From IMG/VR virus record IMGVR_UViG_2667527597_000005, positions 3,117 to 67,116 of that record: a stretch of 64,000 nt of DNA, one strand, 5' to 3'. Position 1 is the stretch's first letter, and the number at the start of each line of letters is the position of its first letter. This DNA comes from a virus (lineage: Duplodnaviria > Caudoviricetes). The notes below the pieces were generated by a model. The model ran no database searches, was not told the DNA's origin, and was given only the letters and a program-made list of their open reading frames with translations. Positions 1 to 64,000 of the stretch are shown in pieces. The translations under genes and the position numbers were made by a program.

Positions 1-320
1 GCAACGTCACCCAAACTAAGGTTTGCGAGAGTGGCAGTAACTGCTGCCGCCCCTGCAGTTTTAATTTCAGATAAGTTATTAACAGTCTTTAAAAAACCAC
101 CATCAGTAATTAATTTTGAAACTGCGGTCGCCACCTGATTAAAATCATCGCTGTCTGGCTCAATATTAGCTGCTGCTAATAAATTGATTAATTCACGCTG
201 AATGGTATTAAACCACTCTGCTGGCAATATCGTTGGTGGTACGCCACCAGCAACATTGCCGTCGGTAAATTCGCCATTACTGTCAGCACGCGTATTCGGT
301 ATATCGCCAATTTTTTGCAT
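1..320 (-). CDS. Prophage tail fibre protein, N-terminal part (runs off window)
   Basis: ATG at 320; reads MQKIGDIPNTRADSNGEFTDGNVAGGVPPTILPAEWFNTIQREL...LANLSLGDVA, paralogous to 50254..50973. Confidence 0.9.
   Translation of the reverse strand, partial: MQKIGDIPNTRADSNGEFTDGNVAGGVPPTILPAEWFNTIQRELINLLAAANIEPDSDDFNQVATAVSKLITDGGFLKTVNNLSEIKTAGAAAVTATLANLSLGDV
7..24. repeat. hix/gix-like invertase crossover site in prophage fibre gene
   Basis: TCACCCAAACTAAGGTTT matches the tailocin site TCGCCCAAACCAAGGTTT at 16/18, central AA retained. Confidence 0.7.
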
Positions 321-370
321 AAGAAACCCTCGCCAGTTAAGGCGCTTAAAAATGAATAGAGAGTGATTAA

Positions 371-967
371 CTAGCTGATGTAGCCAAATTTAAGAATGGT
401 ATGGGATGGATTTAATACTGTTAACCGACATTCTAGCTGTTTGTTTCCCCACGAACGCAGTGGATCACTGCAATAAGTCAAACCGCATTGGGCATAATTG
501 ATGGTGGTTTCTGGCGCGGTGATCAGCCAGGTAAACGGCCATTCCTCACCATTGATGGCATCACCACAAACCGACATCCCCGAACAAGCCTGTCGATATT
601 GAGTAATCGATATGGTGTAACCCAGCGCCTCAGCAACCCGAATAAAATAAGCCACTGACTGACCACCAATACCAAACAGTTTGGATATTACGGCCCGCTG
701 ACGCTGGATAATGCTATCAATCTCACCTATTGCGCATAAATCCGGTAACCCAAGCGTCGCCTCCCATTCAGGAAGCATGGCGGTAGCCGTTAAGGGAAAA
801 GCCGCATCGAGCAGATCACGGGCATCTTCATCACTGCGTTGATAGGATCTTGCCAGCGCCCGTAACGTGCTGGTTTGAACCCCGCCTGTTATCTTCGGCC
901 AAACTAAGCCTCCCGGCATCAGCGCTTGAAGAGCAGCAGTATAGTCATTAACAGAATATCGACTCAT
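371..967 (-). CDS. Baseplate wedge protein, YmfQ/DUF2313 (Mu gp48-like)
   Basis: LPEWEATLGLPD motif; position after baseplate J. Confidence 0.85.
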   Translation of the reverse strand: MSRYSVNDYTAALQALMPGGLVWPKITGGVQTSTLRALARSYQRSDEDARDLLDAAFPLTATAMLPEWEATLGLPDLCAIGEIDSIIQRQRAVISKLFGIGGQSVAYFIRVAEALGYTISITQYRQACSGMSVCGDAINGEEWPFTWLITAPETTINYAQCGLTYCSDPLRSWGNKQLECRLTVLNPSHTILKFGYIS

Positions 968-2100
968 AGGTAGGTCACCGTACCCCGGACAGGTAATTGA
1001 CCGGTTTCAAGCTGAATGTTCGTCGTTGGAGAATCGAGAATGAAACCGCTGGTCCCAGTAACGTCACCGATGGCCAGTAGCAGTGAAGACAGCAGAATTT
1101 TACCGCCCGGCTCGCCCTCAGTAAAAAACACCTCATCAATAGCTGTATTGATTGCCGTAGTGGTTTCGCTGGATGCAGTATGAATACCACTAATCACAAA
1201 GTTCACCGGTGCCGCTACCGGCGCACAAACGTAGATGATGGCAATAATGGGTTGTAAGGGGTAGATATGATCGGCAACCCGCCCCTGATCGCCAGTTGCT
1301 TTTACCGCACCCCATTCTTCAAGCTGAGAGACGCCATCAGTCCCGACCGGAAAGCCACCTGAATCATTGCCATCACACATGATATAAATACCGACCGTGC
1401 CCACCCCCTGTAAGCGGCGCTTTACCCAACAACGCGTTACACCCGGCACAGCCAAAGCCCAGCCGCGATAATCGGTATCGTTGCCGCCTTGGGGGGTATT
1501 TTGATAAGCCAGCAGCATACGAGAACGAAAAGCATCTTCTGATTCAATATCAGCGCCGCCAGAAATCTTAACTGTGGCGGTGGCCACCGACAGAACGCCA
1601 TCGATGGCCACATCCAATGTCAGCGACGTTCCTGCATCGGCATTCCCCGCAATACCACCGCCCGTGGTGTCATCCAATACGCTTGGTAGAACCGCCGTGA
1701 TTGAGCCAGTGCCTGTGCCGCCAGCGCCCAGCGTGACCTCATGATCGAGGCGATATTGATAACCATCGGCCCGATTTAACAGGCTCCCAGCGGCAATCAC
1801 ACGGCCTGTAGTGCCACTAAATTCGACGGTAGGACAGGTCGCGGGGTTGGCGGGCTTGCGAAACACATCTTTCAACGCGGCCCAGGCAGCAAGATATTCA
1901 TCGGTGGCATTATAAGGCGTGGATTGCAGCGCGATATAATCCAGATAGCCATAATGTAAATGCGCCATTCCGGCATCAGCATCACTGATCACACCGATAT
2001 TGGAGAAGCGTAATAAGTTACCGCCTGTCTTGAGTTCTGATTGAATATAAGACAGGTTGCGCTGGCGCAGTTCGCTTAATGTGGGGCGATTAAATGGCAT
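964..2100 (-). CDS. Baseplate J-like protein (Mu gp47)
   Basis: MPFNRPTL start, GGADIESEDAFRSR, PQGG..DY..WAL.VPGV motifs. Confidence 0.9.
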   Translation of the reverse strand: MPFNRPTLSELRQRNLSYIQSELKTGGNLLRFSNIGVISDADAGMAHLHYGYLDYIALQSTPYNATDEYLAAWAALKDVFRKPANPATCPTVEFSGTTGRVIAAGSLLNRADGYQYRLDHEVTLGAGGTGTGSITAVLPSVLDDTTGGGIAGNADAGTSLTLDVAIDGVLSVATATVKISGGADIESEDAFRSRMLLAYQNTPQGGNDTDYRGWALAVPGVTRCWVKRRLQGVGTVGIYIMCDGNDSGGFPVGTDGVSQLEEWGAVKATGDQGRVADHIYPLQPIIAIIYVCAPVAAPVNFVISGIHTASSETTTAINTAIDEVFFTEGEPGGKILLSSLLLAIGDVTGTSGFILDSPTTNIQLETGQLPVRGTVTYL

Positions 2101-2103
2101 GTA

Positions 2104-2541
2104 TTAGGTCTCCCATACCCATGAAAATTTAACTGAAACCTGCGCTTTTTCGGGTTGTTGATAGTTGATAATGAGATTGAGTCGGTTGGGATACACTATC
2201 TGAGCATTGGTGCTGATTGCCGTCACCACTCCATCATCAAATAACCAGGCCAAGGCTTCATTGGCATAGTCTTCAGCCTTTAACGCGACTTTAGTGGTGA
2301 GTTTTTCCCGACGAAGTAACCATAGGCGGGAGCCTATCTCATATTCTGCTCCGGTATCGGCCCACCACCCGCGCCGATCATCGCTATCGATACCATCATC
2401 TGTCCGGGCCAGCCGGTCAGTAAACAGGCTGATCAGAATGGCAGTCTCTAAATCATTTCCACCCAGCAGCCCACCGCCGCCGGTTTGCCAGTCGCCCAGC
2501 AATTTGTCCGGTTCCCAGAGTGTTTTGATATCTGTTGTCAT
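2104..2541 (-). CDS. Baseplate protein, Mu gp46 family
   Basis: ISLFTDR, RRGWWAD, GSRLWLL motifs. Confidence 0.9.
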   Translation of the reverse strand: MTTDIKTLWEPDKLLGDWQTGGGGLLGGNDLETAILISLFTDRLARTDDGIDSDDRRGWWADTGAEYEIGSRLWLLRREKLTTKVALKAEDYANEALAWLFDDGVVTAISTNAQIVYPNRLNLIINYQQPEKAQVSVKFSWVWET

Positions 2542-3134
2542 TTCACCACCTTACCCGTCACTTCACTGGTTAATGTCGCGCTACCGCCCTGCACATTTTT
2601 AAGCTGATGATTGTGGGCGTTATAGGCTTCACGCAGGGTTTTCAGTGTGGTGCTATTGCTGCCAGCGTTATCGACGATATCACCGCTGACCTCCAGCAAG
2701 GGCGTATTTAGCCGTACTTTTACCGCAGCGTTAACCGTCACCTCAGTGGCATTATTAACCGTGACCGGCTGGCTATTGGCTTCAATAATAATGCCTGCTT
2801 CGGTTAACTTGACGTATTGCCCCCACTGCGAATAGATCACCGTTTCACCCGAATTTAGCCCGACATGACGAGATGACTGATGATTGGAACCAATGATGAC
2901 TGCACTTGACCGGTCGCCGCCCAGAAAGCCAATCACCACATCGGTACCGGCGGGTAACCCGGACGAAAAGCCGAATTCGGCCAATCTCGGCGTATCATCA
3001 CGGACTTCAAGTGGGGTTTGGTATTGAACGGTTTGAACGGTGCCACCATCATTGCTGGCCGTAACCCGTCCTATCCCGAGTATCATTTTTATCTGGCGAT
3101 ATAGTTGGGATAGCTGCCCTGATCCGCTCATCAC
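2538..3134 (-). CDS. Baseplate spike (Mu gp45/gpV)
   Basis: FGFSS motif, C-terminal HNH metal-binding tip. Confidence 0.88.
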   Translation of the reverse strand: MMSGSGQLSQLYRQIKMILGIGRVTASNDGGTVQTVQYQTPLEVRDDTPRLAEFGFSSGLPAGTDVVIGFLGGDRSSAVIIGSNHQSSRHVGLNSGETVIYSQWGQYVKLTEAGIIIEANSQPVTVNNATEVTVNAAVKVRLNTPLLEVSGDIVDNAGSNSTTLKTLREAYNAHNHQLKNVQGGSATLTSEVTGKVVK

Positions 3135-4201
3135 TGATTCATCTCCATAAGATTGGAATAAAACTGATAAGGCTGAACGGTAAAGGCTTCAGGCGGCATC
3201 AGCACCATTTGCGCGGCGGTGCCGTGGTCGTCTTTGAGATAGGTCACCTCAGATAACAGCCAGAGTTCATCCTTTAAGCCAAAAACAGGTAAATCAATCG
3301 GGATCAACGTGTTCGGTTCCCACAGTTTCCCGTTTTTATCGCGCCAGCTATCGACCGTTACCAGTAGCTCTTTAGAGCGACCATAGCGGCGGTTCATTTC
3401 CCAGTCGATGCACTGCTGGGCCAGCTTTAGCGCTTTCATGGTGCTTTCAACAATGATAATGCGGTTGCGATAACGCATTTGGGTCGCTTCAGGATCGCGA
3501 CTGCGGGCTAACGTAACCGAACCATATCCTGCGTCCTGTACCTGCTCTTGAAGTTGGCTAACCGACATCGACACACCGATATAGTCCGAGAAGCGCTGAT
3601 CCATACCGGAGTTATACGCAGCGTCTTCAATATTGATGCCCTGCGCGACCCCGCTGGCCGCTTTGCGCGTCCCCACCCGAGTCAGATAGAGGCTCCCATC
3701 TGGCAGGTCGTAATACAGCAGCGCCGCCCAGCGGGTGATGCGGTCAATAATTTCCTGCGAGGATTCCCCCCAGTTCAATGTAAATTGGGGGACAATATCC
3801 AGATCGGTAACATCAGTCACCACCGTAATGTCGTAAGGCATCGCTAATCGTTGAGCTATTTGTAGCACTGTCGATTGGCTGATCACATTGTTTGGCCACT
3901 CGGCAGAGCAATCAACCAAGTCCTGGCACTTACTCCGTCCCGTAGCCCTGACTTCGCGGCGATTACGACTGATCATCGGTGCCCAGCGGTCGATATATCC
4001 GGTCAGCACCACATCATCACCTAAATTAACCACGCAAGGGTCGCCCGGATTCACCCACTGCTGGTTATCACTGCCCGGATAAAGATCCATCAAGGACAGA
4101 CTAAAATCGCTGGGTAAGCGCTCGATGCTGCGAGTGACACGGATATTGTCCCAGCCAGTAATCAGCTTATTACCAATCCGTAGCGTCAAATCATCACTCA
4201 T
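3131..4201 (-). CDS. Baseplate hub (Mu gp44/gpP)
   Basis: GRSKCQDLVDCS, LWEPNTL motifs; gene order. Confidence 0.88.
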   Translation of the reverse strand: MSDDLTLRIGNKLITGWDNIRVTRSIERLPSDFSLSLMDLYPGSDNQQWVNPGDPCVVNLGDDVVLTGYIDRWAPMISRNRREVRATGRSKCQDLVDCSAEWPNNVISQSTVLQIAQRLAMPYDITVVTDVTDLDIVPQFTLNWGESSQEIIDRITRWAALLYYDLPDGSLYLTRVGTRKAASGVAQGINIEDAAYNSGMDQRFSDYIGVSMSVSQLQEQVQDAGYGSVTLARSRDPEATQMRYRNRIIIVESTMKALKLAQQCIDWEMNRRYGRSKELLVTVDSWRDKNGKLWEPNTLIPIDLPVFGLKDELWLLSEVTYLKDDHGTAAQMVLMPPEAFTVQPYQFYSNLMEMNQ

Positions 4202-5604
4202 GAGTTCAGCGCCTTAAATCGAAGGGGCATAAATGCCGGATGGACTGGAGCCGCCATTTTCACCAGCGCATCACCGCGGCGGGCATCCTGATAAAGCCGG
4301 TTGGCAAGATTCAGTGCGGGTAATGATCGGTTAAAATTGACTATCTCTACACGAGACAGGTTCGCGCCAGTTTGCTGTAACAGCGTGACAATCGAGCCAC
4401 GTAGCTCCATTAATGCCTGGTATACCTCGTCATTGCCGCTATCAGCCGCAGCGAGTGCCGCGCCGTCTACCACATCACAAACCCGCGTCAATATATCGAC
4501 CGCATCGTCATAGCTTTCCGGTTGATATTGCGAAGCGGCGTACACCATCGCACCGGCACACAACACAATAATGAGTTGGTAGCTGGCGGCGGCAGTGCTG
4601 CTGTCGCCGGGATTGGGTCGAAAAGTGTCGTCATTGATTGCCGTTAACTCTTGCATCATGCGGATTAAATCAAGGGTGCTGGCTCCGCTGGCCAAGATGG
4701 CATTCACGACAGCAAGAACAGCGTTGGCATGTCCCTCTACCGTCGCAGCCTCTGTCAATGCATCGCTGGCAGCAACCAGTGAGGCTCGCCCCTCGACTGA
4801 AACAGCCATTTTTTGAGCCACCAGCGCGGACAGGTTCGTGGTGTCACTCTGCGTGCTGACTGATGCGGTAGCGCCTGACACACTGCCGCCGACGGTACCG
4901 TGGTTGTAGCGGCCATAGCGATCACGCCCAAGGGTTGAACGGAGCACATTGCCGAGATTTGTCGCTTCACTGGTGGTTGAGTTCACCATGTTGACCCAGA
5001 ATGCTGCGGTACTTTTTAGTGTTCTGATAGTTTGAGTGACGGAACGGATCTCACCTTTGACCGTAGCAATAAAGGTCGCAACGGATTTGGTGGCCAGACT
5101 AAACCATGAAGACTGAATCGACGAAACCGCATCTGCGGAACTGGTAATAGAAAATACCCGTAAGCCAGATTCAATGATGGTCAGTGTAAATTCAAAAACA
5201 CGCCCAGACTCGACCCCTTCATTCAGACGAAGACCACTTTCGGGAATACTTACCGTCATTTCGCCCAGTGTGGGATGTACTAATGTTCCCGCATCAGGCA
5301 TTTCACAGGCTGCGATCAGTGAGTCACGCTGGGTCATGACATCCGGCGCAGTATAAAGACCACTACTCTGAATAAGGAAACCACGGATGGTCAGGCGACG
5401 AGTGGCGCGGCCTAAATCTTCAATCCACGCCGTATCTCGATAGGGGTACTCATGAATAGCCTGGCGGCGACCGAAAACACCCTCAGCAGTCAATACAGCA
5501 AAAGGAACACCACGAAAAGAGGCGGGATGCAGGTGTTCAGACCATTGCCAACTATCACCACCAGAACCTAATAAATCAGAAAGTGCATTGCTGATCAGTG
5601 ACAT
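4198..5604 (-). CDS. DNA circularization N-terminal domain protein (Mu gp43/N-like)
   Basis: ASFRGVPF, HEYPYRD..EDLGR, LVHPTLG motifs. Confidence 0.9.
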   Translation of the reverse strand: MSLISNALSDLLGSGGDSWQWSEHLHPASFRGVPFAVLTAEGVFGRRQAIHEYPYRDTAWIEDLGRATRRLTIRGFLIQSSGLYTAPDVMTQRDSLIAACEMPDAGTLVHPTLGEMTVSIPESGLRLNEGVESGRVFEFTLTIIESGLRVFSITSSADAVSSIQSSWFSLATKSVATFIATVKGEIRSVTQTIRTLKSTAAFWVNMVNSTTSEATNLGNVLRSTLGRDRYGRYNHGTVGGSVSGATASVSTQSDTTNLSALVAQKMAVSVEGRASLVAASDALTEAATVEGHANAVLAVVNAILASGASTLDLIRMMQELTAINDDTFRPNPGDSSTAAASYQLIIVLCAGAMVYAASQYQPESYDDAVDILTRVCDVVDGAALAAADSGNDEVYQALMELRGSIVTLLQQTGANLSRVEIVNFNRSLPALNLANRLYQDARRGDALVKMAAPVHPAFMPLRFKALNS

Positions 5605-5624
5605 TTTGCCCCTCCAGAAATGAG

Positions 5625-5648
5625 AAAACCCGCACGATGGCGGGCTTA
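5625..5648 (-). terminator. Putative intrinsic terminator
   Basis: AAAACCCGC..GCGGGCTT stem with U-run on minus strand. Confidence 0.55.
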
Positions 5649-5745
5649 CAATAAGATGGCTACATTTTTGGGAATGCTGAACTGGAATTCAATAACCAGC
5701 TCACCATTAGGCCGAATTGACTATATTGATAAAGCGATTTTTAAT

Positions 5746-6195
5746 TTATTGATATTTGTAATAATCCCAATCAGCAAGTTCGCTTTTGGCTTCGACGTCA
5801 CCCAGTAATGATCTAAGAATTTTTATCTCAACGGTTCTCGATGATGCTTCACAATTAATCGGGGTATCGTGAACTTTCGATTTGAATCCATCGATAGAGT
5901 ACTTGCTAGACAGCCCTAAAATAAATGCCTTTTCATCTTTACCTACAGAGGTTCCTTTTTCATAAAATGTGATAGTGTTTTTTATTTTATCATCCAGATT
6001 ATGAAGTTCTAAAGCCATCGCCTCATCCCTATCTTCTCCATTAAGAACTCTTTTTAAGTAAGAGTTGCCGTAGTTGCAACCAAGCCCCCAAATACCGGCG
6101 GCGCTTCTCGCTGCCACTATATCAACAGGCTCTGCTAATAAGGGAAAAGACATAAACATAATTATTAGTAAAATATGCTTCACACGAATCTCCAA
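5746..6195 (-). CDS. AT-rich hypothetical exported protein (moron in tail operon)
   Basis: Signal-peptide-like N-terminus, two Cys; absent from the paralogous tailocin position. Confidence 0.65.
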   Translation of the reverse strand: MEIRVKHILLIIMFMSFPLLAEPVDIVAARSAAGIWGLGCNYGNSYLKRVLNGEDRDEAMALELHNLDDKIKNTITFYEKGTSVGKDEKAFILGLSSKYSIDGFKSKVHDTPINCEASSRTVEIKILRSLLGDVEAKSELADWDYYKYQ

Positions 6196-6258
6196 TCAGT
6201 AATTAACTAAGCTATTGAGAGTATATTTAGAACACGTCAGGCATTCAATTAAGTTGAG

Positions 6259-8046
6259 TTAACTTGGATAATTCATCGATGTTGATATTTTTGCCCCCTT
6301 TGGCGCAGTTATTTTCTGACGCTCCCCTGTTTTATCAGTGATCAACGTAATTTCAATTTCTGACTTATCGCCACCCATATCTTGGGTGATATCATTAATG
6401 TCTCTCCCACTTTGCTGGGATGAGTTAATGGATATTGGCGGTGATGCGTTGATATCAGAGGTGCCAGTATTTAACTCGCCAGATTGGGGATGAATGGCAG
6501 GTAAGCCCGGCATAATCTTCTGGAGATAGTTACGCGTTTCAGCAGGTGCTTGCCCTAGCCCATATTTTTTAACGTTATTCTGTCCCCAGTTATAAGAAGC
6601 AACGGCCTTATTGACATCCCCATCAAACATTTTAAGCAAGTCAGAAAGATACTTAGCTGCTGCTTCGCTGGATTTATTGAAGTCCATTCGGTCATCCATC
6701 GAGTTTAAGCCATAATCTCTACCGGTTGGCGGCATAAACTGAAATGGCCCCTGTGCGCCTTTTGGCGATAAGAGATTTTTACCCCGACCGGACTCCGCCT
6801 GATAGACACGATCAAGAATTGTGGTGGGAAGATTATACTGCGATTCTAATTGTTTTAGTCTCGCCTGCTGCTGATCTTCACCAAAAGGCATATAAGGCGT
6901 ATTGACTGGGGCTGCCAGATTTTGTTTTTCTTGCTCATCTCTAGGGCCATAATGTTGCTCATACTTTTTACGGTAACCATCAGTCATTATTCCGTAATCT
7001 GAGCCAACCTTATCCCATTCACTCAGTTTTTGATAAAATTCGGGGTCGTTATAACCACGGCGTAACTGATCCGCTTCTTTTCCCCTGTTTAGCCCTAAAA
7101 AGTGCGCAACTGAAATACTGTCAATACCGTTAGTGACGATATCAGTGACACCTTCTATTCCGTCTTTAACTGAACCATCTGACAAAATAGCACCGTAGAG
7201 CTTATTCTGACCACGCTGCTTTAACCCATCCCAGGCAGCACTCACCTCAGATAATTGGCGATCCAACTCGGTGAGTTGTGCGTTGGTTTGAGGGTCAACC
7301 GTTAAACCGAATTTATCCGCCTTTGCCAACAGATCTTTATATCTGGAGCCTTCGCGCATTAACGTAAGCAGGTTTTCATCCAAGCCTAATGCATCCGCCA
7401 ATGTTTTCTGAGTTTGTGGGGCAAGCTTAGGGAATATTTTGGCAACGTTGTCCAGCGTCTTATAGACATCAGCTGTGCCGTCTTTGAGACGTTCAATAAC
7501 CACCCCGTTCCGGGTCAGTAACTCCTGAACCACATCGTTACGTGCCCATAACGGATCATTAAATGTCTTGTATAGCCCTTCAACAGACTGGCGGGCAGAG
7601 TCGCTATCGGCCCCTAAAATCTGCATTGCGCCGCTGATCCGGCTAAAATTATCAACAGACATGCCAGCATTTTTTGCCGCCGTATCCAGTTGATAGGCGT
7701 TACCCGCAGCCTCGCCCAAGCCTTTAGCTAGCCCGTGGATAACATATCCACCCGCCGCCGCCATACCGCCAAACTTTAGTGCCTTACCGCCTAATTCCCC
7801 GACCATCTTCAGCGGCGGTACCAGATCACCGATAAACTGGACGCCTTCACGAGCAAACTGCCCCATTCCTTGCAGTTTATCGTTGATACTATCCAGACCT
7901 TCGACTGACTCTTGCCCACCAAGTTTTAAACCATCACGGGTTTTATCCAACTGGGGAACCAGTTTCTTTACCGCCTCGTCAATACGGTGAATAGTCGCCG
8001 TTACCTGATCGTTGGCCACCAGTTCAAAATCAAAAGCATTAGCCAT
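6259..8046 (-). CDS. Tape measure protein with lytic transglycosylase (SLT) domain
   Basis: AESG..SPKGAQGPFQFMP..ASYNWG motifs; follows tail chaperone. Confidence 0.88.
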   Translation of the reverse strand: MANAFDFELVANDQVTATIHRIDEAVKKLVPQLDKTRDGLKLGGQESVEGLDSINDKLQGMGQFAREGVQFIGDLVPPLKMVGELGGKALKFGGMAAAGGYVIHGLAKGLGEAAGNAYQLDTAAKNAGMSVDNFSRISGAMQILGADSDSARQSVEGLYKTFNDPLWARNDVVQELLTRNGVVIERLKDGTADVYKTLDNVAKIFPKLAPQTQKTLADALGLDENLLTLMREGSRYKDLLAKADKFGLTVDPQTNAQLTELDRQLSEVSAAWDGLKQRGQNKLYGAILSDGSVKDGIEGVTDIVTNGIDSISVAHFLGLNRGKEADQLRRGYNDPEFYQKLSEWDKVGSDYGIMTDGYRKKYEQHYGPRDEQEKQNLAAPVNTPYMPFGEDQQQARLKQLESQYNLPTTILDRVYQAESGRGKNLLSPKGAQGPFQFMPPTGRDYGLNSMDDRMDFNKSSEAAAKYLSDLLKMFDGDVNKAVASYNWGQNNVKKYGLGQAPAETRNYLQKIMPGLPAIHPQSGELNTGTSDINASPPISINSSQQSGRDINDITQDMGGDKSEIEITLITDKTGERQKITAPKGAKISTSMNYPS

Positions 8047-8163
8047 AACTACTCACCTTAATTTGATTGATCCGATTGGCCTGCTGATACCACCACTGCA
8101 ATCGGCTATAGGTCAGGAGCCAGGCATCCATTGGCCCCCACCCATAGTAATAGGTCACATCTG

Positions 8164-8466
8164 CTAGCTCGTTACCCCACTCTCCGGCTGCGGGGAGTAA
8201 GCTAAAAAACTCATCATGTAGACCTCGCAGACTTTATAGTCAGTAAAAGCCATTTTTTTGATGGCTTCCCGTGGCACATTCGACACCAGAGAAATAAGCA
8301 GTCCCATGCCACTAAGCGAACCGTTTTTAGTTTGCTCATCGTAGAATTGCTGCACTTGTAACAGCGTTGGTTCGCTCAGTTCGATGGCCTCATAGGTGGT
8401 TTTGGTGGCCTCATTCGAGATAGGTTTAACCAGTGAAATGGTTTTACTGCGTTCTAATTCAGACAT
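8164..8466 (-). CDS. Tail assembly chaperone (with -1 frameshift extension to 8039)
   Basis: Between tube and tape measure; T TTT TTA at 8203-8209. Confidence 0.85.
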   Translation of the reverse strand: MSELERSKTISLVKPISNEATKTTYEAIELSEPTLLQVQQFYDEQTKNGSLSGMGLLISLVSNVPREAIKKMAFTDYKVCEVYMMSFLAYSPQPESGVTS

Positions 8467-8467
8467 C

Positions 8468-8842
8468 TTAGTTCTCCGTCACCGATACCGTACCACCTTC
8501 CCAGCGTATATCAGCGGTCGCCTCGGTGCTGTCCACTTCCTGAGTATTGACCGACCACATGCTACTGCCGATAATCGTTTTGCCATTGGCTAACTCACAG
8601 ACAATATTGACGTTAGTCTGATCGTTAAAATCACTGATCGACGTGCCGCCACTGTCACGAATTTGGCAGGAGATAAAGGGGGCATTAAAGGTCTCTTTAT
8701 ACCCATGCACCCCATCCATGCCGATCAGCGTTTCCCGTTTGAATTTTGACGGGCTGTATTTGAATTGCCCCGCCACCATGATGGTTAGGCCGTCAACCGT
8801 GACATACGCTGTCCCGGCGAGGCGATTGGATGTATCACCCAT
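8468..8842 (-). CDS. Tail tube protein
   Basis: RETLIGMDGVHGYKE, ELANGK motifs. Confidence 0.9.
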   Translation of the reverse strand: MGDTSNRLAGTAYVTVDGLTIMVAGQFKYSPSKFKRETLIGMDGVHGYKETFNAPFISCQIRDSGGTSISDFNDQTNVNIVCELANGKTIIGSSMWSVNTQEVDSTEATADIRWEGGTVSVTEN

Positions 8843-8854
8843 GATAATGAATCC

Positions 8855-10345
8855 TTATGCTGACGCCTGGAGGCGGAATTGATTGAGAACAGCGAAGATA
8901 CGTAACTGATTAATCAGCACACCGGTCCATAGCACATCAACACGGTTAGGGTTGCTGGCGCTCTTTTCGACAATCAATCCCTTGGCGAACCCTTTGGCAT
9001 CCTGCACATAACCGTTAAATTCCAGCGTCTGGTACTGTGCGATCAATTCTGCGCGGATCACGTTTGGGGTGATAATCGCTGAGCCAGGTGCGAAACGAGT
9101 ACCATCAGCTGCCAACTTCATGCGGGCAAATTTCGACGTTACCTGAGTACGCAAGAAGCGAGTGACAAACATCAGCAGAAATAAGGTTTCAATCTGCAAA
9201 TAGCTGTCATCTTCCGCGCCATATTTGTTCTTTTGGTAGGTGGTAATGATATTTTCCACTTGAACTGTGCCATCGTCGGCAGTCGTGACCGTGGATATCC
9301 CGCTGTGCAGCAGGTTATTACGCTCGGTCAGGGTAAAACGGCTGGCCAGTGGAGGAGCCAGTACGCCACCGATCGCTAGGGTTTGTAGCGGGCGCCCGGG
9401 GTCGTTGCGCAGACTTTGCGCTATCGCGCCAACATAAGCCGCTGACCAGATGTAGCTTGGTGTTGGCGAGCCATTCACCCCCAACAGGGAAGCATGCTGA
9501 TCATTACGCAATTCACCGGCAGCGGTCAGTTGGCCATAAGTCCCGGATTGGGCCGCGAAGCTATGGCCATAGAGTTGCTCGGCATAGCTCCAGCGACCAG
9601 TACTGTCTGACAGGAAGTCTTTGATTTTATTCAATGATGCGGTGTCAGTGTACGGGTTGATAATGAAATCAAAGGTTCGATCCTGCAAATTAGCCAGCGC
9701 ATCATCCAGTTCAGGCGCACCCGCGCCACCCGCCATTGGCGTGAATGCCAGTACCAGGCTATCTGGCGTGGTTTCGCCGCCAGCACTCCCCAGATAGTTC
9801 AGCCGTAAATCAATGGTGTTACCGTGTGCGCCTTTATTTTTGGCTGTGAGAGTAATCACCGTATCTACAGCCGCTGCCGTGACCGGTAGAGATGTAGTCG
9901 TATTGATTGCGGCCGTTAAAGCAGTGGCAACCGCAGCAACTTCATCCGTTGCCACGACTGCAACCTGTACGCGAATACCGGCGATATACAAAGAGATAAC
10001 ACCGGTCGCGGATGCCTGAGTGGTAACGGTGATTTTACCGGTTGCAGCAACCATTGCCTCGGTATCAGCCAACGGCAAAATATAAATCTCACCGGCAATA
10101 TCATTGGCCAGATAAGCCGCCATCTGACCATGCAACATGGAGCCTGCGCCACATTGCCCCGCAACAGTGGCCACCGAAGAAACCAGCACCGGCACATCAG
10201 CCGGCAGCGTGCCGGCATTTAGCATCTGACCAATGATTAAGGTGCGCTGAGTCGTTGTTGCCGTGTTCGCCTGAGAGTTATCAAATTCAGCGAAGAAAAG
10301 CGGCGTCCGAAGATTGCTCGGAATATGAGTAAAGGGAATAGTCAT
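8855..10345 (-). CDS. Tail sheath protein (Mu gpL-like)
   Basis: PLFFAEFDNS start, ERNNLL, INQLRIFA end. Confidence 0.93.
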   Translation of the reverse strand: MTIPFTHIPSNLRTPLFFAEFDNSQANTATTTQRTLIIGQMLNAGTLPADVPVLVSSVATVAGQCGAGSMLHGQMAAYLANDIAGEIYILPLADTEAMVAATGKITVTTQASATGVISLYIAGIRVQVAVVATDEVAAVATALTAAINTTTSLPVTAAAVDTVITLTAKNKGAHGNTIDLRLNYLGSAGGETTPDSLVLAFTPMAGGAGAPELDDALANLQDRTFDFIINPYTDTASLNKIKDFLSDSTGRWSYAEQLYGHSFAAQSGTYGQLTAAGELRNDQHASLLGVNGSPTPSYIWSAAYVGAIAQSLRNDPGRPLQTLAIGGVLAPPLASRFTLTERNNLLHSGISTVTTADDGTVQVENIITTYQKNKYGAEDDSYLQIETLFLLMFVTRFLRTQVTSKFARMKLAADGTRFAPGSAIITPNVIRAELIAQYQTLEFNGYVQDAKGFAKGLIVEKSASNPNRVDVLWTGVLINQLRIFAVLNQFRLQASA

Positions 10346-10536
10346 TATTTGGTTTTCTCCGCTTTGGTTGCTTCTGGCGCAGGTTTAGCCTCTTTAGGCT
10401 GTTCGCGCACCACATCACCATCGTTTAAGCGACGCCGCCAAAATGAATTATCGGGAACCTCAGCGCCAGATTCAGGCAAAAAGGTGCTCTTAACCGGGTC
10501 ACGCACAGTGCGACCGGCTACGGGTTTAACATGCAT
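10345..10536 (-). CDS. DUF2635-type small tail protein
   Basis: VRDP..FWRRRLNDGDV motif before sheath. Confidence 0.85.
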   Translation of the reverse strand: MHVKPVAGRTVRDPVKSTFLPESGAEVPDNSFWRRRLNDGDVVREQPKEAKPAPEATKAEKTK

Positions 10537-10541
10537 GGGAT

Positions 10542-11087
10542 TTACTCCGAAAGGTCTATTGAAACCACAGGTTCGGTGGTGCCGTCTGGCATGGCCATAG
10601 TGATATCGATACCCAGCAGCGGGTCACCCACGATGGGGTAGAAATCTTCCGGCCCTTGGTAATACTCGATATCCAGTTCCATCAGCAGTTGGGCCAGATG
10701 GCCCTCACCAGCCGAGTCCAGATCAATGGTTGAGCGCACCCGAACGAACTGTTGTGTCTGGCGGGTGAGGTCATAACTGTTTATCACCGCCCGTTCAATT
10801 TGTTCTCGCAAACGTTCGAGCGCCAGCTCTGCCTTATTCGCCCCATCATTCTCATTTTCACCGTCAAGTTCCTGTAATCGGCCAGTAATGCGCACGGTGG
10901 TTATGGTGTTGAACTGCGGCGCATTGCGGCCTAATGACTGCTTTTCTTCTATCGGTGTCTGCACCAAAATAACCGGATACATCTCCTCGGTGGTTGGCCA
11001 GTCACGCGGAGAATAGACGCGGTTTTCTGCGTCAGTTTTCCCGAGAATGGCGGCAACCACCAGCTGTCTGACTTGGGCTGTATTCAT
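10542..11087 (-). CDS. Tail completion/terminator protein
   Basis: Gene order; paralogue retained in tailocin. Confidence 0.65.
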   Translation of the reverse strand: MNTAQVRQLVVAAILGKTDAENRVYSPRDWPTTEEMYPVILVQTPIEEKQSLGRNAPQFNTITTVRITGRLQELDGENENDGANKAELALERLREQIERAVINSYDLTRQTQQFVRVRSTIDLDSAGEGHLAQLLMELDIEYYQGPEDFYPIVGDPLLGIDITMAMPDGTTEPVVSIDLSE

Positions 11088-11428
11088 GTTTTTACCCGAT
11101 TAAGAATGAGTTTGCTCCCGCCGTGGCTATCTGGCTGAACATCCGCCACGGCAAATAAGGTATTGACCGGTTCATTAGCCACGATGCCAATAAAAACCCG
11201 ATCCCCTTGCTTGGGTGGCGAACGAAACTCACTGTCTATTACCCCGAGAACGGGGTTGGTGGTATTAATAGTGCTGCCATCATCCAGTGTATCGATGGTG
11301 GTGTAGGCCCGATCAAAGATACCGCTGATGGTATAAGTTGGCTTACCACCCGCGGGCCGGTAATCAACCGGGTCACCAAATACCGAATGCAATGGCGCAA
11401 GAAGATGCTGATCCCAGTTGATACCCAT
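11084..11428 (-). CDS. Head-tail joining protein
   Basis: Size, position, GIFDR and PDSHGG motifs. Confidence 0.7.
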   Translation of the reverse strand: MGINWDQHLLAPLHSVFGDPVDYRPAGGKPTYTISGIFDRAYTTIDTLDDGSTINTTNPVLGVIDSEFRSPPKQGDRVFIGIVANEPVNTLFAVADVQPDSHGGSKLILNRVKT

Positions 11429-11883
11429 CAGTTCCCCCGATCTATCTTCACGCCATCATCGACAGTGATTGAGGGGCCAGAAATGCGCACCTCCTGTTGC
11501 CGTAACGCTTTCACATCAGCGACCACCCCCAAATCAATCAACCGACTGGCGTCGCTATGTGGCAGAAATAAACGGCTGTTCTCCGTATAAGTTTCCCTGC
11601 TATGGCGCAGGGTCTGGCCTTTTACGACAACGACCTCCATTTCGTCAGAGTCGTCAGCAGAATGATCACCTGCCACCTCATTAGCAGCTGTTTTTTCCTG
11701 CATATCCGGCGTTTCAGCAGGCTCATTGGCAGTGGGTGGCACGTTTTGTACTTTCGGTTCAGGCTGTATTTCGCTGTTATCCGGCGCAACAATCTGTTCC
11801 TGCTGAGTGTCAGCTTCGAACTCAGGCGGCAAGCCGCCCAGTTCGCTAATGCTGGCCTGCTGCTTACCTGGAGTTTTAGCCAT
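11428..11883 (-). CDS. Hypothetical protein after major capsid (start likely MAKTPG)
   Basis: ORF abutting capsid stop; low-complexity acidic N-terminus. Confidence 0.6.
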   Translation of the reverse strand: MAKTPGKQQASISELGGLPPEFEADTQQEQIVAPDNSEIQPEPKVQNVPPTANEPAETPDMQEKTAANEVAGDHSADDSDEMEVVVVKGQTLRHSRETYTENSRLFLPHSDASRLIDLGVVADVKALRQQEVRISGPSITVDDGVKIDRGN

Positions 11884-11884
11884 A

Positions 11885-12931
11885 TCACACCACCGTTGCA
11901 CAAAGGGAGGCATTTACCCGGCTTGGAATGACCAGCGGAGCAGATTGCATCAACAGGTAACGCTGCGCAGGATCGGGCATAACCCATGACTTAGGTGCGA
12001 AAGCCAAAGGACCATAATTAAACTCAGGGTCCAGAATGACGCCAAAGGCGCGAGTCCCCATCAAGTCAGCGCTACCCATCAATACAGCGCCATTAGGGAT
12101 CATTGGTTTCTCAATGCCATCAGCAGGGTCAATAAACCAATCGTTATACAGCCACAAATCAAAGTTGCCCCAGCGACCTTTATAAACCGCCCCCTTATTG
12201 ACACGCGGCCCCGCATCAACCTGATTACCAAACGGGCTCAATGCTGGGAAGGTAATAGCATTGTCCTTAATGGTGGTATCGAGACGGAACGCTTTCCATG
12301 AGGAAGTTGTAAATACCAAGTCAGTGGCCACCGCCCCTGACTCTTGCAACATCAGCGTTTGCCAGTCTTCAATATCATCGGATGGCTGAGTATTTGTCGT
12401 GCCTGCGGCTACAGATAATGGCCATTTGTCTGACCCACTCAATGTAATGGTCAGATTACTGGAGCGCCCAAAATCAATAACAGTTGTCGGGAATCCTTCA
12501 CCCACCACGGTAATCTGAGATTTAGTCAGCGCGCTGGCTGCCATCCATTCCATACGACGGTTAAGCATGTCGATCTGGTCTTCCATTTCAAACTGGATGT
12601 TTAACATTTCACGTTCTGCGGCGGTATATTCCCCACCAATGCGCTCTCCCATCTGACGGCGGATCGGTTTACGCAAATCAGGTGCGCGTTTGTCTTTGAT
12701 ATAAGCCGGTTTGAACGTGTTGGTTTGATATTTGCGGCTCTCCACCAGCTTCCCTTCTACTAGCGGGGAAACAAAAGGAGACATGCGACGTTTACCAATA
12801 TCAATATCGATGGAAACCTCTTCGGTTGCATAAGTCACCACATTGGGAAAGAAGCGATCGAGTAACCAGTTCTGGCTTGTTTTCAGGTTGGGAACCAGAC
12901 CCACCAGCACATTGGTATCGTAAATATTCAT
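11885..12931 (-). CDS. Major capsid protein (lambda gpE family)
   Basis: SPFVSP, FKPAYIKDK, QSAPL motifs. Confidence 0.92.
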   Translation of the reverse strand: MNIYDTNVLVGLVPNLKTSQNWLLDRFFPNVVTYATEEVSIDIDIGKRRMSPFVSPLVEGKLVESRKYQTNTFKPAYIKDKRAPDLRKPIRRQMGERIGGEYTAAEREMLNIQFEMEDQIDMLNRRMEWMAASALTKSQITVVGEGFPTTVIDFGRSSNLTITLSGSDKWPLSVAAGTTNTQPSDDIEDWQTLMLQESGAVATDLVFTTSSWKAFRLDTTIKDNAITFPALSPFGNQVDAGPRVNKGAVYKGRWGNFDLWLYNDWFIDPADGIEKPMIPNGAVLMGSADLMGTRAFGVILDPEFNYGPLAFAPKSWVMPDPAQRYLLMQSAPLVIPSRVNASLCATVV

Positions 12932-13040
12932 GTAGTATCTCTTTTAATTTGCTGGCAGCCAGCGCCGCCAGACAACGATTGAAGACGAGCAAACGCCTGC
13001 CAGATGAATGACATTGGGTGCAAATTAAGAAAGTGAGGTT

Positions 13041-13442
13041 TTAAACCGGTGCCTGGATACTGTCTTCAAGGAAGATGGAATACGAACGCAGAGCGGTTTT
13101 TAACTCGGCCAGCGTCCATGAAGCATCATGAATAACACTGTTCTGATTAAACTGTCCCATCAGATAAACGCCACCGCGCTGGGTGGCAGTTGTGGTATCT
13201 ACGTTATCCACCAGGATGGCTACAGGTACCTCACTGCCATCGGTGGCGGTCTTAACCGACTTGACGTACTCACCTGATGCCGTAATTTTACCCATCACGG
13301 TACCGCGCATATGAATGAAAGCCACCTGAGCAATAACGCCGGTATCTGTCACCAGTTGCAATGGCCCGGCAACTAGTTGGTCTGGAACAAACAAAGATGA
13401 TCGCATTCCTGGCTGAAACGCATTTTGTCCGATGTTATCCAT
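13041..13442 (-). CDS. Head decoration protein (gpD-like)
   Basis: RGTVMGKIT..DGSEVP motif, upstream of capsid. Confidence 0.85.
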   Translation of the reverse strand: MDNIGQNAFQPGMRSSLFVPDQLVAGPLQLVTDTGVIAQVAFIHMRGTVMGKITASGEYVKSVKTATDGSEVPVAILVDNVDTTTATQRGGVYLMGQFNQNSVIHDASWTLAELKTALRSYSIFLEDSIQAPV

Positions 13443-14050
13443 TATTTTTTACCTTTTGCTGAGTCATAGAGACTGGTCATTCTAGTAACCATTGATGCAC
13501 CTTTTGATGCGGCAACGGCGTCCTGACCGGGTTGGGCATTGCCTACTGCCTGCATCCGTTCATCCAAAGAGCGTTTGCGCGGAGCGCTGGCAGATACCGG
13601 TGCTGTAGCGGTAGTGGAGGCAAGCACTCGGATCACGGCGGCGGAACTCATCCCCGAATTAAGTGCCAGAGAGACCGCTAAATCACCGCGCCCGGTAGCA
13701 TGTTTACTACCGAAAATACGCGCACAACGCTGGCGTTCAGCACTGCGGCCTTTTTTAACGTTGCGATCATCAGTATTATCATCACCGTCGTTTTCATCGC
13801 CCTCTTCTGCATCAGCATCATCGCTGTCGTCTTCGGCATCAGGATCTTTGTCCTGATCATCAGGATTATCGTTTGAGTCGTCATCGTTCTCTTCGGCATT
13901 AGGGTCTTGTTCATCCTCTTCAGCCTGACGTCCCTTGGCTTTTTTGGCCTTGTCCTTATCGTCTTCGGTCTCTTCTGTGGCTTTGGCACTACCGCCCCAT
14001 AGGTGAGCAAAGCTTTGAATTTTAATTTTCTTACCCATTGTTTTCTCCAA
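13442..14050 (-). CDS. Probable capsid scaffolding protein (acidic)
   Basis: D/E-rich tract then AERQRCARIF motif; follows protease. Confidence 0.6.
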   Translation of the reverse strand: MEKTMGKKIKIQSFAHLWGGSAKATEETEDDKDKAKKAKGRQAEEDEQDPNAEENDDDSNDNPDDQDKDPDAEDDSDDADAEEGDENDGDDNTDDRNVKKGRSAERQRCARIFGSKHATGRGDLAVSLALNSGMSSAAVIRVLASTTATAPVSASAPRKRSLDERMQAVGNAQPGQDAVAASKGASMVTRMTSLYDSAKGKK

Positions 14051-14891
14051 CCAGTTTTAATAAATCGCGGAATGCGGCATCAGGCGAGGCGACTTGATCA
14101 GCCAACCCCAGTTGCACACCATCAGCAGCCAGGTAACATGCTGCTTCAGTGTCCCTGATAGTTCTCTCTGCTATCCCGCGATTGCGGGAAACGGTGCTCA
14201 CAAACAGGCGACCCATCTCGTCAACATCTGACTGGATGGCTTTCTGTGCCTCTTTGCTTAATGCTTCGTAGGGATTTGATTCAGCTTTTCTGCTGCCAAA
14301 GGTGATTATCGTGACCTGTACCCCATCGCTTTTGATGCGTTGCGACCAGTCAACATGCATCACGATGACGCCAATTGAACCAACCCCGCCAGTACGCGGG
14401 ACAATAATCCGATCCGCGGCACTGGCCAGTGCATAAGCGGCTGAATAAGCACTCTCGGACAGGATGGCCCATATGGGTTTTTCTCCTCGTGCCGCATAAA
14501 TTTCATCGACCAAATCAAAACAGCCAGCGACTTCACCGCCCGGTGAGTCGATATCAAGGCAAATAGCTTTGACTTCGCTGTCATTCATTGCCGTCAGAAA
14601 ACTCACCCGAATGCCGTCATAGCCTGTCATTCCGCTGTAAGGGCGCAAGGTGCCTAATTTCTGCACTAAGGTCCCCGTGATGGGTATCCGTGCTATACCG
14701 GCGATAACGTCATAACCACACTCGCGCCCTTTGCGCGTAAAGGTATCGTCATCGTCATCCCAATCGGCATTAGACTGAATGCGCGTCAGGCCGAACCGAT
14801 CAGTCAGCGCCGCCATGACCACTTCAGCCTTGTGCGGATGAAGGGCCAGCGGGGTGTTAAATAGTCGCTGGGCTAAATGTGGGAGATTCAC
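14031..14891 (-). CDS. Head maturation protease, S49 family
   Basis: DIDSPGG, AYSAAY, GSIGV motifs. Confidence 0.92.
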   Translation of the reverse strand: MNLPHLAQRLFNTPLALHPHKAEVVMAALTDRFGLTRIQSNADWDDDDDTFTRKGRECGYDVIAGIARIPITGTLVQKLGTLRPYSGMTGYDGIRVSFLTAMNDSEVKAICLDIDSPGGEVAGCFDLVDEIYAARGEKPIWAILSESAYSAAYALASAADRIIVPRTGGVGSIGVIVMHVDWSQRIKSDGVQVTIITFGSRKAESNPYEALSKEAQKAIQSDVDEMGRLFVSTVSRNRGIAERTIRDTEAACYLAADGVQLGLADQVASPDAAFRDLLKLVGENNG

Positions 14892-16543
14892 TGTGCCTCC
14901 GGTTTTTGTTGTTGGTTGGCTGTAGGCTGATCGGGTGCAAAGTTTTCAGCTTGCAACCATGTAGGGATCGGCAATCCACGCTCAATGTAGGCCTCACGTT
15001 CTCGCTGGCGCTGATCCAGCAATTCTTCCCAATCTTCACCGACGTTTTCAGCGGCTTCCATTTCGAGAGTAGATAGCCCCGCCTCCATGCCAAGAATGGC
15101 CCCTTTCTTCTCAGCTACCGGATCAACCCAGCCCCGCCCGGGCCCCATCCATTGAGCACGGCAATATGCCGCTTTCGCCGCGAGAAAATCAGGTGCGCCA
15201 TCAGGCAAAGGAACCTCACCTAAATCATGCAACTCTTCGATAAAGCACGACAAAATGGGCTGAGCGAAGCCATTCGCAAAATCATCACGGCGGCGGGTCA
15301 GGGTTTTCCACGCTTCCAGCATGGCGGAACGGGCTGAGCTGTAGTTAACATCAGACCAGTCTTGGGTCAGTTGCTGGGTAGATATCCCCAATGATGCCGC
15401 GACATTTCTCAGCGCGGCACTTTCAAAAGCGACAAAGTTACTGGTTGGTCGAACCGCATTAAGCGCGGTCATACTTTCACCGGGTGCCAGTATCGGAATA
15501 CGGGCACCACCTTGTAATGACAGGCGTTTTTCGTCGTGGTATTCCCGGCGCATTTTCTGATACTTAATCACGTCCTCACCCGTATCAAGGGAGTCTGCAA
15601 CCAGACCGGGGTCATAAGGCGACGTAATGAAAGCAGCGAAAATGGAGTTCAGGATTGATGACTGCAATTCCACTTCATCGTACTTAATCAGCATCTTCAG
15701 GCGCTGGACGATGGGAGTAAAAATACTGATACCGCGATGCTGAGAGGCCCGGTCGCTATCAAAGTCATGAATAACTATGGGACGGCCCCAATCAGTTTCA
15801 CGCTGGATGCGCTCCCAGGTCATGGTTTCTTTACCGCTCCACCAGTCACCGATATGAGCTTTGCGGATGTGATAAGCAATAGGGACGCCATCCTCATCAA
15901 TTTCTATCCCACCGCGAATATTCGGCATGTCGAATTTCTCTTGCGGATTACTTAGCCGGTCGGGATCAATGATTTGCATCGTCGTCGCATACTGTGCCCT
16001 GCCGTAGCCAAGGCGGTCAGGGCGATATTGCATCACGCAGAGTGCGTCACCGTCAGTTAGCTTGTGGCGAAAACCGAGCCGTAGCAGTTGAGCGACGGTT
16101 TTCTTTCTTTCCACATCACAATAACGGTTTGGGTCATTCGCCCAAATTCGCCAGCCTGATTCAATGGCCCGTCCATATTCATCCGCCCATTTCGCGTCAA
16201 ATTGAGGATTGCCAGTCATCAGCGCCAGAGTCCGATAATCGACTTTAGCCAGCGGACGGAAAGACGCACCCACGGCATTATCCAAAATGCGGGTAACGCT
16301 GCCCGAGGCCCAACCATCATTGCGCACCATGTCACGAACACGGGCAACCACCTGATTACGGGAGGGATTAATTTCGTTGTCGGGTGACCATAGTGATGGT
16401 TGCCAGTTAGCCATAGTGTCACTGAATTGATCCGCAGCGTCATAGGGAACACCACTGGAGCCATTTAGCATTGATGCCCTTGATTGGGATGGCGGCAAGG
16501 GGCGACCGTCAGGACCTAAAATCCTTACTGGGTTTTTCATCAA
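14888..16543 (-). CDS. Portal protein, lambda family
   Basis: RDMVRN, NYSSAR, WVDP motifs. Confidence 0.92.
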   Translation of the reverse strand: MMKNPVRILGPDGRPLPPSQSRASMLNGSSGVPYDAADQFSDTMANWQPSLWSPDNEINPSRNQVVARVRDMVRNDGWASGSVTRILDNAVGASFRPLAKVDYRTLALMTGNPQFDAKWADEYGRAIESGWRIWANDPNRYCDVERKKTVAQLLRLGFRHKLTDGDALCVMQYRPDRLGYGRAQYATTMQIIDPDRLSNPQEKFDMPNIRGGIEIDEDGVPIAYHIRKAHIGDWWSGKETMTWERIQRETDWGRPIVIHDFDSDRASQHRGISIFTPIVQRLKMLIKYDEVELQSSILNSIFAAFITSPYDPGLVADSLDTGEDVIKYQKMRREYHDEKRLSLQGGARIPILAPGESMTALNAVRPTSNFVAFESAALRNVAASLGISTQQLTQDWSDVNYSSARSAMLEAWKTLTRRRDDFANGFAQPILSCFIEELHDLGEVPLPDGAPDFLAAKAAYCRAQWMGPGRGWVDPVAEKKGAILGMEAGLSTLEMEAAENVGEDWEELLDQRQREREAYIERGLPIPTWLQAENFAPDQPTANQQQKPEAQ

Positions 16544-16803
16544 TAACGAAACCTTAACGCCCTACGGGGATGTTTAACGATGCCTAGCTGGGCCTGAAGC
16601 AGTTGAATTAATCCCATCAGTTTACCGATGTCAGTCGGCTGATAGGTCACTGAGCGAGTGCCATCCCCTTGTGCATAGGAGAAAGAGACGCCTTTCGAAC
16701 CCGTTGATAATTCGATATAGGCTTGCTGCGCTCGGTTTAATGCTTCTTGTAATTGGGCGCGACTCATCGCACCGGCCAGCAGGCTGGTGTTTGCATGGAA
16801 CAT
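16540..16803 (-). CDS. Head-tail joining protein gpW-like
   Basis: Small ORF between terminase and portal, RSVTY motif. Confidence 0.8.
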   Translation of the reverse strand: MFHANTSLLAGAMSRAQLQEALNRAQQAYIELSTGSKGVSFSYAQGDGTRSVTYQPTDIGKLMGLIQLLQAQLGIVKHPRRALRFRY

Positions 16804-16811
16804 AGAAATCC

Positions 16812-18920
16812 TTATGCCAATCGGCTGGCGATGCTTTTTGTGGTAGGGGGTTCAGCTTCCTGGATAATGGCCCCCGGCAGGCGCAGGCTGGTTTTTTCTT
16901 CTGATGCAAAGCGAGCAGGATGCAAAACTTTATCGGGTTCGGATTCAATCAGCATTGCTCGGGTGTTTAATTTCAGGCCCAAATGGAACAAGCCCGCCAG
17001 CGCTGCATAGGCATAAACCCGGCAGTCCAGCGCTTCGTTAGCTTTGCCGTGAGGTAATTCCCATACGCTGTAACGCTGCCCAGCAGCCTCTTTCATCACC
17101 AGTCGCTCAGCGGTTAACTGGCTGAAATAGCCCATATCCCGCTCGGTTGAAAAGTGCATATAACCGGGGCCGGGCTTATCCAGATGAAGACGGGAGCGGA
17201 TAGAGTCTTTTGCCGAGTTCACCCCAATGATAACCGGACGGAATTGAGATCGGTTCTTTGAGGTCGGCCGTTTGTTAGGCCAGATCGGGGAACGTTTACC
17301 GCCAGTGGCTGATTCGCCCTTAATCGCCCATATCCGCCGAGCCAGACGTTCTTTGGCAAACTCATAGACCTTTTGTGTGTGGTTACCACCGGAGTCATGA
17401 CACGCCGCCATGATGGTAAAACCTCGACCATCCGCGCGTCGCCAGATTTGCTTGAGGTAAGCATCAAGCCTGAGCCAGGGTTCAGCCGTTTCAAGATCAC
17501 CCTCAATAACGTCAAATGCCACCGACCAACTCTCTTCATCTTTACCCCAGCCCACCACTTCAATTTCTAACCGGTCAGCCTGGGTATCAATGCCTGCGGT
17601 CAGGACGGCAACACCTTCAGGTATTTCAGCATCAAAGACTTCTCTTCGCGCCAGCAGTTCATCTACTGGCAGACGTTTACCGTAGTTGGGTCGATGAGGC
17701 AGGCCCATCTGGGTATTCCACCAAGCCAACTCTTTATCTGGATCACCCTTGGCTTTAAGGTATTTAGCAGCGATATCAGACGGTTTATCTTTCTGCCACG
17801 GGCTGAATAACTTGGAGGCCTGAAAACCAGCATGGATATTATCGACCCCCAACTTACCGCAAAGGGGGCAAACGGCCCGATACACAGCATGACGCTCAGA
17901 TTCAGACCAGCGCCATACAACACCTAGCGCCGTCTGATCATCAACATGCCAGGCTTGCTCATAAGCATTTAGCGGTACATGGCGCTGGTCGCAACATTCA
18001 AATGGCTTGGTCTGATGCCATTGGATGGTGCGTAGCGCTCTTAGCCGGTCACCCTCTGACCAGCCAGAACCACAGCTTTCACAGTGGATCATGGCTAACT
18101 TGGTATGGTGTTTGTCTCCCTCTGATGGCCAGTGAACATGCTTGAAGAAATCAGGAAATTGGCGGTGGCCACAGTGTGGGCATGCCATCGATGCCCGACG
18201 CTGATCTGATTCCTCGTAGCTGGCCGCAATGCGACTTTCATCTTCTACGGTTGGAGAGCAGGCCCGAACCGATAGCCAGTTGAGGCCAAAGGTCGCAGTG
18301 CGTTCTTCTGCCAGGGTTATCGGGTCACCTTCACGGGTGATTGGATATTTATCCACCTCATCGGCCAACAGTACACGGATCGGGCGACGGGCAAGATTGT
18401 CCGGGCTACCGGCCCCCGCCAGTGCCAGAAACCCACCGGTAAAGGATTTGTATAGCAATGTCTCTTTTGAATTTTTCTGTTTGTTACCGCCCACCAACTG
18501 GCGAAGCGCTGGTGTCACCCTGACTAACGGGGTGATTCGTTCTTTCGAAAATTGCTCGGCCGCGTCTTCTTTGGGTTGTAATAACAACATTGGGCAGGGA
18601 TCGAGATGCGCAAAGTAACCAAACAGATTTTCCAGCAATGCTGTTTTCATCAACTGGGTACAGCACATCACGGTGATGATATGCACCCCGGATTCCGTCG
18701 CCGCCAGCATCGGGCCACGGGCAATCTCTACCGTGGTAGTTTCCCAATTACCCGATGTACTCCCCGCCTCTTTTGCCAGTTTACGGTAGCGGTCAGCCCA
18801 GTCCGGTACGCTAATGCGCGGGGGCGGTGTCCATCCCTTACGAACACTGCGAAGTAACCGGTCATGTTTGCTCTGCGTTAAACTCAGGTTCGCCGAGGCC
18901 AGAGATGTGTTTGTGGACAT
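16812..18920 (-). CDS. Terminase large subunit (GpA family)
   Basis: QLMKT Walker A variant, LLADEVD Walker B, NEALDC nuclease motif. Confidence 0.93.
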   Translation of the reverse strand: MSTNTSLASANLSLTQSKHDRLLRSVRKGWTPPPRISVPDWADRYRKLAKEAGSTSGNWETTTVEIARGPMLAATESGVHIITVMCCTQLMKTALLENLFGYFAHLDPCPMLLLQPKEDAAEQFSKERITPLVRVTPALRQLVGGNKQKNSKETLLYKSFTGGFLALAGAGSPDNLARRPIRVLLADEVDKYPITREGDPITLAEERTATFGLNWLSVRACSPTVEDESRIAASYEESDQRRASMACPHCGHRQFPDFFKHVHWPSEGDKHHTKLAMIHCESCGSGWSEGDRLRALRTIQWHQTKPFECCDQRHVPLNAYEQAWHVDDQTALGVVWRWSESERHAVYRAVCPLCGKLGVDNIHAGFQASKLFSPWQKDKPSDIAAKYLKAKGDPDKELAWWNTQMGLPHRPNYGKRLPVDELLARREVFDAEIPEGVAVLTAGIDTQADRLEIEVVGWGKDEESWSVAFDVIEGDLETAEPWLRLDAYLKQIWRRADGRGFTIMAACHDSGGNHTQKVYEFAKERLARRIWAIKGESATGGKRSPIWPNKRPTSKNRSQFRPVIIGVNSAKDSIRSRLHLDKPGPGYMHFSTERDMGYFSQLTAERLVMKEAAGQRYSVWELPHGKANEALDCRVYAYAALAGLFHLGLKLNTRAMLIESEPDKVLHPARFASEEKTSLRLPGAIIQEAEPPTTKSIASRLA

Positions 18921-19428
18921 ATGCTAATAACACCTCGGTCATTCTGTCGGCGGGAACATCCAAGTCAGCCGCCATCAAAGGAGCCACCCTTGACGGCCAG
19001 TTCATCCAGGCGTCGCGTTGTTCACGAAAAGCGCTAAACAAAATATCTTCTGCAGCCGTTAGTTCCACCAGCTGCCCGTCTTCTTTCTCAAACTCCAACT
19101 TGGTTAATAGCGCCAGGTAATTCTCTTTTACTCTGCTGGCTTCTTCTCGTGTCAATTTGACACCATTGGCCAGCATGATCTCTTTGACCACCGTATTAGT
19201 ATTGTCATCAGTATCGGCAGCGGTAACTTTTACGGGCTTATTCTTGCTGGCGTTTTTAGTGCGCGGATCTTTGCTATCGCGCAAAGTGGCAACAGCCTTA
19301 TCACTTTCCGCAACATTGACCAGATCGCCATCAAGAACAATATATTTTCCGGCCTTTATCCAGCGGCTCACCGTCTTCCGATCTACGCCAGCATGTTTGG
19401 CGTAATCAATCTGCGTCATTGTGCTCAT
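18862..19428 (-). CDS. Terminase small subunit (Nu1-like; start probably MSTMTQ)
   Basis: N-terminal HTH (YAKHAGVDRKTVSRW), GQLV motif, overlaps large subunit. Confidence 0.8.
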   Translation of the reverse strand: MSTMTQIDYAKHAGVDRKTVSRWIKAGKYIVLDGDLVNVAESDKAVATLRDSKDPRTKNASKNKPVKVTAADTDDNTNTVVKEIMLANGVKLTREEASRVKENYLALLTKLEFEKEDGQLVELTAAEDILFSAFREQRDAWMNWPSRVAPLMAADLDVPADRMTEVLLAYVHKHISGLGEPEFNAEQT

Positions 19429-19444
19429 GGTGAAAATTGCCTCT

Positions 19445-19585
19445 GTGGGGCATGGGACATTTTCGTGGGACATTTTTTTGTGTCCCATCCTGAATGTCCC
19501 ACGCAGAAAAATAGCTAACGCCGCACAGCGCAAGGGCTGGCGGTTACAGTTGCATAACTATGCGCATGGGACATGGGACACAAAA
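19445..19585. repeat. Probable cos/terminase-binding region: clustered GGGACA/TGTCCC repeats
   Basis: Six GGGACA copies in both orientations just upstream of the small terminase. Confidence 0.55.
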
Positions 19586-19682
19586 TGAAAAATTTATAGC
19601 TGGTAAAACTGCACGGCGCGCAATGCCCGTACATTACAAAAGTCGCAGGAAGGACCCAAAAAATTCTGAGGGGGAATCATTA

Positions 19683-20327
19683 TCATTTGGCGGTAGCTAG
19701 CGCATTCTGAATAGCTTTGCTCAACTCACCCGGCATCAATGCCGCTGCCATAGCGCTGGCGCGGTCCATATATCCAAGCGTTGGTTTAACTGCCAGTGCA
19801 TCACCAAACTGAATCAGTAGCTTAGGCGCTCTCTGCTTTTGCCTGGCTCTATGCACCCCATTAGGCGAGCGCTTCTGACGCTTCTTAGCCTTTTTGCTCT
19901 TCTTGCCTTTCTTACGCTGGAAGAAACCGTTAACGCCGTTCACCTCCCCCACAAAGACATTTTCCTTAGCCTTGAGCTGTTGCGTTTTGTTACGGGCTAA
20001 GTTACCGAACTTATTCAGCTTTATGTTTTTAGGGTTGAGCAGCGCCTGACCATTGAGCTTGTGCTGACCGCCAAACTCGAACGGTTCGAGATAACTGGCA
20101 GCAATATCACGCACAAACACTTTGGCCTGCAATCGGTCTTTGCGGGCACCAAACGAACCAACAGAATTAACAGTGAAAGGGGTCGGATTATCCAGATTGC
20201 GCTGCATACCCACTTTTTGAGCGGAGGCAATCTGGCGTGCAACACTTGTTAGAGCCTGAGCAGCAGCAAAGGGAATCTGCTTTTTTATCGACTGCAACTG
20301 ATTGGATAAATCTTTAAGAGTTGCCAT
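19683..20327 (-). CDS. Basic phage protein upstream of terminase, function uncertain
   Basis: ORF with PTPFT motif, Lys-rich. Confidence 0.6.
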   Translation of the reverse strand: MATLKDLSNQLQSIKKQIPFAAAQALTSVARQIASAQKVGMQRNLDNPTPFTVNSVGSFGARKDRLQAKVFVRDIAASYLEPFEFGGQHKLNGQALLNPKNIKLNKFGNLARNKTQQLKAKENVFVGEVNGVNGFFQRKKGKKSKKAKKRQKRSPNGVHRARQKQRAPKLLIQFGDALAVKPTLGYMDRASAMAAALMPGELSKAIQNALATAK

Positions 20328-20411
20328 GATCTATCCCAAAATAGAAAAGCCATCGGCTTATAAGGCTAGTGGCTTAGATATAAAGAACCGCCCGGAGGCG
20401 GCTTGTGATGG

Positions 20412-20732
20412 TTACCTGACGCAGTATCTAATGCTGTACAACACACTTGGTCCGAAGCTCACTATCAGTGATGCGAGAATCCCGCAGATACTGGAAATGC
20501 GAACACCGGGAGCCGTTAAATAGTCAAACAAAGGAGTCCCGAAAATAACGGAGTACTGTAGAGCGGTGAAAGCAAGAATAAGTACCAAAAAAAGCAGCGC
20601 ACTTTTCAGCGTGAAGAATATCCATTCTCTTATCCCGAGTCCGATATACCCATTGCGCCTAAACGCCCCTTTGTAGTCCCTTATGAACTTTGCCATGCCT
20701 TGCAACCTTGAGCTTAAATCGTTCCTTATCAT
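20412..20732 (-). CDS. Small hypothetical membrane protein (moron)
   Basis: Two hydrophobic segments. Confidence 0.5.
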   Translation of the reverse strand: MIRNDLSSRLQGMAKFIRDYKGAFRRNGYIGLGIREWIFFTLKSALLFLVLILAFTALQYSVIFGTPLFDYLTAPGVRISSICGILASLIVSFGPSVLYSIRYCVR

Positions 20733-20797
20733 TGCATAGATTGTCTGTTATTGGGTATCTACTGAGAGCCGTTGTGAAAGTGGTTCTCAATCTGCAA

Positions 20798-21323
20798 TTA
20801 CGCTTTCCCTTCCATGATTGCCACCATGTCAGGATCAATGCTTTCTACGAGGCGTTCTCTTGCGGTAAGCAATAACCGCTTACGTCCACCTACCCCCCAT
20901 CCATTCATTTTTCTGGCACAGGAACTAATCTCTTTAACTTCAGAGTTGATGATCAGATCAAGGCGATTAAGTCGGTTCATCGCACCAAGGCCATTAATCA
21001 CTACGTCGCGGAAGGTGTTATAGACGCGAATTTCAAACTCAGGTTTTAGCCAGGCAGCATATCGAATCACTACTAACTCAAGGCGCCCATGTACCCTGTT
21101 TCAGTCCGCCCTTTATAACTTTGACCGATGCACTTTTTGTTGCATCGCTTAATGTGTGAACAAATCGCTTCACCTGTTTGCTCTTGAGAAATACCCCTGG
21201 ACGCTGTGATTCCGTTGCATCTCCATTTGCTACAGCGGCAGCATGTAGATCATTTAAGTTATATCGGCCGTATTCATCAACGCGGACGGATACCCCATTT
21301 ACTACGACGGTTGGATAAGTCAT
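20798..21323 (-). pseudogene. KilA-N domain protein split by a 1-nt frameshift
   Basis: YNLNDLH..GTWA in one frame, LELVVIRYAAWLKPEFE in the next; extra C near 21082. Confidence 0.8.
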
Positions 21324-21604
21324 ATCGGTAGTTACCTTATAGAAACGAGCCTCGTTGCCCAGAAACGCCAGCGCACAGAGACGGCTACCGGCCTAAACCA
21401 GCATTTCTCCGAGGCTTGTTTCTGTAAGACTCTATGCTTTGAAATGTGCCGGGCATGGCACGAGATATTGCAGGTATAAAAAAGGCCCAGTCGTTAAACT
21501 GAGCCTTCATGTTCTTTGTTCGCGGCTTCGCCACTAATAAAAACGCCACCGGCTTATAGGCCAGTGGCGCAGGAATCTATATATCTTAAGGTGTTAAATA
21601 CTGT

Positions 21605-22012
21605 TCACAGGGCTAAAATCGCCTCAATTTCTACATTTAGATCGGTTGAAAATAGTTGTGTAACCTGAACTAAAGAGCTTGCCGGAAGATGCTCCCCAAA
21701 ATTACGAAATAACACTATGCGCAACTGTTCTAAATCTTCCAGTGAAGTCACAAAAACTGTCACTTTAATTAATGAACTAAGTAAAGTTTTCTCTGCCAAG
21801 GCTATACGATGAAGCTGAGTAAAGATTTCCTCCGCTTGATCTGCAATACACTTCCCTTGAGATACGGTTCCAAAAGCAGTCAGACCAGAAATATAAAGAG
21901 TTTCGTTATGTTTTACTGCATGAACGTATGGCCCTTTCACTTGACCAAGTTCTGAATAATTCTTCCTGATTAGCCCATTCATTCTCATATCCTTTTTTTG
22001 CTTATTGGGCAT
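21605..22012 (-). CDS. RidA/YjgF family protein (moron)
   Basis: GPYVHAV, LYISG, PASS, VEIEA motifs. Confidence 0.85.
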   Translation of the reverse strand: MPNKQKKDMRMNGLIRKNYSELGQVKGPYVHAVKHNETLYISGLTAFGTVSQGKCIADQAEEIFTQLHRIALAEKTLLSSLIKVTVFVTSLEDLEQLRIVLFRNFGEHLPASSLVQVTQLFSTDLNVEIEAILAL

Positions 22013-22049
22013 TAATCAGACCACACATTTCAACTTAGACCAATAATCA

Positions 22050-22358
22050 TTAATTTTTCCTCCCCGCATTCTGCCGCCAACCAATAACCTCATCCAACCG
22101 CCCCTTGCAGATCCGCAGCTCACGTTTCAAAGCCAGTGCATACAGCCCACTATCACCCCACGTAGCACCGACGAACTCCGGCACCTCGCATTCAGTTAAT
22201 GCTGATTCTGGCGGTAGCAATACGGGACAATTAGCTGGTGGACGTGAAGCCGCCTTATTCGCGCAGGATGTTAATGCTAGCGTCAGACATGCGCTGAATA
22301 GCACAGTTATCATCTGACGACGCCGCCAGAAACCGCTTAAGCCGTTCGTCACTGTCAT
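22050..22358 (-). CDS. o-spanin (Rz1-like lipoprotein)
   Basis: Lipobox LTSC, Pro-rich, overlaps i-spanin. Confidence 0.8.
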   Translation of the reverse strand: MTVTNGLSGFWRRRQMITVLFSACLTLALTSCANKAASRPPANCPVLLPPESALTECEVPEFVGATWGDSGLYALALKRELRICKGRLDEVIGWRQNAGRKN

Positions 22359-22590
22359 TGCGTAGTTTCCTTTCTTTCTCTAGCTGGCGGGCCGTGGCTG
22401 TACGGTTGGCGGCGTCATTCACCTGGTATGCATCGATGATGTTGCCAAGGGCGGTGTTTGTGGATTGCTCTTCTCTCAGTGCTTCTTCCGCTTTTTCGAC
22501 TTCATTTGAGAGGCTATTTCTATTGAGAAGCAGCAACAGAAAAAGAACCACCAGCAAAGCGATAATCCCACCGGTTATTTTGTTAGGCAT
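22255..22590 (-). CDS. i-spanin (Rz-like)
   Basis: N-terminal TM then coiled coil, after endolysin. Confidence 0.8.
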   Translation of the reverse strand: MPNKITGGIIALLVVLFLLLLLNRNSLSNEVEKAEEALREEQSTNTALGNIIDAYQVNDAANRTATARQLEKERKLRNDSDERLKRFLAASSDDNCAIQRMSDASINILRE

Positions 22591-23081
22591 AGCGCTCGTT
22601 CCTTATCCCGGCGAACCACCAGCCCCGCTAATTTTTTACCATCGCCGTATACCCAGCGCGGGAACTGTTCACAGGCTGCCGTCACGTTGCCAGCACGGAA
22701 ATACTGGAACATGGTGGATTTCTGCATCGATGGGCAACCAGCGTTAAAGGTGATTGACGTAGCAGCATCAAAAGCACCTGGCGGTAATTTATTGCCGTTC
22801 GCATAGCGAATAACGCAGCGCTCAGCATCAATGATGTTTTTTTCCCAATCAGCCGCTATCTGTGCATCAGTCTTTCGGGTGCCAGGTATGACGCTGTGAG
22901 TGTTCCCCACACCATCTGTGATAATACCTGCGGGGCAAACATACGGATCACGGCGGCATGATTCGGCATTACCGATCAGCTCTAATCCCCGCTCACTGGT
23001 TCTGACGTTGCCATTGGATACAACGAGAGCAATTATTGCTGCCACAGAACACAAGCCACCGGCCTTACTTAGCTTGTTCAT
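22575..23081 (-). CDS. SAR endolysin (GH24 lysozyme, P1 Lyz type)
   Basis: SAR helix with Cys11; E40-x-C42..C49..T55; GLVVRR. Confidence 0.92.
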   Translation of the reverse strand: MNKLSKAGGLCSVAAIIALVVSNGNVRTSERGLELIGNAESCRRDPYVCPAGIITDGVGNTHSVIPGTRKTDAQIAADWEKNIIDAERCVIRYANGNKLPPGAFDAATSITFNAGCPSMQKSTMFQYFRAGNVTAACEQFPRWVYGDGKKLAGLVVRRDKERALCLTK

Positions 23082-23382
23082 ATAGTTCCTCGTTACGCTT
23101 TATCGCTTCTGCAACAATCTCCACGGCCGCTGAGCGATCCGCTATCGGTCGGGTAGTCGCATTGTTGAGGAACTCCCGCAGTATTTCTGTACGCTTCTGC
23201 TCTTCAATTAACCGCGCTTTCTCTTCACGCCGTTTGGCGTAATACGTTTTGATTGTGAAGAATGCCGAAACCACCGCACCCAGAATGAAGATGTAATCCT
23301 GCAGGGATAGTAATGAGAAAACGCCAAGCGCTAATGACCACCAATAAGGCAGGTTTTGAGAGGTAACTGGTTCCATTCGCAT
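23065..23382 (-). CDS. Holin
   Basis: Hydrophobic N-terminus, charged tail, upstream of lysozyme; Met-Arg-Met start. Confidence 0.8.
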   Translation of the reverse strand: MRMEPVTSQNLPYWWSLALGVFSLLSLQDYIFILGAVVSAFFTIKTYYAKRREEKARLIEEQKRTEILREFLNNATTRPIADRSAAVEIVAEAIKRNEELYEQAK

Positions 23383-23603
23383 AGTCTCCCCCTCCCGGCC
23401 TGCGGGTTGGGCGTGTGGTTAAGGAATTTAGCCCACCAGTGCAGCCACTCATCTGTTAATAGTGTGTGTGGAGTTGATTGGGTGACTGGTGGGCTAAAAC
23501 TGAAAAGGCCGCGCAATAGCGAAGCCTGAATATTATTGCGAGTTAACAGCATTCCTACTGATTATTCTCACCCAGCTTTCAACAAATAATAAATACTGAT
23601 AAG

Positions 23604-23864
23604 TTGATGGTTCTTCGTACAATAAAAGGAAGTTACATGAGCAATACTACCGCATCAATTGACCCTTCAACGATTACGGCATTAATGATGGCCCTTCCTA
23701 TATTAGCGTCCAGTCTAGATGATAAAACGCAAGCAAAAATAAGGGCCGAAGTAGAAGAGCGTGAATTTCAAATCTTAACAGCTATGGGCGAGCACCCTGC
23801 GGCTGAAATGATGAAACAAAATCTTAAATTAGTACGTACTCTGCTGGCGGTTCACGGCAAGTAG
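23604..23864 (+). CDS. Hypothetical protein, opposite strand to late operon
   Basis: AAGGA RBS before ATG 23637. Confidence 0.55.
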   Translation: MMVLRTIKGSYMSNTTASIDPSTITALMMALPILASSLDDKTQAKIRAEVEEREFQILTAMGEHPAAEMMKQNLKLVRTLLAVHGK

Positions 23865-23874
23865 TGAGTGATAG

Positions 23875-24159
23875 TTAATTAATCTGAGAGTGTTTTAGAG
23901 CAAAATGCTCAATTGCGCTCTCAGCAATAATTTTCTCGGCTGGTGTGGGTAGCTGAGCCTTGAACGATATAACTTGGTTTACTAAATTCAGGAAATCCCT
24001 ACAAGAAACTAATTCATTACCATCCGCATCTTTAAATCCATAGCGGTGAAATAGCTCAAGTACTTCATATTTAGTGGCATGCGTAAAATCCGTTGAATTT
24101 TCTACAAATCCGCTTTTCTTTAACATGTAATCACCATTGTAATTGATAAAAAGGCCCAC
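23875..24159 (-). CDS. Hypothetical protein
   Basis: ORF, AT-rich. Confidence 0.5.
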   Translation of the reverse strand: MGLFINYNGDYMLKKSGFVENSTDFTHATKYEVLELFHRYGFKDADGNELVSCRDFLNLVNQVISFKAQLPTPAEKIIAESAIEHFALKHSQIN

Positions 24160-24243
24160 CGAAGTGAGCCTTAAAACACGTACGTTAACGTTTTTATGCC
24201 GTTAACTGTAATTTGAAGCCGGTTGCGGTTCCGGCGTCAACAC

Positions 24244-24525
24244 CTACCAATGTGCTGACCGCATACCTTTCAACTTCTGATCTTCGAATTGCCCGCTTAG
24301 AGCGATGCTATCAGGCAGTAACGCCCAAGCAACATAGAAATCATGTGGGGTCAGTTCACTCATGAGCCAAGTATAAATGCCGATGTAGCCATCGGAGTCA
24401 CGCACATACCCAATATGGTAACCATCGCAGGGATTGAGCAGTAAAACTGTTTTACCGTCCATGTCAGGCGCTGGCTTCTCGTCCGCAGGATGGAATACCA
24501 AGCTATCAGTAACCAGTTTCGCCAT
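24244..24525 (-). CDS. Hypothetical phage protein
   Basis: GAGG RBS; first ORF after tR'-like terminator. Confidence 0.55.
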   Translation of the reverse strand: MAKLVTDSLVFHPADEKPAPDMDGKTVLLLNPCDGYHIGYVRDSDGYIGIYTWLMSELTPHDFYVAWALLPDSIALSGQFEDQKLKGMRSAHW

Positions 24526-24545
24526 TCTGAAACCTCATAAACGAC

Positions 24546-24640
24546 AAAACCCCGCCGAAGCGAAGTCTTTTTAATTGTGTAAGCTGCGTAACAAAGTAAC
24601 TATCCTTATCACACTACAGGCATTTTTGCGTACGCGTTAG
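24546..24640 (-). promoter_or_regulatory. Prophage late promoter pR'/Q-binding element and tR'-like hairpin
   Basis: TAACGCGTACGCAAAAA resembles the elements after tailocin Q; hairpin with U-run at 24546-24571. Confidence 0.6.
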
Positions 24641-24710
24641 GGAATATTGAAGTATTATCATTAAAAAAATTTCAGTTATAACGTAGGGTTTAAATGACAA
24701 GGAACTTCCT

Positions 24711-25739
24711 ATGACTGCTCAGGTTAACATTACCACCCATCACTTTATTGTTCATATTATGAACAAGATACAGCATGACAATGCAATCTTGGTCCCCAAT
24801 CCGAACGAAAAGCCCGTCCAAGCCGCATCAGATAAACTGACTGACGACCTAACGGAAAGGTATACCGGACGCGCAGGTAAAGGGTATGGAAAATTTGAGG
24901 ATGACAGAGATAGCTACCCTATGGGAAATATAGTTGATGACTATTTCATCACTAGAAGAACAAACTTTTACGACACCAGCATTCGAATGATAAATCACTT
25001 GAAAGCGAGAGCAGATGATGAACACCTATCTACAGGTGGTTATGTCATAATTGCGCATACTGAAGTTAATGGAAACCATTATTTAATGGTTGCTATCCTT
25101 ACTTCTGCTATGGGGTCTTCAGTTCAAGATTTTGATATCCAGTCAAGTGAGTATCTTGATATTGCAAAACTGCGAGTTGCCGGACGTATAGATCTCACTG
25201 GATGGCAAGGAGGCAAAGAGCGTTATATCAGTTTCCTCAAAGGCCAAAACACCATTGCAGGTTATTTCAAGAAGTTTTTAGGCTGTAATGATATTTTAGC
25301 CGCCAAGCAGGAAACAACAAAGCTAAGAGATGCTCTTCTTCAATTTGCTACTGAGAGAAACTTAGAACCTGAGGCACGAGAGGAGTTTCTGAATCGTGCG
25401 CATGATAAACTGAAACAACTGAATAAAAATGGCGATGAATTTGAAACTCAAACATTTGCTAATGAGTTATGGCCTGGCGAACCTGAATTATTAATTGAAA
25501 AGTTAACAAATGAAGATTTGCAGTTCTCTGATGGTTTTGTTCCAGATAGTGGTGTCATTCGCAGCCTGGTTAGTTTTAAAGGAAAATCAAAGCATTGGTC
25601 TTTAAAGTTTGAACGTGCAGCCCTACATGAGGGAAGCGTGATTTATGACCACGCGACTAATAAATTGATACTCACTGAAATTCCAGATACCCTAAAAGAT
25701 GAAATCTTGGCTGAACTAGGTGAAGAGGATGACGGCTAA
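24711..25739 (+). CDS. Nucleoid-associated protein NdpA/YejK (37-kDa NAP)-like
   Basis: GKGYGKF, TGGYV, AGRIDL, YISFLKG, YFKKFLGC, FVPD motifs recognised from this family. Confidence 0.8.
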   Translation: MTAQVNITTHHFIVHIMNKIQHDNAILVPNPNEKPVQAASDKLTDDLTERYTGRAGKGYGKFEDDRDSYPMGNIVDDYFITRRTNFYDTSIRMINHLKARADDEHLSTGGYVIIAHTEVNGNHYLMVAILTSAMGSSVQDFDIQSSEYLDIAKLRVAGRIDLTGWQGGKERYISFLKGQNTIAGYFKKFLGCNDILAAKQETTKLRDALLQFATERNLEPEAREEFLNRAHDKLKQLNKNGDEFETQTFANELWPGEPELLIEKLTNEDLQFSDGFVPDSGVIRSLVSFKGKSKHWSLKFERAALHEGSVIYDHATNKLILTEIPDTLKDEILAELGEEDDG

Positions 25740-26880
25740 TAATAGAAAATTTGATGATTTGGTGAATATATATATAAACACCACATTCACAACTAATTAT
25801 TCGGTGGGAGCTATTCATATTTCCACCGATGACCTTCGCCAGTGCATTCAAGATATTATTGATAATAGCGATGACTTTGGTATTACTTTAGAATCAGGAG
25901 CCATTGCGACTGGTGAAGACATAATCATACGTATTACCCATCCTAAAATGAGGATTGGGCAGTTACATAATACCTTTGATGATTACTTAAAAAATAGTAA
26001 AAATCGCATTAAGGAAGCAAGCTCTTATTATATCATTAATGATAAATTTTATAATAGAGATACTCCCCCCCCTTTGCATGTGCAAAAATATAGGGCAATA
26101 TTGCGGCTTATCGCACTATTCAGAGAATCATCAGCCTATTTAGATGAATCTAACTGTGAATTGGTTTTCGTCGATTCTAATGTTATTAAGATACCAGTTA
26201 ATTATACTACTGATGATTTAACACATTTGCAGTTAGATAAAGTTAAAAATTTTATTGCCTACTTTGCCGAAGATACTCATCGAGATCAAAAACTAACTAT
26301 TTTAGCTAATAGCATTAAATCTATGAGTGAAACAAAAACCAAAGATTCCTCATTCATATACCTTATTCAAGATTTTTCACAATTATGTGAAAGTTTCAAT
26401 AAAGGATATAAAATTTTTGTATCTGGTTTTTCATATGACAAAATTCTAGATCAGCTTAGAGTTGCTAAAATTGAAGAAATGGGGAAAATACATAAGGTTT
26501 TCAGTGATATTCAAAATCAGATCTTAGGTATACCTGTTGCGACAATTATAGTCGCCACACAAATGAAACAAGCGAATGGTTGGGACGCTCAAGCATTGAT
26601 TAATACCGCGATTGTCCTTGGTGCGCTATTCTTTACCGCAATGATACTATTCGTCATGTTTAATCAGTGGCAAACTCTTAATGCTATCTCTGATGAGTTG
26701 AATTATAAAAAAAATCAAGCAGAGACTAACTACAAATCAATCTATGATGATATTGAGTCAACATTCAAAAGTTTGACAACTCGCATTTATACCCAAAGAG
26801 TGGTCTTTATAGTATTGGGTATCTTTGTAATGGTTGGATTGTTGTTAACATTTAAGGTTTATTATTTCCTTACCCTTTAA
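25729..26880 (+). CDS. Hypothetical protein with C-terminal transmembrane helices
   Basis: Overlaps upstream stop; three hydrophobic segments in last ~120 aa. Confidence 0.8.
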   Translation: MTANNRKFDDLVNIYINTTFTTNYSVGAIHISTDDLRQCIQDIIDNSDDFGITLESGAIATGEDIIIRITHPKMRIGQLHNTFDDYLKNSKNRIKEASSYYIINDKFYNRDTPPPLHVQKYRAILRLIALFRESSAYLDESNCELVFVDSNVIKIPVNYTTDDLTHLQLDKVKNFIAYFAEDTHRDQKLTILANSIKSMSETKTKDSSFIYLIQDFSQLCESFNKGYKIFVSGFSYDKILDQLRVAKIEEMGKIHKVFSDIQNQILGIPVATIIVATQMKQANGWDAQALINTAIVLGALFFTAMILFVMFNQWQTLNAISDELNYKKNQAETNYKSIYDDIESTFKSLTTRIYTQRVVFIVLGIFVMVGLLLTFKVYYFLTL

Positions 26881-26959
26881 GCCTAATAGTATTATTTTTT
26901 TAGTGGTCGCATCGAGATGCCCGCAACCTAAACACTCCCGATGCGACTCAATAAAGAGA

Positions 26960-27325
26960 TTAGGTATCCATACCCATTTTCACATCCAACATTGATAGAC
27001 ACCCACCAATAAACCCCTCAGCTAACTGCATTTCTTTTCTGATAGTTCCATCCGAACACCTACGTTTACGTGCAATCGACCTGAGTGATACGTTGTACAG
27101 GTAGTGCAAAACCAGCAGCTCATACTCATCTGGCTTGAATTTATTAAGTCTTGCAACACAGCTATCAATGATAATTCCATCATCGTCACAGCATGAAAGC
27201 CTACTCGGTGACTTTGATGGCAATAAGCCTTTAAAACCAGCAGCAATATGAGAGTAATCTACCCCGCTGTTATCACTGGCAGCCCAGCCTCCCCAACGCT
27301 CTAATACTATAGAGATATCTCTCAT
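26960..27325 (-). CDS. Q: Late antiterminator Q
   Basis: MRDI..VLERWGGW..CCDDDG..AEGFI signature. Confidence 0.9.
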   Translation of the reverse strand: MRDISIVLERWGGWAASDNSGVDYSHIAAGFKGLLPSKSPSRLSCCDDDGIIIDSCVARLNKFKPDEYELLVLHYLYNVSLRSIARKRRCSDGTIRKEMQLAEGFIGGCLSMLDVKMGMDT

Positions 27326-27404
27326 GCTAATGTCTCCAAACTGCTGTAACCGGTCCGCATTCCGTTTACTGAATTCATAGTTTTACTCCACACAATTAAG
27401 ACCA

Positions 27405-28406
27405 TCAGGCCATTGCCCCGATCGAGATAGACCGGTCCATAAAATGAAACCAAAGCTCAATTTGGCTTCCATGCTCCGCTTCCCATACACGCATATCAGC
27501 ATGCAGTGCGTCATGACAGAGACGACATAAAGGTATTGTGAATAGGTCGTGAGCCTTGGTACCCATCCCGCCCTGTCCGTGACCGATGATGTGATGAGGG
27601 TCGTCAGCAGAACTACCACACCCGCAGCATTGCTGGGATTTAACCCACTTGAGCCACTTTTTGCTCTCCCAGCGCTGCCGCTTCGGAATGCGCATAAAAC
27701 TCGCTGGTGGCTCGTCATCAATTTTCAGGGCTAAAACTGGCTTGGCTTTCTCAACCTTCTTGGCCACTATCTCTTGCGGAGCTGGCAACCAGGTAATATC
27801 GCTTTCCTTTGTACCGCCAGTTTCGATCACTGCTGGTGGCATATGCAGAGAGGAACGAGCGATAGAATCAGGTAGCAGGTCATAAACCTCATTAACCACA
27901 GCCCACCAACACAGCTCAGGCAACGTCAGTTGATGGCCCTCGGGAAAGCGGAAATAGCCGCGCACAGTCTCAATTACCCAAGTAATCAGGTTACTGGTTG
28001 CCAACTGCTTTAATCGGGGGAGTGTTTGTTCTCTCAGCTTATTATCGTGATGCCAGCATAAGCAGATCCAACTTTGTCCATAGCGTAATGTTGTGAGATT
28101 ACTGACGTGGGTATCATCCGAAGCATGCCATTGGCACTCTTTCAGCCGTTCGACCCATGCCTCAAGCACTCGCGGGCCACCAGCCGCGCGGATAACCCTT
28201 TCATGTTCAAAGAATGGCAGCAGGCGTGGATCGTTAGCCAGTTGCTGATCGACAAAAGGCAACCTGCCGGCGGGAAGCGATTTAAACTCTTCCGGCTCAC
28301 TGGCCACCAGCAGCCGGCCAGACATGTAAGGCATCAGGTCCGGCCCCGGCTTTAAAAAGACGAGGCCAAGCTCACGCTGAATAAATGGAGTTAATAGCGC
28401 CCTCAT
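27405..28406 (-). CDS. DUF968/YdfU-family protein with C-terminal HNH-like module
   Basis: MRALLTP start; DDPHH..KAHDLFTIPLCRLCH. Confidence 0.85.
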   Translation of the reverse strand: MRALLTPFIQRELGLVFLKPGPDLMPYMSGRLLVASEPEEFKSLPAGRLPFVDQQLANDPRLLPFFEHERVIRAAGGPRVLEAWVERLKECQWHASDDTHVSNLTTLRYGQSWICLCWHHDNKLREQTLPRLKQLATSNLITWVIETVRGYFRFPEGHQLTLPELCWWAVVNEVYDLLPDSIARSSLHMPPAVIETGGTKESDITWLPAPQEIVAKKVEKAKPVLALKIDDEPPASFMRIPKRQRWESKKWLKWVKSQQCCGCGSSADDPHHIIGHGQGGMGTKAHDLFTIPLCRLCHDALHADMRVWEAEHGSQIELWFHFMDRSISIGAMA

Positions 28407-29095
28407 GCCGCATGACCTTTTTTAGCAAGGTACTCAGTCCACAACCCGCCAATCCACTTAACGCCTTTAGGTGTGAATCTAGCCTGGGTGAATGCGTGAT
28501 TATTAATGGTGTTAGTACCGGTCTTAACTTCAAAGCGTTCCAAGTCAATATGCTGCTGATACGGTGTTAGCCCGCCAGCCAGACGGTACATGATGCGATT
28601 CTCAATAAGGAATAGCCGGAAATCGGTTTCTTTGGCTTTCAGCAACTTGCATACGTTACGGAATACCATCGAACCAGTTGCCTGAACGTAGCGATCGACA
28701 AATTCTACTTTTGGTGCCGCGATGGAAAGCTGATTTTCAAGCTGTAGCTTTTCTTCCGCCAGATCAGCAGCAAGACGCAAAGCTTCGGGTAGCGTTTGAG
28801 GGATTTGGTTCTTATCTTCTAATTCCCGGAGACGACGAATGACCTTCATGCGGATTACAGCACTATAACCGGCGAGTAAGCACTCAACATGTTCACGGTC
28901 TAATAAGTATTCGATTTGGGTGCGATTCATACTGTCGAGATAGGTATGCGCAAATTTGCTCACATCTTCAGATAACTGGGCCACCATCACTTCAATGTCC
29001 CGCTTTACGTCAGAATGGCGCTTACCAGTCAAATCACCAACCTCACGGCTGCTCATAGTCACAACCGATGCGGTAACACCTACGTGAGTATTCAT
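28403..29095 (-). CDS. Rha/KilAC antirepressor
   Basis: TMSSRE..KRHSDVKRDI, PQTLPEALRLAA, APKVEF. Confidence 0.88.
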   Translation of the reverse strand: MNTHVGVTASVVTMSSREVGDLTGKRHSDVKRDIEVMVAQLSEDVSKFAHTYLDSMNRTQIEYLLDREHVECLLAGYSAVIRMKVIRRLRELEDKNQIPQTLPEALRLAADLAEEKLQLENQLSIAAPKVEFVDRYVQATGSMVFRNVCKLLKAKETDFRLFLIENRIMYRLAGGLTPYQQHIDLERFEVKTGTNTINNHAFTQARFTPKGVKWIGGLWTEYLAKKGHAA

Positions 29096-29463
29096 ACATG
29101 TACCTCGCTGATCTGTATTTCTACCTTCCCGCCCTTAGTCATAGGCATCCACTCCAATAACATCCGCTTTATCTGGCTGTCGTCTGCCCACACTCCGGCA
29201 TGCGTCAAGGCATCAAGAAGTGCTTTCAGGTAGTTGTCCATGTCCCTTATGCGCCGATCTGGTGGGTAAAAATTAATAGTTACGGCTACATGGCCAGTAA
29301 TGGCTTTCGGTACCCGCCGTAATTGCTCGAGTACACAAACCAACGCTTCACTGCGGTATTTGCGACCGTCGACACTGATTAGGTGACGACCAGCCAGCGG
29401 TCCTTTGTTTGGGGCGCGCCAGTAGCCATTAACTGACGGTGGGAATGGCAGAATGAGTTTCAA
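29092..29463 (-). CDS. rusA: Holliday junction resolvase RusA
   Basis: PFPPSVN, RDMDNYLK, DDSQI. Confidence 0.92.
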   Translation of the reverse strand: MKLILPFPPSVNGYWRAPNKGPLAGRHLISVDGRKYRSEALVCVLEQLRRVPKAITGHVAVTINFYPPDRRIRDMDNYLKALLDALTHAGVWADDSQIKRMLLEWMPMTKGGKVEIQISEVHV

Positions 29464-30173
29464 ACCATAACCCCGCTTTCCGGTACCGGAATAATTTCAG
29501 GAATATTTTGCGGTTGGCTTTGTGGTGCAAGACGCTCGGCCTCTCTGCGGATCTGCGCTAAGAATGCCGCGCCAGTAGTCATAAGCTGATCCAGCGAGAC
29601 ATAACTTGTTGCTGGCCCGCGCCACGTCTTATCAAATATCGCTATGGCGCCAGCGAAGAATGCACCGCTCGGCACCTGTTTATCATCTGCCGGAATAAAC
29701 CAGCGTGGGAGGTCGAAACCAACGCGACCGCGAATAAACGCTATGTGGTCGGCTTGCTCTGGCCACCAACTCTCTGACGTGGCTACTTTGATAAGAAATA
29801 CATAACGGCCACCGGCTTCACGCATTGCCGCTGTGTGCTGCATGATGTGTGTCATGCCAGTGATGTATTCACCTTCATGCTGTTTGGCGCGGGAATATGG
29901 TGGGTTGCCGAACGCAGCACCTTTAAGCTCTTTCACTCGTTCAGCCCAGTCTTGGACCAGCGCGTTATCTTCTGCCGTGTAGAAATCAGGGCATTTACTG
30001 TTTTCACCGTCGGAGAAAAGGTCCAGAACCAGCGGGCCAAACATCTGATTAATGCCCCAGAACAACGGATCGGGAGTGCGCCACTGATCGCCAACTTCTT
30101 TCAGCAAATGAGACTCAGCCGATTTAAGCGCCGTCAATGATTGGACATATTCGGTATTGGAGAAATCAATCAT
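29460..30173 (-). CDS. Phage N6-adenine DNA methyltransferase
   Basis: WRTP, LDLF, NPPY motifs. Confidence 0.88.
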   Translation of the reverse strand: MIDFSNTEYVQSLTALKSAESHLLKEVGDQWRTPDPLFWGINQMFGPLVLDLFSDGENSKCPDFYTAEDNALVQDWAERVKELKGAAFGNPPYSRAKQHEGEYITGMTHIMQHTAAMREAGGRYVFLIKVATSESWWPEQADHIAFIRGRVGFDLPRWFIPADDKQVPSGAFFAGAIAIFDKTWRGPATSYVSLDQLMTTGAAFLAQIRREAERLAPQSQPQNIPEIIPVPESGVMV

Positions 30174-31237
30174 GATGCAAGCCTCCGAAGTTCGTTCTCA
30201 CTGACCTGATCAAGTGCCTTGGCCCAGATACCGTTCCATTCAATTCGTGCGGAGGTTTCATTCATGCGACCAAGACCGCCAGCCATGGAAAGCGCTGTTT
30301 TCTCTACGGTATTTTGTGCCTTGCCGTGGCGTAATATCAGGCGGTCAAACGCTTCTTGTCTGGTCACCGTGTCCATCTTCGGCACTTTTGGTAGGTCGTC
30401 TGCCCGCACTTCTTTCACGGCCAGATAGCATTTTTCAGTGATCAGATAATCAAAGTTCTTGCGGCGCCACGTCTTACCCGATGATGTATCAGGGCGGTCC
30501 TCAAGCATCCAACGGCATTTCTTTGAGATGTAGCGCAGATAGGCAGACCATTTTTCCAGATTGAGATCGTATTTTTTCCAGAGAGCACGGAGCTTTGTTT
30601 GACGGTCTTTCGTCATATCCAGCACTCCGGGCATTTCTGGCAGCGTTGCGTGGTAAGCCTCCAGCACTGCTGAATAATCAATTTTTAAAGAATCAACTGG
30701 CTGCGGGTCGGTTGCCGTAGGCGACTGACCAATAGTCTTTGTATTTGACGGATCTTGTTTTGAAGTTAATGACGGATCGGGGTCAACCATTGGGGGGTTG
30801 TTTGGCTGACTTTTATCAACCATTAACCCCTCAATATTTGATAGGTCAACCGTTGACCCCTTAACTATTGACCCCTCAATATTTGGGGGGGTAGTTTTTG
30901 AAGGTTGCTTTTTCTCTTTGCGGTAGTGTTGCTTAGCCGCGCCAGCCGCTAGCTCTAACTTTTCAACATTGAGAATGTAAAGGTTACTTAAATTGCGACC
31001 ACCAACCTTGCGCTCTTGCTTAACCAGCCAACCTTCACGCTCGAGTTCATCAATCGCAGACGATACGGTGGTTTTACTTTTAGCCCCGATCTGCTGCTGG
31101 ATGGTTTCTACCGCTGGCCACGATACGCCCTCGTCATTACTGTAATCAGCCAGACGAGCCATAACAGCAACACGGGACAGAATTAGCCCCGCAAAGGCGC
31201 AACCCTCCCAAACTAGACCGTGTAATTTGCTGCTCAT
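30170..31237 (-). CDS. Replication initiation protein (O-like, N-terminal HTH)
   Basis: RLADYSNDEGVSWP; internal iterons. Confidence 0.85.
   Translation of the reverse strand: MSSKLHGLVWEGCAFAGLILSRVAVMARLADYSNDEGVSWPAVETIQQQIGAKSKTTVSSAIDELEREGWLVKQERKVGGRNLSNLYILNVEKLELAAGAAKQHYRKEKKQPSKTTPPNIEGSIVKGSTVDLSNIEGLMVDKSQPNNPPMVDPDPSLTSKQDPSNTKTIGQSPTATDPQPVDSLKIDYSAVLEAYHATLPEMPGVLDMTKDRQTKLRALWKKYDLNLEKWSAYLRYISKKCRWMLEDRPDTSSGKTWRRKNFDYLITEKCYLAVKEVRADDLPKVPKMDTVTRQEAFDRLILRHGKAQNTVEKTALSMAGGLGRMNETSARIEWNGIWAKALDQVSENELRRLAS
30780..30895. repeat. Iteron-like repeats (probable ori) inside replication gene
   Basis: Recurrent TCAACC and ACCCCTCAATATTTG units. Confidence 0.65.
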
Positions 31238-31449
31238 ACATCCACCTTGGAAAACTCAGCCCTGAACCGTCTGATAGGCTTTGATAACTCGCCATGCACA
31301 TAACCATCACGCAGGTAAATAACCTCGCCTGTGGTGCTGTCATAGCGAATGACGTGAACACGAACGCCACGCTTATCGTTGTAATAACGATCAAGTAATT
31401 GGATTGGGTTTGTAGTGGTTGAGCCGGGGTTAGTCATACGCGGCCCCAC
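31234..31449 (-). CDS. Small phage protein (DUF4222-like)
   Basis: DKRGVRVHVIRYD..VIYLRDGY. Confidence 0.7.
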   Translation of the reverse strand: MGPRMTNPGSTTTNPIQLLDRYYNDKRGVRVHVIRYDSTTGEVIYLRDGYVHGELSKPIRRFRAEFSKVDV

Positions 31450-31602
31450 TTACGGCGAACCGCACCCACAATTCCATTAGCTCTACTGTGGTTGCACGGT
31501 ACCCACCGGCCCTTTATCATTCGTTCATACCGGAACGGACTGACACAAACGCAACGCAGTTGCGGAATAGAACGTTTAGCCGCTACAATGTTCATGCGTT
31601 AA

Positions 31603-32133
31603 TTACTCCACACAATGTTTAGTTAATGCACCCGATGGTCCGGTGCCGCACACCGGGCCATCACCCCACAACAGCTCTGAAACCACGATAATCTCCGCAA
31701 TAATAGACTGTGCTCTATATCCTTTAGCTTTCAATCTCTTACTCTCGTTTCGATCTAAAATTCCGTCCGCTGTGAATTCATTATGAGCACGACCAAAATC
31801 ACCCAGAGCCGCCAGTAACTCATTAAATTTGATAAGTAATTCTTCATTACCGATATCACAAACATCTGGCAGTTTCACAAACACACCACCAGCACGCTTG
31901 CACATAGCTTCGGTAATATCGGAACGACCCGAGAAGAATTCCATATCCACGGCCATGCCTAATGGCACGACTTGCCCTGCTAGCTGACGCACCCGGTTAC
32001 GAAGCGCGTTATCAGTGCCATTTTGGGGATCAAGTGTTTTTGCCATGCCCTCATACTTGCCCGGAGTCTGAATAATCAGCTGGTGTATCGCGTCGCTAAT
32101 GTCTGGTTGGGTTGGAAAGTCTTTGTTATCCAC
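31603..32133 (-). CDS. YmfL-like regulatory protein (CII position)
   Basis: GGVFVKLP, DGILD motifs; follows cro. Confidence 0.75.
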   Translation of the reverse strand: MDNKDFPTQPDISDAIHQLIIQTPGKYEGMAKTLDPQNGTDNALRNRVRQLAGQVVPLGMAVDMEFFSGRSDITEAMCKRAGGVFVKLPDVCDIGNEELLIKFNELLAALGDFGRAHNEFTADGILDRNESKRLKAKGYRAQSIIAEIIVVSELLWGDGPVCGTGPSGALTKHCVE

Positions 32134-32425
32134 AATGTTTTTCCCTTTTGGTGGTTTTATTTAATTCAGCTTTTACAGATAGTTCCTCTTCGACCCGAAT
32201 TGTTTTTGAGTCAGGATGAGGAAAGAGATTAGGCAGGTCAGGGCGGATTTGATGTGCCTGCACCTCGCCATTGGTAGCTTCAACGAGAGACTTCACATTT
32301 CTCGGGGCTACCTTTGCTTTACCGCAAAGCCACTTCTGAACGGCAGCCTGAGTAACACCGCATGCTTCCGCTAGTCTCTTTTGAGTTCCAACAATTTGAA
32401 TTGCCGTTTTAATTACATTACCCAT
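32126..32425 (-). CDS. cro: Cro-like repressor (YdaS type; start MGNVIK)
   Basis: HTH, IRPDLP motif, divergent from cI, AGGTGA RBS. Confidence 0.8.
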   Translation of the reverse strand: MGNVIKTAIQIVGTQKRLAEACGVTQAAVQKWLCGKAKVAPRNVKSLVEATNGEVQAHQIRPDLPNLFPHPDSKTIRVEEELSVKAELNKTTKREKHCG

Positions 32426-32459
32426 TTTAATCACCTTTGTTGTATTTAACCGCAAATAT

Positions 32460-32525
32460 ATAACCAAGGTTGTTTTTAAGCAACAACAATAGTGGTTTGA
32501 CGGGGTATAACTAAGGTTGTATTTT
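32460..32525. promoter_or_regulatory. Prophage OR: three 14-bp 434-like operators with PR/PRM
   Basis: ATAACCAAGGTTGT 32460, ACAACAATAGTGGT 32483, ATAACTAAGGTTGT 32507; TTGACG -35. Confidence 0.75.
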
Positions 32526-32531
32526 GCGAGG

Positions 32532-33251
32532 ATGGGAATGACACTTGCACAAAGATTGAAAATAGCCATGCAGGAATCAGGGTTAACTCAGGCAGCATTG
32601 GCTGAGAAAGCTGGGGTTTCACAAGCTGCTATACAAAAAATTACGTCCGGTAAAAGCCAGAGCACTACTAAGCTACTGGAAATCTCCCGCGCACTCCACG
32701 TCCGCCCTGAATGGCTTGGAGAAGGAGTTTTACCGATGAGAGAATCAACTAAAACAATAAATCAGGAATCCAATATTCCCCCTGAAAATGAATGGGGAAA
32801 TATTACCCCTTGGGATAGCAATTGTCCCATTCACGAAAGCGAGGTAGAAGTGCCATTCTTACGTGATATTGAGCTTGCTGCTGGTGACGGTAGCTTTAAT
32901 GATCAAGACTACAATGGTTTTAAACTTCGCTTTTCGAAATCTACCTTACGGCGAGTTGGTGCTCAAAAAGATAATGTCATTTGCTTTCCTGCCCATGGAA
33001 ATAGCATGGAGCCAATTTTGCCAAACGGTACGACGGTAGCTGTTGATTGCGCAAATAAAAAAATTGTCGATGGAAAAATATATGCAATCAATCAGGACGG
33101 ATTAAAACGTCTTAAACTTTTATATCGTATGCCAGGAAATAAACTAAGTATCCGCAGCTTTAATAAAGCTGAGCATCCAGATGAAGATGCTGATGGGGAT
33201 ACCGTAGAAATTATTGGCCGCGTTTTTTGGTGGTCAGTTCTGGATTATTGA
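32532..33251 (+). CDS. cI: CI repressor (XRE HTH + S24 autopeptidase)
   Basis: HTH, AAG cleavage site, GNSMEP, LKRL. Confidence 0.92.
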   Translation: MGMTLAQRLKIAMQESGLTQAALAEKAGVSQAAIQKITSGKSQSTTKLLEISRALHVRPEWLGEGVLPMRESTKTINQESNIPPENEWGNITPWDSNCPIHESEVEVPFLRDIELAAGDGSFNDQDYNGFKLRFSKSTLRRVGAQKDNVICFPAHGNSMEPILPNGTTVAVDCANKKIVDGKIYAINQDGLKRLKLLYRMPGNKLSIRSFNKAEHPDEDADGDTVEIIGRVFWWSVLDY

Positions 33252-33318
33252 TAGCTCTCACTTCTAAGCAGTTCAATGAGGGTAGGAGTGTCATTCAACC
33301 TAAGATTTAAAGGAAAAC

Positions 33319-34476
33319 ATGAAGATATTCTCTGAGAAATTAAGAGCGCACTCTGATCACGTAAAAAAAGTGAGCCATCATTGTTCTACCGAAGAAACAA
33401 CTAAACAAGCATTAATCTTGCCAATGTTAGATATTCTTGGTTTTAACTCTTATGACCCCACAAAAGTTAAAGCAGAATATGGTGCCGACTTCCCTGGTGT
33501 TAAAGTAGGTGAGCGAGTCGACTATGCTCTATTTTGCCACGGCGTTCCTGTAATGTTCATTGAAGCTAAGGGCTATAATCAAAAACTTGATAACCATTGC
33601 CCTCAACTTTCTAGATACTTTAACGCGACACCTGAAGTCACCATTGCAGCTATAACTAATGGCACCCAATGGCGTTTCTTTACTGACCTTAAGCAAAGAA
33701 ATATTATGGATGCTGCTCCATTTCTACAGATTGATGTAGATGAAACATCGGACTCTGATGCCCATCAGCTCTATCAATTCCGTCATGACCAATTCCAACC
33801 AGAAGCACTTCGGACCTTGGCAGAAGAAAGCATTTATTTATCAGCATTTACTGATGTTATCAGTGATAGCTTAAGGAATGTCGATAGTGACTTTGTTCGT
33901 TATGTTGCAAGTCGCTCGAGCGTACAACGGCAGTTGAACCAAAAGTTCCTCGACACAATTACACCATTAGTAAAAATGGCAGTAGAGCGAGCTGTTAGTG
34001 CAATGGTTGTTTCTGGACTATCGATGGCTTCTAACAAAGACAAAGATATTGAAACCACACTAGCACCTGAGTTGAAGAAAATTGATGAAACAGCACCAGT
34101 CATAGACCCTGAAAATTCAAATATCGTTACTACGCATAACGAAAGGCAATTTTTTAGCAATATTCAACTTTTACTTGGTGAACAAGCGGATATTTCGGCA
34201 AAAGACACAGCTAGTTATTACAATATTCTTTGCCAAGGAAAATCAAACCGTTGGATTGTTCGTTATTTTGATAGCAAACAGCGCCCGTCGATAATATTAC
34301 CAATTGAATTAGATACAAAAGCTATCGCAGAAGTTGAGAGAGCAGGGCTTGAACTCGCTCCCGGCAATCAAATTATAATAGATCGTCCTGAGAATATTTT
34401 AAGATTGTCAGGGCTAATCTTGGATTCATACAATTATTGCATGGACGACGATAATTTTAGAAACAAGAAAAAATAG
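33319..34476 (+). CDS. Stand-alone HsdR N-terminal-type PD-(D/E)xK nuclease
   Basis: EETTKQALILP, VDY..IEAK, QLSRYF, TNG..WRF. Confidence 0.8.
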   Translation: MKIFSEKLRAHSDHVKKVSHHCSTEETTKQALILPMLDILGFNSYDPTKVKAEYGADFPGVKVGERVDYALFCHGVPVMFIEAKGYNQKLDNHCPQLSRYFNATPEVTIAAITNGTQWRFFTDLKQRNIMDAAPFLQIDVDETSDSDAHQLYQFRHDQFQPEALRTLAEESIYLSAFTDVISDSLRNVDSDFVRYVASRSSVQRQLNQKFLDTITPLVKMAVERAVSAMVVSGLSMASNKDKDIETTLAPELKKIDETAPVIDPENSNIVTTHNERQFFSNIQLLLGEQADISAKDTASYYNILCQGKSNRWIVRYFDSKQRPSIILPIELDTKAIAEVERAGLELAPGNQIIIDRPENILRLSGLILDSYNYCMDDDNFRNKKK

Positions 34477-34645
34477 TAGCCTAACTTCCCGACCCCTCCA
34501 GCGAGGAGGGGCGTATGACGCAACCCTGCCCCATAAAATCCTATCTAAACTCAGCATCATTGCTTGGTTAACCTCTAAAACATTCAAAAAAACACATCCA
34601 AATTCAACCTAATAAAATACAAAAAAAACCATCACACCATCAAAT

Positions 34646-34687
34646 ACAACCAAAGTTGTTGACACAAATACAACTAAAGTGTTTAAT
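34646..34687 (+). promoter_or_regulatory. OL operators and PL
   Basis: ACAACCAAAGTTGT and ACAACTAAAGTGTT flanking TTGACA-17-TTTAAT. Confidence 0.8.
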
Positions 34688-34792
34688 TGTTTTTATCAAC
34701 AGCGAACAGGCAGGACGCCCACGTAGTAGCCGCCGGTGGCATAGAAACACCGGATGATTCGCTTACAGGGTTAACAGTGTGGAGTAATCAGA

Positions 34793-35092
34793 ATGGAATT
34801 AGATAAGAAATCAATATGTAAAGTGTTTCAGGTTCCATCTGAAGCGCTGAAAAATATCGAAGCTGGCCCGAAGCCAGAACCGAAAATCATATCGGGAAAT
34901 CTGAACAACGAAGAATTGCTTGAGTGGATGGTGAAAAAGGTGAGTGCTGCACGTCAATTAAAATCAGCACTTGCTGAGCGTGATAGCTGCAAGCAAGCAC
35001 TGAGTGAAATTGAAGTCAGAATTTCACTGCTTACCAATTCTGCTGCTTTGGAATTGTTAAGTACAACTCAGGATCCCACTCATCTTCCATAA
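34793..35092 (+). CDS. Hypothetical early protein
   Basis: First ORF after PL, GGAG RBS. Confidence 0.6.
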   Translation: MELDKKSICKVFQVPSEALKNIEAGPKPEPKIISGNLNNEELLEWMVKKVSAARQLKSALAERDSCKQALSEIEVRISLLTNSAALELLSTTQDPTHLP

Positions 35093-35477
35093 ATTCTGGA
35101 AATGATTTTTTAGGTGTCAGTGAGCTGAAATCCCTAAGCACTGATATAACTTCTTCAGGAAGTCTCTCAGGGGCAAGCTCGCTTTGTAGAAGTAAAACAA
35201 TGTCAGCAAGTGATAAGGCTCTTATTTCGGACAAAGGCCATTTGTATTTTTGCAGCAAAAGATGCTCAAGCGCTTTTCGCCCCTCCAGAGGGTTCCAAAT
35301 TGTGCCATGTGCCTCCCTGTGGAGATGAAGAATTGATTCGAGAGCAAAGATAAGAGCTGAGCGATTTCTGCATTGAGTATGCTGCGGCTCAACAACGCTT
35401 CCAAATCTCGCAATATCGTGTAGAGCAAAAATTTTATTACTTATGATGTCGAAATATCTTTCACTGATGACTGACAT
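35031..35477 (-). CDS. Hypothetical phage-associated protein, antisense to early operon (start MSVISE)
   Basis: ORF with AGGGA RBS; 3' overlap with 34793..35092. Confidence 0.6.
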   Translation of the reverse strand: MSVISERYFDIISNKIFALHDIARFGSVVEPQHTQCRNRSALIFALESILHLHREAHGTIWNPLEGRKALEHLLLQKYKWPLSEIRALSLADIVLLLQSELAPERLPEEVISVLRDFSSLTPKKSFPEFMEDEWDPELYLTIPKQQNW

Positions 35478-35970
35478 AGCAATCCCTTCTTGGTTGTGTG
35501 AGAACTCCCAAGATACCACCGCCGCCTGAGGTGGAGAAGTAACCAGGCACACAATCGCATGAGCATTACACCGGATATATGGACAGCAGCTGTGTTACCA
35601 CCGCTGGCGGCAAGGTAGTTAGGTCGCAGAGCCTGCGTAACGGCCCACGCGTCGTAAGGTGGTCAAATGTAGTGCTCAGCCGATTGTGATTTGCCAAAGA
35701 GCTAGCCTGTGCAATTGCAGCAGCCGGAAATAAGCGCCGGAAATCACATCCTTGTTCCATTGCTGTGCTGTGTCTTTAGCGGCTGCGCCTGCCAACACCA
35801 GATTAGGCCAGCCGCCCTTTTCACACAGAGAAGTGCTCCGGGCGGGTTATCCCTTTAAACCCGTACAGTATAAAGCCCCCGGATCGGAGTGCTTCTCTGT
35901 GTGTGGAGTAACTAAATAACAATTATCGGTGCGGTGATAATTGCTAATAAACCTATGTGGAGTAATTAAC

Positions 35971-36879
35971 GTGAAACAAGCCCAGTTAAAAAATGCAATT
36001 ATTTTTAAGGCAACTCTGCCTGAAGCTGAATTACTTTCAGGTCACTTAAATGAAGTTCTATTTACTGCCATTGCCGAGAATGAAAAGAGCCGTGTTGGTT
36101 TTATTCCAAATATCATCACTGGCGAGCTAGTCACGCCGTTTAATGGTGGGCTATCGGTTTCACTACGCATTGATGAAAAAATAATGCCATCTCATGTTAT
36201 CAATAAAGAAGTAAACGAACGTGCTACTGTTATTGAATCACAAACAGGTAAAAAACTTAAAAGAGCAGAACGAAATGCCGTCAAAGATATCGTTATCTCT
36301 GAGCTGTGCAAAAAAGCATTTGTTAAAACTACTGTCATTAATGCCTATTATAATATCGAACATGCTTTTTTAATTGTTGCGACTGGTAGTAAGCCTTTCG
36401 CCTCCTTGTTTGTTTCCTACCTCGTCAAGGCGGTAGGCTCCATCAAGACTGAAACTATTCACATTAGTGATATCAAACATGGCCTCACCACTCGATTGAA
36501 AAGATTTACTAGCGACGATAAAGATGCTTTTGATGGTTTCTATATTGGCGACTTTGTTCAGTTATCACGTAAAGGTGAGCAAAACGAAGTTATCAAATAT
36601 GCCGCAGAAATTGACACTATAAAATCTGAACTCGCTGATAATTTAAATGATGGATTTATTGTTGACCAAATGTGTTTATGTACTGGTGACCTTTCATTTC
36701 TATTAACTGAAAACTTCTATTTCAAACGCATTAATACTCGTGATGATGTTGAATACGATGATGAGGATGATATTCCCTATCGTTGGAGACATGAAGCAGC
36801 AGTGCTTACTATTTTCTTGACTGATGTTATTAACCGACTGTGTATTTTGTTGAGTTATAAACCTACAGAAAAAGAATAA
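35971..36879 (+). CDS. rdgC: Recombination-associated protein RdgC-like
   Basis: GF.P, EKIMP..VI, KKAF motifs; GTG start with RBS. Confidence 0.8.
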   Translation: MKQAQLKNAIIFKATLPEAELLSGHLNEVLFTAIAENEKSRVGFIPNIITGELVTPFNGGLSVSLRIDEKIMPSHVINKEVNERATVIESQTGKKLKRAERNAVKDIVISELCKKAFVKTTVINAYYNIEHAFLIVATGSKPFASLFVSYLVKAVGSIKTETIHISDIKHGLTTRLKRFTSDDKDAFDGFYIGDFVQLSRKGEQNEVIKYAAEIDTIKSELADNLNDGFIVDQMCLCTGDLSFLLTENFYFKRINTRDDVEYDDEDDIPYRWRHEAAVLTIFLTDVINRLCILLSYKPTEKE

Positions 36880-36957
36880 TTAATCAAAGAATTACAAATC
36901 GCCCATTAATTGGGTGATTGGGTAACTGTTACCTAAATTCAGGCTGAGGATTACTTC

Positions 36958-37198
36958 ATGAATCCGATTCAATTTATCAGCAAAAACATTACACAACAGC
37001 TTATGGATGAGGGTTATTCCTTACCGGTGGCTCAGGGGGGGGGCAAATGAAGCGGTTGACCTATATCGCCGTGCCTCTCAGCCAACTACCCGCAGTCGTG
37101 GCATTTACGACGATTGCCTAAAGGTAGCTCTCAATTACGCAAAGATGAGCGGTGAAAAGGCTAAGCCGATAAAAACCGCCAAAAAGAAGAAAGCATAA
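36958..37198 (+). pseudogene. Small basic protein frameshifted in a G9 tract
   Basis: MNPIQF...VAQG joins GANEAVDL...KKKA only with G8. Confidence 0.7.
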
Positions 37199-37216
37199 AC
37201 CGTGGAGTTAATTTAA

Positions 37217-37750
37217 ATGTCATGCATAAAAACGTATCCAGATTTGCTGCATTTTGATTATGCAGATCCAAAAGAAAGCAGTATCAGCATTAACGATATA
37301 GCCCAGGGCCTTTCCAATGAATGCCGGTTCGCTGGCCATATCCCTTATTTTTATTCTGTTGCCCAGCACTCATGGTTGGTTAGCCAGCTTGTTAGTCCTG
37401 AATTTGCGCTGGAAGCACTGCTGCACGATGCAACAGAAGCATACTGCAAAGATATCCCCTCCCCCTTAAAACGCTTACTGCCCGACTATAAAGCCATTGA
37501 GCGCAGTATTGATTTGGTTGTCCGGAATAAATTTGGTCTTCCATCTGAAATATCACCAGAGGTTCACCATTTCGATCTAGTGATGTTGGCTACCGAGCGC
37601 TTAGAGCTGGATATAGATGATGGTGAGGTCTGGCCAATGTTGGCAGGAATTCCACCAGCTGATATTGCCATCTGCCCCATGTCACCTGGTCATGCCCGCG
37701 TTATTTTCTTGGCGCGCTTCAATGAGCTAACCGTGGCCACCCAATCATGA
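37217..37750 (+). CDS. HD-domain hydrolase (YfdR-like deoxynucleotidase)
   Basis: RFAGH, YSVAQHS, LLHDATEAY. Confidence 0.88.
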   Translation: MSCIKTYPDLLHFDYADPKESSISINDIAQGLSNECRFAGHIPYFYSVAQHSWLVSQLVSPEFALEALLHDATEAYCKDIPSPLKRLLPDYKAIERSIDLVVRNKFGLPSEISPEVHHFDLVMLATERLELDIDDGEVWPMLAGIPPADIAICPMSPGHARVIFLARFNELTVATQS

Positions 37751-37923
37751 TGTACGGCCTGTTTTTACTCGTCTGCTACACCTTCCAGCCGTGCCAATAC
37801 GAGCCGCAAGGCTACGTCTATCCGGATGATAAGAACTGTATAGCCGATATCCAGCAACAAGGTTTACCACCTGAATATGAATGCCTGCCAGTTGATGGCG
37901 TTCTCTATGCGAGGAAACAGTGA
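37747..37923 (+). CDS. Small Cys-containing protein (YebW/DUF1482-like), not in ORF track
   Basis: MMYGLFLLVCYTFQPC..NC..ECLPV, 58 aa, coupled to both neighbours. Confidence 0.65.
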   Translation: MMYGLFLLVCYTFQPCQYEPQGYVYPDDKNCIADIQQQGLPPEYECLPVDGVLYARKQ

Positions 37924-38795
37924 TGATTAAGACAATTACAGCGGCACCAGTTGAGCGTGATAACTGTGGGTTCTGGACTCACCCTGATTACTTTGAACCA
38001 GCAAATGGAAATGAATTTGGGGTTGAAGGTGAATTCGATGCATGGAAAGCGTTAAACCGCGTCGTCGGGAAACTGAAATGGATGGAGTGCGAAGATAATG
38101 CCGAAGAACTGCAGGCTGCATACGATGCTGGTAATTGCGATCTCAGAATGTGGCAGCCCAACCCACCAGCGGGTAATGGCTGGTTTCTCGCTTCTATTCA
38201 TGACTCAGAAGACGGGCCGGTTTGTTACTGGCTGCGCCCTATCGAATTAGACCCAGAAGCATTAGCTGCCCACTTCAACAATTGCTATGCGGAAGCATTC
38301 AAGACTGAATACTTGGTGGCAGAACGCGATGCTGCACTCAATGCTTGTTCACTGATTGCCGAGGCTTTGGGTATTACTGGTGCAGTAGCGGGTGACACCA
38401 TTGCTCGGGTGCGGCAGCTGGTTGGCGAGATGGCAGCGCTGTGGAATGAAAATTCCGTACCAGAAGTTAAATTGGGCCATCAAATGCAGTGCTGGGCCAT
38501 CGTCAGGCGTACCAGCACCTTTAACGGTAAAACCACGGTTAGAGTTGCCATGCTTCGCTATCTCAATATGCCGTTTGAAGAAGGTGATGATGAGGTTGAT
38601 TGGGCACTGCAAGACGACAACGGTGATTATTACAATGCCGTTGGCTGGCACTCATATCACGGCCATCCTGAATATAGTGATTATTATCGGGAAATTGAGC
38701 AAGAAGAGGAGGTTTTGGCTTGGCAGCCATTGGTGTATCCAGATCTGCCTCAAAGCTTCGCCGCCAGCCTGAGGGGTGAACAGAATGCAAAATAG
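37920..38795 (+). CDS. Mosaic phage early protein
   Basis: GFWTHPD / WFLASIHDSEDGP N-terminal module. Confidence 0.65.
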   Translation: MMIKTITAAPVERDNCGFWTHPDYFEPANGNEFGVEGEFDAWKALNRVVGKLKWMECEDNAEELQAAYDAGNCDLRMWQPNPPAGNGWFLASIHDSEDGPVCYWLRPIELDPEALAAHFNNCYAEAFKTEYLVAERDAALNACSLIAEALGITGAVAGDTIARVRQLVGEMAALWNENSVPEVKLGHQMQCWAIVRRTSTFNGKTTVRVAMLRYLNMPFEEGDDEVDWALQDDNGDYYNAVGWHSYHGHPEYSDYYREIEQEEEVLAWQPLVYPDLPQSFAASLRGEQNAK

Positions 38796-39420
38796 ATTTT
38801 ACATGGCCTGCTTGCGCGACACTGTAGGCAGAAACATGGCATTTCACTGCTATCGGGGTTGTGGTTATGCCACTGATATCGGCAAAGCCCATATTTACAC
38901 CCTCGAAGAGGCTCAAAAGAGCTGGAATCTTGGGCGTGACATTGACCTGCCAGTGTCAGCCGATGCAATTGATGCAGCTGCTGTTTGGCATGTTGATCAT
39001 CAACTCATTCCCAGCAAGAACACTATCGAGACAGATTGCGCAGGTTATGTCGCATTCATCAAAGACAAGTGGAATGGGAATGACGTGTATTGGCTGTCTG
39101 ACCTGATGCCAACAGATGATTTCAACAAAGCTAAAGTATTCCCTGAGCCGGACGTCACTGAAAGCAGTCTGGTGTGGCTACCATTTGTGACTGCTGATGC
39201 CGTTAAACGCCGGACTTTCAATATCGACCAGCTTAATCGGCGGACAATGATTCAGGCTGCGGGGCTGAGAGTGCCTGATTGGTTAAAGCGTCAGACTCGA
39301 CGTAAATCGTCAGGTAAAACACGCTGGAACTGCCCTCACTGCGGAAAAATAAGCTGGCAATACAACCCGTATGATTTCGATGGGTGCGCTGATTGGGCAT
39401 GTAAAGGGAGTCACCGCTAA
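38785..39420 (+). CDS. Hypothetical phage protein with C-terminal CxxC motifs
   Basis: NCPHCG..C..C. Confidence 0.65.
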   Translation: MQNRFYMACLRDTVGRNMAFHCYRGCGYATDIGKAHIYTLEEAQKSWNLGRDIDLPVSADAIDAAAVWHVDHQLIPSKNTIETDCAGYVAFIKDKWNGNDVYWLSDLMPTDDFNKAKVFPEPDVTESSLVWLPFVTADAVKRRTFNIDQLNRRTMIQAAGLRVPDWLKRQTRRKSSGKTRWNCPHCGKISWQYNPYDFDGCADWACKGSHR

Positions 39421-39728
39421 TGAAAGAACAATCGGTAATTCAACTGGCGCAAAAAGTTGTACAAAACAACCCAGGACTAACCTCAAAAGAGGTCGCTAAT
39501 CGCGTATCTCAAATCCGTCCTGCCAGAGTCGATGTAGTTAATAGAGCCCTAGAGCGCCTTAGCCTAAAAGGTGAAATTAATCGTATCAAATCAACGAAAG
39601 GTGTAATTACCAATCACCCTAAACCTGAACAATTCGGGATTACTCGAACTATGGCCTTTTTTAACAAAACTCTGTTAGAAGTGCGTAACAAATATAAGTT
39701 TGAATTAGAAAAGTGTATTGGCTCGTAA
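39420..39728 (+). CDS. Hypothetical winged-helix-like protein
   Basis: NPGLTSKEVA motif. Confidence 0.55.
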   Translation: MKEQSVIQLAQKVVQNNPGLTSKEVANRVSQIRPARVDVVNRALERLSLKGEINRIKSTKGVITNHPKPEQFGITRTMAFFNKTLLEVRNKYKFELEKCIGS

Positions 39729-39789
39729 GCAGTTTTAGTCACGGCCTGTGTGCGGCGGGCCTTTAAATAAACAGTGTGGGGTAATCATC

Positions 39790-40008
39790 ATGTTTAAAAG
39801 CGGAAAATTGATGAAAGCAAGCGCATGGGGCCAGCGTGAGTTCGAGGCGGGATCGGTACCTGATAATCGAACTATTAAGCGTTGGATTGAAATCGGTAAA
39901 TTGAAAGGAAAAGTTATTGATGGGAGTATTTGGGTTAATTCCTCGGAGCGTTGGGGTGTTGAATCAGCAGTCTCATCTTATGTTAATCAATTAATACAAG
40001 AGGCATAA
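39790..40008 (+). CDS. Excisionase
   Basis: RTIKRWI..GKL HTH immediately upstream of integrase. Confidence 0.75.
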   Translation: MFKSGKLMKASAWGQREFEAGSVPDNRTIKRWIEIGKLKGKVIDGSIWVNSSERWGVESAVSSYVNQLIQEA

Positions 40009-40011
40009 TTC

Positions 40012-41190
40012 ATGGCTGCCCGACCGCGCAAAAAAGAATATAGGCACCTTCCTGATCATCTCTATTTCGATAAAGATAAAGGTGCTTATAGATTCACTTT
40101 GGTTACTGGTAAAAAGAAAGATGTCGGTAGTGACCGAGGAATTGCTATTGCTATTGCGCGAGAATATAACAACTTAATGCGCCCGGAGTCGGTAGTTTCC
40201 GTGGCGTCTTTAATTCGTGAATCTGGTGGTAATAACGGTGAAGCGAAGCCATTTTCTGAGCATGTTGATAAGATATTGGCCCGGGCAATAGTTGATGAAA
40301 AACCAGCAGCGGCGACAAAAGCCGACTGGGAAAGCGATAAGGTTCGAGTTAAAGAATACTTTTCCAATATTCCCACCTGCGATATAGATCTTGAGCATGT
40401 AAATGGATTCATTCAGCACTACCATGCGGACGCATCAGCGAATGTCCAAAACCGTAAAGCTAGCTTCCTAAAAAAACTATTCAGCTATGCGGTCGATGAA
40501 TCACTGATGATGGATAACCCAGCAGCCCGTAAAAAAATGCGGCGTACCAGTGGTAAAATAAGGCGCCGGCTATCAATTGAAGATTTTATTAAGATCCGTA
40601 ATGCCGCTGATCGATGGCTAAGAACGGCAATGGATTTAGCCATTCAAACAGCCCAGGCGCGACTAGAGGTTTCACGCATTCGTTACAATATCAGCCAGCC
40701 AAAAGAAGGTGTTTGCGGCTGCCAAATGTATGACGAGCCGGTAAACGGCATTCATGGGATGCTTTATATTCATCGCCAAAAGGTCCAGCACAAGGAAGCC
40801 TCTCATGTGGCCATACCCATTGGAAATGCGCTTAAATCGATTATTGATAATAGCCGCGATAACATAGCTAGCCCGTATATTGTCCATCGCTTACCGCTTA
40901 AGCGCAGTAATCCCACCAGCAAAGAAGTGCGTCACCCAACCCAAGTGGCTCCTGATTATCTAAGTCGGGCATTTTCTACTTTGCGCGATCAAGTTGGTGT
41001 TGGTGCTAACCTACCGATGGAACAGCGCCCAACATTTCATGAAATCCGAGCGCTGGCTGCTCACTTATTTAAAATGCAGGGAATGGACCCACAAGCTCGC
41101 ATGGCCCACAGTGATGCTAAATCAACACAGATCTACACTGAGAACCATGTGGAGTGGGTCAAGGTGCCGCACGGTGAAATTGCAGTTTAA
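40012..41190 (+). CDS. int: Tyrosine integrase
   Basis: MAARPR start, AQAR, TFHEIR, AHS..TQIY. Confidence 0.93.
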   Translation: MAARPRKKEYRHLPDHLYFDKDKGAYRFTLVTGKKKDVGSDRGIAIAIAREYNNLMRPESVVSVASLIRESGGNNGEAKPFSEHVDKILARAIVDEKPAAATKADWESDKVRVKEYFSNIPTCDIDLEHVNGFIQHYHADASANVQNRKASFLKKLFSYAVDESLMMDNPAARKKMRRTSGKIRRRLSIEDFIKIRNAADRWLRTAMDLAIQTAQARLEVSRIRYNISQPKEGVCGCQMYDEPVNGIHGMLYIHRQKVQHKEASHVAIPIGNALKSIIDNSRDNIASPYIVHRLPLKRSNPTSKEVRHPTQVAPDYLSRAFSTLRDQVGVGANLPMEQRPTFHEIRALAAHLFKMQGMDPQARMAHSDAKSTQIYTENHVEWVKVPHGEIAV

Positions 41191-41322
41191 TGAAGGGAAT
41201 AACTCGACTTAAGCCGTTGATGTATATAGGGCCGGAAATGCAAATTCTGCACTGTTTGTTTAAACAGTGGAATCGAATGAAATGCAGTGTTTATGCGGGT
41301 TTGAAGGTGTTAAGGCGGGTGA

Positions 41323-41368
41323 CATGGGGTGTCGGGGGTCGGAGGTTCAAATCCTCTCATGCCGACCA
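41323..41368 (+). other. Prophage att site: 3' half of tRNA-Pro(GGG)
   Basis: CATGGGGTGTCGGGGGTCGGAGGTTCAAATCCTCTCATGCCGACCA with no 5' tRNA half upstream. Confidence 0.88.
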
Positions 41369-41380
41369 AATATCCCAAAG

Positions 41381-41409
41381 AAAACCAATCCGTTAGGGTT
41401 GGTTTTTTT
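41381..41409 (+). terminator. Intrinsic terminator after tRNA fragment
   Basis: AAAACCAATCC..GGGTTGGTTTTTTT. Confidence 0.8.
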
Positions 41410-41721
41410 GTTTGTGGGATTTGGCAGGGGAAACACGGGGAAAAAAATGACTCATTTGCGAGTAGCTAGAAATCATTAACTTCAATTACTAATAAAATAA
41501 AAATACATAAATACTATTAATTATTAAAAACCAGAATTTTCATTGTATTGCCCATCAATTCCTCATCAATATGCTTAATTAGCAAAACATACCATTTGCA
41601 ATAAATCAATTTCGTGAACTACATTTTTTATGGATATATTCATTATCCTAATGAATATGGTTGCATTTGTATTTATTGCAATTATATATAATCACATCGA
41701 TTACCAGAGGGTGTTATTACC

Positions 41722-42753
41722 ATGGGCAATAATAATCAACTGAAGAATGAAGATGATACTGCGGCATTAGATTTATTGGAGCAAGCGATGGGGTTTACTT
41801 TTCAAGCCTCATTGCGTGCTGCAACAATTTTAGGGGTAGCGGATTATCTGACAGAAGAGGCAAAAACTGCGGAGGAACTTGGACAGACAGTAGGGGCAGA
41901 CTCACGTCATTTAAATCGCGTATTACGCATGCTAGCATCGCGAAATATCTTTGCAGAATCAGCAGATGGTCGATTTTCACTGACCCCAGCGGCACAGTAT
42001 CTTCGCTCAGATCATCGTGACTCACTGCGCGCGGCGGTATTAATGCTGACGGATAAAACATTCTGGCTCCCACTCGGTAATCTTGTCGAAAATCTACGAG
42101 GTGAATCGGCCTTTAAAAAGGCATTCGGAATGTCTTTTTATGAATACTGGTCACGAGATAACATTCCCGAATCAGAAGGTGATTTTCATACTGGTATGTC
42201 ATCGATGTCCTCAGTAGAAAATAACTTCTTGGTGCGCAGCTATGACTTTCCAAAACATGCCACAGTGATTGATATTGCCGGTGGTTTTGGGGGATTACTG
42301 TTAAAAGTACTGCAAAATAATCCCACATTACAGGGTATTTTATTCGATCGCCCTGCGGTCTTGGCGAAGAACCGTCTTGGTGAGTTAGGAGATGATTCAC
42401 GTTGGGAAACCCAGACAGGTAATTTCTTTGAAAGCTGCCCAACAGCTGATATTTATTTATTAAAATACATCACAATGGATTGGCCGGAAGAACAAGCAAG
42501 TCAGATATTGCGCAGTTGTCGTAATGCAATGCGGCCCAATTCAAAAGTGCTTATCTTTGAACCTGTTATATCCAGAGAAGATACCAGGCAAGGTGGCAAA
42601 GAGATCGACCTTTTGTTATTAGGTAGTTTTGATGGAGGACAAGCACGCACTGAGGAGGAACTTAAAACACTGCTGGCCAGCGCAGATCTGAAACTTAATC
42701 GTATTATCGATACCGGAAGCTATGTATCAATTATTGAGGCTATTCCAGCCTAA
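41722..42753 (+). CDS. SAM-dependent O-methyltransferase (COMT/Methyltransf_2 type)
   Basis: Dimerisation domain, IDIAGGFG, GNFF, ARTEEE. Confidence 0.88.
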   Translation: MGNNNQLKNEDDTAALDLLEQAMGFTFQASLRAATILGVADYLTEEAKTAEELGQTVGADSRHLNRVLRMLASRNIFAESADGRFSLTPAAQYLRSDHRDSLRAAVLMLTDKTFWLPLGNLVENLRGESAFKKAFGMSFYEYWSRDNIPESEGDFHTGMSSMSSVENNFLVRSYDFPKHATVIDIAGGFGGLLLKVLQNNPTLQGILFDRPAVLAKNRLGELGDDSRWETQTGNFFESCPTADIYLLKYITMDWPEEQASQILRSCRNAMRPNSKVLIFEPVISREDTRQGGKEIDLLLLGSFDGGQARTEEELKTLLASADLKLNRIIDTGSYVSIIEAIPA

Positions 42754-43062
42754 ATATAAGCATCTATTTTAAAGAAATACGGCCTAATTGAAGATTAGGC
42801 AAAAATTTATTCGGATAATGACCATCTATTAAATAATAAAGGAAAACGGGCAATGTTATGAAATATGGCGGTATAACATTGTCTATTTTATTAACAATTA
42901 AATATTAATAATAACAAGATTAAGAAGTCTTTCAATATTAAATGGGGGAAGTTATTTTTACAATTATAGCTATAAGTCTTTTTGCCAACCCTTGGCTATA
43001 AACATATTTGATGATCTTACTCACCACTCCCAGAAAACAGAGTGGCGAGAATCATACAAACA

Positions 43063-43797
43063 TTAATCAACTATAATGCGACCATTAAGCGGCTGTATTG
43101 GCCGATTATTGTTATGATGAACAACAGACTGGAATTGATGTATTTGTTCAGCAGAAACATTAACAGGCTGATCAAGCACTAACCAGGTTACACCTTCAGA
43201 ACAAGGTGGTGTGGTAAGTGAACCACTAAAACGGTAAAAATTGAACTGTTTTGGTAGCAACTCATTAATATCCAAAGGTCTATTCAGTATTGTTAATTGG
43301 TCTACCGCTGTTGGCATTTGCTGCCAGGCCAGTGCCAATTGTGTATTAGCTTTTCCCAACTGGAACAGCAGCGCCAATACTACCAACTCACCCTTGTTAT
43401 CTTTATAAACAAAATGAGCTTCCAATGGGAACTGTTTGCCATCAATTTCGTTTTCACTGGGGGCGTGAAAATGGAATTGTTGCAATGTAAACGTATCGCC
43501 ATCCAGCTTTAACGTATTACCAGCGCTAGTATTAATCTGAATCGTATGGCCATTATTAACGATTTGTTGCTTGCCTTGCTGGAAATTTAATTCCAATTGA
43601 CCATGATGAGTTTTCAATGCGCCATGAATATTGACTGGTGACTGATTTTTACCCGTTTCACAAAGAGAGAAATCAGGGGAAAGTTTCCCCCAATGTGCCG
43701 GGTCTTCCTGCCCCTCATATCCCCAGTGAGCATGTTCCGCAGCACTGGCAGAAAAACTGGCTACCAACATTGCAGCGAACAATAATTTTCCTTTCAT
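43063..43797 (-). CDS. cah: Periplasmic alpha-carbonic anhydrase
   Basis: Signal peptide, QSPVNI, QFHFH, EAHFV, GSLTTPPC. Confidence 0.93.
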   Translation of the reverse strand: MKGKLLFAAMLVASFSASAAEHAHWGYEGQEDPAHWGKLSPDFSLCETGKNQSPVNIHGALKTHHGQLELNFQQGKQQIVNNGHTIQINTSAGNTLKLDGDTFTLQQFHFHAPSENEIDGKQFPLEAHFVYKDNKGELVVLALLFQLGKANTQLALAWQQMPTAVDQLTILNRPLDINELLPKQFNFYRFSGSLTTPPCSEGVTWLVLDQPVNVSAEQIHQFQSVVHHNNNRPIQPLNGRIIVD

Positions 43798-44072
43798 TTC
43801 TTATCCCTATTAAGCAAAAACTAAATTACACCTGACGAACAACCATACAAAGCATGGCAATAACCGTCGGAGTAAAAGAGTAACTCAGCTTTTTTTTAGG
43901 ATATGTCAGTTACTTCCTACAAAACGATAAAATTATTGTAATAGCTTAAATTTAAACTATTTTTTCATTAATGAAAAATGTAACCAACTGCGTTTGGGAG
44001 GGTGTAAAGGAGAAAATGGTGAGAAAGGCCGGTGTTAAACGGCCCTTCCCTGTTGGCTGGTTTATCAGAGAA

Positions 44073-45572
<1,500 letters not shown>

Positions 45573-45597
45573 TTAACCCGCCCGAACATTAAATATT

Positions 45598-47139
45598 CTA
45601 GCCTTGATTCATTTGTGCCTGAGCAATAGGTGCTTCAGATGCTTTAGCACTGCCTGGTTGTTCCACATTCTCTGGTTCATCGGTAAACCCAACCAGCCAG
45701 GTGAAAACCGCTCCCAAGACGAAAGCGACGGTAATAGACAGCAGAAATCCCAAGAACTGTGCCATATGCCCTTCTTTAAAGAAGACCGGCAACACCGCAA
45801 TGCCCGGCAGGCAATAGCTCCATGACACCGCATTAAAAGACCCCGCGATAGCTCCACCAATCCCCCCTGCGGCGCAGCTGCATAAGAAAGGTTTCTTCAA
45901 ACGTAATGCCACACCGTAAATAGCAGGCTCGGTAATACCGAATAAAGCGGTAATCCCCGCGGACAATGAAATTCCTTTCATTTCACGGTTACGCGTTTTT
46001 AAGTAAACACCAAACATGGTTCCGGCCATGGCAAAGACTGCGGAGGCTTGCAAGCCGGTAAAAGTGTCATAACCCAATGTCGCATAGTTCCCTACAGTGA
46101 CCGGAGTGATGCCCCAATGAACACCCAATGTGACCAGTGGCTGCCAGAATGCACCAACCATAAACCCTGCTATCGCTGGGCTGAGATTATAAAGTGTGTT
46201 GTAAACGCCGCCAATTGCCCCACCGATCAAGTTACCCACTGGGCCAAATACCAACAAGGTTAAGGGCACCATAATGGCAATACAGAACATCGGGGTAAAC
46301 AGGTTACGCACCACCATTGGCAGTACTTTTTCAAAGAAGCGCTGCACATAAGACATGGCCCAAACCATCAAAATAATCGGGATAACCGAGGCGGTATAGC
46401 TCAGGTATTGCACGGGAATACCGAAGAAATCCAAGGTGGGTGATGATAATGGAATACCAGCAATAGTATTCAAAATGTGGGCAACCTGCGGATTATTTAG
46501 CGCTTCATGCATCAATTGCTGAACGGCAGGGTCTGCGGAATTCACCGTAACAATTTTATTAGCCGTCAGCATGTTCATATAATCAGGGCTAATCAACGCA
46601 CAAGCAGTAATTACGGCGGTAAAAGGATTAACATTGAATTTTTTGGCCGCAGTAAAAGCCACCATCACAGGTAAGAAGGTAAATCCGGTCCAGGAGACAA
46701 AATTTAAAATTCGATACGTACCGCTGGCGGCATCCATCCAGCCAATCGCAGCCAGGAAAGAAATAATCCCTTGTAAAATACCGCAGGCGGCCAGTGGATA
46801 AAGGAAAGGTGCAAAAATACTGGAGATAATATCCATCAACCGGCTAACGATACCGACTTTAGGTGCTGCCACCGGTGCACTTTCATCGATATTAATCAGG
46901 TTCGTGACATGCTTATAGGCATCGCCGACGTGGTTACCGATAACCACTTGCATTTGCCCACCCGCTTCAATAACGGTAATAACCCCTTTAACACGATTTA
47001 ATTTTTCCTTATCGACAGTTTTATTATCTTTCAATATAAAACGTAAACGTGTTGCACAATGTGTGACGGTAATCACATTATTATCACCACCAATATACTT
47101 AATAATTTCTTGGGCGGTTAATGCGTAATCAATTGCCAT
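45598..47139 (-). CDS. PTS beta-glucoside EIIBC component
   Basis: HCATRLR, GITEPAIYG. Confidence 0.92.
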   Translation of the reverse strand: MAIDYALTAQEIIKYIGGDNNVITVTHCATRLRFILKDNKTVDKEKLNRVKGVITVIEAGGQMQVVIGNHVGDAYKHVTNLINIDESAPVAAPKVGIVSRLMDIISSIFAPFLYPLAACGILQGIISFLAAIGWMDAASGTYRILNFVSWTGFTFLPVMVAFTAAKKFNVNPFTAVITACALISPDYMNMLTANKIVTVNSADPAVQQLMHEALNNPQVAHILNTIAGIPLSSPTLDFFGIPVQYLSYTASVIPIILMVWAMSYVQRFFEKVLPMVVRNLFTPMFCIAIMVPLTLLVFGPVGNLIGGAIGGVYNTLYNLSPAIAGFMVGAFWQPLVTLGVHWGITPVTVGNYATLGYDTFTGLQASAVFAMAGTMFGVYLKTRNREMKGISLSAGITALFGITEPAIYGVALRLKKPFLCSCAAGGIGGAIAGSFNAVSWSYCLPGIAVLPVFFKEGHMAQFLGFLLSITVAFVLGAVFTWLVGFTDEPENVEQPGSAKASEAPIAQAQMNQG

Positions 47140-47304
47140 TATTAATCTCCTGTCACGAATGCTGAGTATAAGATAAACAGAATGTTATCGGATTATTATT
47201 AATATTTTTTCGATTGAGACTGGAGTTTAGCAAAAAGAAAGATGAAGTCACGATATAACAAAAACCATGAATTGGAATATGTAACATGTAAAAAACACCC
47301 TGTT

Positions 47305-48045
47305 TTATTGGGTGTTTTTATTAACTAATTGAGGGAGTTTTTTGCCTATAGTTTCAATAATATATAAAACGGGGATCTGAGTAGTAATATTATATTGACC
47401 TTCTAATACAATAGGAGGCATGTGATAAGAGATATTTAAATCAGCCATCTTAGCCAAGGTCGAATTATCACTATTGGTCAAGCTAATAATCTTGCAGTGT
47501 TGCAGGCTAAACTGATTGGCGATACGGATGATTTCTTCCGTTTCACCAGAAACAGAGAGGATAATCGCAATCGCATCCTGATACATATCACTATTGATTG
47601 GATAATAAGGATCATCGATATAAGTGCTGTATTTTCCTACATTAGAAAAGAAACGTGCACTGTATTTTCCTAATGCACCCGATGTTCCTATTCCAACAAA
47701 AATAATTCTACGTGTAGCCGCTATTTGCGCGGCAGCGCTCTCAATAAGTTCGTCAAACTCACTATTATTAATACTTTTGAAATAGCTAATTATTTCGCTA
47801 ATACCGAAACTGACCGGTGGTTTTTCGTCATGTTCTAAATAGAGTTTAAAACGAACACGAAATTCAGAGTAACCATCACAATTCATTTTTTTACAAAAAC
47901 GCAAGACGGTGGTAGTAGAAACACCCGCGGCGTCTGCCAACTCCCTGATGGTCATGTACATCACTTTATCAGTATTCTTTATGATGTAGTTATAGACGAT
48001 CAATTCCAGTTCGTTCAGCGATGATATTTCTTTATAGGTAAACAT
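47305..48045 (-). CDS. MurR/RpiR family regulator
   Basis: HTH TIRELA..TVLRFCKK; SIS domain SVSGET. Confidence 0.9.
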   Translation of the reverse strand: MFTYKEISSLNELELIVYNYIIKNTDKVMYMTIRELADAAGVSTTTVLRFCKKMNCDGYSEFRVRFKLYLEHDEKPPVSFGISEIISYFKSINNSEFDELIESAAAQIAATRRIIFVGIGTSGALGKYSARFFSNVGKYSTYIDDPYYPINSDMYQDAIAIILSVSGETEEIIRIANQFSLQHCKIISLTNSDNSTLAKMADLNISYHMPPIVLEGQYNITTQIPVLYIIETIGKKLPQLVNKNTQ

Positions 48046-48177
48046 ACTGGTACCTGAAATCCCGTTAGATGCCTGAAACCATGGTACAAATACCATGGCC
48101 CGAGATAGATGAATTTAGCATGAAATGCAGGAAGTAACGAGGCAGTTATTGCAGATTGGTTCCGCCATTTATTGTGC

Positions 48178-48753
48178 TTACGTTTGCTGTTGTAAAAGTA
48201 GACGCTGCTGCGCAGGAATATATTTATAGATAGTTTTGGGTGAGATATCGAGCACTAAAGCAACCTGATGTAAACTAGCTCCATTGGCAAACATTCGTTT
48301 GGCCCTTTCAATAACTTCATGTGTCATTATCCTGCGGCGGCCGCCTATTCGTCCCTCAGCTCTTGCAGCAGCCAAACCTGCAAGAGTGCGCTCAACTATT
48401 AATTCGCGTTCCATTTCAGCTAATGCAGACATAACATGAAAGAAAAAACGGCCCATAGCGGTACTGGTATCAATGCTATCGGTCAAGCTGCGAAAATGCA
48501 CTCCACGGTTTTTTAACTCTTCTATCAGCGCAATTAAGTGGCGAACACTGCGCCCTAATCGATCGAGTTTCCACACAACTAATGTATCTCCCTCGGACAT
48601 GATGTGCATTGCTCGTTTTAAACCCGGTCGGTCTGACGATTTCCCGCTTATTTTATCCTCAAAAATCTGTACGCAATTTGCACTAATTAGTGCATTACGT
48701 TGTAACTCTGTATTTTGGTCACTTGTTGACACCCTGATATAGCCTATAAGCAT
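48178..48753 (-). CDS. Serine DNA invertase (Hin/Gin/Pin family)
   Basis: GYIRVS, KLDRLGR, IDTSTAMGR, C-terminal HTH. Confidence 0.93.
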   Translation of the reverse strand: MLIGYIRVSTSDQNTELQRNALISANCVQIFEDKISGKSSDRPGLKRAMHIMSEGDTLVVWKLDRLGRSVRHLIALIEELKNRGVHFRSLTDSIDTSTAMGRFFFHVMSALAEMERELIVERTLAGLAAARAEGRIGGRRRIMTHEVIERAKRMFANGASLHQVALVLDISPKTIYKYIPAQQRLLLQQQT

Positions 48754-48833
48754 CTTATTTCCCTCATAAAATAAGTGAAGTTTGTCGCAAGTAAGCTATA
48801 GGAAAAATGAACCAGTAAATATGAAAGTCTAAA

Positions 48834-48851
48834 AAACCTTGGTTTGGGCGA
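48834..48851 (+). repeat. Invertase crossover site (left IR)
   Basis: AAACCTTGGTTTGGGCGA, perfect inverse of 50648-50665. Confidence 0.92.
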
Positions 48852-49617
48852 TGTTGCGCATCTTCCGCAACTTACTGGTATTGTTGGCGCATCACGCAAT
48901 GCAAAAATGAGCATTCCAGCTGCTTCAACAACCGCGACATTTACTGTTGATGAAATAATTGTTCAAACCGCATTAGGTGGGGAACAATACAAATTAAGTA
49001 ACTTCAATAAGATAATTAATCTTGCCACCAGTGGTGCCGGTGGAATGGACATGGGTACTGTGCCGGTCATTGGGTTTATTGCTCTGTACGCTATTTACAA
49101 CCCCACAACTCATGTGTCTGCATTGCTGGCTGTTAATGCCACATCAGCAGCGGCACCTGAAATCTGCGCTGGAGTTATGCCACCCAACTACGCGGCATCA
49201 GCCCTTGTAGGAGTACAGCCCATTGAGGCAGGCAAATTTAAGGTCTGTCTGCTCACTGGCAGACATGTTTCATTTCCACGGCTTATTGCTATAACAACAT
49301 CCTCATCAACATCAAATACCGCTGTTCGTCTTTCAATATCAGCGATTACACCCAAGAATGCTTTAAAAATTGCGGGGGTCATACAAGCCGGTGGGGGAAG
49401 TACCATTACGTCATATTCATCCCTCCAAGTTGGCAGCGACTCTAACATGTGTGGTGGTCAGGAAGTGAGGCTGGGGGTTCAAGCCGGGACGGGTTCGGAT
49501 GTAGTTGGTAATTTCATGATCTATCTAAATGATCCTCAAGCCTTGTATTACATACATAACACAACAATGAACAGCTCAACTGTATGCACTATCTTTATTT
49601 CTAGCTACTCATTTTAA
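48844..49617 (+). CDS. Silent alternative tail-fibre C-terminal cassette
   Basis: Begins at crossover site (NLGLGD) in frame for fusion on inversion; no own RBS. Confidence 0.85.
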   Translation: MGDVAHLPQLTGIVGASRNAKMSIPAASTTATFTVDEIIVQTALGGEQYKLSNFNKIINLATSGAGGMDMGTVPVIGFIALYAIYNPTTHVSALLAVNATSAAAPEICAGVMPPNYAASALVGVQPIEAGKFKVCLLTGRHVSFPRLIAITTSSSTSNTAVRLSISAITPKNALKIAGVIQAGGGSTITSYSSLQVGSDSNMCGGQEVRLGVQAGTGSDVVGNFMIYLNDPQALYYIHNTTMNSSTVCTIFISSYSF

Positions 49618-49620
49618 GGG

Positions 49621-49812
49621 GTGAGCATGACAACTATATTTGTTGATTTTGCAGATAATGCAGATACTGTTATTAAGAGTGCGTTTGGTAGCCCTCAATC
49701 CCCTGAATGGTATCATCACCTTGGAACAGTAGACGATGATGATCCTCGGTATTTAGCGTTTATGGAAAGGGTGCAATTCATTGGGTTAAACAGTACAGAT
49801 GACCGGGCTTGA
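49621..49812 (+). CDS. Small partner/chaperone of alternative fibre
   Basis: Directly follows cassette; DDPRY motif. Confidence 0.6.
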   Translation: MSMTTIFVDFADNADTVIKSAFGSPQSPEWYHHLGTVDDDDPRYLAFMERVQFIGLNSTDDRA

Positions 49813-49832
49813 TGCCCGGTTCTGCTTCGCCA

Positions 49833-50252
49833 TTAAAGAACGTCAGGCCAAATAATATCAGGTGCTTTTGATGTATCAATCCGCATCAAAGCAACTCGAT
49901 ATTTACGCCACGATGCAAGCGCTGTTATCTCTTTATCGCTAGCGCTCCCGTCATCAACCGCATCTTGTCGCCATTCAATTTCTGAATCAACAATGGCTTT
50001 TAACTGGATCTTTTTAGCATCAGCATTGGCAACTAATTCCTCGTGGGTTGGCGGTGGTAAATCCACCCATGCGGGGCGTCCACCGATAACACCGAGCATT
50101 TTCCTCAATGGGGGAGACTGCTTCCAATATGTAGAAAGTTCTTCGTCTGTTACATCAATTAAATCGACAGGTAATCCTATGTCATAGCTACCGTCATCAA
50201 TCATATTTTGTGCGTAAAATGTTTTTACTGAAGCGCTAAATTTTGCTTTCAT
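49833..50252 (-). CDS. Tail fibre assembly chaperone (Tfa)
   Basis: GRPAWVD, WRKYRVAL..APDIIWP. Confidence 0.9.
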   Translation of the reverse strand: MKAKFSASVKTFYAQNMIDDGSYDIGLPVDLIDVTDEELSTYWKQSPPLRKMLGVIGGRPAWVDLPPPTHEELVANADAKKIQLKAIVDSEIEWRQDAVDDGSASDKEITALASWRKYRVALMRIDTSKAPDIIWPDVL

Positions 50253-50253
50253 T

Positions 50254-50973
50254 TTAATATCCTATGACTAAAAAGTCACCAGCCAATGTTTGTCCGCCAG
50301 ATGAACTTTGAAGATAAACAGTCACAACAGAATTGTTCTTTGGGTTACTAGAGACAGCACCAGTTAAGGGTACCCCCGTGGCAGCAACACATGAACAGGT
50401 CAAGAGATGTGCAGTCGGGAAAGGAACAGGTAGCGTAATATCAAAGGTAGATATTACCGCGCCAGTATTACCAATCTTACGGAACCATTGTATGATTATC
50501 CCTCCTGGGACATCAGGAATTCGAATATAATCAGCGTTTGAAAATATCCGCTTACTAAAAATACTCATTAACCCAACTAGCGAAACCAACTTATCCGCTG
50601 TTCCCACCTGCATTTCCGCATTTGATGCAATTCCCTTTTTAGCCGCGTCGCCCAAACCAAGGTTTGCGAGAGTTTCGGCGACCGCTGTGGGACCGGCATT
50701 CTTAATTTCTTTAAGATGGTTCGCAGCCTGAAGGAAATCACTATTATCAATACCATTACTGATCAGCTTTGAAATGGCAGTGGCCACTTGGTTAAACTGA
50801 GCACTATCCGCATCAATATCAGCGGCAGAAAGCACACTCATCAATTCTCGCTGAATTGTATTAAACCATTCAGCCGGTAATATCGTTGGGGGAACACCGC
50901 CGGCGACATTGCCGTCGGTAAACTCGCCGTGACTGTCGGCGCGTGTATTAGGAATATCTCCAATTTTTTGCAT
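50254..50973 (-). CDS. Tail fibre, currently expressed orientation
   Basis: FTDG..AEWFN N-terminus; IIQW..PVPFP C-terminal module. Confidence 0.88.
   Translation of the reverse strand: MQKIGDIPNTRADSHGEFTDGNVAGGVPPTILPAEWFNTIQRELMSVLSAADIDADSAQFNQVATAISKLISNGIDNSDFLQAANHLKEIKNAGPTAVAETLANLGLGDAAKKGIASNAEMQVGTADKLVSLVGLMSIFSKRIFSNADYIRIPDVPGGIIIQWFRKIGNTGAVISTFDITLPVPFPTAHLLTCSCVAATGVPLTGAVSSNPKNNSVVTVYLQSSSGGQTLAGDFLVIGY
50648..50665 (-). repeat. Invertase crossover site (right IR) within fibre gene
   Basis: TCGCCCAAACCAAGGTTT; AAACC-AA-GGTTT equals the hix core. Confidence 0.92.
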
Positions 50974-51020
50974 AGAAAATCCTCACCCGTTAAGGCGCTA
51001 AAAATGAATAAAGGGATTAG

Positions 51021-51617
51021 TTAACTAACGTAACCGAACTTCAAAATAGTATGAGATGGGTTTAGCACGGCTAAACGACATTCCAACTGTTTATTCCCCC
51101 ATGTACGCAAGGGGTCACTGCAATAGGTCAAGCCACACTGGGCATAATTAATGGTGGTTTTGGGGGCCGTAATTAGCCAGGTAAAAGGCCATTCCTCACC
51201 GTTCAAAGCATCGCGACAAACTGCCATTCTGGCGCAAGCTTGCCGGTATTGAGTGATGCTGATGGAGTAACCCAGCGCCTTTGCTACGCGAATAAAATAG
51301 GCTGCAGATTGCCCTCCGATACCAAACAATTTAGACACCACCGCGCGTTGGCGCTGGATCATGCTGTCTACTTCGCCGATAGCACACGGATCCGGTAGCC
51401 CCACGGTAGCTTCCCACTCGGGTAACATTGCCGTGGCTGTTGCCGGGAAAGCAGCAGATAACAAGTCTTGTGCATCTTCATCACTGCGCCGATAAGCATG
51501 AGCTAATGCGCGCAGGACTTCAGTTTGTACCCCCTCTGGCCGCCGTGGCCAAACCAAACCCATTGGCATTAGCGCCTGCAACGCCTCTGTATATTCACTG
51601 ACAGAATAGCGACTCAT
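51021..51617 (-). CDS. Baseplate wedge YmfQ/DUF2313
   Basis: Paralogue of 371..967. Confidence 0.87.
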   Translation of the reverse strand: MSRYSVSEYTEALQALMPMGLVWPRRPEGVQTEVLRALAHAYRRSDEDAQDLLSAAFPATATAMLPEWEATVGLPDPCAIGEVDSMIQRQRAVVSKLFGIGGQSAAYFIRVAKALGYSISITQYRQACARMAVCRDALNGEEWPFTWLITAPKTTINYAQCGLTYCSDPLRTWGNKQLECRLAVLNPSHTILKFGYVS

Positions 51618-52750
51618 AGGTAACTCACTGTACCCCGGACGGGGAGTTTTCCGGTTTGCAGCTCAATGTTGGCGGCCGGAGATTGCATAAGAAACCCTCC
51701 CGTCCCTGCGATTTCACCAATTGCCAGCAACAGAGATGACCACAGAATTTTGCCACCAGGTTCCCCTTCGGTGAAAAAGACCTCATCAATAGCCGCATTA
51801 ATGGCAGCGGTGGTGGCACTGTCAGCATACGAAATGCCACTAATAACAAAATCAATCGGTTGAGCAACCGGCGCACATACATACACCAGCGCAATAATTG
51901 GCTGTTGCGGATAAATACCGTCCGCCACCCGCCCCTGATCCCCGGTCGCTTTTACCTCCCCCCACTGTTCGAGGGATGAAATGCCGTCAGTACCCTGCGG
52001 GAAACCACCATAATCATTATCGTCACACATGATATAGATCCCGACAGTACCCGCGCCCATCAAGCGCCGTTTAACCCAGCATCGAGTCACTCCCGGCACC
52101 GTTAATGCCCAAGATTGATAATCTGCGTCATTACCGCCTTGTGGGATATTCTGGTAAGCCAATAACATACGAGAGCGGAATGCATCTTCGGATTCAATAT
52201 CCGCCCCACCAGAAATTTTGTTCAGCGCTGTGGCCGTGGCCTGAACACCATCAATCGCAATATCCAGCGTCAGTTCCGTCCCGGCATCACTGTTACCGCG
52301 CCGCCCCCCACCAGTTGCGTCGTCTAACGAGCTGGGTAAAATCGCGATAATTTCACCCAGCGCATTGCCATCCGCAGCGATTTTAACTTCATTTTCAAGC
52401 TGATACTGATAGCCATCAGCCCGATTAAGCCGCCGCCCGGCAGGAATAATCCGCCCAGCAATGCCACTGAAACTGACATCAGTACTGCTGGCCGGAGTAG
52501 CCCCTTTACGGAACACATCCTTCAAAGCAGCCCAGGCAGCCAGGTATTCGTCAGTGGCGTTATAAGGCGTGGCCTGACGGGCAATATAATCCAAATAGCC
52601 ATAATGCAGATGCGCCATTCCAGCATCGGCGTCGCTAATCACACCGATATTAGAAAAGCGCAATAAATTGCCGCCTGTTTTCAGTTCCGATTGAATATAG
52701 GACTGATTTCGTTGTCGTAATTCGTTTAAAGTGGGTCGATTAAATGGCAT
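51614..52750 (-). CDS. Baseplate J-like
   Basis: Paralogue of 964..2100. Confidence 0.9.
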   Translation of the reverse strand: MPFNRPTLNELRQRNQSYIQSELKTGGNLLRFSNIGVISDADAGMAHLHYGYLDYIARQATPYNATDEYLAAWAALKDVFRKGATPASSTDVSFSGIAGRIIPAGRRLNRADGYQYQLENEVKIAADGNALGEIIAILPSSLDDATGGGRRGNSDAGTELTLDIAIDGVQATATALNKISGGADIESEDAFRSRMLLAYQNIPQGGNDADYQSWALTVPGVTRCWVKRRLMGAGTVGIYIMCDDNDYGGFPQGTDGISSLEQWGEVKATGDQGRVADGIYPQQPIIALVYVCAPVAQPIDFVISGISYADSATTAAINAAIDEVFFTEGEPGGKILWSSLLLAIGEIAGTGGFLMQSPAANIELQTGKLPVRGTVSYL

Positions 52751-52753
52751 GAA

Positions 52754-53206
52754 TTACTCCTCCCATACCCATGAGAATTTTATTGATGACGGATGAACCG
52801 ATGATGGGGTTTTACCCGGTTGTTGATAATCAATCTGCAACAGCAATTTGTTGGGGAAAATAATTTGAGCACGCGTGTTGATGGCCGCGACAACACCATC
52901 CTCGATCAGCCAGGCCAATGCTTCTGCGGCGTAATCTTCCGCTTTGATAGCTATCTGGGAGGTCAATTTTTGCCGCCGCAGTAGCCAAAGTCGTGAGCCA
53001 ATAGCCGATGGCGCGCCACTGTCACCCCACCAGCCCCGACGATCCTCACCATCAATGTCATCATCAACTCGTGCTAATCGGTCAGTGAATAAACTCAGTA
53101 AAATAGCGGTATGCAGGTCGTCGCCATCCAGCAAGCCACCATTACCCGCTTGCCAGTCGCCCAAAGAAGCATCGACATCCCAAATGGTTTTAATATCTGT
53201 TGTCAT
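52754..53206 (-). CDS. Mu gp46-like baseplate protein
   Basis: Paralogue of 2104..2541. Confidence 0.88.
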   Translation of the reverse strand: MTTDIKTIWDVDASLGDWQAGNGGLLDGDDLHTAILLSLFTDRLARVDDDIDGEDRRGWWGDSGAPSAIGSRLWLLRRQKLTSQIAIKAEDYAAEALAWLIEDGVVAAINTRAQIIFPNKLLLQIDYQQPGKTPSSVHPSSIKFSWVWEE

Positions 53207-53799
53207 CGCACCACCTTAGCGGGTGTTTCACTGGTGAGAGTGGCACTGCCCGACTGCACGTTTTTGAGCTGATGATTGTGGTTGTTGTAAGTGTCGCGCA
53301 AGGTTTTTAGCGTAGTCGAATTGCTTTCAGCGTTATCGACGATATCGCCACTGACCTCGAGTAGCGGGGTGTTTAGCCGTACTTTTACCGATGCATTTAC
53401 CGTCACTTCCGTAGCATTGTTGACGGTCACCGGCTGATTATGGGCTTCAATCGTTACGCCACTTTTCGTCAATTTAATAAACTGCCCCCATTGAGAATAA
53501 ATGACAGTTTCCCCGGCATTTAGCCCCATGTGGCGGTAAGAGGCGTGGTTAGAGGCAACAATCATGCCGCTGGAACGATCACCGCCGAGGAAGCCAATCA
53601 CCACATCACTTCCTGCGGGTAATCCCGACGAAAAACCAAACTCCGCTAATCGAGGTGTATCGCTATGAACCTCCAGCGCGGTCTGATATTGCACCGTTTG
53701 CACCCCATCACTGTCATCAAAAGCGGTTACCCGGCCAATGCCCAACAACATTTTTATCTGTCGGTACAGGGTCGAGAGTTGTCCACTGACATCATTCAT
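53203..53799 (-). CDS. Baseplate spike
   Basis: Paralogue of 2538..3134. Confidence 0.88.
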   Translation of the reverse strand: MNDVSGQLSTLYRQIKMLLGIGRVTAFDDSDGVQTVQYQTALEVHSDTPRLAEFGFSSGLPAGSDVVIGFLGGDRSSGMIVASNHASYRHMGLNAGETVIYSQWGQFIKLTKSGVTIEAHNQPVTVNNATEVTVNASVKVRLNTPLLEVSGDIVDNAESNSTTLKTLRDTYNNHNHQLKNVQSGSATLTSETPAKVVR

Positions 53800-53814
53800 G
53801 GTTAATCCCCTGTT

Positions 53815-54885
53815 TCATTTGATTTTATAAGGCTGGACAGCAAAGGCTTCCGGTGGCATCAACGTCATGTTTGCTACCGTCCCATTGGCGTCTTTTATAT
53901 AAGTCACCGCAGATAACAACCACAGCTTATCCGTTAACCCCATAGCTGGAATAGTAATAGGGATCAGTGAGTTGGTTTCCCATAACTGATTATTCCTGTC
54001 ACGCCAGTTATCGACTTGTACATTGAGGACTTTGGATCGACCGTTATTACGGTTAATGTTCCAATCGAGACTGTTCCTCACCAAATTCTCGGAATTCATC
54101 GTACTTTCGACGATGATAATTTTATTGCGATGGCGATTCGGGAACTGCTGCGCTAACTCGGCATCCTGAGTTCTGACCAAAATCGAGGCATTGTTCCCTC
54201 CCGAAGCCGAACGGCGGGCAACGCTATTGCTGGAAAGCGAGACGCCGGTGTAATCCACAAAGCGCTGATGGGTGTCGGTATGCAAGTTGGCACTGAGGAT
54301 ATTGATACCCTGCGCCACGCCGCTGGCGGCTTTACGTTGCCCGACACGGGTGAGATATAAATTGCCATCCGGCTGGTCGTAATAGAGCAATGCCGCCCAG
54401 CGAGTGATATGTTCAATCACCGCTTGCGCCGTTTCCCCCCAATTAAGGGTGAATTTAGGGACTACTGCCATATCAGGAATATCTGAGGTGACCTTGATGC
54501 CGTAAGGTGCTGCCAGTTTTTGCGCAATCTGCAATACCGTCGATTGGCTGATAACACTGTTCGGCCATTCAGCGGAGCAATCAACCAAATCTTGGCATTT
54601 ACCTCGTCCTGTAGCGGTAACCTCATGGGTGGTGCCGGAAATTTTGTTATCCCAACTGTCGATATAACCAGTGAGAACAGCGTCATTTCCCAACTTAACC
54701 ACACACGAATCACCGGGATTGACCCACTGTTGCCCTCCGCTGGCGGGATAGCGGTCCATCAATGACAGTTCAAAGCTGCTGGGTAATTTTTCAATGCTCC
54801 GGGTCACCTGAACTTTGCTCCAGCCGGTTATCGCCCTGCCTCCCACTTCCAGCGTTAAGTCATCACTTAGGCGTTCATCATTCAT
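53815..54885 (-). CDS. Baseplate hub
   Basis: Paralogue of 3131..4201. Confidence 0.88.
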   Translation of the reverse strand: MNDERLSDDLTLEVGGRAITGWSKVQVTRSIEKLPSSFELSLMDRYPASGGQQWVNPGDSCVVKLGNDAVLTGYIDSWDNKISGTTHEVTATGRGKCQDLVDCSAEWPNSVISQSTVLQIAQKLAAPYGIKVTSDIPDMAVVPKFTLNWGETAQAVIEHITRWAALLYYDQPDGNLYLTRVGQRKAASGVAQGINILSANLHTDTHQRFVDYTGVSLSSNSVARRSASGGNNASILVRTQDAELAQQFPNRHRNKIIIVESTMNSENLVRNSLDWNINRNNGRSKVLNVQVDNWRDRNNQLWETNSLIPITIPAMGLTDKLWLLSAVTYIKDANGTVANMTLMPPEAFAVQPYKIK

Positions 54886-56282
54886 AAGTTCAATGCCTTA
54901 AATCGGGTAGGCATAAATGCCGGATGAATTGGATTGGCCATTTTCACCAGTCCATCCCCCCGTGATGCATCCTGATATAGCCGGTTTGCCAGCATCAGGG
55001 CGGGCAGAGATCGGTTAAAACTGACCTCGCCCACCCGCGACAAATTCGCACCAGCTTGCTGCAAGAGCAGGACGATAGATTCCCGCATCAACATCAATTC
55101 GCTGTATGTCTCATCATTTCCCCGGTTAGCGGCGACCAGTGCCGTGGCGTCAATAACGTCACAGACTCGCCCGAGCACGGTGACCGCATCGTCATAGTTT
55201 TCTGGTTGATATTGTGCCGCTGCGCAGACCATCCCACCGGCGCACAAGGTCATCATTAAATGATGGCTGGCAGCAGCAACTGCCCGATCACTCTCATGAC
55301 TTCGGAATGTATCATCTTGAGTTACCGACAGATTTTCCATCATGCGGATAATATCTGGTGTGCTGATACCGCTGTTCTGCACAGTATTAACCACCGCTAA
55401 CATTTTCTCGCCATGACTATCTATGCTGTTAGCATCAAGGAATTCATTCACCGCAGTGTTTACCGCCGCCTGCCCTTCGACGGTAAATGCCAGCCGTTGC
55501 GCCACCAGCAATGAAAGGTTCGTGGTGTCTTGTTGCTGATTGACCGCCGCCGTCGCTCCCGAACTGCTCCCGCCCACGGTGCCGTGGTTGTAGCGACCAT
55601 AGCGGTTACGGCCAAAAGTGGAGCGCAGCGCATTTCCCAGGTTACTGGCTTCATTGGTAGTGTTTGTGACCATTCGCCCCCAAAATGCAGCCGTGTTTTT
55701 CAGTGTTTTTATCGCCTGTGTCGCCGAGCGCATTTCCCCTTTCACTGTGGAGATAAAACCGGCAACAGCTTTGGCACTCAGTCTCAGCCAGGATGATTGC
55801 ACTGATACGCCCATTTCAGCGGCACCGGTAATGGCAAAGGCGCGCAAGCCAGATTCGACCACCGTTAAGGTGAATGAGAATATCCGCCCCCCCGCAGTAT
55901 CTTCATCGATTTTCAATTCACTGATACTGACCGTCATTTCACCCAGTGTTGGGTGAACCAAGGTTCCAGCCCCTGGCATTTCGCAAGCAGCTATCAATGA
56001 ATCACGCTGTGTCATTACATCTGGTGCGGTGTAAATCTGGCTGTTTTGCACCAAAAAACCTGTCAAGACGATACTGCGCGCACTGCGCCCCAAATCTTCG
56101 ATATAGCTGGTGTCACGATAGGGGTAGCTGTGCACCACTTGGCGGCGACCAAAAGTACCGATGCTTTTATTAATGACAAACGGAACACCACGAAATGAGG
56201 CCTGATGCAAATGTTCCGACCATTGCCAGCTGTCGTCACCGCCGGCTAATAGCGCAGATAAGGTATTACCGATAAATGACAT
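54882..56282 (-). CDS. DNA circularization domain protein
   Basis: Paralogue of 4198..5604. Confidence 0.88.
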   Translation of the reverse strand: MSFIGNTLSALLAGGDDSWQWSEHLHQASFRGVPFVINKSIGTFGRRQVVHSYPYRDTSYIEDLGRSARSIVLTGFLVQNSQIYTAPDVMTQRDSLIAACEMPGAGTLVHPTLGEMTVSISELKIDEDTAGGRIFSFTLTVVESGLRAFAITGAAEMGVSVQSSWLRLSAKAVAGFISTVKGEMRSATQAIKTLKNTAAFWGRMVTNTTNEASNLGNALRSTFGRNRYGRYNHGTVGGSSSGATAAVNQQQDTTNLSLLVAQRLAFTVEGQAAVNTAVNEFLDANSIDSHGEKMLAVVNTVQNSGISTPDIIRMMENLSVTQDDTFRSHESDRAVAAASHHLMMTLCAGGMVCAAAQYQPENYDDAVTVLGRVCDVIDATALVAANRGNDETYSELMLMRESIVLLLQQAGANLSRVGEVSFNRSLPALMLANRLYQDASRGDGLVKMANPIHPAFMPTRFKALNL

Positions 56283-56318
56283 TTCTTTCTCCTGTTCAGA
56301 ACTCTGACGATAGAAAGC

Positions 56319-56341
56319 AAAAAACCCGCCAAAGCGGGTTA
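56319..56341 (-). terminator. Intrinsic terminator
   Basis: AAAAAACCCGCCAAAGCGGGTT. Confidence 0.65.
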
Positions 56342-56369
56342 ATACAAAGAGTGGGTATAGCTGACTAAA

Positions 56370-57725
56370 TTACATCGGCATCGCCATGGCGTAGGTAATT
56401 CTGCCACCGCCCTGCCCCAGTACTACTGAAGTCTCTCCTGTTCGCCCATCGATTAATGTCAGTTCTATCTGCACGCGGTTATTCTGCATGGCGGTAGCAA
56501 TGACATCGGCAATAGCCGTGAAATTAAAATCACTCATTTGTTCAGCATAAATTGGTGATATCGAGGCAGGAGGAGCGACGATATTGCTATCTGGATAAAT
56601 AGAATGTGAAGGTAAAAGAGAATATGGGTTTTCGCCATCTGATTCAGCTAGTCTATTATTGCTCCAGGTATCACTAACATCCTTATCAAATATATTTTCA
56701 TCTGAATGAGGTTCACCCCCCAAATTAAAACTATTAATTAAAGGATTAGATTCTGTTTGAGATGATTTATGTACGAGGAAAGATCCAATATCTTTATAAC
56801 TGTTCTGAACCGCACTTTTGGCATGATAATAATCTTGGAATTTCTTGCGAAATCCATCAGTCATGAAACCGCTATTAAGCATAATGCTTTCATACCAATT
56901 AAGTTGCCGTTTGAAATCATCATTATTATATGCCCAGCGCATTTTCTCCGACTCATCACCACTGATTACGCCCATCGTGCGCATAATTGAAAAATTATCT
57001 GGGCCGCGCGTGAGTAAATCAGTTATGCCACCAATACCATCAGCTATTGAGCCATCAGAGACCGCTATTTTATAGTCAAAGTTAGAGACTTTTCCTTTCA
57101 GGCCATCCCAAGCCACACCTAACTCTGTCGTCTGACTATTCAATTCACTCAGGCGTGCATTGAGTTCGGGATCGATAGTCAAACCAAAATCAGACGCTTT
57201 AGTCAGTAAATCATTTAACCGCACTCCTTCTCTCAATAGTTCAATGGAGTTACTGTCTAAGCCAAGGGTCTCAATCAGTTTACTTTGTGCTTTCGGAGCC
57301 ATTTGCGGAAAATCCCTGGCAATATTCATCATTGTTGCAGGGACGTCTGCGGTACCATTTTCATTGCTAATAATGTCAAAACCATACTCTTCTAACTGCG
57401 CCATTCCCTGAACATTTTGTCCCCATAGCATGTTATTCAAATTACTATAGAGTTGCTCCGTTGATTTAATTGCAGCTATTTTCTCAGCACCGCGAATACG
57501 CAGAGCGCCGCTAATCTGACTAAATTGATCAATGGGTGCACTAACATTTTGTGCAGCCTTATTTATGTATTGCGCTTCATTTGATCCTTCATCAAGCCAC
57601 TCCACTCCCGCAATTCCGGCATTAACAACCATATTTGGGCTACCAACCAATTTATAACCAGAATATATTTGAGGCGGTATTTTTGATAATGAAGGAACCC
57701 CACTAGCATTGTATTTATTAGCCAT
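56370..57725 (-). CDS. Tape measure protein, shortened, no SLT domain
   Basis: Shares FSxISGA, FGLTxDP, AWDGLK, SDGS, MTDG blocks with 6259..8046. Confidence 0.8.
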   Translation of the reverse strand: MANKYNASGVPSLSKIPPQIYSGYKLVGSPNMVVNAGIAGVEWLDEGSNEAQYINKAAQNVSAPIDQFSQISGALRIRGAEKIAAIKSTEQLYSNLNNMLWGQNVQGMAQLEEYGFDIISNENGTADVPATMMNIARDFPQMAPKAQSKLIETLGLDSNSIELLREGVRLNDLLTKASDFGLTIDPELNARLSELNSQTTELGVAWDGLKGKVSNFDYKIAVSDGSIADGIGGITDLLTRGPDNFSIMRTMGVISGDESEKMRWAYNNDDFKRQLNWYESIMLNSGFMTDGFRKKFQDYYHAKSAVQNSYKDIGSFLVHKSSQTESNPLINSFNLGGEPHSDENIFDKDVSDTWSNNRLAESDGENPYSLLPSHSIYPDSNIVAPPASISPIYAEQMSDFNFTAIADVIATAMQNNRVQIELTLIDGRTGETSVVLGQGGGRITYAMAMPM

Positions 57726-57845
57726 TTTTGCCAGCCTTAATATTATTAATCCGCTCGGCCTGCTGGCACCACCATATTAAATTACTGTAGGTCAGGGACC
57801 AGGCATCGCCCGGCCCCCAGCTATAGTAGTAAGTGACGTCAGCGA

Positions 57846-58145
57846 TTATTTCGCGCCATCGTCCCCCGTTGGGGAGTAGGCTAAAAAACCCATCATGTAA
57901 ACCTCGCAAACTTTGTAGTCGGTGAAAGCCATTTTTTTAATCGCCTCACGCGGTACCCCAGATACCAATGCAATCAGTAATCCCATACCGCTAAGCGAGC
58001 CTGCCTTGGTTTGCTCATCGTAGAATTGCTGTACTTGCAACAGTGTCGGCTCGCTCAGTTCAACGACCTCATAGGTGGTCTTGGTAGCCTCATGCGAAAT
58101 GGGTTTAACCAGTGAAATGGTTTTACTGCGTTCCAGTTGTGACAT
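57846..58145 (-). CDS. Tail assembly chaperone (with -1 extension to 57718)
   Basis: Paralogue of 8164..8466; T TTT TTA at 57882-57888. Confidence 0.85.
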   Translation of the reverse strand: MSQLERSKTISLVKPISHEATKTTYEVVELSEPTLLQVQQFYDEQTKAGSLSGMGLLIALVSGVPREAIKKMAFTDYKVCEVYMMGFLAYSPTGDDGAK

Positions 58146-58146
58146 A

Positions 58147-58515
58147 TCAGTTCTCCGTCACCGAGCCGCCTTCCCAACTGACATCCACCGTACCTTCAGT
58201 GCTGTCTACCAGCAAGGTGCTGACCGACCACATACCACTGCCGATAATAGTTTTGCCATTTGCCAATTCGCACACAATATTGACATTGGTTTGATCATTG
58301 AAGTCACTGATAGAAACGCCGCCACTGTCCCGGATGGTGCAAGAGATTGACGGCGCGACCACGGTTTCTTTATAACCGTGTATTCCGTCCATTCCCATCA
58401 CCGTTTCGCGCTTGACCTTTGACGGACTGTATTTGAACTGACCCGCCACCATAACGGTAATGCCATCGACCGTGACATAGGCTGTACCCGCCAGGCGATT
58501 TGAAGTATTGCTCAT
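58147..58515 (-). CDS. Tail tube
   Basis: Paralogue of 8468..8842. Confidence 0.9.
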   Translation of the reverse strand: MSNTSNRLAGTAYVTVDGITVMVAGQFKYSPSKVKRETVMGMDGIHGYKETVVAPSISCTIRDSGGVSISDFNDQTNVNIVCELANGKTIIGSGMWSVSTLLVDSTEGTVDVSWEGGSVTEN

Positions 58516-58582
58516 AATTTATTTCCTTTTTTATGCTGAAAGAGCCGACTGTTAAGGAACCGACTACTTGATGATCGAAAAG

Positions 58583-60091
58583 TTAAGCCGTTGCTTGCAG
58601 GCGGAATTGATTGAGTACTGCGAAAATACGCAGCTGATTAATCAGCACACCAGTCCACAACACATCGACCCGATTTGGGTTGCTGGCACTTTTCTCGACA
58701 ATCAAGCCACGGGCAAAACCTTTGGCATCCTGAACGTAGCCGTTAAATTCTAGTGTCTGATACTGGGCAATCAGCTCGGCACGAATAACGTTAGGAGTGA
58801 TAATCGCCGAACCCGCTGCGAAACGGGTGCCATCAGCAGCCAACTTCATACGTGCAAATTTAGATGTCACTTGTGTGCGCAAGTAACGGGTGACAAACAT
58901 CAGCAAGAACAGCGTTTCAATTTGTAGATAGCTATCATCCTCAGCGCCGTATTTGTTGGTCTGATAGGTAGTAATGATGTTTTCCACTTGCACTGTACCG
59001 TCATCCGCCACTGTCACCGTGGAAATGCCGCTATGCAGCAGGTTATTGCGCTCCGTCAAAGTAAAACGGCTGGACAATGGCGGGGCCAAAACACCGTTAA
59101 CCGCCAGTGTTTGCAGCGGACGGCCAGGATCATTACGCAAACTCTGCGCAATAGCACCGACATAAGCTGCGGACCAAATATGCGCAGGAGTCGGAGAATG
59201 GTGAATCCCCAACAGTGAGGCGTGTTGGTCATTACGCAACTCACCCGCCGCAGTCAGTTGTCCATAAGTGCCAGACTGAGCAGCAAAACTGTGGCCGTAC
59301 AATTGCTGACTGTAGCTCCAACGCCCAGTGCTATCAGAAAGGAAGGCCTTGAGTGCATCCAGAGACACCGTATCGGTATACGGATTGATGATGAAATCAA
59401 AGGTGCGATCCTGCAAATTCGCCAAGCCGCCGGCCAAGTCGGGTGCCCCTGTACCGCCCGCCATTGGAGTTAGCGTTAGCACCAGGCTATCAGGTGTTGA
59501 TTCGCCGCCAGCGCTGCCGAGATAGTTCAGGCGCAGGTCGATATCATTGCCATGAGCGCCTTTATTTTTCGCGGCTAATACCACTACCGCACCTTCAGAT
59601 ACCATTTCACCGGTATGCACAACGCTCACCGGCAAGTCAGGTTTGCTCTCAATGGCAGCCGCCAGCGCGGCGGCAATGGTGTTGACATCATCAGTTGCAA
59701 CTACCGTGGTTTGTACCCGAATGCCGCCGATATACAGTGAAATAACTCCAGTGGCCGCGGCTGGCGTAGTCACCGTAATTTTACCGATGGCGGCCGTCAT
59801 GCTATCTGCATCATTCAGTGGTAAAAGATACACTTCACCCGCTGTATCATTAGCCAGATAAGCGGCTATTTGCCCATGCAACATTGAACCGGCACCCGCC
59901 AAAGCAGCAGTTGTGGCGGTTGATGAAACCAGTAGCGGCACATTGGCTGGCAACGTACTTTCCGGCAATGTTTGCCCGATAATCAGCGTGCGCTGGGTGG
60001 TACTCGCCGTGTTGGCTTGGGAATTATCAAACTCCGCAAAGAATAATGGCGTGCGCAGGTTACTCGGAATATTAGTGAAAGGAATGGTCAT
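58583..60091 (-). CDS. Tail sheath
   Basis: Paralogue of 8855..10345. Confidence 0.93.
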   Translation of the reverse strand: MTIPFTNIPSNLRTPLFFAEFDNSQANTASTTQRTLIIGQTLPESTLPANVPLLVSSTATTAALAGAGSMLHGQIAAYLANDTAGEVYLLPLNDADSMTAAIGKITVTTPAAATGVISLYIGGIRVQTTVVATDDVNTIAAALAAAIESKPDLPVSVVHTGEMVSEGAVVVLAAKNKGAHGNDIDLRLNYLGSAGGESTPDSLVLTLTPMAGGTGAPDLAGGLANLQDRTFDFIINPYTDTVSLDALKAFLSDSTGRWSYSQQLYGHSFAAQSGTYGQLTAAGELRNDQHASLLGIHHSPTPAHIWSAAYVGAIAQSLRNDPGRPLQTLAVNGVLAPPLSSRFTLTERNNLLHSGISTVTVADDGTVQVENIITTYQTNKYGAEDDSYLQIETLFLLMFVTRYLRTQVTSKFARMKLAADGTRFAAGSAIITPNVIRAELIAQYQTLEFNGYVQDAKGFARGLIVEKSASNPNRVDVLWTGVLINQLRIFAVLNQFRLQATA

Positions 60092-60282
60092 AGTTTTGTA
60101 CTCTCCGTTGTTAACACTTCAAATGCAGATACCACTGATTTAACAGAGGCTTGCACCACATCACCGTCTTGAATGCGACGGTGCCAAAATGCGTTATCAG
60201 GGACCTCTGAGCCAGATTCAGGCAATAAGGTGCCCTTGACCGGGTCGCGCACTGCGCGGCCAGCCGTGGGTTTTACGAACAT
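60088..60282 (-). CDS. DUF2635-type protein
   Basis: Paralogue of 10345..10536. Confidence 0.85.
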   Translation of the reverse strand: MFVKPTAGRAVRDPVKGTLLPESGSEVPDNAFWHRRIQDGDVVQASVKSVVSAFEVLTTESTKL

Positions 60283-60286
60283 AGGG

Positions 60287-60817
60287 TTACTCCGGGAAGG
60301 TAATGGCTATCAAGGGTTCAGTCGTGCCATCAGGCATATGCATCGTGACATCGATGCCCTCCAGTTGGGGCGTTTCCAGTGGAAAGAAATCCTCTGGCCC
60401 CTGGTAATACTCAAGGTCTAACTCCACTTTTACTTGAGCAAAATGCTGTTCGCTGCTGGTGTCGATACCCATAGTGGTTCGTACCTTGGCAAACTGCTGT
60501 ATCTGGCGGGTCAACTCATAGCTGTTAATCACCGCCCGTTGAATTTGCTCACACAAACGTTCAAGCGCCGATGCCGCTTCGGTGACCCTATTTTCTGCCT
60601 CGCTCAGTTGGATATGCCCGCTAATTTGCAATGTCGTCATCGTCTTGAACTGTGGTGCATTGCGGCCGATCGACTCTTTCACTTCCATTGGCGTTTGTAA
60701 CAAAATCGCTGGATATAGCGTTACTGGCCATACATCCGTTGAATAGACACGGCCTTCCGCATCTGTTTTGCCCATTAACGCGACGGCCGCCAGTTGCCTG
60801 ATTTGAGCTGCATTCAT
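60287..60817 (-). CDS. Tail completion protein (start MNAAQI)
   Basis: Paralogue of 10542..11087. Confidence 0.75.
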   Translation of the reverse strand: MNAAQIRQLAAVALMGKTDAEGRVYSTDVWPVTLYPAILLQTPMEVKESIGRNAPQFKTMTTLQISGHIQLSEAENRVTEAASALERLCEQIQRAVINSYELTRQIQQFAKVRTTMGIDTSSEQHFAQVKVELDLEYYQGPEDFFPLETPQLEGIDVTMHMPDGTTEPLIAITFPE

Positions 60818-60902
60818 GATTTCACCCGATAAGAAATGAGAATTCCGGCATGAAAATTCGCTGGATATTCTTCTGAAAAATAATTGCCCCATAGAGAGAT
60901 AA

Positions 60903-61262
60903 CTACGGCACCTCCTTGCGATAACGGCTATTTATCTGGCTATTACGCCACTGGATAACCTCATCCAACCGCCCTTTACAAATACGGAGCGCTTGTTTAA
61001 GTGTCATGGCATATAAAGCACTGTCACTCCATGTTGTGCCGGTAAATTCAGGAATTTCACATTGCGTCATTGCCGACTCTGGTGGCAATAACAGCGGGGG
61101 TTTGATTAACGATGGAGGCGGCTTATTCCCGCAGGATGTCAATGCCAGACTCAGGCATACGGCTAGCAGCACAGTTGTCATTTGCTGTCGCCAACGTAAA
61201 TCGTTTGAGGCGGTCCTCCGCTTCATGTCGTAACCTCCTCTCACTTTCCAGTTGTCGGGCAA
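60903..61262 (-). CDS. o-spanin lipoprotein
   Basis: LTSC lipobox; paralogue of 22050..22358. Confidence 0.8.
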   Translation of the reverse strand: MPDNWKVRGGYDMKRRTASNDLRWRQQMTTVLLAVCLSLALTSCGNKPPPSLIKPPLLLPPESAMTQCEIPEFTGTTWSDSALYAMTLKQALRICKGRLDEVIQWRNSQINSRYRKEVP

Positions 61263-61452
61263 CAGCCGCGCGATTAGCGGCCTCGTTCAACTGATAGGCA
61301 TCAATGATGTCACCTAGTGTTTGATTAACTACTCGTTCACTCTGTAACTGGGCCTGTTCTTGCTTCTGCTTGGCGCTGAGGCGATAAGTATTTGCCATCA
61401 ACCCCATGAGGAGCAGCGTCAGCAATACCATAATGATGACTCGTCGGTTCAT
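61123..61452 (-). CDS. i-spanin
   Basis: Paralogue of 22255..22590. Confidence 0.8.
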   Translation of the reverse strand: MNRRVIIMVLLTLLLMGLMANTYRLSAKQKQEQAQLQSERVVNQTLGDIIDAYQLNEAANRAAVARQLESERRLRHEAEDRLKRFTLATANDNCAASRMPESGIDILRE

Positions 61453-61488
61453 TTACCCTCCTTGGTTTCCATCAGTATTGGTGTCATG

Positions 61489-61767
61489 TCAGCCCTCCAT
61501 TTTGCGTAATGCGTCATGACACACCGCGATAGCGGCTGGAATACTGTCCACAGCTTTATCACGCAGGAAATCGCGCAATATTTCGGTTCTACGTTGTTCT
61601 TCTTTAATTATCGCGTCTTTTTCTCGTAAATTGACGTAATAGGTTTTGACAGTAAAAATCACACTAACCAGGGTACCAAGAATAAAGATGTAATCCTGTA
61701 AACTCAGAGCCGAGAATAATGCCAGTGCCCCAGTCCACCAATACGGAAGCTGACTTTGTTCATTCAT
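61489..61767 (-). CDS. Holin
   Basis: LPYWW..LSLQDYIFILG shared with 23065..23382. Confidence 0.82.
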   Translation of the reverse strand: MNEQSQLPYWWTGALALFSALSLQDYIFILGTLVSVIFTVKTYYVNLREKDAIIKEEQRRTEILRDFLRDKAVDSIPAAIAVCHDALRKMEG

Positions 61768-61811
61768 TTATAACCTCCCTCTCTGATACACTGGCGTGTA
61801 AAACCAACAGA

Positions 61812-61847
61812 AACAGGAAAGCCCCGACAATGCGGGGCTTTCCTGTT
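61812..61847. terminator. Strong hairpin terminator (tR'-like) before holin
   Basis: AACAGGAAAGCCCCG..CGGGGCTTTCCTGTT. Confidence 0.8.
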
Positions 61848-61866
61848 ATTCAATCAGTGTGTTACT

Positions 61867-62075
61867 AACCAGTGATATCAGACTAATACACTTTTTGCGG
61901 ACCGCGTTAATGTTTTTTTCACTATTTTTAAATTTATTTTTCTGCTTCATGAATAAAAATATGAAAATAAAAAAAATCCCGCAATAGCGAGACTTTAAAT
62001 TATTATTCCTGCGGAACTCATAAACCAGTGCTATCAGACTAATACACTTTTCGCGGACCGCACTAATGTTTTTTC
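61867..62075 (-). promoter_or_regulatory. Tandem ~53-bp late promoter/Q-binding elements
   Basis: Direct repeats 61867-61920 and 62023-62075. Confidence 0.7.
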
Positions 62076-62513
62076 ATAAAAATGGATATTTTCAATAAAC
62101 GGATCCATTTCTAATTTTACATTCAACATTGCCAGGCAACCATCAATAAAACCTTCAGCCATTTGTATATTAATTCTGATCAGCCTTTCATCTCTTTTTT
62201 GCTGACGTGCAATAGCACGCTTTGATTGATTCAGTACATAATGGCGAATAATTAATTCATATTCATCTGGGCGATATTGTTTTAAGCGGGCAACACACCC
62301 ATCGACCACTAAACCATCATCATCGCAACATGAAGCTTTGTTTTTAGAAGTATCAGCCAGGAGTCCTTTAAACCCCGCAGCAATAGATGAATAATCCAGC
62401 CCAGAACTGTATCTTGCCCATACTCCCCAGCGCGCCAACACCAATTGAATATCTCTCATGCTCTGGCTTTTCTGGCTATGGCTGCCAGCTGCGTTGCCGT
62501 TTATTGAACTCAT
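62034..62513 (-). CDS. Q: Antiterminator Q of tailocin
   Basis: MRDIQLVLARWGVW..CCDDDG..AEGFIDG. Confidence 0.9.
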   Translation of the reverse strand: MSSINGNAAGSHSQKSQSMRDIQLVLARWGVWARYSSGLDYSSIAAGFKGLLADTSKNKASCCDDDGLVVDGCVARLKQYRPDEYELIIRHYVLNQSKRAIARQQKRDERLIRINIQMAEGFIDGCLAMLNVKLEMDPFIENIHFYEKTLVRSAKSVLV

Positions 62514-62559
62514 TTATAACTACTCCACAAAAGGCGGGGTCAAGGAATGACGCCTCAGC

Positions 62560-62703
62560 CTATCGATTGCTCAACAACGGAAACCACCGATAAATCTGGC
62601 TGCCGTCCTCTTGTGCGAACCAGAGCAACTCATGCCGCAGATGCCTCTGACACTGATCACAGAGCCTGTTGCCGGTGCGATTACATGCGTTTCTCTTATA
62701 CAT
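62560..62703 (-). pseudogene. Remnant of DUF968 C-terminus
   Basis: LCDQCQRHLRHELLWFAQEDGSQIYRWF aligns ungapped (11/28) to the end of 27405..28406. Confidence 0.7.
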
Positions 62704-62710
62704 TTCGATT

Positions 62711-62781
62711 GATTATTACCGCAAGTGATTTTATAGTCAATACCGCAGGTGATTGGATATTATTGCTAACGGTAATAAAAT
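62711..62781. promoter_or_regulatory. Lambda-type OR1/OR2/OR3 with PR and PRM
   Basis: 17-mers at 62714, 62738, 62761; minus-strand TTGACT-17-AATAAT. Confidence 0.82.
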
Positions 62782-62787
62782 TGACTC

Positions 62788-63510
62788 ATGAAAAAGAAGC
62801 CATTGACGCCAGAACAGTTAGACGACGCTAAACGGCTGAAAGAGCTGTTTAATGCCAAGAAAAAAGCACTGGGTATATCCCAGGAGTCTGTCGCGCATGA
62901 GTTAGGGGTGGGCCAAAGTGCGGTGAACCAATTCCTAAACGGTATAAACCCGCTCAATGTGACCAATGCAGCTGCTTTTGCCAAAGTGCTTAATGAGCCT
63001 ATTAGTAGTTTTAGTCCTTCTTTGGCAACAGAATTGGCAAAAATGGCTGAAAGTTTGTCTATCTCATCCCCAAACCGACTCAATGACAAACCCACAGGGA
63101 CAGTCGCTAACAGTTACCCGTTAATCAGTTGGATTAGCGCAGGAAATTGGTATGAGGCCATAGAACCCTATCAATTACGTGATATAGAAATTTGGCCTGA
63201 GTCGACCAAAAATGCGCATGACAGTGCATTTTGGTTGAGCGTAAAAGGTGACTCCATGACTTCACCGTCAGGAATCAGTTTTCCGGAAGGAATGATTATT
63301 CTGGTCGATCCGGAAAAAGAACCCATGCCAGGTAACTTTGTTGTCGCCAAATTAACTGACGATAATGAAGCGACATTTAAAAAATTAATTGTTGATGCTG
63401 GCGTTAAGTATTTGAAACCATTGAATCCTGCTTACCGTTTAATTGAGCTGAATGGCAACTGTAAGATACTTGGCGTGGTGGTTGATGCCCGCTGGTTAGA
63501 GATAGATTAG
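62788..63510 (+). CDS. cI: Lambda CI-like repressor (HTH + S24)
   Basis: KKKPLT.EQL.DA.RLK..SQESVA..GQS lambda-type N-terminus; SAG, GDSM, TFKKL. Confidence 0.93.
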   Translation: MKKKPLTPEQLDDAKRLKELFNAKKKALGISQESVAHELGVGQSAVNQFLNGINPLNVTNAAAFAKVLNEPISSFSPSLATELAKMAESLSISSPNRLNDKPTGTVANSYPLISWISAGNWYEAIEPYQLRDIEIWPESTKNAHDSAFWLSVKGDSMTSPSGISFPEGMIILVDPEKEPMPGNFVVAKLTDDNEATFKKLIVDAGVKYLKPLNPAYRLIELNGNCKILGVVVDARWLEID

Positions 63511-63596
63511 CCAAAGCCACCTATTCTTAGATTTATATTAGCGTGTCAAAAAATCTAAATCATGTGTATAAACAAGAAGATAAAATCTCGCATAAA

Positions 63597-63638
63597 AATA
63601 ACCGCAGGTGATTAGCCATTTAATCACCTGCGGTTATT
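63597..63638. promoter_or_regulatory. Two inverted OL-like operators / terminator hairpin
   Basis: AATAACCGCAGGTGATT and its perfect inverse, followed by T-run. Confidence 0.75.
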
Positions 63639-63717
63639 TTTTATATCACTAAAACAATCATTTAACCTCATTTCACATTAAAATGGCTAAAACTCGGTTG
63701 TTTTATGCCAAATATAG

Positions 63718-63733
63718 CTGTATATTAATACAG
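63718..63733. promoter_or_regulatory. LexA (SOS) box
   Basis: CTGTATATTAATACAG. Confidence 0.9.
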
Positions 63734-63757
63734 TATTAATCACCCAGGAAAGAAATC

Positions 63758-64000
63758 ATGCGAGTAGAATTAATTTATGACAAACGGAATGTCGCCGGCC
63801 TGACTAACGCCAATGAAATGATTAAAGCTGAATTGACCAAACGTGTGCATCAAGTGTTTCCCGGTGCCGAGGTTAAGGTCAAGCCGATGCAAGCCAATGG
63901 CATTAATACTGATGCAACTAAACAAGAAAAATCAGTGCTCAACCGTTTAGTAGAAGAAATGTTTGAACAAGCCGATGAATGGCTAGTCCATGAGTTTTAA
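63758..64000 (+). CDS. dinI: DinI-family protein
   Basis: MRVELIYDK..ELTKRV..ADEW; SOS box upstream. Confidence 0.85.
   Translation: MRVELIYDKRNVAGLTNANEMIKAELTKRVHQVFPGAEVKVKPMQANGINTDATKQEKSVLNRLVEEMFEQADEWLVHEF

What the first reader, a model, noticed from the sequence alone, without database searches (positions are those of the whole stretch)
24711..26880. Candidate undescribed anti-phage system: NdpA/YejK-like protein coupled to a membrane protein, inserted between Q and pR'
Seen: an AT-rich, translationally coupled two-gene operon on the strand opposite the phage late genes. It separates Q (ends 26960) from its putative late promoter (~24620) by 2.3 kb, whereas in the paralogous tailocin that element overlaps the end of Q, so this looks like an acquired cassette. 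Gene 1 has NdpA/YejK-family motifs; gene 2 has a ~260-aa soluble domain plus three C-terminal hydrophobic helices. Known: the Q-lysis interval is a lambdoid cargo hotspot, and DNA-binding + membrane protein pairs (e.g. Kiwa) occur in defence. Inference: a DNA-sensing/membrane-effector defence or abortive-infection module. I do not recognise it as a named system.
Basis: partly seen in the sequence, partly recalled or inferred. Interest (0 to 1): 0.85.

Follow-up and report, generated by a model that had tools for sequence, protein, structure and literature searches.

The report
Prophage nucleoid-protein plus membrane-protein defence pair
A prophage carries two overlapping genes, a YejK-like DNA-binding protein and a membrane-anchored partner, that are distant relatives of an anti-phage system first described in 2025-2026, so the pair is real and probably defensive but no longer an undescribed kind.

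Summary
Two coupled, AT-rich genes on the + strand (24711-25739; 25729-26880) lie between the phage antiterminator Q and a late-promoter-like element. Gene 1 is a full-length NA37/YejK-family protein but not housekeeping YejK. Gene 2 has a confidently folded 218-aa N-terminal domain and a C-terminal membrane hairpin.

The functional guess is supported. The claim that the system is unnamed is not. NCBIfam models for the validated E. coli system DS-1 (DefensePredictor, Science 2026) match both proteins, far below their cut-offs. Profile-profile comparison with true DS-1 pairs gives 99.5% and 98.9% probability over nearly full length, at 15-16% identity. The layout matches "type II PANGU" (bioRxiv 2026): a nucleoid-protein sensor plus a membrane effector causing abortive infection.

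The pair is strongly conserved: 57 of 61 loci have the NA37 gene directly upstream, and 25 of 26 loci with a Q homologue have the partner gene convergent with Q. It forms its own clade, apart from housekeeping YejK and DS-1A.

No member of this clade is known to have been tested. PANGU-Ecu sequences are in a supplement I could not open. This scan has reported the same cassette before (59 findings in at least 51 genomes).

Verdict: a new, untested member of a known kind, of low to moderate interest.

The parts
24711..25739 (+). Gene 1: NA37/YejK-family nucleoid-associated protein (342 aa), the presumed sensor (PagA/DS-1A-like)
   Evidence: Pfam PF04245 at 239 bits over the full profile. PHROG 3767, E 6e-84. 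YejK equivalog NF001557 scores 184.8 bits against a cut-off of 341, and DS1_1 NF053868 scores 54.4 bits against 330. hhalign against true DS-1A proteins gives probability 99.5%.
25729..26880 (+). Gene 2: partner protein (383 aa from ATG 25729; 386 aa if the GTG at 25720 is used), with a soluble N-terminal domain and a C-terminal membrane hairpin. It is the presumed effector (PagB/DS-1B-like).
   Evidence: DS1_2 NF053869 scores 72.6 bits, E 3e-20, over residues 67-357. PHROG 5023, E 1.6e-84. hhalign against true DS-1B proteins gives probability 98.9% over 354 columns. Models. Hydrophobicity.
24655..24710 (+). Candidate own promoter (TTATCA-16-TATAAC, 24655-24682) and ribosome-binding site (AAGGAAC, 24699-24705) of the cassette
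   Evidence: Read directly from the sequence. The consensus scan did not list it. This part is inference only.
24546..24639 (-). Late-promoter-like element followed by a terminator-like hairpin (pR'/tR'-like), on the phage late strand, on the far side of the cassette from Q
   Evidence: Terminator-like site at 24569..24546. RNA fold of the leader. The same element lies after the second Q of the window at 61909. It lies upstream of gene 1 in 6 of 25 loci that have a Q homologue, which are 4 distinct sequences.
26881..26959 (.). 79-nt convergent spacer between the gene 2 stop and the Q stop, holding a strong hairpin
   Evidence: RNA fold gives -20.6 kcal/mol on the + strand and -24.9 kcal/mol on the - strand. 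There is no T-run after the stem on either strand, so it is not a canonical intrinsic terminator.
26960..27325 (-). Antiterminator Q (context: one border of the slot)
   Evidence: Pfam PF06530, 177 bits.

Best explanation
The two genes form a prophage-borne, two-component anti-phage system of the DS-1 / type II PANGU kind.

Gene 1 is a YejK-like nucleoid-associated protein. In an uninfected lysogen it would sit on the chromosome.

Gene 2 is a membrane-anchored protein. Its cytoplasmic N-terminal domain would be the docking site for gene 1, and its C-terminal helical hairpin would sit in the inner membrane.

When a superinfecting phage degrades or remodels the host DNA, the nucleoid protein would be released and bind the N-terminal domain of the partner. 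It would switch on a membrane-damaging or otherwise growth-arresting activity, so that the infected cell stops supporting phage growth (abortive infection).

Shown here: homology of both proteins to validated DS-1; the architecture; the tight coupling; the conservation of the pair; its carriage by phages in a cargo slot.

Taken from papers on other members: the anti-phage effect, the need for both genes, the relocation of the nucleoid protein, and its binding to the partner's soluble domain.

Inferred: that this divergent clade does the same, and that the membrane part is the killing or arresting part.
For: 1. Family assignment. NA37 at 239 bits over the full profile. Both DS-1 models match: NF053868 at E 9.8e-15 and NF053869 at E 3e-20.

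2. Comparison with true DS-1 pairs. These were found in 3 of 401 Enterobacterales genomes above cut-off, plus one at 312 bits. Profile-profile comparison gives 99.5% (E 8e-23, 312 columns) for the A proteins and 98.9% (E 1.3e-17, 354 columns) for the B proteins, with the same gene order.

3. Pair conservation. An NA37 homologue lies directly upstream of the gene 2 homologue in 57 of 61 loci. Three loci lack it and one is cut by a contig end. Gaps between the two ORFs run from -59 to +5 nt wherever both are whole, apart from one frameshifted copy.

4. Mobility. 38 IMG/VR viral contigs and 7 deposited phage records carry gene 2 relatives. 37 of 5426 complete E. coli genomes carry a 71% identical pair in the same DUF968-Q-[pair]-holin slot.

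5. It is not the housekeeping gene. It scores below the YejK equivalog cut-off. Five of five genomes searched hold a separate YejK (357-377 bits) beside the cassette copy. In a quick tree it falls in a clade separate from both YejK and DS-1A.

6. Structure. The model shows a soluble N-terminal domain (pLDDT 93, pTM 0.86) plus a hydrophobic helical hairpin. This is the layout described for Pag2B (passages read).

7. Published function of relatives. DefensePredictor validated a YejK-domain system (passages, section 5). In the PANGU preprint, type II gave a 3-4 log reduction against T4 or Bas34, both genes were needed, Pag2A bound the N-terminal domain of Pag2B with KD 19 nM, and Pag2A left the nucleoid on T4 infection.
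Against: - Both proteins score far below the curated DS-1 cut-offs: 54.4 against 330 bits and 72.6 against 315 bits. Identity to true DS-1 is only 15-16% in the profile alignment. Function cannot be transferred with confidence at that distance.

- No member of this clade is known to me to have been tested. RefSeq still names the E. coli orthologue of gene 2 'hypothetical protein'.

- The N-terminal part of the window's gene 2 is only weakly acidic (net charge -3). The family median is -7 and true DS-1B has a median of -9.5. The 'DNA-mimic' surface claimed for Pag2B is therefore not evident from sequence here.

- PADLOC (2023) matched neither protein.

- I have no evidence that the genes are expressed in the lysogen.

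- The mechanism rests on a preprint that studied mainly type I. The authors state that how Pag2A activates Pag2B is undetermined.
Confidence: 0.7

Rival explanations
1. A phage-encoded nucleoid protein with a membrane tether that serves the prophage itself. It might organise or silence phage or host DNA, as mobile-element NdpA-like proteins are proposed to do. Or it might hold DNA at the membrane to exclude incoming DNA (superinfection exclusion without cell death).
For: NA37 proteins are DNA binders. NdpA-like proteins on mobile elements are discussed as 'foreign' nucleoid proteins (search listing of PMC6606824 only; the pCAR1 Pnd example is recalled, not read). The pair is always phage-borne or in prophage-like settings. 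The N-terminal domain of gene 2 in this window is not markedly acidic.
Against: Both proteins are homologous to a pair validated as anti-phage. In type II PANGU the phenotype reported was growth arrest of infected cultures, not simple exclusion. The position in the Q-lysis cargo slot, the opposite strand and the AT-rich composition are typical of lysogen-expressed cargo rather than of core phage functions.
Confidence: 0.15
2. An accessory lysis-timing or late-gene regulatory module: a membrane protein next to the holin, and a DNA-binding protein next to the late promoter, acting on the prophage's own lytic cycle.
For: The cassette abuts the late-promoter-like element and lies 1.3 kb from the holin. 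In other loci the pair sits directly before a holin and a transglycosylase on the same strand (L006) or before an endolysin (L052, L053, L057).
Against: In the window and in 25 of 26 loci with a Q homologue it is transcribed against the late operon. The pair also occurs away from lysis genes, for example in Sinorhizobium phage phi2LM21 next to a methyltransferase and ligase genes and next to an integrase for true DS-1. Homology points to defence.
Confidence: 0.05
3. A decaying or neutral passenger with no current function.
For: One IMG/VR copy has a frameshifted gene 2 (L057). Truncated E. coli and Salmonella versions of 257-267 aa exist (P0035, P0036).
Against: Both frames are intact here. 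The family has 1122 cluster representatives at 50% identity, with many invariant residues across 21 diverse members. The pairing and overlap are kept over large distances.
Confidence: 0.03

Closest known systems
DS-1 (DefensePredictor; NCBIfam NF053868 DS1_1_antiphage 'nucleoid-associated anti-phage protein' and NF053869 DS1_2_antiphage 'anti-phage protein'; Science 2026, PMC13092281)
   Same: It has two genes in the same order, coupled or overlapping. The first protein has an NA37/YejK domain. The second has about 400 aa with a soluble N-terminal part and a hydrophobic C-terminal part. Both are homologous over nearly full length (hhalign 99.5% and 98.9%). The best-conserved stretch of the B proteins (FSYEKI..AK.EE..KIHK.FSDIQNQILGIPVATIIVATQ) aligns with the corresponding DS-1B stretch.
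   Different: Identity is only 15-16%. Scores are about a fifth of the curated cut-offs. In a quick tree the window's A protein is in a clade separate from DS-1A. True DS-1A proteins are longer (372-402 aa). Their consensus begins with a Cys-x2-Cys...Cys-x2-Cys stretch that the window's gene 1 lacks. That DS-1 is the YejK-domain system of the paper rests on the NCBIfam names plus the paper's sentence on a YejK domain. The table of systems is in supplements I could not open.
Type II PANGU (Pag2A + Pag2B; Li et al., bioRxiv 10.64898/2026.04.06.716658, April 2026)
   Same: It is a bicistronic operon of a YejK-like nucleoid protein and a protein with an N-terminal soluble domain and a C-terminal transmembrane domain. 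This is what the window shows.
   Different: Sequence relation to the tested PANGU-Ecu pair is unknown, because the sequences are in a closed supplement. Pag2B's N-terminal domain is described as strongly acidic, whereas the window's has net charge -3. PANGU clusters were defined by linkage to known defence genes, whereas this pair sits in a prophage cargo slot.
Housekeeping YejK/NdpA (NCBIfam NF001557)
   Same: Same Pfam family, with a full-length match.
   Different: It is 24-26% identical to the YejK of five Enterobacterales genomes and scores 184.8 bits against a cut-off of 341. It is an extra, phage-borne copy always paired with the membrane partner.
Kiwa (KwaA membrane protein + KwaB DNA-binding protein)
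   Same: The general logic of a DNA-binding component with a membrane component.
   Different: No PADLOC model, Kiwa's included as far as that library holds them, matched either protein at E up to 1. The gene order and domain families differ.

Membership tests
DS-1 (NCBIfam equivalogs NF053868 / NF053869) | A protein reaches the curated cut-off of DS1_1_antiphage (330 bits) | tested here: not met
   54.4 bits, E 9.8e-15, residues 54-245
DS-1 (NCBIfam equivalogs NF053868 / NF053869) | B protein reaches the curated cut-off of DS1_2_antiphage (315 bits) | tested here: not met
   72.6 bits, E 3e-20, residues 67-357. True members in 3 of 401 genomes score 346-385 bits.
DS-1 superfamily (remote homologues of both DS-1 proteins) | Both proteins homologous to DS-1A and DS-1B over most of their length, in the same gene order | tested here: met
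   hhalign 99.5% (312 columns) and 98.9% (354 columns). Gene order and coupling.
DS-1 superfamily (remote homologues of both DS-1 proteins) | Protects against phage when expressed | not testable with these tools
   Needs an efficiency-of-plating assay.
Type II PANGU | YejK-like (NA37) nucleoid-associated protein gene | tested here: met
   PF04245, 239 bits, profile positions 1-325 of 325
Type II PANGU | Two-gene operon with the partner less than 40 bp away | tested here: met
   11-nt overlap with the ATG start, 20-nt overlap with the GTG start
Type II PANGU | Partner with an N-terminal soluble domain and a C-terminal transmembrane domain | tested here: met
   Models with pLDDT 82 and 93; two hydrophobic segments
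Type II PANGU | Acidic, DNA-mimicking surface on the partner's soluble domain | tested here: inconclusive
   By sequence only: net charge -3 in the window, family median -7, true DS-1B median -9.5. No electrostatic surface was computed.
Type II PANGU | Sequence similarity to the tested Pag2A/Pag2B (PANGU-Ecu) | not testable with these tools
Type II PANGU | The nucleoid protein binds the partner's soluble domain | not testable with these tools
Housekeeping YejK | Reaches the equivalog cut-off of NF001557 (341 bits) and groups with chromosomal YejK | tested here: not met
   184.8 bits. It falls in a clade separate from the five YejK rows; SH-aLRT support is 99 for the YejK clade in a quick tree.
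Kiwa and other systems in PADLOC-DB 2.0.0 | Match to any model of the library | tested here: not met
   No family at E up to 1 for either protein

The most novel reading that the evidence does not exclude
The slot itself may be part of the design. In this clade the pair is always wedged, convergently, between the stop codon of Q and Q's own late-promoter-like element. The gap to Q is only -4 to 42 nt in 25 of 26 loci with a Q homologue, and 79 nt in the window.

On prophage induction, early transcription reading through Q would then run antisense across the whole cassette. This could silence the defence exactly when the prophage starts its own lytic growth, as a built-in self-immunity switch.

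In addition, the partner's N-terminal domain has no solved counterpart and shows only weak, recurrent LAGLIDADG-like hints. It may therefore bind DNA or the nucleoid protein in a way not yet described for PANGU.
Probability: 0.15. Interest if true: 0.55.

Novelty: new member of a known kind. Interest (0 to 1): 0.28.

Why it matters
If active, this clade would widen the DS-1 / type II PANGU class to a large phage-borne branch: 1122 cluster representatives at 50% identity, found in Enterobacterales, Pseudomonas and betaproteobacteria. Public annotation still calls the gene 2 protein 'hypothetical'.

It would also give a natural set of very divergent sensor-effector pairs sitting in one conserved prophage slot. 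That set is useful for asking how the nucleoid-protein sensor and the membrane effector co-evolve, and what the membrane effector does. The PANGU authors leave the effector question open.

For this window alone, the finding is an annotation gain rather than a discovery.

Tried and rejected
Fold of gene 2. Foldseek of the full model against the PDB gave nothing at E <= 0.001. The best hit was E 0.083 (YukC/EssB pseudokinase), followed by many kinases with TM-scores of 0.08-0.16. VIA-align over 48,161 chains matched only the C-terminal helical hairpin (283-386), with Z 9-11, to generic helical hairpins, which is below the tool's own threshold for helical proteins. The N-terminal domain alone gave a best Foldseek E of 0.11, again kinases with rmsd about 17 A. 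I reject the kinase reading. VIA-align on that domain gave a best Z of 5.2 (WhiA LAGLIDADG domain, 71 residues, rmsd 3.5), with only 1 chain at Z >= 5. The ESM Atlas gave only unnamed clusters at high score. I record a weak LAGLIDADG-like hint but do not claim it.

Expression. No RNA holder was listed. I laid three RNA runs of the same species label. All laid reads (51, 102 and 62) fit only partly and fall in 5 of 30 bins, none within the cassette, so that strain evidently lacks this prophage. This says nothing about expression.

Near-identical DNA in deposited phages: no match by megablast.

Host genome. The window's own record is a 67,116-base provirus record, so the host's YejK and its defence islands could not be examined.

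Papers. Searches for other papers on this kind found only the two cited. The library does not cover subscription journals, so Brenes and Laub 2025 on E. coli prophage defence systems, seen only in a reference list, was not read.

Tree. The careful tree search did not finish, and only the quick tree is reported. Rows dropped before the tree were A proteins shorter than 300 aa and exact duplicates. The root is at the midpoint only.

Motif search. The regular expression for the late-promoter-like element is strict and missed 19 of 25 loci, which have other Q types. That is no evidence that those loci lack a late promoter there.
Full report
WHAT IS THERE. The window is part of a 67,116-base provirus record. 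On the + strand, against the phage late genes, lie two reading frames: 24711..25739 (342 aa) and 25720..26880 (386 aa from GTG). The more likely start of the second is ATG 25729, which follows AGGTGA. The database copy of the protein has 383 aa (P0001), and relatives begin at the same place. The genes then overlap by 11 nt. GC falls to 0.30-0.41 in the cassette from about 0.50 on either side.

To the right, convergent and 79 nt away, is antiterminator Q (26960..27325, Pfam PF06530, 177 bits), followed by a DUF968 gene. To the left, on the minus strand, come two small genes of unknown function, then the holin (23065..23382) and the endolysin (22575..23081).

THE TWO PROTEINS. Gene 1 matches Pfam NA37 over the whole profile (239 bits) and PHROG 3767. 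It is not housekeeping YejK. It scores 184.8 bits where the YejK equivalog needs 341. It is 24-26% identical to the chromosomal YejK of five Enterobacterales genomes. Each of those five genomes holds a YejK (357-377 bits against NA37) plus a second, cassette-borne NA37 gene.

Gene 2 has no Pfam family above cut-off but belongs to PHROG 5023, which is of unknown function (E 1.6e-84). AlphaFold2 with 21 sequences gives mean pLDDT 82. It shows an alpha/beta domain (residues 10-217) and long helices at 219-267, 270-281, 288-337 and 339-384. The N-terminal 218 residues modelled alone reach pLDDT 93 and pTM 0.86. Hydrophobicity gives two clear membrane segments within the last two helices. The conserved LGIPVATIIVATQ stretch before them is short.

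I read this as a cytoplasmic N-terminal domain, a juxtamembrane helix, and a two-helix membrane hairpin whose connecting part (about 314-358) is polar and conserved (N315, Q316, E326, R355, Q359). The topology is inferred.

IT IS A KNOWN KIND. PADLOC-DB of 2023 matches neither protein. NCBIfam release 20 does. Gene 1 hits DS1_1_antiphage ('nucleoid-associated anti-phage protein', 54.4 bits, E 9.8e-15). Gene 2 hits DS1_2_antiphage ('anti-phage protein', 72.6 bits, E 3e-20, residues 67-357 on profile positions 17-314 of 337). Both are far below the cut-offs of 330 and 315 bits.

Two papers describe the kind. DefensePredictor (Science 2026, PMC13092281; passages and section 5 read) cloned predicted units with native promoters in E. 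coli MG1655 and challenged them with 24 phages. It lists 'a YejK nucleoid-associated domain' among domains newly validated in defence.

A bioRxiv preprint of April 2026 (10.64898/2026.04.06.716658; abstract and sections 3, 11, 12, 13, 16 and 42 read, plus passages) defines PANGU systems. Type II is a YejK-like protein Pag2A plus a transmembrane protein Pag2B. For the E. coli example, the preprint reports the following:
- Both genes are needed.
- Cultures stop growing rather than lyse.
- The N-terminal domain of Pag2B binds Pag2A with KD 19 nM.
- Pag2A-GFP leaves the nucleoid on T4 infection.
- How Pag2B is activated is left open.

HOW CLOSE IS THE WINDOW'S PAIR? I searched 401 Enterobacterales genomes with NF053869. 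Twenty-three had a match at E <= 0.001. Three were above the cut-off (346-385 bits) and one scored 312 bits. In those four loci an NA37 gene of 372-402 aa lies directly upstream (Pfam NA37 at 73.8 bits for one of them).

BLASTP of the window's proteins against these gives only partial alignments at 19-30% identity. Profile-profile comparison is clear, however. The window's gene 2 clade (21 sequences) against the four true DS-1B proteins gives probability 98.9%, E 1.3e-17, 354 aligned columns and 16% identity. The gene 1 clade against the four DS-1A proteins gives 99.5%, E 8e-23, 312 columns and 15% identity.

Ten of ten further, more distant members of the gene 2 superfamily also hit NF053869 below its cut-off, at 74-124 bits. 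In a quick maximum-likelihood tree of 58 NA37 proteins, the five YejK rows form one clade (support 99) and the four DS-1A rows another (100). The window's protein lies in a third clade of 44 rows (94), all cassette-borne. The careful search did not finish and the root is arbitrary.

So the pair is a remote branch of the same two-gene system, not a DS-1 orthologue. I could not compare it with PANGU-Ecu, whose sequence is in a closed supplement. That system might belong to this very clade, because E. coli has an orthologue of it.

CONSERVATION AND SETTING. Gene 2 has 358 relatives in the word-indexed search, all named 'hypothetical' or 'phage-related membrane protein'. A profile search of 1.84 billion representatives found 1122 cluster representatives at E <= 0.001.

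I examined 61 loci: 2 of the 7 deposited phage records that matched, 21 species genomes and 38 IMG/VR contigs. An NA37 homologue stands immediately upstream of the gene 2 homologue in 57 of them. The exceptions are three Cupriavidus loci, where only the C-terminal half of gene 2 matches, and one locus cut at a contig end. Several loci are duplicates or near-copies of each other, so the number of independent cases is lower. The tree kept 52 distinct A proteins besides the window's gene 1 and the five YejK rows.

The two frames overlap, or are at most 5 nt apart, wherever both are whole. One frameshifted copy is the exception.

In 25 of the 26 loci that also have a Q homologue, gene 2 and Q are convergent, with -4 to 42 nt between the stop codons. 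These include Klebsiella phage P7641, whose pair is only 20-24% identical to the window's. In 37 of 5426 complete E. coli genomes, a 71% identical pair occupies the same DUF968-Q-[pair]-holin slot, and 16 of them cover at least 80% of the query. Other clade members sit before a holin and a transglycosylase on the same strand. In Sinorhizobium phage phi2LM21 the pair sits beside a methyltransferase and ligase genes.

THE LATE-PROMOTER CLAIM. On the minus strand at 24639 begins TAACGCGTACGCAAAAA..GTAGTGTGATAAGG, followed about 40 nt later by a hairpin and a T-run ending near 24546. A second Q gene lies at 62103-62459 (58% identical). It is followed by two tandem copies of the same element, each with its own terminator-like hairpin. 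The first copy overlaps the end of that Q's longer reading frame.

The element also lies upstream of gene 1, on the opposite strand, in the Rosenbergiella, Serratia and Yersinia loci and in one IMG/VR locus. That is 6 of 25 loci tested with a strict pattern, or 4 distinct sequences. The gap between gene 2 and Q is too small to hold a promoter and a terminator. That it is a promoter is inferred. The arrangement is shared across the clade, so it is old and not a recent insertion in this prophage.

MECHANISM. The best-supported reading is the published one, transferred by homology and architecture. The nucleoid protein sits on DNA and is freed when an infecting phage destroys or remodels the chromosome. 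It binds the cytoplasmic domain of the membrane partner, which then arrests or kills the cell.

Shown here are the homology, the architecture and the conservation. The phenotype and the binding come from the papers and concern other members.

Points that do not fit neatly:
- The window's N-terminal part has net charge -3 only, against a clade median of -7 and a true DS-1B median of -9.5.
- The domain has no solved counterpart.

Rivals are a phage-serving nucleoid protein with a membrane tether, a lysis or late-gene accessory, and a neutral passenger. I rate them at 0.15, 0.05 and 0.03.

WHAT I COULD NOT DO. No RNA run holds the prophage. The host genome is not held.

EARLIER NOTES OF THIS SCAN. 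After I had reached the reading above, I looked up earlier findings. The same cassette has been reported many times on other DNA (59 findings in at least 51 genomes), with the same verdict. My tests agree with them. One note pointed out the slot between Q and its late-promoter region, which I checked here. Another noted a zinc ribbon on DS-1A. The consensus of the four DS-1A proteins I collected shows a CxxC...CxxC start, which the window's gene 1 lacks.

VERDICT. This is a real, intact, conserved two-gene prophage cassette. It is most likely a divergent, untested member of the DS-1 / type II PANGU class.

Noticed in passing
L020, L021, L022 (Cupriavidus), about 6004-6630: A 208-aa ORF matches only the C-terminal half (residues 193-385, 41% identity) of gene 2 and has no NA37 gene upstream. 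The neighbours are an MFS transporter and ORFs without a Pfam family. It may be a stand-alone or re-partnered membrane module.
   Followed up: partly
window 26881-26959: The 79-nt spacer between the convergent gene 2 and Q holds a strong hairpin (-20.6 kcal/mol on the + strand, -24.9 kcal/mol on the - strand). The T-run lies before the stem, not after it, on both strands, so it is not a canonical bidirectional terminator.
   Followed up: partly
window 61800-62070 (minus strand): Downstream of the second Q paralogue, the late-promoter-like element occurs twice in tandem (a variant near 62066 and a copy at 61909). Each copy is followed by its own terminator-like hairpin.
   Followed up: partly
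window 25720-26373 (gene 2 residues 1-218): The confidently modelled N-terminal domain has no solved counterpart. Weak LAGLIDADG-type hits recur in three searches: I-DmoI and E-DreI in Foldseek, WhiA at Z 5.2 and I-Tsp061I at Z 3.9 in VIA-align, and WhiA and LAGLIDADG_3 clusters at TM 0.23-0.28 in the Atlas. All are below the noise thresholds.
   Followed up: partly
L057 (IMG/VR), 6001-7192: The gene 2 homologue is split into two frames (residues 11-226 and 228-385), a likely frameshifted pseudogene beside an intact NA37 gene.
   Followed up: no
L012 and L013 (Jeongeupia wiesaeckerbachi chromosome): One genome carries two identical copies of the pair 1.27 Mb apart, presumably in two related prophages.
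   Followed up: no
window 23604-24525: Three small ORFs lie between the late-promoter-like element and the holin: 24244-24525 (-, PHROG 17248, unknown function), 23875-24159 (-, weak PHROG 18255) and 23604-23864 (+, no family). None has a known function.
   Followed up: no
L002 (Klebsiella phage P7641), 2599-4960: The same Q-lysis slot holds a very divergent version of the pair, 20-24% identical to the window's. It scores a little closer to DS-1: 86.8 and 103.2 bits.
   Followed up: partly
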